12,573 nt of DNA from Octopus sinensis (lineage: Eukaryota): the NCBI RefSeq assembly GCF_006345805.1, contig NW_021826539.1, forward strand, positions 1-12,573, in the 5' to 3' direction. Every line of letters starts with the position of its first letter. Position 1 is the stretch's first letter. Made by a program: the position numbers and the translations under genes. Positions 1-12,573 of this stretch are shown here, in pieces. The notes below the pieces were generated by a model, which worked only from the letters and a program-made list of their open reading frames with translations, searched no databases and was not told where the DNA came from.

Positions 1-370
1 CCCACGGTCGGAAATTGTTGGACACTGCACGAGTGCGTGCAGAACGGTTTCGTCGCTCTGACCGCATCTCGGGCAGGTCGGCCCCGTGTTTCTCGAGTCG
101 TGTCTGTAGAGCTTATCCCGAACGGGTAGCGCTTCTCGGTAGCACTGCCAGGCCAGGGATCTCTGGAAGTTGTCCATGGGCCCTGGCCCGAAAGTCGTCC
201 TGAGCAGGCGGGTCAGGTACTCCTCGTCGACGTCCAGGTTCGCCCCGAGCTCGTCGTCGTACCTCCCCTCCACTAATCCCCTAATAGAATGCTTTGGTTG
301 TGTTGAAGTCACTCAAGGTCGACCCGGGACGGCAGAGTTGCTTGAGAGCAACGCGACACTCGCGGTGCCA
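1..370 (-). mobile_element. Degenerate L1/Tx1-clade non-LTR retrotransposon ORF2 C-terminal fragment (zf-RVT zinc knuckle), running off the window edge
   Basis: Minus-strand translation: WHRECRVALKQLCRPGSTLSDFNTTKAFY (370-284), a +1 frameshift near 284 (apparent extra T creating TAG), then GLVEGRYDDELGANLDVDEEYLTRLLRTTFGPGPMDNFQRSLAWQCYREALPVRDKLYRHDSRNTGPTCPRCGQSDETVLHALVQCPTISD (279-7). It has C-x2-C-x8-H-x4-C at 75-22, preceded by the W..y...LP...L motif typical of L1/Tx1 ORF2. About 60% GC (223/370) in an AT-rich background. Confidence 0.85.
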
Positions 371-608
<238 letters not shown>

Positions 609-879
609 GATACACTTATACATGCATACATATGTTTACATATATGTATACATATCTAAACACAAGACTGTGTATTTGCAACTGTTGTTAGAAATTAACT
701 TAAGTCAGTCGTCAGTGTGCTTCACATTCCATCACTTCCTGGATGATGGTAAAAGTGTTTCCTGTACAGTCGTAGATAATAAGAACTGTTGCATCGACCA
801 TATTTCAACCAATCACCTCCGTCCCAAAGTTGCCTTCGGGGCGCGATACAGTTCGTGAAAGGACGCTAAGTATTGACAG

Positions 880-892
880 ACAAATACACATA

Positions 893-925
<33 letters not shown>

Positions 926-962
926 ACTATATATATACATATATATATATATATATACATAC

Positions 963-1001
<39 letters not shown>

Positions 1002-1038
1002 CTATATATACATATATATATGTATGTATGTATATATT

Positions 1039-1069
<31 letters not shown>

Positions 1070-1150
1070 TATGCATTTATATATTTATATATATGTAGGT
1101 ATGTATGTAAGTATGTATGTTGTATGTGTGGTGTGGTGTGTGTATACATA
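880..1150. repeat. Compound (CATA)n/(TA)n/(TATG)n/(TG)n microsatellite
   Basis: Direct reading. Confidence 0.95.
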
Positions 1151-1284
1151 GAAAAGTATGAACACTTTCTACATAACTTTGGACGTTCATAATCAGATAA
1201 TGGAAGAAGATAAGTTAATTAAAGTTCCTACAGATCTGTGTATTTTTCTACTCGTGATTGCTCATATAAGATTGTATAGTGTAT

Positions 1285-1420
1285 AGCTATATAATATAAC
1301 ACATATATAAATATATATATTCATATATATATATATGTGTGTATGTATATATATATATGCATATGCATAAATATATACATATATGCATGTATATATACGT
1401 ATAGGTCAATATATATATAC

Positions 1421-1452
<32 letters not shown>

Positions 1453-1495
1453 ATACACATATACACATGCACACACATATATATATATATGTGCA
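1285..1495. repeat. Compound (TA)n/(TG)n/(CA)n microsatellite
   Basis: Direct reading. Confidence 0.95.
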
Positions 1496-1554
1496 AATGA
1501 ACATATTTACACACTACCAAACGCACTTGCAAAAAGCAATGTAATACTCGTATA

Positions 1555-1682
1555 TTTCTCTCTCCCTCTCTCTCCCTCTCACTCTTTCGATATATATATA
1601 TATATATATATATCTAGATATATATCATATATATATATTATATATATATATACATGCATTTTACTTATACTATGTACATATA

Positions 1683-1729
<47 letters not shown>

Positions 1730-1863
1730 TAATATAATATATATAATATAATAATACTATACATACATAAATACATACACCAATGTTTTGTCTCTTTCTC
1801 TCTCTCTATATATAATATATTATATATTATATATATATATGTATGTATATGTGTAATATATAG

Positions 1864-1917
<54 letters not shown>

Positions 1918-2085
1918 ATATATATTTTATTTATACATATAATAGTACATATATATATATATACATATATAATATATATATTATTTTTTATTAACAACTA
2001 TATGTGTATATATTCATATTATACATAAATCTCTCTCTCTCTCTGATTTTCTCTCCCTCTCTCCCTCTCTCTCTCTCTCATTCTC
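1555..2085. repeat. Interleaved (CT)n and (TA)n microsatellites
   Basis: (CT)n at about 1555-1588, 1790-1808 and 2030-2082, with (TA)n tracts between. Confidence 0.93.
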
Positions 2086-2404
2086 AGTATAATATACATA
2101 CATGAACACGCGCGCGCATATAAATAAAATATACGTATGCACGCAGCATATATATGTATGTATGTATGTACTTATACTTATCGACGCAGTGACGGACAGC
2201 TACTAATTGCATTTTGGAATAATATCCGAAAAACTGAGACGCGACGCCGTGTCTCCGGGAAATTTGGTTATGGTTAATTAGTTGCATTAGTGAACTTTAG
2301 TGTTAAAGTGAAGAATTCCAAGAAAACAACACAAAGAACAGCGGAAATATTTTTTTCTTTACATTAAAAAAAAAGTAACGATACCAACATATTGTGTCTA
2401 ACAC

Positions 2405-2591
2405 AACATATACACACGTATCTGCGCTCTGATACATGTGTGCGTGTGCACGTGTGTATGTGTGTGTGTGTAGAATAATGAATAGATGTGCATGTGTGTA
2501 CATATTATATATACATATATATATATATATAATATATACATACATATATATATATACATATATATATATTATATGCATATATACATATATA

Positions 2592-2640
<49 letters not shown>

Positions 2641-2715
2641 TATAATATATATATTATAGATAATATATATTACATATATATGTATATATATATAGTTATA
2701 TATATATATGTATAT
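2405..2715. repeat. (TG)n/(TA)n microsatellite region
   Basis: Direct reading. Confidence 0.93.
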
Positions 2716-2894
2716 AGATTGTTTATTATTCAACAAGTAAAAGGATAACTAAATATACGTCGTGGTTATTATTTATTTTGTAAATTATATAATCCTGTTA
2801 GGAGATTCTGCCACAGTAGTCTCGACATACAGACTCAGTTAAACGATCGACACCTCTTCAGACTGCGTGAAAATAAACATGCCCACACCATCTT

Positions 2895-2954
2895 ACACAG
2901 ACACACACACACACACACACCACACACACACACACACTCACATATATGTATATA
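2895..2954. repeat. (CA)n/(TA)n microsatellite flanking the foldback element
   Basis: Direct reading. Confidence 0.9.
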
Positions 2955-3019
2955 TTAACAGAATGAGATAAAAAAAATCCAAAGCTTTGAATAGTTTTCA
3001 GAACATTTATAAAGAGAAT

Positions 3020-3067
3020 GTCTTACAGCTGTTTCCGGGATATTTTATATACCCCTTCATCAGAGAC
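3020..3067 (-). ncRNA. Minimal type-I hammerhead ribozyme (left arm)
   Basis: Minus strand: GUCU [CUGAUGA] A GGGGUAU-AUAAA-AUAUCCC G [GAA] AC-AGCU-GU A AGAC. Stem I is GUCU/AGAC, stem II is 7 bp (one G.U), stem III is the palindrome ACAGCUGU, and the triplet is GUA with predicted cleavage between 3024 and 3023. An extra A and G sit between core and stem II (non-canonical). Activity untested. Confidence 0.8.
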
Positions 3068-3263
3068 GGTGCGAGAAAACGTTAAGTAACAGTTATTATA
3101 GAGAAGATATGAAATACAGAATGAAGTGGCGGGATAAAAACACTTAAGATACAGATCTGAAGATACAATATCCTTATGTATCTCACGTCTGTTTTCATTC
3201 CTCCACTTCACTCAGTATTTCTATTTTCTCTATTATAACTATTACTTAACGTTTTCTTGCACC

Positions 3264-3311
3264 GTCTCTGATGAATGGATGTATAAAATATCCTGGAAAC
3301 AGCTGTAGGGC
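3264..3311 (+). ncRNA. Minimal type-I hammerhead ribozyme (right arm)
   Basis: Plus strand: GUCU [CUGAUGA] AU GGAUGU-AUAAA-AUAUCC UG [GAA] AC-AGCU-GU A GGGC. Stem I is GUCU/GGGC (two G.U), stem II is 6 bp, the ACAGCUGU palindrome is the same, and GUA cleavage is predicted after 3307. Activity untested. Confidence 0.72.
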
Positions 3312-3526
3312 CTTCTCTTTCTAAATGTTCTGAAATTTTCACTGCCTTGGATATTTTATCTCATTCTATTAATTTATATATATATGCATGCTAATACACG
3401 ACCCCCGATGGACTCCTCATTAATATCATTATCGAACCTGGAGCTTAATATAGTCTGTCCATAGCACTTACTCACCATTACATGATAAGTTTGGGTCTTC
3501 TTGACACCAATACCTCTCATTCTCAA

Positions 3527-3557
<31 letters not shown>

Positions 3558-3561
3558 TACA

Positions 3562-3983
3562 TATTCTTTTATTTCTTTGCTTGTTTCGGTCATTTGACTG
3601 CGGCCATGCTGGAGCACCGCCTTTAGTTGAACGAATCGACCCCAGGACTTATTTTTTGTAAGCCTAGTACTTATTCTATCGCTCTCTTTGGTCGAACCGC
3701 TAGGTTACGTGGAACTAAACACACTAGCATCCCGTCGTCAAGCGATGTTGGGAGGACAAACACACTAAAACACACACATGCAAATATGTATATATATATA
3801 CGTGTGTGTGTATATATAATATATACGACGGACTTCTTTCAGTTACCGGCTACCAAATCCACTCAAAAGTCGTTGGTCGGCCCGAGGTTATAATAGAAAA
3901 CACTTGCCCAAGGTGTCACGCAGTACGACTGAACCCGGAACCATGTGATTGGTTAGCAAGCTACTTAGCACACAGACACTCCT
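3562..3983 (-). mobile_element. tRNA-derived SINE family A, diverged copy
   Basis: Reverse complement aligns along its length with the copy at 5824-6306: head, GGTTCAGTC B box, central (TA)/(TG) tract, and AAGGCGGTGCTCCAGCATGGCCGCAGTCAAATGAC tail with an AAAGAA-type end. Confidence 0.9.
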
Positions 3984-4094
3984 ATTTTCCTATTTTACTT
4001 CGTTCCATTCCCCCAATACACTAATATCATAGATTGAGGACTTTACAACTCCTTAACTTCTACCTCTCTGATGACGAAATACTCAGCCTATCGC

Positions 4095-4198
<104 letters not shown>

Positions 4199-4505
4199 CT
4201 TATTTATTTGTTTATTTAGATTGAAATAATCACACAGTTAGTCGTACAGTGTCTTCAAAAATTCAATTTTTGGCGTTGGTTATTGCCGTCGGAGATTATA
4301 AACAGTAAAAAATTTTATAGAAAATTGAAATCTTCAAAAGTCTGGCCATAGAAAAAGTTATGGGAAAAGGCCGCTGAGCTGCTCTTTGTCTGCTAAAAGT
4401 TGAAAATATCAAAGAATATGTTATTTATAAAGTGTAGTGTAATCAGCGAGGTAGCAATTAAGGTGGATGGGAAAAGGATGGATTTTGTTGTAAATAGATG
4501 AACAA

Positions 4506-4934
4506 ACGCAGGCTGTGTAGTAAAATGTCTGCTTCTCAACCACATGGTTCTCGGTTCAGTCCCGCTGTGTGGCATCTTGGGCAAATGTCTTCTACTATAT
4601 ATTTCTTTACTACCCACAAGGGGCTAAACATAGAGGGGACAAACAAGGACAAACAAACGGATTAAGTCGATTACATCGACCCCAGTGCGTAACTGGTACT
4701 TGATTTATCGACCCCGAAAGGATGAAAGGCAAAGTCGACCTCGGCGGAATTTGAACTTAGAACGTAACGGCAGACGAAATACTGTTGAGCATTTCGCCCG
4801 GCGTGCTAACGTTTCTGCCAGCTCGCCGCCTTAATGTCTTCTACTATAATGTCTTCTACTATAGCCTCGGGCCGACCAAAGTCTTGTGAGTGGATTTGAT
4901 AGACGGAAACTGAAAGAAGCCCGTCGTATATATT

Positions 4935-4969
<35 letters not shown>

Positions 4970-5180
4970 GCGTATACGTGCGCGCGCATGCGTGTGTCTA
5001 TGTTTGTCTCCACCAATGCTTGACTACCGGTGCTGGTGCACATACGTCCCCATAACTTAGCGGTTCGGTGAAAAATATCGATGGAATAAGTACCAGGCGT
5101 CGATTCATTCGACTCAAAATTCCTCAAGGCGGTGCCCCAACATGGCCGCAGTCTGATGACTGAAACAAGAAAATGATAAA
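4506..5180 (+). mobile_element. SINE family A copy interrupted by a nested family B SINE
   Basis: Head at 4506-4599 (GGTTCAGTCCC B box at 4553-4563). It resumes at about 4848 with the family A body, central microsatellite and GGCGGTGCCCCAACATGGCCGCAGTC...TGACTGAAACAAG tail. Confidence 0.9.
4600..4830 (-). mobile_element. tRNA-derived SINE family B, apparently full length, inserted antisense into family A
   Basis: Minus strand: GGCGGCGAGCTGGCAGAAACGTTAG (A-box-like), AAGTTCAAATTCC (B-box-like, 4758-4746), body GCCTTTCATCCTTTCGGGGTCGATAAATCAAGTACCAG, tail AGCCCCTTGTGGGTAGTAAAGAAATA. Flanked by the duplication AATGTCTTCTACTATA (4584-4599 and 4833-4863). Confidence 0.9.
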
Positions 5181-5823
5181 ACTTAAACGATATTGATCCA
5201 AACGGGCAAGGAATCATAAATGGTTGAAAATATCGAAGAGCGTATTATTCTAAACGACGGACTGTGTAGTATCTGTTCCTATGAATAACGATGTATTGAT
5301 CCATTTAGCCGGATATTTGTATCATCTTCTTGTGCCTCAGACTGTATTTATCGAAGTGGCGATATTTAATAAAGATTTTCTGATCTAATGTTTACATATT
5401 TTGCGTATTATTAAAAGCTTTAACTTAACAGTTGTTATCCTATTTCTGTATAGCAAGCGTTTCTCGATGATCTTTCATTTCATGGTAAAACTAGGAGCAT
5501 ATTATATCCAACTTTTATACACAGTTGTATAGTTTTGTATAGCATATCTTTTAGAATACGGATATTTCATTTCTTAACATTCTTAATATCAGATTTTAGT
5601 GTGTTTTAGAAGATATTGTTGTCCATACGGGAATTTATGTCGAAAACCATATCTAAAAGGTTGGGCGGAAATGATTATAGATCATTCACCTCTCTTATAT
5701 ACGTAAAAGTCTAATACTGTTAATGGAATTTCGCCTTAATTTTAACAAGTTTCGTAATCAGTTACCAGTTCATACAAATTATTTAATAGAAATAACCTTA
5801 AGCTAAGTGGCTAATTTAACATA

Positions 5824-5987
5824 GGCGCAGGAATGGCTGTGTGGTAAGTAGCTTGTTAACCAACCATATGGTTCCGGGTTCAGTCCCACTGCGTGGCATC
5901 TTGGGCAAGTGTCTTCTGCTATAGCCCCGGGCGACCAATGCCTTGTGAGTGGATTTGGTAGACGGAAACTGAAAGAAGCCTGTCGTA

Positions 5988-6065
<78 letters not shown>

Positions 6066-6306
6066 TGTGTGTGTATGTGTGTGTTTGTGTCTGTGTTTGT
6101 TCCCCTAGCATTGCTTGACAACCGATGCTGTGTTGTTTAAGTCCCCGTCACTTAGCGGTTCGGCAAAAAGAGACCGATAGAATAAGTACTGGGCTTACAA
6201 AAAAGAATAAGTCCCGGGGTCGAGTTGCTCGACTAAAGGCGGTGCTCCAGCATGGCCGCAGTCAAATGACTGAAACAAGTAAAAGAGTAAAAGAGTAAAA
6301 GAGAGT
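5824..6306 (+). mobile_element. SINE family A, full-length copy
   Basis: Pol III A box TGGCTGTGTGG (5834-5844), B box GGTTCAGTCCC (5877-5887), central (TA)n(TG)n at about 5986-6090, 3' tail (GTAAAAGA)x3 at 6279-6302. Resembles octopus tRNA-derived SINEs; I cannot assign a published family name. Confidence 0.92.
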
Positions 6307-6954
6307 ATTATACTTCCAATCTGAAAAACACGTAATGGCATGTAAAGCAACTAAACTAAGCAAGACCGAAAGGATAACGAGAAATGCAAAAGCATGCCGT
6401 CTTAAGGAGTAGTGACTAGACAAAAGCAGAATTCTTCACAGAACATAAATGTTATATCAAATTTACGACGAATATTTGTCTCTTATAGAAATCTACAATA
6501 TAGGATTTATTCAATTACAATTTACCTAGCATTTTTAAGAGTAGAATGCATCGGGTCGTGCCAGGTACAGTTTTTCAAATTTCAACCCCAATTAAGCAAA
6601 ATTTCGCGTAAACTCACATTGTGGTGTGTAAGTCAAGTGCTTTTCTTAGTGTGGGCTACAGCACACACGACGAATATTTGTTATATCATATTTACGACGA
6701 ATATTTCAAAGTACTTCCATTCGGTCATGGCATACAAAATTTCTTTCAATTTACGACGAATGTTTGTATGGTGGAAGGCACGTTTCAACAACCCTATTTC
6801 GATCATACTTTTGTCCTTCAGAAATACAGAAGAGAGTGATAAAACGAAATTATCCAATATGTCTGCAATTTGAAACAACATGCTGATGAATTCACCATTA
6901 ACTTTAAATATATACGAAAGATGCAGAACGCACGGAAATGGAACACAATATGCT

Positions 6955-7394
6955 CTTTTACTTTTATCTCTTTTACTTGTTTCAGTCATTTGACTGCGGC
7001 CATGCTGGAGCACCGCCTTTAATCGAGCAACTCGACCCCGGTACATATTCTTTTGTAAGCCCAGTACTTATTCTATCGGTCTCTTTTGCCGAACCGCTAA
7101 GTAACGGGGACATAAGCACACCAGCATCGGTTGTCAAGTAATGCTAGGGAGACAAATACAGACACACAAACACACACACGCACATATATATATATTATAT
7201 AATATATATATATATATATATAATTATATATAATATATTATATATATATATATGACAACGGCTTCTTTCAGTTTCCGTCTACCAAATCCACTCACAAGGC
7301 TTTGGTCGGCCCGAGAAGGTGCCACGCAGTGGGACTGAACCCGGAACCATGTGGTTGGTAAACAAGCTACTTACCACACAGCCACTCCTGCGCC
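6955..7394 (-). mobile_element. SINE family A, full-length copy with a 23-bp internal deletion
   Basis: Head matches 5824-5902 at 75/79. Candidate 6-bp TSD TATGCT at 6949-6954 and 7395-7400. Deletion junction at 7315/7316. Confidence 0.92.
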
Positions 7395-7867
7395 TATGCT
7401 GTTTATGCATAACTGAAAATTGCCACGTTTTCAAAAGCCTCAACGAGCAATCATATTTTCCCTATTTCCGTCTTCAATTGATCCACAAATATACAATCCT
7501 GATCTCATAATCTTTGCAATCTCAAATACTTTAATATTTTTCGTTCTTTAACTTCAAAGCTGATTTCCATTTTGAAGTTTCTCTTATACTGGTTTTTTCT
7601 CCTCCATTTGTCATATTTTTAAATAACTTAACTTTCTAAAATGTATTTCTCACTTGATAACCAGCGAGGTAGCGAATTTAATCCCGTTAATATTTATTCC
7701 ACAAGTTATAAACCCTATAATGCAATGCCGAAAGAAAGTATCCATATATTTTACGAGCTGCCGGAAGTTGCTTTTTTAAACTTTTCCTTGGTATAAGCTT
7801 AGCATAAAACTGAATGATATATTATCGCTAACAGACTATATCATTATACACATATACTACATCCATC

Positions 7868-7906
7868 CATATATATATAATAGATATTATATATATTTAT
7901 TGTATA

Positions 7907-7991
<85 letters not shown>

Positions 7992-8000
7992 TTATATATA
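7868..8000. repeat. (TA)n microsatellite
   Basis: Direct reading. Confidence 0.95.
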
Positions 8001-8091
8001 ACCAAATATACCTATATAAATTTATATCTATATTTCCCTTGATACAAATATGTGTGGTGTGTGTGTATATTTGAGTTTATGATAATCTATA

Positions 8092-8164
<73 letters not shown>

Positions 8165-8185
8165 CAGACAGACAAACAGACAGAC

Positions 8186-8217
<32 letters not shown>

Positions 8218-8247
8218 GACTGACTGACAGATAGACAGATAGATGAC
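8092..8247 (+). repeat. (GATA)n grading into (GACA)n microsatellite
   Basis: Direct reading. Confidence 0.97.
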
Positions 8248-8574
8248 ATAAAAGTTTGACGTTTGATGTGATGATAGTAAAACAACATTTAAAGAAAAAC
8301 CAAATGAGTCGAACAATGAATACGTACAGTTATAAAAAATAAAAATCGGAAAACGAGGGGGAAAAAATTAACAAACAGTCAGAAGAGAAACGGTAAATAA
8401 AAGAATATAAGAAACCAATTGTCTGAGACAGGAAATTCTATGAATGCAGCATTTTTATTTTTCTAATTAGAATGTCTTGAAAGAGTTCGGTCAGTTAGTT
8501 GTCCAACAGAAAAATTTTCCGATATTTTTACGAAACGAAATCTAATTAGATGATATTCTGATATCGATATAGTT

Positions 8575-9450
8575 AATGAAATGTCATCGCCCTCATCGCT
8601 GTCATAACCGTCAGCGTTGTCATCGTCGTCATCGTCGTCATAATGTTCATTGTGTCATCGTCCTCATCATTGTCATCATCGTCATCGTTGTCATTATCGT
8701 TGTAGTCGTCGTTGTCATCGTCGTTATTGTTGTCATCGCCTTCATCGTTGTCATAATCGTCATCGTTGTCGTCGTCGTCGTTGTCATAATGATCATCGTT
8801 GTCATAATCGTCATTGTTTTCATCCTCGCTGTCCTCGTCATCGTCATCGTCATCGTCGATGTCGTCGTCGTTATCGTTGTCATCGTCATCATCGTTGTCA
8901 TCATCTTTGTCATCGTCATCGTCATCGTCGTTGTCATCGTCGTTATTGCTCTCATCGTCATTATCATTGCCGTCATCGTCATCGTTGTTGTCGTCCCCGT
9001 TTTCATTGTCGTAATCGCCATCATTGTCATCGTCATCGTTTGTCATCATCGTTGTCGTCGTCGTTGTCATCGTCATCGTCGTTGTCGTCGCCGTTATCGT
9101 TGTCATCATCATCATCGTTGTCATTGTTGTCATCATCTTTGTCATCGTTGTTGTTATCGTCATCATCATTGCCATCATCGTCATTGTCGTAGTCGTCATC
9201 ATTGTCATCGTCATCGTTTGTCATCACCGTTTGTCATCATCGTTGTAGATGTCATCATCATACCTGTCATCGTCCTGGTTATCAGCATCCACTTCATTGG
9301 TCCCATCATTTTCCTCATCGCACGTCACAGTCGCCATCGACATTGTTGTCATCATCGTAGCCGACGTTATATTCGTTCTCATCGTAACTGGTGTCATCGA
9401 TTTCCTCATCGTTGTTTTCATTGTCGTCGATCTAATCGCAATCATTGTTA
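8575..9450. repeat. Degenerate trinucleotide array (ATC/GTC/GTT/ATT)n, i.e. (RTY)n
   Basis: About 870 bp of phased RTY triplets with occasional single-base phase shifts (TCGTTTGTC near 9040, 9218 and 9231). Confidence 0.93.
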
Positions 9451-10019
9451 TTGGATTGTCCGGAAAGTTCCTGCCGATTTATAGTAGCTTACCTTTCGAC
9501 TTATGTTAAAACATGGTTGAATCCATAAAATAGGATTTGACTACACCTCCAATTAGAGCAAGGTTTAAGCTATCGTTTCGGGGAAGAAGGTTTGTGTTCC
9601 TGTAACCTGTGTTAATTCTGTAACCCTTTAAAATGGAAGATAAGAAAGTTCATTTTCGGCACTTGATTCTTTGGGAACCAGACAAAAATTGCTGCAGCTC
9701 GGCTGGGATATATTACCCCACCCTCCATATTCACCAGATATTGCTCCTTCGGATTTCCACTTATTCAGGTCTCTGCAGAATAGCCTTAATGGTAAAATTC
9801 TCAATTCGTTTGATGACGTAAAAAGATACCTTAATGAATTCTTTGCCATGAAACCACATCAATTCTGGGAAGAGGGCATTTTCAAGTTAAAGGAAAGATG
9901 GAGGACGCATTGTGCAACAAAATGGTTTGTATTTGGTTGATTAAAAATGTAACGGCAAGTATTTATTGACCTTTTTTGTTTCCTTTAAAAAATCGGCACG
10001 AACTTTCCGGACAACCCAA
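9451..10019 (+). mobile_element. Internally deleted, non-autonomous mariner DNA transposon (about 570 bp)
   Basis: TIRs TTGGATTGTCCGGAAAGTTCCTGCCGATTT (9451-9480) and the reverse complement of 9990-10019 match at 28/30. TA lies immediately left (9449-9450); the right flank reads AA. Transposase remnants lie inside. Confidence 0.93.
9633..9944 (+). pseudogene. Mariner transposase remnant: N-terminus fused out of frame to the C-terminus
   Basis: MEDKKVHFRHLILWE (9633-9677) is joined near 9676 to TRQKLLQLGWDILPHPPYSPDIAPSDFHLFRSLQNSLNGK...WEEGIFKLKERW, which has the mariner YSPD(L/I)APxD motif. A frameshift near 9904 precedes RIVQQNGLYLVD*, TAA at 9942-9944. Confidence 0.92.
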
Positions 10020-10024
10020 AATTT

Positions 10025-10210
10025 CCATCGATCTTATCATCAACGTGATTCTCAAAGCTGTCTATGTTGTCGTTATCATTGTCGTCATCGTTGTCATCGC
10101 GCCGTTGTTATCTCATCCTTATTGTCGTTTTTTTCCCTGTCATCGCTATTATCACCGTCGTTGTTGTCATCGTTATTGTCGCCGTTGCATTCTTCATTGT
10201 CATCATTGTT
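10025..10210. repeat. Continuation of the degenerate (RTY)n array to the right of the mariner
   Basis: Same GTC/ATC/GTT pattern, more degraded; consistent with the mariner having inserted into the array. Confidence 0.75.
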
Positions 10211-10389
10211 TACCTCCAGATCGATCTGGATCGATCAGATTTATGATTAAAGTTCAGATAATCAATCAAAGTAGTATTTACCTGTTCTGAAGCCTAAAGC
10301 AAATTTCCGATAAACCGACTTTGGTTAAATCGTTTGTGACAGATATATTACAACCAACCTTTTTCAAGAAAACTATTCAGATATATATA

Positions 10390-10557
10390 ATAGGAAAATT
10401 TACAAAAGAAAACAAAAGTCGAAGACAGGTTGTGTAGACAACAAACAGATGTATTAGTTTAACGCTCTGGAAATGAAAATGTCTTTAACGTTTCGAGCCT
10501 ACGCTCTTCCACAGAAAGAAACAAGGAGAAAAAATAAAGAATGTGTAGTGGGTAGCG
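10390..10557 (-). mobile_element. Probable PLE pLTR fragment (boundaries approximate)
   Basis: Inferred from the embedded PLE-type hammerhead motif and non-microsatellite sequence between two (TA)-rich tracts. No coding sequence is visible. Confidence 0.4.
10482..10519 (-). ncRNA. Hammerhead-like motif, short-stem-III variant, with a non-canonical U at core position 6
   Basis: Minus strand: UCUUU [CUGUGGA] A GAGC-GUAG-GCUC [GAA] ACGU U AAAGA. Stem I is 5 bp perfect, stem II is 4 bp perfect, the palindrome is ACGU and the triplet is GUU. The core differs from CUGANGA at 10511. Confidence 0.55.
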
Positions 10558-10559
10558 TA

Positions 10560-10593
10560 TATACATATGCATATATATATACATATATATACT

Positions 10594-10651
<58 letters not shown>

Positions 10652-10821
10652 TTTGTATCTGCGTCTGTTCCTCCACCAGCGGTGGTGGTGTGTTTATGTC
10701 CACGTAACCCAGGGGTTCGACAAAAGAAAACGATACAATAAGAACTAGAATTTAAAGAACTCCTGAAAAGCGTGCTCCAGCATGGCCGCAGTCTAATGGC
10801 TGAAACCAGTAAAAGATAGAA
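10560..10821 (+). mobile_element. 3' half of a family A SINE (diverged), preceded by the (TA)n(TG)n tract
   Basis: 10645-10821 aligns with the right half of family A, including GTGCTCCAGCATGGCCGCAGTCTAATGGCTGAAACCAGTAAAAGA. No tRNA head is found upstream. Confidence 0.82.
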
Positions 10822-10825
10822 TTTA

Positions 10826-10835
10826 TACAGTGTAT

Positions 10836-10874
<39 letters not shown>

Positions 10875-10876
10875 TA
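10826..10876. repeat. (TG)n microsatellite
   Basis: Direct reading. Confidence 0.95.
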
Positions 10877-10984
10877 TAAATGGTGAAAGAGGTCTTTTAC
10901 TGTTCCTGCCTTTCTCTTAACAGCTGTCCAACACTCCATCTCCTTTTTCCTTTCCTTCCCTCACTTTTTACCTATTTTCCTCCC

Positions 10985-11035
10985 ATCCTCTCTCTCTCTC
11001 CTTCTTTGTTTCACTCTCTCTAACTCTCTTTCTTG

Positions 11036-11082
<47 letters not shown>

Positions 11083-11440
11083 TCATTATAACTGTTGTGG
11101 TTAATCTCAGATAAATGGTTGTCTTTGAAAAATATAATTCCGTGTGCTTGAAATAAAGAGAGAGGGAGAGAGAGAGAGATACAAAGGGAGAACGATTGAG
11201 AGCAAGAGAGAGAGGAGGGATGGAGTCAATGATCTTGTTGGTGGAGAATATAATATATATATATATGTATATATGTGTGTGTGTGTTGTGTGTGTGTGTT
11301 TGTGTATGTATGCATGTGTGCGTGTATATATATATAATACTTATATATTTTATATCATACAACATATATCATATGTTATATAATATAAAGGAAGGAGAGA
11401 GAGGAAGAGTGAGGGAGAGAGAGGGAGAGAGGGGGTGAGA
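10985..11440. repeat. (CT)n, (GA)n, (TA)/(TG)n and (GA)n microsatellite cluster
   Basis: (CT)n at about 10985-11080, (GA)n at about 11155-11220 and 11390-11437. Confidence 0.92.
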
Positions 11441-11529
11441 CGCAATAGACTGAATCGATAATGTAGGATTAATCACTAAAGACAGATAATCAATCACCCA
11501 CTAGACCGTCGCGTTCTATTAAAGGGAAA

Positions 11530-11546
11530 TAATAATAATAATAAGG

Positions 11547-11587
<41 letters not shown>

Positions 11588-11810
11588 TAATAATAATAAT
11601 AATGGTTTCCAATTTTGCCACAAGGGCAGCCATTTTGGCCTGTTCAACTGGCACTTATTTTATCGACCTCAAAAGAATGAAAGGCAAAATCGACCTCGGC
11701 GGAATTTGAACTCAGAACGAAGCGACGGACGAATTACCGCTAAGCATTTTGCCTGGCGTGCTAACGATTTTACCAGCTCGTTGCACTAATAATAATATAA
11801 TGATAATAAC

Positions 11811-11858
<48 letters not shown>

Positions 11859-11885
11859 GTAATAATAATAATAGTAATAGTAATA

Positions 11886-11939
<54 letters not shown>

Positions 11940-12045
11940 CAATGATAATGATATAATATTAATAATAATATAATAATAATAATAATATAATAATAATAAT
12001 AATAATAATAAAAATAACAACAACAACAATAATTATTATTATTAT
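11530..12045. repeat. (TAA)n arrays flanking a family B SINE
   Basis: (TAA)n at 11530-11603 and 11787-12030, then a short (ATT)n to about 12045. Confidence 0.95.
11603..11782 (-). mobile_element. SINE family B, variant tail, internally shortened
   Basis: Minus strand: GAGCTGGTAAAATCGTTAGCACGCC, GAGTTCAAATTCC (11713-11701), GCCTTTCATTCTTTTGAGGTCGATAAAATAAGTGCCAG, then GCCCTTGTGGCAAAATTGGAAACC running into (ATT)n. Confidence 0.88.
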
Positions 12046-12154
12046 CGGAGCCCTAGGAACAGTGAGCAAATATCTCGAGAAGTACGTGGAACAAATAGGA
12101 ACTGCAATAAGGGTCGAGCACCTGCAGAAAGCAACACTGCTTGGAACCGCTCGA
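12041..12154 (+). mobile_element. C-terminal fragment of a restriction-like-endonuclease non-LTR retrotransposon (R4/Dong-like)
   Basis: Open frame IIGALGTVSKYLEKYVEQIGTAIRVEHLQKATLLGTAR, which matches the iiGAlGtv...lQKa.llGTari terminal motif I recognise from R4/Dong-type ORFs. It has no ATG, so it is absent from the ORF track. Confidence 0.78.
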
Positions 12155-12239
12155 AGAAGAAGAAGAATTCTTTCCGCTTCAGGAAGAAAGGCTGAGATTT
12201 GGTGAGAAGGGTCCAGTCGATTACATCGACCCCAGTGCT
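12153..12239 (-). mobile_element. 3' fragment of a family B SINE with a (CTT)n tail
   Basis: Minus strand: AGCACTGGGGTCGATGTAATCGACTGG...GGAAAGAATT(CTT)n. Confidence 0.75.
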
Positions 12240-12355
12240 TAGCGTCATTTCGTCCGTCTTTACTTTCTGGTTTCAAATTCTGCTACGGTCGGCTTTCATC
12301 ATTTTGGGGCCAATGAATTAAGTACCAATTGAACACTGGAGTCCATGTAATCGAG
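12236..12355 (+). mobile_element. Diverged family B SINE lacking its head
   Basis: TGCTTAGCGTCATTTCGTCCGTC...TTTCAAATTCTG...CTTTCATCATTTTGGGGCCAATGAATTAAGTACCAATTGAACACTGGAGTCCATGTAATCGAG aligns with the family B body. Confidence 0.75.
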
Positions 12356-12573
12356 CAGCATCCTCTTCCACAATTCCAGAATAAAAGCAAAATTACTAGA
12401 GAACGTTTTATCAACGAATGCACTACTGTGGAGAGATATTTACTGTAAAACATCCACACTGAAGTCAACAAATATGGACAACATACAATAGACAAATGGT
12501 TATGGAGAGAAAGAGAAATTTGGAAAAAATGTCAATGCGAACGCACTTCCGAATGTACGGATATTCATGAGAA

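What the first reader, a model, noticed from the sequence alone, without database searches (positions are those of the whole stretch)
2955..3372. Foldback unit with two hammerhead ribozymes of opposite polarity
Seen: about 195-bp arms around a 25-bp spacer. The left arm encodes a complete type-I hammerhead on the minus strand (3067-3020) and the right arm one on the plus strand (3264-3311). Both have CUGAUGA, GAAA, a GUA site and the self-complementary stem III ACAGCUGU, and both 3' ends point outwards into TA-rich microsatellite. Known: PLE pLTRs carry minimal hammerheads with palindromic stem III that cleave as dimers, and PLE insertions can have inverted pLTR duplications. Paired plus/minus hammerheads base-paired in a rod are also the layout of Avsunviroidae and other viroid-like RNAs. 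Inference: read-through from either side makes the antisense arm first, so the ribozyme would be masked in a long hairpin (self-silencing, and a Dicer/ADAR substrate). Divergent transcription from the centre would instead give two sense ribozymes able to heterodimerise through ACAGCUGU. This may be a non-autonomous ambisense-ribozyme retroelement family rather than a chance rearrangement.
Basis: partly seen in the sequence, partly recalled or inferred. Interest (0 to 1): 0.85.

Follow-up and report, generated by a model that had tools for sequence, protein, structure and literature searches.

The report
Head-to-head Penelope retroelement ends with hammerheads
The foldback is real, but it is the usual scar left when a Penelope-like retrotransposon inserts as two truncated copies facing each other, each carrying that element's own small hammerhead motif; it is not a new kind of two-ribozyme element.

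Summary
Window 2955-3140 (minus sense) and 3154-3378 (plus sense) are inverted copies, about 87-89% alike. Each carries CUGAUGA, a 7-bp helix II, GAAA, the self-complementary ACAGCUGU and a GUA site, at the stated coordinates.

The arms are not a unit of their own. They are the last 190-225 bp of the roughly 1.1-kb 3' UTR of a long retroelement. Its longer copies hold remnants of a reverse-transcriptase-like region, a linker and a GIY-YIG-like region, so the parent is Penelope-like (PLE).

The family shows the published PLE insertion signature:
- steep 5' truncation;
- insertion into (TA)n;
- a "tail" on one side only (here 3390-3527, right side);
- head-to-head pairs in about a quarter of loci (15 "-+", 0 "+-"), abutting within -10 to +18 nt.

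The junction lies at a different element position in every pair. Each foldback is therefore made afresh at insertion and is not copied as a family.

The motif fits the published PLE "minimal hammerhead". However, it has an extra G before G12, gets no Rfam hit, and shows no covariation. Twice as many intact copies in the genome read CCGAUGA (U4 to C) as CUGAUGA.

Cleavage and transcription remain untested. The scan has noted similar octopus PLE hammerheads many times. Interest is low.

The parts
2502..2716 (.). Upstream (TA)n microsatellite. TA-rich sequence resumes at 2943-2954, directly against the left arm, after a (CA)n run at 2895-2942.
   Evidence: Tandem Repeats Finder; sequence
2955..3140 (-). 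Left arm: a 5'-truncated 3'-terminal fragment of the PLE 3' UTR (reference L077 about 2104-2291), minus sense, with no tail. It lies 5.9% from the majority of subfamily A/TG.
   Evidence: blastn to the reference copy; subfamily distances
3020..3067 (-). Left-arm minimal hammerhead motif. Helix I is GUCU/AGAC. The core is CUGAUGA followed by an extra A. Helix II is 7 bp with a 5-nt loop. Then come an extra G, GAAA, and C-AGCU-G as a palindromic helix III/loop, ending in U-A. The predicted cut lies between 3024 and 3023.
   Evidence: Sequence; pattern search; the dimer minimum-energy fold is a double hammerhead
3141..3153 (.). 13-nt junction between the two truncated 5' ends.
3154..3378 (+). Right arm: a 5'-truncated 3'-terminal fragment of the same PLE 3' UTR (reference L077 2066-2289), plus sense. 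It lies 8.6% from the majority of subfamily A/TG.
3264..3311 (+). Right-arm minimal hammerhead motif, decayed: a U-U at the base of helix II, and helix I GUCU/GGGC with two G-U pairs. The predicted cut is after 3307.
   Evidence: Sequence
3390..3527 (+). One-sided 'tail': an element segment of about 131-138 nt that follows the right arm after a short TA-rich spacer (3379-3389). The same segment follows 21 of 61 arms elsewhere in the genome.
3528..3564 (.). A-run and (TA)n: the downstream part of the TA-rich target.

Best explanation
[quoted passage not shown] It landed in a (TA)n tract as two 5'-truncated copies placed head to head, with their 3' ends outward.

Shown here:
- Each arm is the last 190-225 bp of the element's 3' UTR.
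- Each arm carries the element's own minimal hammerhead motif about 65-110 nt from the element's 3' end.
- The right copy keeps the optional tail and the left copy does not.

Inferred: the pair arose during integration. The published model fits this. A purified PLE protein nicks and extends both DNA strands at AT-rich sites, so two cDNAs grow inward from the two flanks and meet at their truncated 5' ends. A snap-back of the first cDNA is an alternative route.

Inferred: both copies are dead passengers. Any read-through RNA would fold into a hairpin of about 190 bp that hides the ribozyme. The motif itself is a weak, dimer-type and possibly protein-assisted hammerhead at best, and its cleavage is not needed for the family to spread.
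For: 1. Arm identity. Both arms map to the 3' end of reference copy L077. The number of homologous copies rises from 11 at the 5' part to 66 at the 3' end. The 5' ends of the sampled copies are spread over reference positions 1523-1896.

2. Parent. The long copy L076 matches protein P0006 over its RT-like part (residues 71-499, E = 2e-85) and its linker plus endonuclease part (residues 549-805, E = 3e-30). These are contiguous with the 3' UTR and the hammerhead arm. The C-terminus of P0006 gives a sub-threshold Pfam GIY-YIG match (E = 0.006-0.012). ESM Atlas neighbour clusters and a homologue carry GIY-YIG and RVT_1.

3. Census of about 61 loci: 46 single copies, 15 '-+' pairs, 0 '+-' pairs. 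Junction gaps are -10 to +18 nt, and the junction position differs in every pair. Six further '-/+' motif pairs appear in the genome-wide pattern list.

4. Tail. It follows 21 of 61 arms. Of 9 foldbacks, 7 have it on exactly one arm and none has it on both.

5. Target. TA microsatellite flanks this locus and many others.

6. Literature.
- PMC8557442: PLE insertions are 5'-truncated, often have an inverted 5'-truncated copy adjacent, often carry a tail at one end only, and are biased towards (TA)n.
- PMC4209133: minimal hammerheads have helix II of 7-8 bp, helix I of 4-5 bp, an extra nucleotide after A9 and palindromic 15.2-16.2. Paired minimal hammerheads 100-700 bp apart on opposite strands were already seen in Schistosoma.
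- PMC11167929: the PLE protein cuts and extends both strands, the tail lies between two RT start sites, and hammerhead mutants still insert.

7. The whole region folds as a hairpin.
Against: - The two arms are no more alike than random family pairs: 86.6% identity against a background of 88.2 +/- 3.2%. They share only 2 rare states, which equals the 95th percentile of the background. A single event is therefore inferred from geometry and orientation, not from shared mutations.
- Pfam does not recognise the RT part, and the GIY-YIG match is below threshold.
- No partial tandems (pseudo-LTRs) were seen in the sampled loci.
- The tail here is about 131 nt after a TA spacer, much longer than the published 30-40 bp.
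- No intact, full-length master copy was found.
Confidence: 0.87

Rival explanations
1. It is a distinct non-autonomous 'ambisense ribozyme' foldback element that is copied as a unit. The two opposed hammerheads would work together, by divergent transcription and heterodimer cleavage or by self-silencing.
For: The head-to-head arrangement recurs. Both arms share the self-complementary ACAGCUGU. The in-silico dimer of the left-arm motif folds as a double hammerhead.
Against: The junction position differs in every pair, and arm lengths range from about 40 to about 1300 nt. Three quarters of loci hold single copies. The arms are simply the end of a long RT-like/GIY-YIG-like element. The right-arm motif is decayed. 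Most of the family carries CCGAUGA. There is no evidence of a central promoter.
Confidence: 0.03
2. These are two independent insertions of the same family into one (TA)n hot spot, which happen to lie in opposite orientation.
For: The arms are no more similar to each other than to other copies. The family targets TA microsatellites.
Against: Orientation is 15 '-+' to 0 '+-'. The 5' ends abut within -10 to +18 nt in nearly all pairs. The tail is never on both arms. Both window arms share a private variant in the stretch just 5' of helix I.
Confidence: 0.05
3. A single inserted copy was later duplicated in inverted orientation at the DNA level, by fork stalling or template switching at the microsatellite.
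For: The locus is microsatellite-rich, and the arms are old enough for this (13% apart).
Against: The same geometry recurs at many unrelated loci with outward 3' ends and a one-sided tail. This points to the integration mechanism, not to sporadic repair.
Confidence: 0.03
4. The 'hammerhead' is only a look-alike sequence with no ribozyme ancestry or activity.
For: No Rfam hammerhead hit, even at E <= 10 on a 76-nt slice. An extra G lies between C11.1 and G12. Twice as many intact family copies read CCGAUGA as CUGAUGA. There is no covariation beyond shuffles.
Against: All other parts of the published PLE minimal-hammerhead descriptor are present, at the expected place near the 3' end of a PLE (PMC4209133). 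The named pairs hold in 94% of cells, against 13-53% for slid controls. The dimer fold is a double hammerhead.
Confidence: 0.15

Closest known systems
Penelope-like element insertions with an adjacent inverted 5'-truncated copy (Evgen'ev & Arkhipova 2005; Craig et al. 2021, PMC8557442)
   Same: 5' truncation, head-to-head inverted copies with 3' ends outward, a tail at one end only, a (TA)n/AT-rich target, and a hammerhead motif near the element's end.
   Different: No partial tandems (pseudo-LTRs) were seen in the sampled loci. The tail is about 131 nt after a TA spacer instead of 30-40 bp. The RT part is too divergent for Pfam RVT_1.
Minimal hammerheads (min-HHR) of metazoan PLEs (Cervera & de la Pena 2014, PMC4209133)
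   Same: A CUGAUGA/GAAA core, a 7-bp helix II, a 4-bp helix I, an extra nucleotide between A9 and 10.1, a very short helix III with a palindromic loop (dimer type), thousands of mostly single copies, and pairs on opposite strands 100-700 bp apart.
   Different: An additional G between C11.1 and G12, which forms an A/G apposition under helix II. The majority of the family has C at core position 4 (CCGAUGA).
PAc Poseidon element of Anolis, studied in vitro (Frangieh et al. 2024, PMC11167929)
   Same: An AT-rich target, two alternative RT start sites that delimit a tail, and hammerhead cleavage not needed for insertion. Both DNA strands are nicked and extended, which would give head-to-head copies.
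   Different: That work is biochemical and on a vertebrate element. Here there are only genomic scars. In PAc the hammerhead lies at the pseudo-LTR/ORF junction, whereas here it lies about 65-110 nt from the 3' end of a 1.1-kb 3' UTR.
Non-LTR retrozymes of animals (Cervera & de la Pena 2020, PMC7229834; Li et al. 2026 preprint, 10.64898/2026.07.22.740005)
   Same: Non-coding hammerhead-bearing repeats related to PLE ends.
   Different: Retrozymes are direct tandem repeats whose same-sense ribozymes release unit-length circular RNAs. Here the two motifs have opposite sense, and no tandem was found.
Avsunviroidae and other viroid-like RNAs with plus and minus hammerheads
   Same: One hammerhead in each polarity and a rod-like fold.
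   Different: Here it is a DNA inverted repeat of one and the same motif, with variable arm lengths between loci. There is no replicating circular RNA and no distinct plus and minus ribozymes.

Membership tests
Hammerhead ribozyme (PLE minimal type) | Conserved core CUGAUGA ... GAAA and a cleavage triplet N-U-H | tested here: met
   Both window arms have CUGAUGA, GAAA and GUA. Family-wide, however, CCGAUGA (496 pattern hits) outnumbers CUGAUGA (249). CCAAUGA has 90 hits.
Hammerhead ribozyme (PLE minimal type) | Helices I, II and III in the right places; long helix II, short helix I, palindromic 15.2-16.2/loop 3 | tested here: met
   Helix I is 4 bp, helix II 7 bp, helix III 2 bp plus an AGCU loop. 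94.2% of 637 cells are paired across 49 copies, against 13-53% when the 3' partners are slid. The left-arm dimer minimum-energy fold is a double hammerhead.
Hammerhead ribozyme (PLE minimal type) | G10.1-C11.1 pair directly adjoining G12, with one extra nucleotide allowed after A9 | tested here: not met
   The extra A after A9 is present, but there is also an extra G between the last C of helix II and G12, in nearly all copies.
Hammerhead ribozyme (PLE minimal type) | Recognition by curated covariance models (Rfam hammerhead families) | tested here: not met
   No hammerhead hit at gathering score or at E <= 10, including a 76-nt slice. Helix-III-poor minimal hammerheads may escape such models generally; this was not tested here.
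Hammerhead ribozyme (PLE minimal type) | Compensatory changes that support the helices | tested here: inconclusive
   The observed values equal the shuffled values on every measure. The copies are neutral decay products of a few masters, so no signal is expected.
Hammerhead ribozyme (PLE minimal type) | Site-specific self-cleavage | not testable with these tools
   This needs in vitro transcription. Only assembled contigs were available from the sequencing runs, and contigs cannot show RNA ends.
Penelope-like element (parent of the arms) | A single ORF with a reverse transcriptase and a GIY-YIG endonuclease | tested here: inconclusive
   L076 holds RT-like, linker and endonuclease-like remnants matching P0006 (E = 2e-85 and 3e-30). 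GIY-YIG is sub-threshold in Pfam (E = 0.006). RVT_1 is not detected. Atlas neighbour clusters and homologue P0151 carry GIY-YIG or RVT_1. RT motifs (DKT.., YRDDG) were read by eye.
Penelope-like element (parent of the arms) | Strong 5' truncation of copies | tested here: met
Penelope-like element (parent of the arms) | An inverted 5'-truncated copy adjacent at the 5' end (head-to-head) | tested here: met
   15 '-+' pairs and 0 '+-' pairs among about 61 loci, with gaps of -10 to +18 nt.
Penelope-like element (parent of the arms) | An optional tail, often at one end only | tested here: met
   21 of 61 arms have it. In foldbacks, 7 of 9 have it on exactly one arm and none on both. Its length of about 131 nt is atypical.
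Penelope-like element (parent of the arms) | Partial tandem copies that form pseudo-LTRs | tested here: not met
   No true tandem was found among the sampled loci. The '--' and '++' calls were split alignments of single copies. The sample is small and made up mostly of short copies.
Penelope-like element (parent of the arms) | AT-rich or (TA)n target preference | tested here: met
   The window flanks and the flanks of many other copies.
Non-LTR retrozyme | Direct tandem repeats, each with a same-sense hammerhead, releasing circular monomers | tested here: not met
   The motifs have opposite sense and no tandems were found. Circular RNA is not testable here.
Foldback/MITE DNA transposon | Fixed terminal inverted repeats with target-site duplication, copied as a unit | tested here: not met
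   Arm lengths and junctions vary between loci, and the arms are a retroelement 3' end. A target-site duplication cannot be read in TA repeats.

The most novel reading that the evidence does not exclude
About a quarter of the insertions of this abundant PLE family are tight head-to-head pairs. Read-through transcription across the genome could therefore yield thousands of long, near-perfect hairpin RNAs. In an octopus these could be a major, PLE-made source of double-stranded RNA for ADAR editing or small-RNA pathways.

Separately, the CCGAUGA (U4 to C) core that dominates the family might still cleave with protein help. That would be a new natural core variant of the hammerhead.
Probability: 0.07. 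Interest if true: 0.55.

Novelty: new member of a known kind. Interest (0 to 1): 0.22.

Why it matters
The result matters mainly as a clean negative. An arrangement that looks like a two-ribozyme, viroid-like device is explained by known Penelope-like element biology.

Three smaller points may interest people who work on PLEs:
- The locus and its family give a natural record that fits the in vitro finding that PLE enzymes prime on both DNA strands: head-to-head pairs only, abutting 5' ends, and a tail on one side only.
- The tail is unusually long, about 131 nt behind an internal TA run.
- The family spread mostly with a hammerhead core mutated at U4. This agrees with the in vitro result that ribozyme cleavage is not needed for insertion.

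Tried and rejected
- Rfam scans of the whole window, the 521-nt region and a 76-nt slice gave no hammerhead hit. They gave only meaningless plant-miRNA hits caused by the long hairpin.
- I first took the family for a short element of about 500 bp, then about 2 kb, with a fixed 5' end. Both were artefacts of using 5'-truncated copies as queries. Comparing the copies with each other showed that homology continues upstream.
- The upstream repeat next to L021 is a different family of about 490 bp and is not part of this element.
- The shared-rare-variant test for a single origin of paired arms was weak: 0-2 shared states against a background 95th percentile of 2.
- Covariation analysis gave no signal beyond shuffles.
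- Sequencing runs held only assembled contigs. No run is on record as RNA, and depth is swamped by family copies, so nothing can be said about transcription, strand or RNA ends.
- Pfam on the RT-like part and a PDB sequence search gave nothing. The large protein search returned only unnamed proteins.
- The direction of the U4 change (CUG to CCG or the reverse) could not be settled from three subfamilies without an outgroup.

Full report
**1. The observation**

The sequence at 2955-3372 is a genuine inverted repeat.
- Aligning the reverse complement of 2940-3165 with 3165-3390 gives 89% mean column identity.
- The longest ungapped core is 2996-3109 against 3222-3335.
- As RNA the region folds into one long hairpin: -233 kcal/mol, z = -27, and no shuffle folds as well.

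The pattern CTGATGA-N(8-30)-GAAAC occurs exactly twice in the 12.6-kb window, once on each strand and once in each arm, where 0.06 matches are expected by chance.

Read directly, both copies are laid out as follows:
- helix I strand GUCU;
- CUGAUGA, followed by an extra A;
- a 7-bp helix II with a 5-nt loop, followed by an extra G;
- GAAA;
- C-AGCU-G, so that ACAGCUGU is self-complementary;
- U and A17, then the second helix I strand.

The only correction is that the arms are unequal: the right arm reaches 38 nt further 5', and 13 nt lie between the two.

**2. What the arms are**

The right arm has at least 2,106 first-look candidates in the window's own 2.72-Gb assembly. Copies extend different distances upstream.

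Twice I mistook a truncated copy's end for the element's true 5' end. Comparing the copies with each other showed each time that homology goes on.

On reference copy L077 the window's arms are only the last 190-225 bp. The number of homologous copies rises from 11 at the 5' part to 66 at the 3' end. This is the gradient expected of 5'-truncated retrotransposition.

The parent element has coding remnants:
- An ORF remnant at the 5' part of the longer copies hits 1,910 proteins.
- Copy L076 carries remnants of all three parts: RT-like (E = 2e-85), linker and endonuclease-like (E = 3e-30). A 3' UTR of about 1.1 kb follows, ending in the hammerhead arm.
- The Pfam evidence is weak. GIY-YIG is sub-threshold (E = 0.006-0.012) and RVT_1 is not detected.
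- ESM Atlas neighbour clusters and one homologue do carry GIY-YIG or RVT_1.

RT combined with GIY-YIG is the domain pair that defines Penelope-like elements (PMC8557442). I rate the assignment to PLEs as probable rather than proven.

**3. How the foldback arose**

In about 61 non-redundant loci I counted 46 single copies, 15 head-to-head ("-+") pairs and no tail-to-tail pairs. There were no real tandems.
- The two truncated 5' ends abut within -10 to +18 nt in most pairs.
- The junction lies at a different element position in every pair. Examples in reference coordinates are 1861/1823 here, 1792/1764, 1216/1312 and 243/901.
- Six more "-/+" motif pairs appear in the first hundred hits of a genome-wide pattern search.

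A segment of about 131 nt (window 3390-3527) follows 21 of 61 arms after a short TA spacer. Of nine foldbacks, seven have it on exactly one arm and none has it on both. In the window only the right arm has it. Flanks are TA microsatellite here and at many other loci.

This matches, point for point, the published description of PLE insertions in PMC8557442: high 5' truncation, an inverted 5'-truncated copy adjacent at the 5' end, a tail often present at one end only, and microsatellite bias.

PMC11167929 supplies a mechanism. A purified PLE protein nicks and extends both strands at AT-rich DNA, and it starts reverse transcription at two alternative internal sites that delimit the tail. Two inward-growing cDNAs would give exactly the geometry seen here. 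This step is inference, and a snap-back of the first cDNA is an alternative.

The arms themselves do not prove a single event. They are 86.6% alike, which is no closer than random family pairs, and they share only two rare states. They do share a private variant just 5' of helix I.

**4. The ribozyme**

The motif fits the minimal hammerhead of metazoan PLEs described in PMC4209133:
- helix II of 7-8 bp;
- helix I of 4-5 bp;
- an extra nucleotide between A9 and 10.1;
- palindromic 15.2-16.2/loop 3;
- mostly single, heterogeneous copies.

That paper also reports paired motifs 100-700 bp apart on opposite strands in Schistosoma.

Four things weaken the case for an active ribozyme:
- There is an extra G between C11.1 and G12 in nearly all copies.
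- No Rfam hammerhead model matches.
- Across 49 copies the helices hold in 94% of cells, but the shuffled control gives 94% too, so there is no covariation.
- Among copies with an otherwise intact motif, 496 read CCGATGA, 249 read CTGATGA and 90 read CCAATGA, with none in the reversed-pattern controls.

Allowing about 90 CTG copies as CpG decay products (by symmetry with CCA), most of the family descends from masters with C at core position 4. From general knowledge of hammerhead mutagenesis, that change should cripple catalysis.

Three subfamilies can be told apart: A/TG, to which the window's arms belong, B/TG and B/CG. The direction of the U4 change cannot be settled without an outgroup.

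In silico, two left-arm motifs fold into the classical double hammerhead, with an intermolecular 8-bp helix III. The right-arm motif, with a U-U mismatch and a wobble-paired helix I, does not.

The literature reports low in vitro activity for minimal hammerheads (PMC4209133). It also reports protein-assisted cleavage that is dispensable for insertion (PMC11167929). The spread of the U4C lineage agrees with that.

**5. Function of this locus**

I found no evidence of function. The only sequencing data available were assembled contigs.
- An exact 161-nt contig over 3192-3352 is present in one run that is only guessed to be RNA.
- The unique left flank (2730-2888) is present exactly in a run carrying a second organism label.

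These show that the locus exists in those runs, nothing more. A read-through RNA would bury either ribozyme in the hairpin. The most likely status is a pair of dead, old copies, 6-9% from their subfamily majority.

**6. Comparison and novelty**

The arrangement, the ribozyme type and the opposite-strand pairs are all in the literature.

Earlier notes of this scan list many PLE-type hammerheads and head-to-head double copies in the same genome, on other DNA. Those notes name the genome as Octopus sinensis; I did not verify that here. I used the notes as leads only.

What is specific here is a particular octopus PLE family with a long one-sided tail, an A/G apposition beneath helix II, and a majority U4C core. 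I class the finding as a new member of a known kind, of low interest.

Noticed in passing
L021:2110-2600 (G000:C11, upstream of that locus's copy): A different repeat family of about 490 bp with 3,832 first-look candidates. It often lies in partial tandems and in head-to-head pairs (for example C7:82849825-82851401 and C10:42164685-42165714). It is probably the 491-base hammerhead repeat noted earlier by the scan.
   Followed up: partly
window 3575-3650; also L016 upstream of its copy: A SINE-like repeat (it includes the stretch ...GACTGCGGCCATGCTGGAGCACCGCC...) lies just downstream of the insertion and recurs near another copy.
   Followed up: no
window 8582-9261: A long imperfect tandem of 9/18-nt units (GTCATCGTC...), about 650 bp, overlapping ORFs of 213-302 aa on both strands. 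Its nature was not examined.
   Followed up: no
L072-L075 (contigs C11952, C11276, C9905, C9592); L078/L079: Four unplaced contigs carry 100% identical 3.7-kb stretches, which suggests assembly redundancy. A 10-kb block on C5 and on C11952 is 94-96% identical, which suggests a segmental duplication.
   Followed up: partly
L013:1745-1786, L017, L009/L010 and L024 at the 5' junctions: Several 'single' copies have a short inverted piece (11-42 nt) at their truncated 5' end. It overlaps or lies just upstream of the truncation point. These look like abortive versions of the head-to-head structure and may bear on the mechanism (snap-back versus two-strand priming).
   Followed up: partly
Genome-wide pattern hits, for example G000:C4:106090252-106090291: A few copies carry double changes in helix II that keep pairing (A-U to G-C). 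There is also a sub-lineage with loop AAUAAA instead of AUAAAA. There are too few to call this selection.
   Followed up: no
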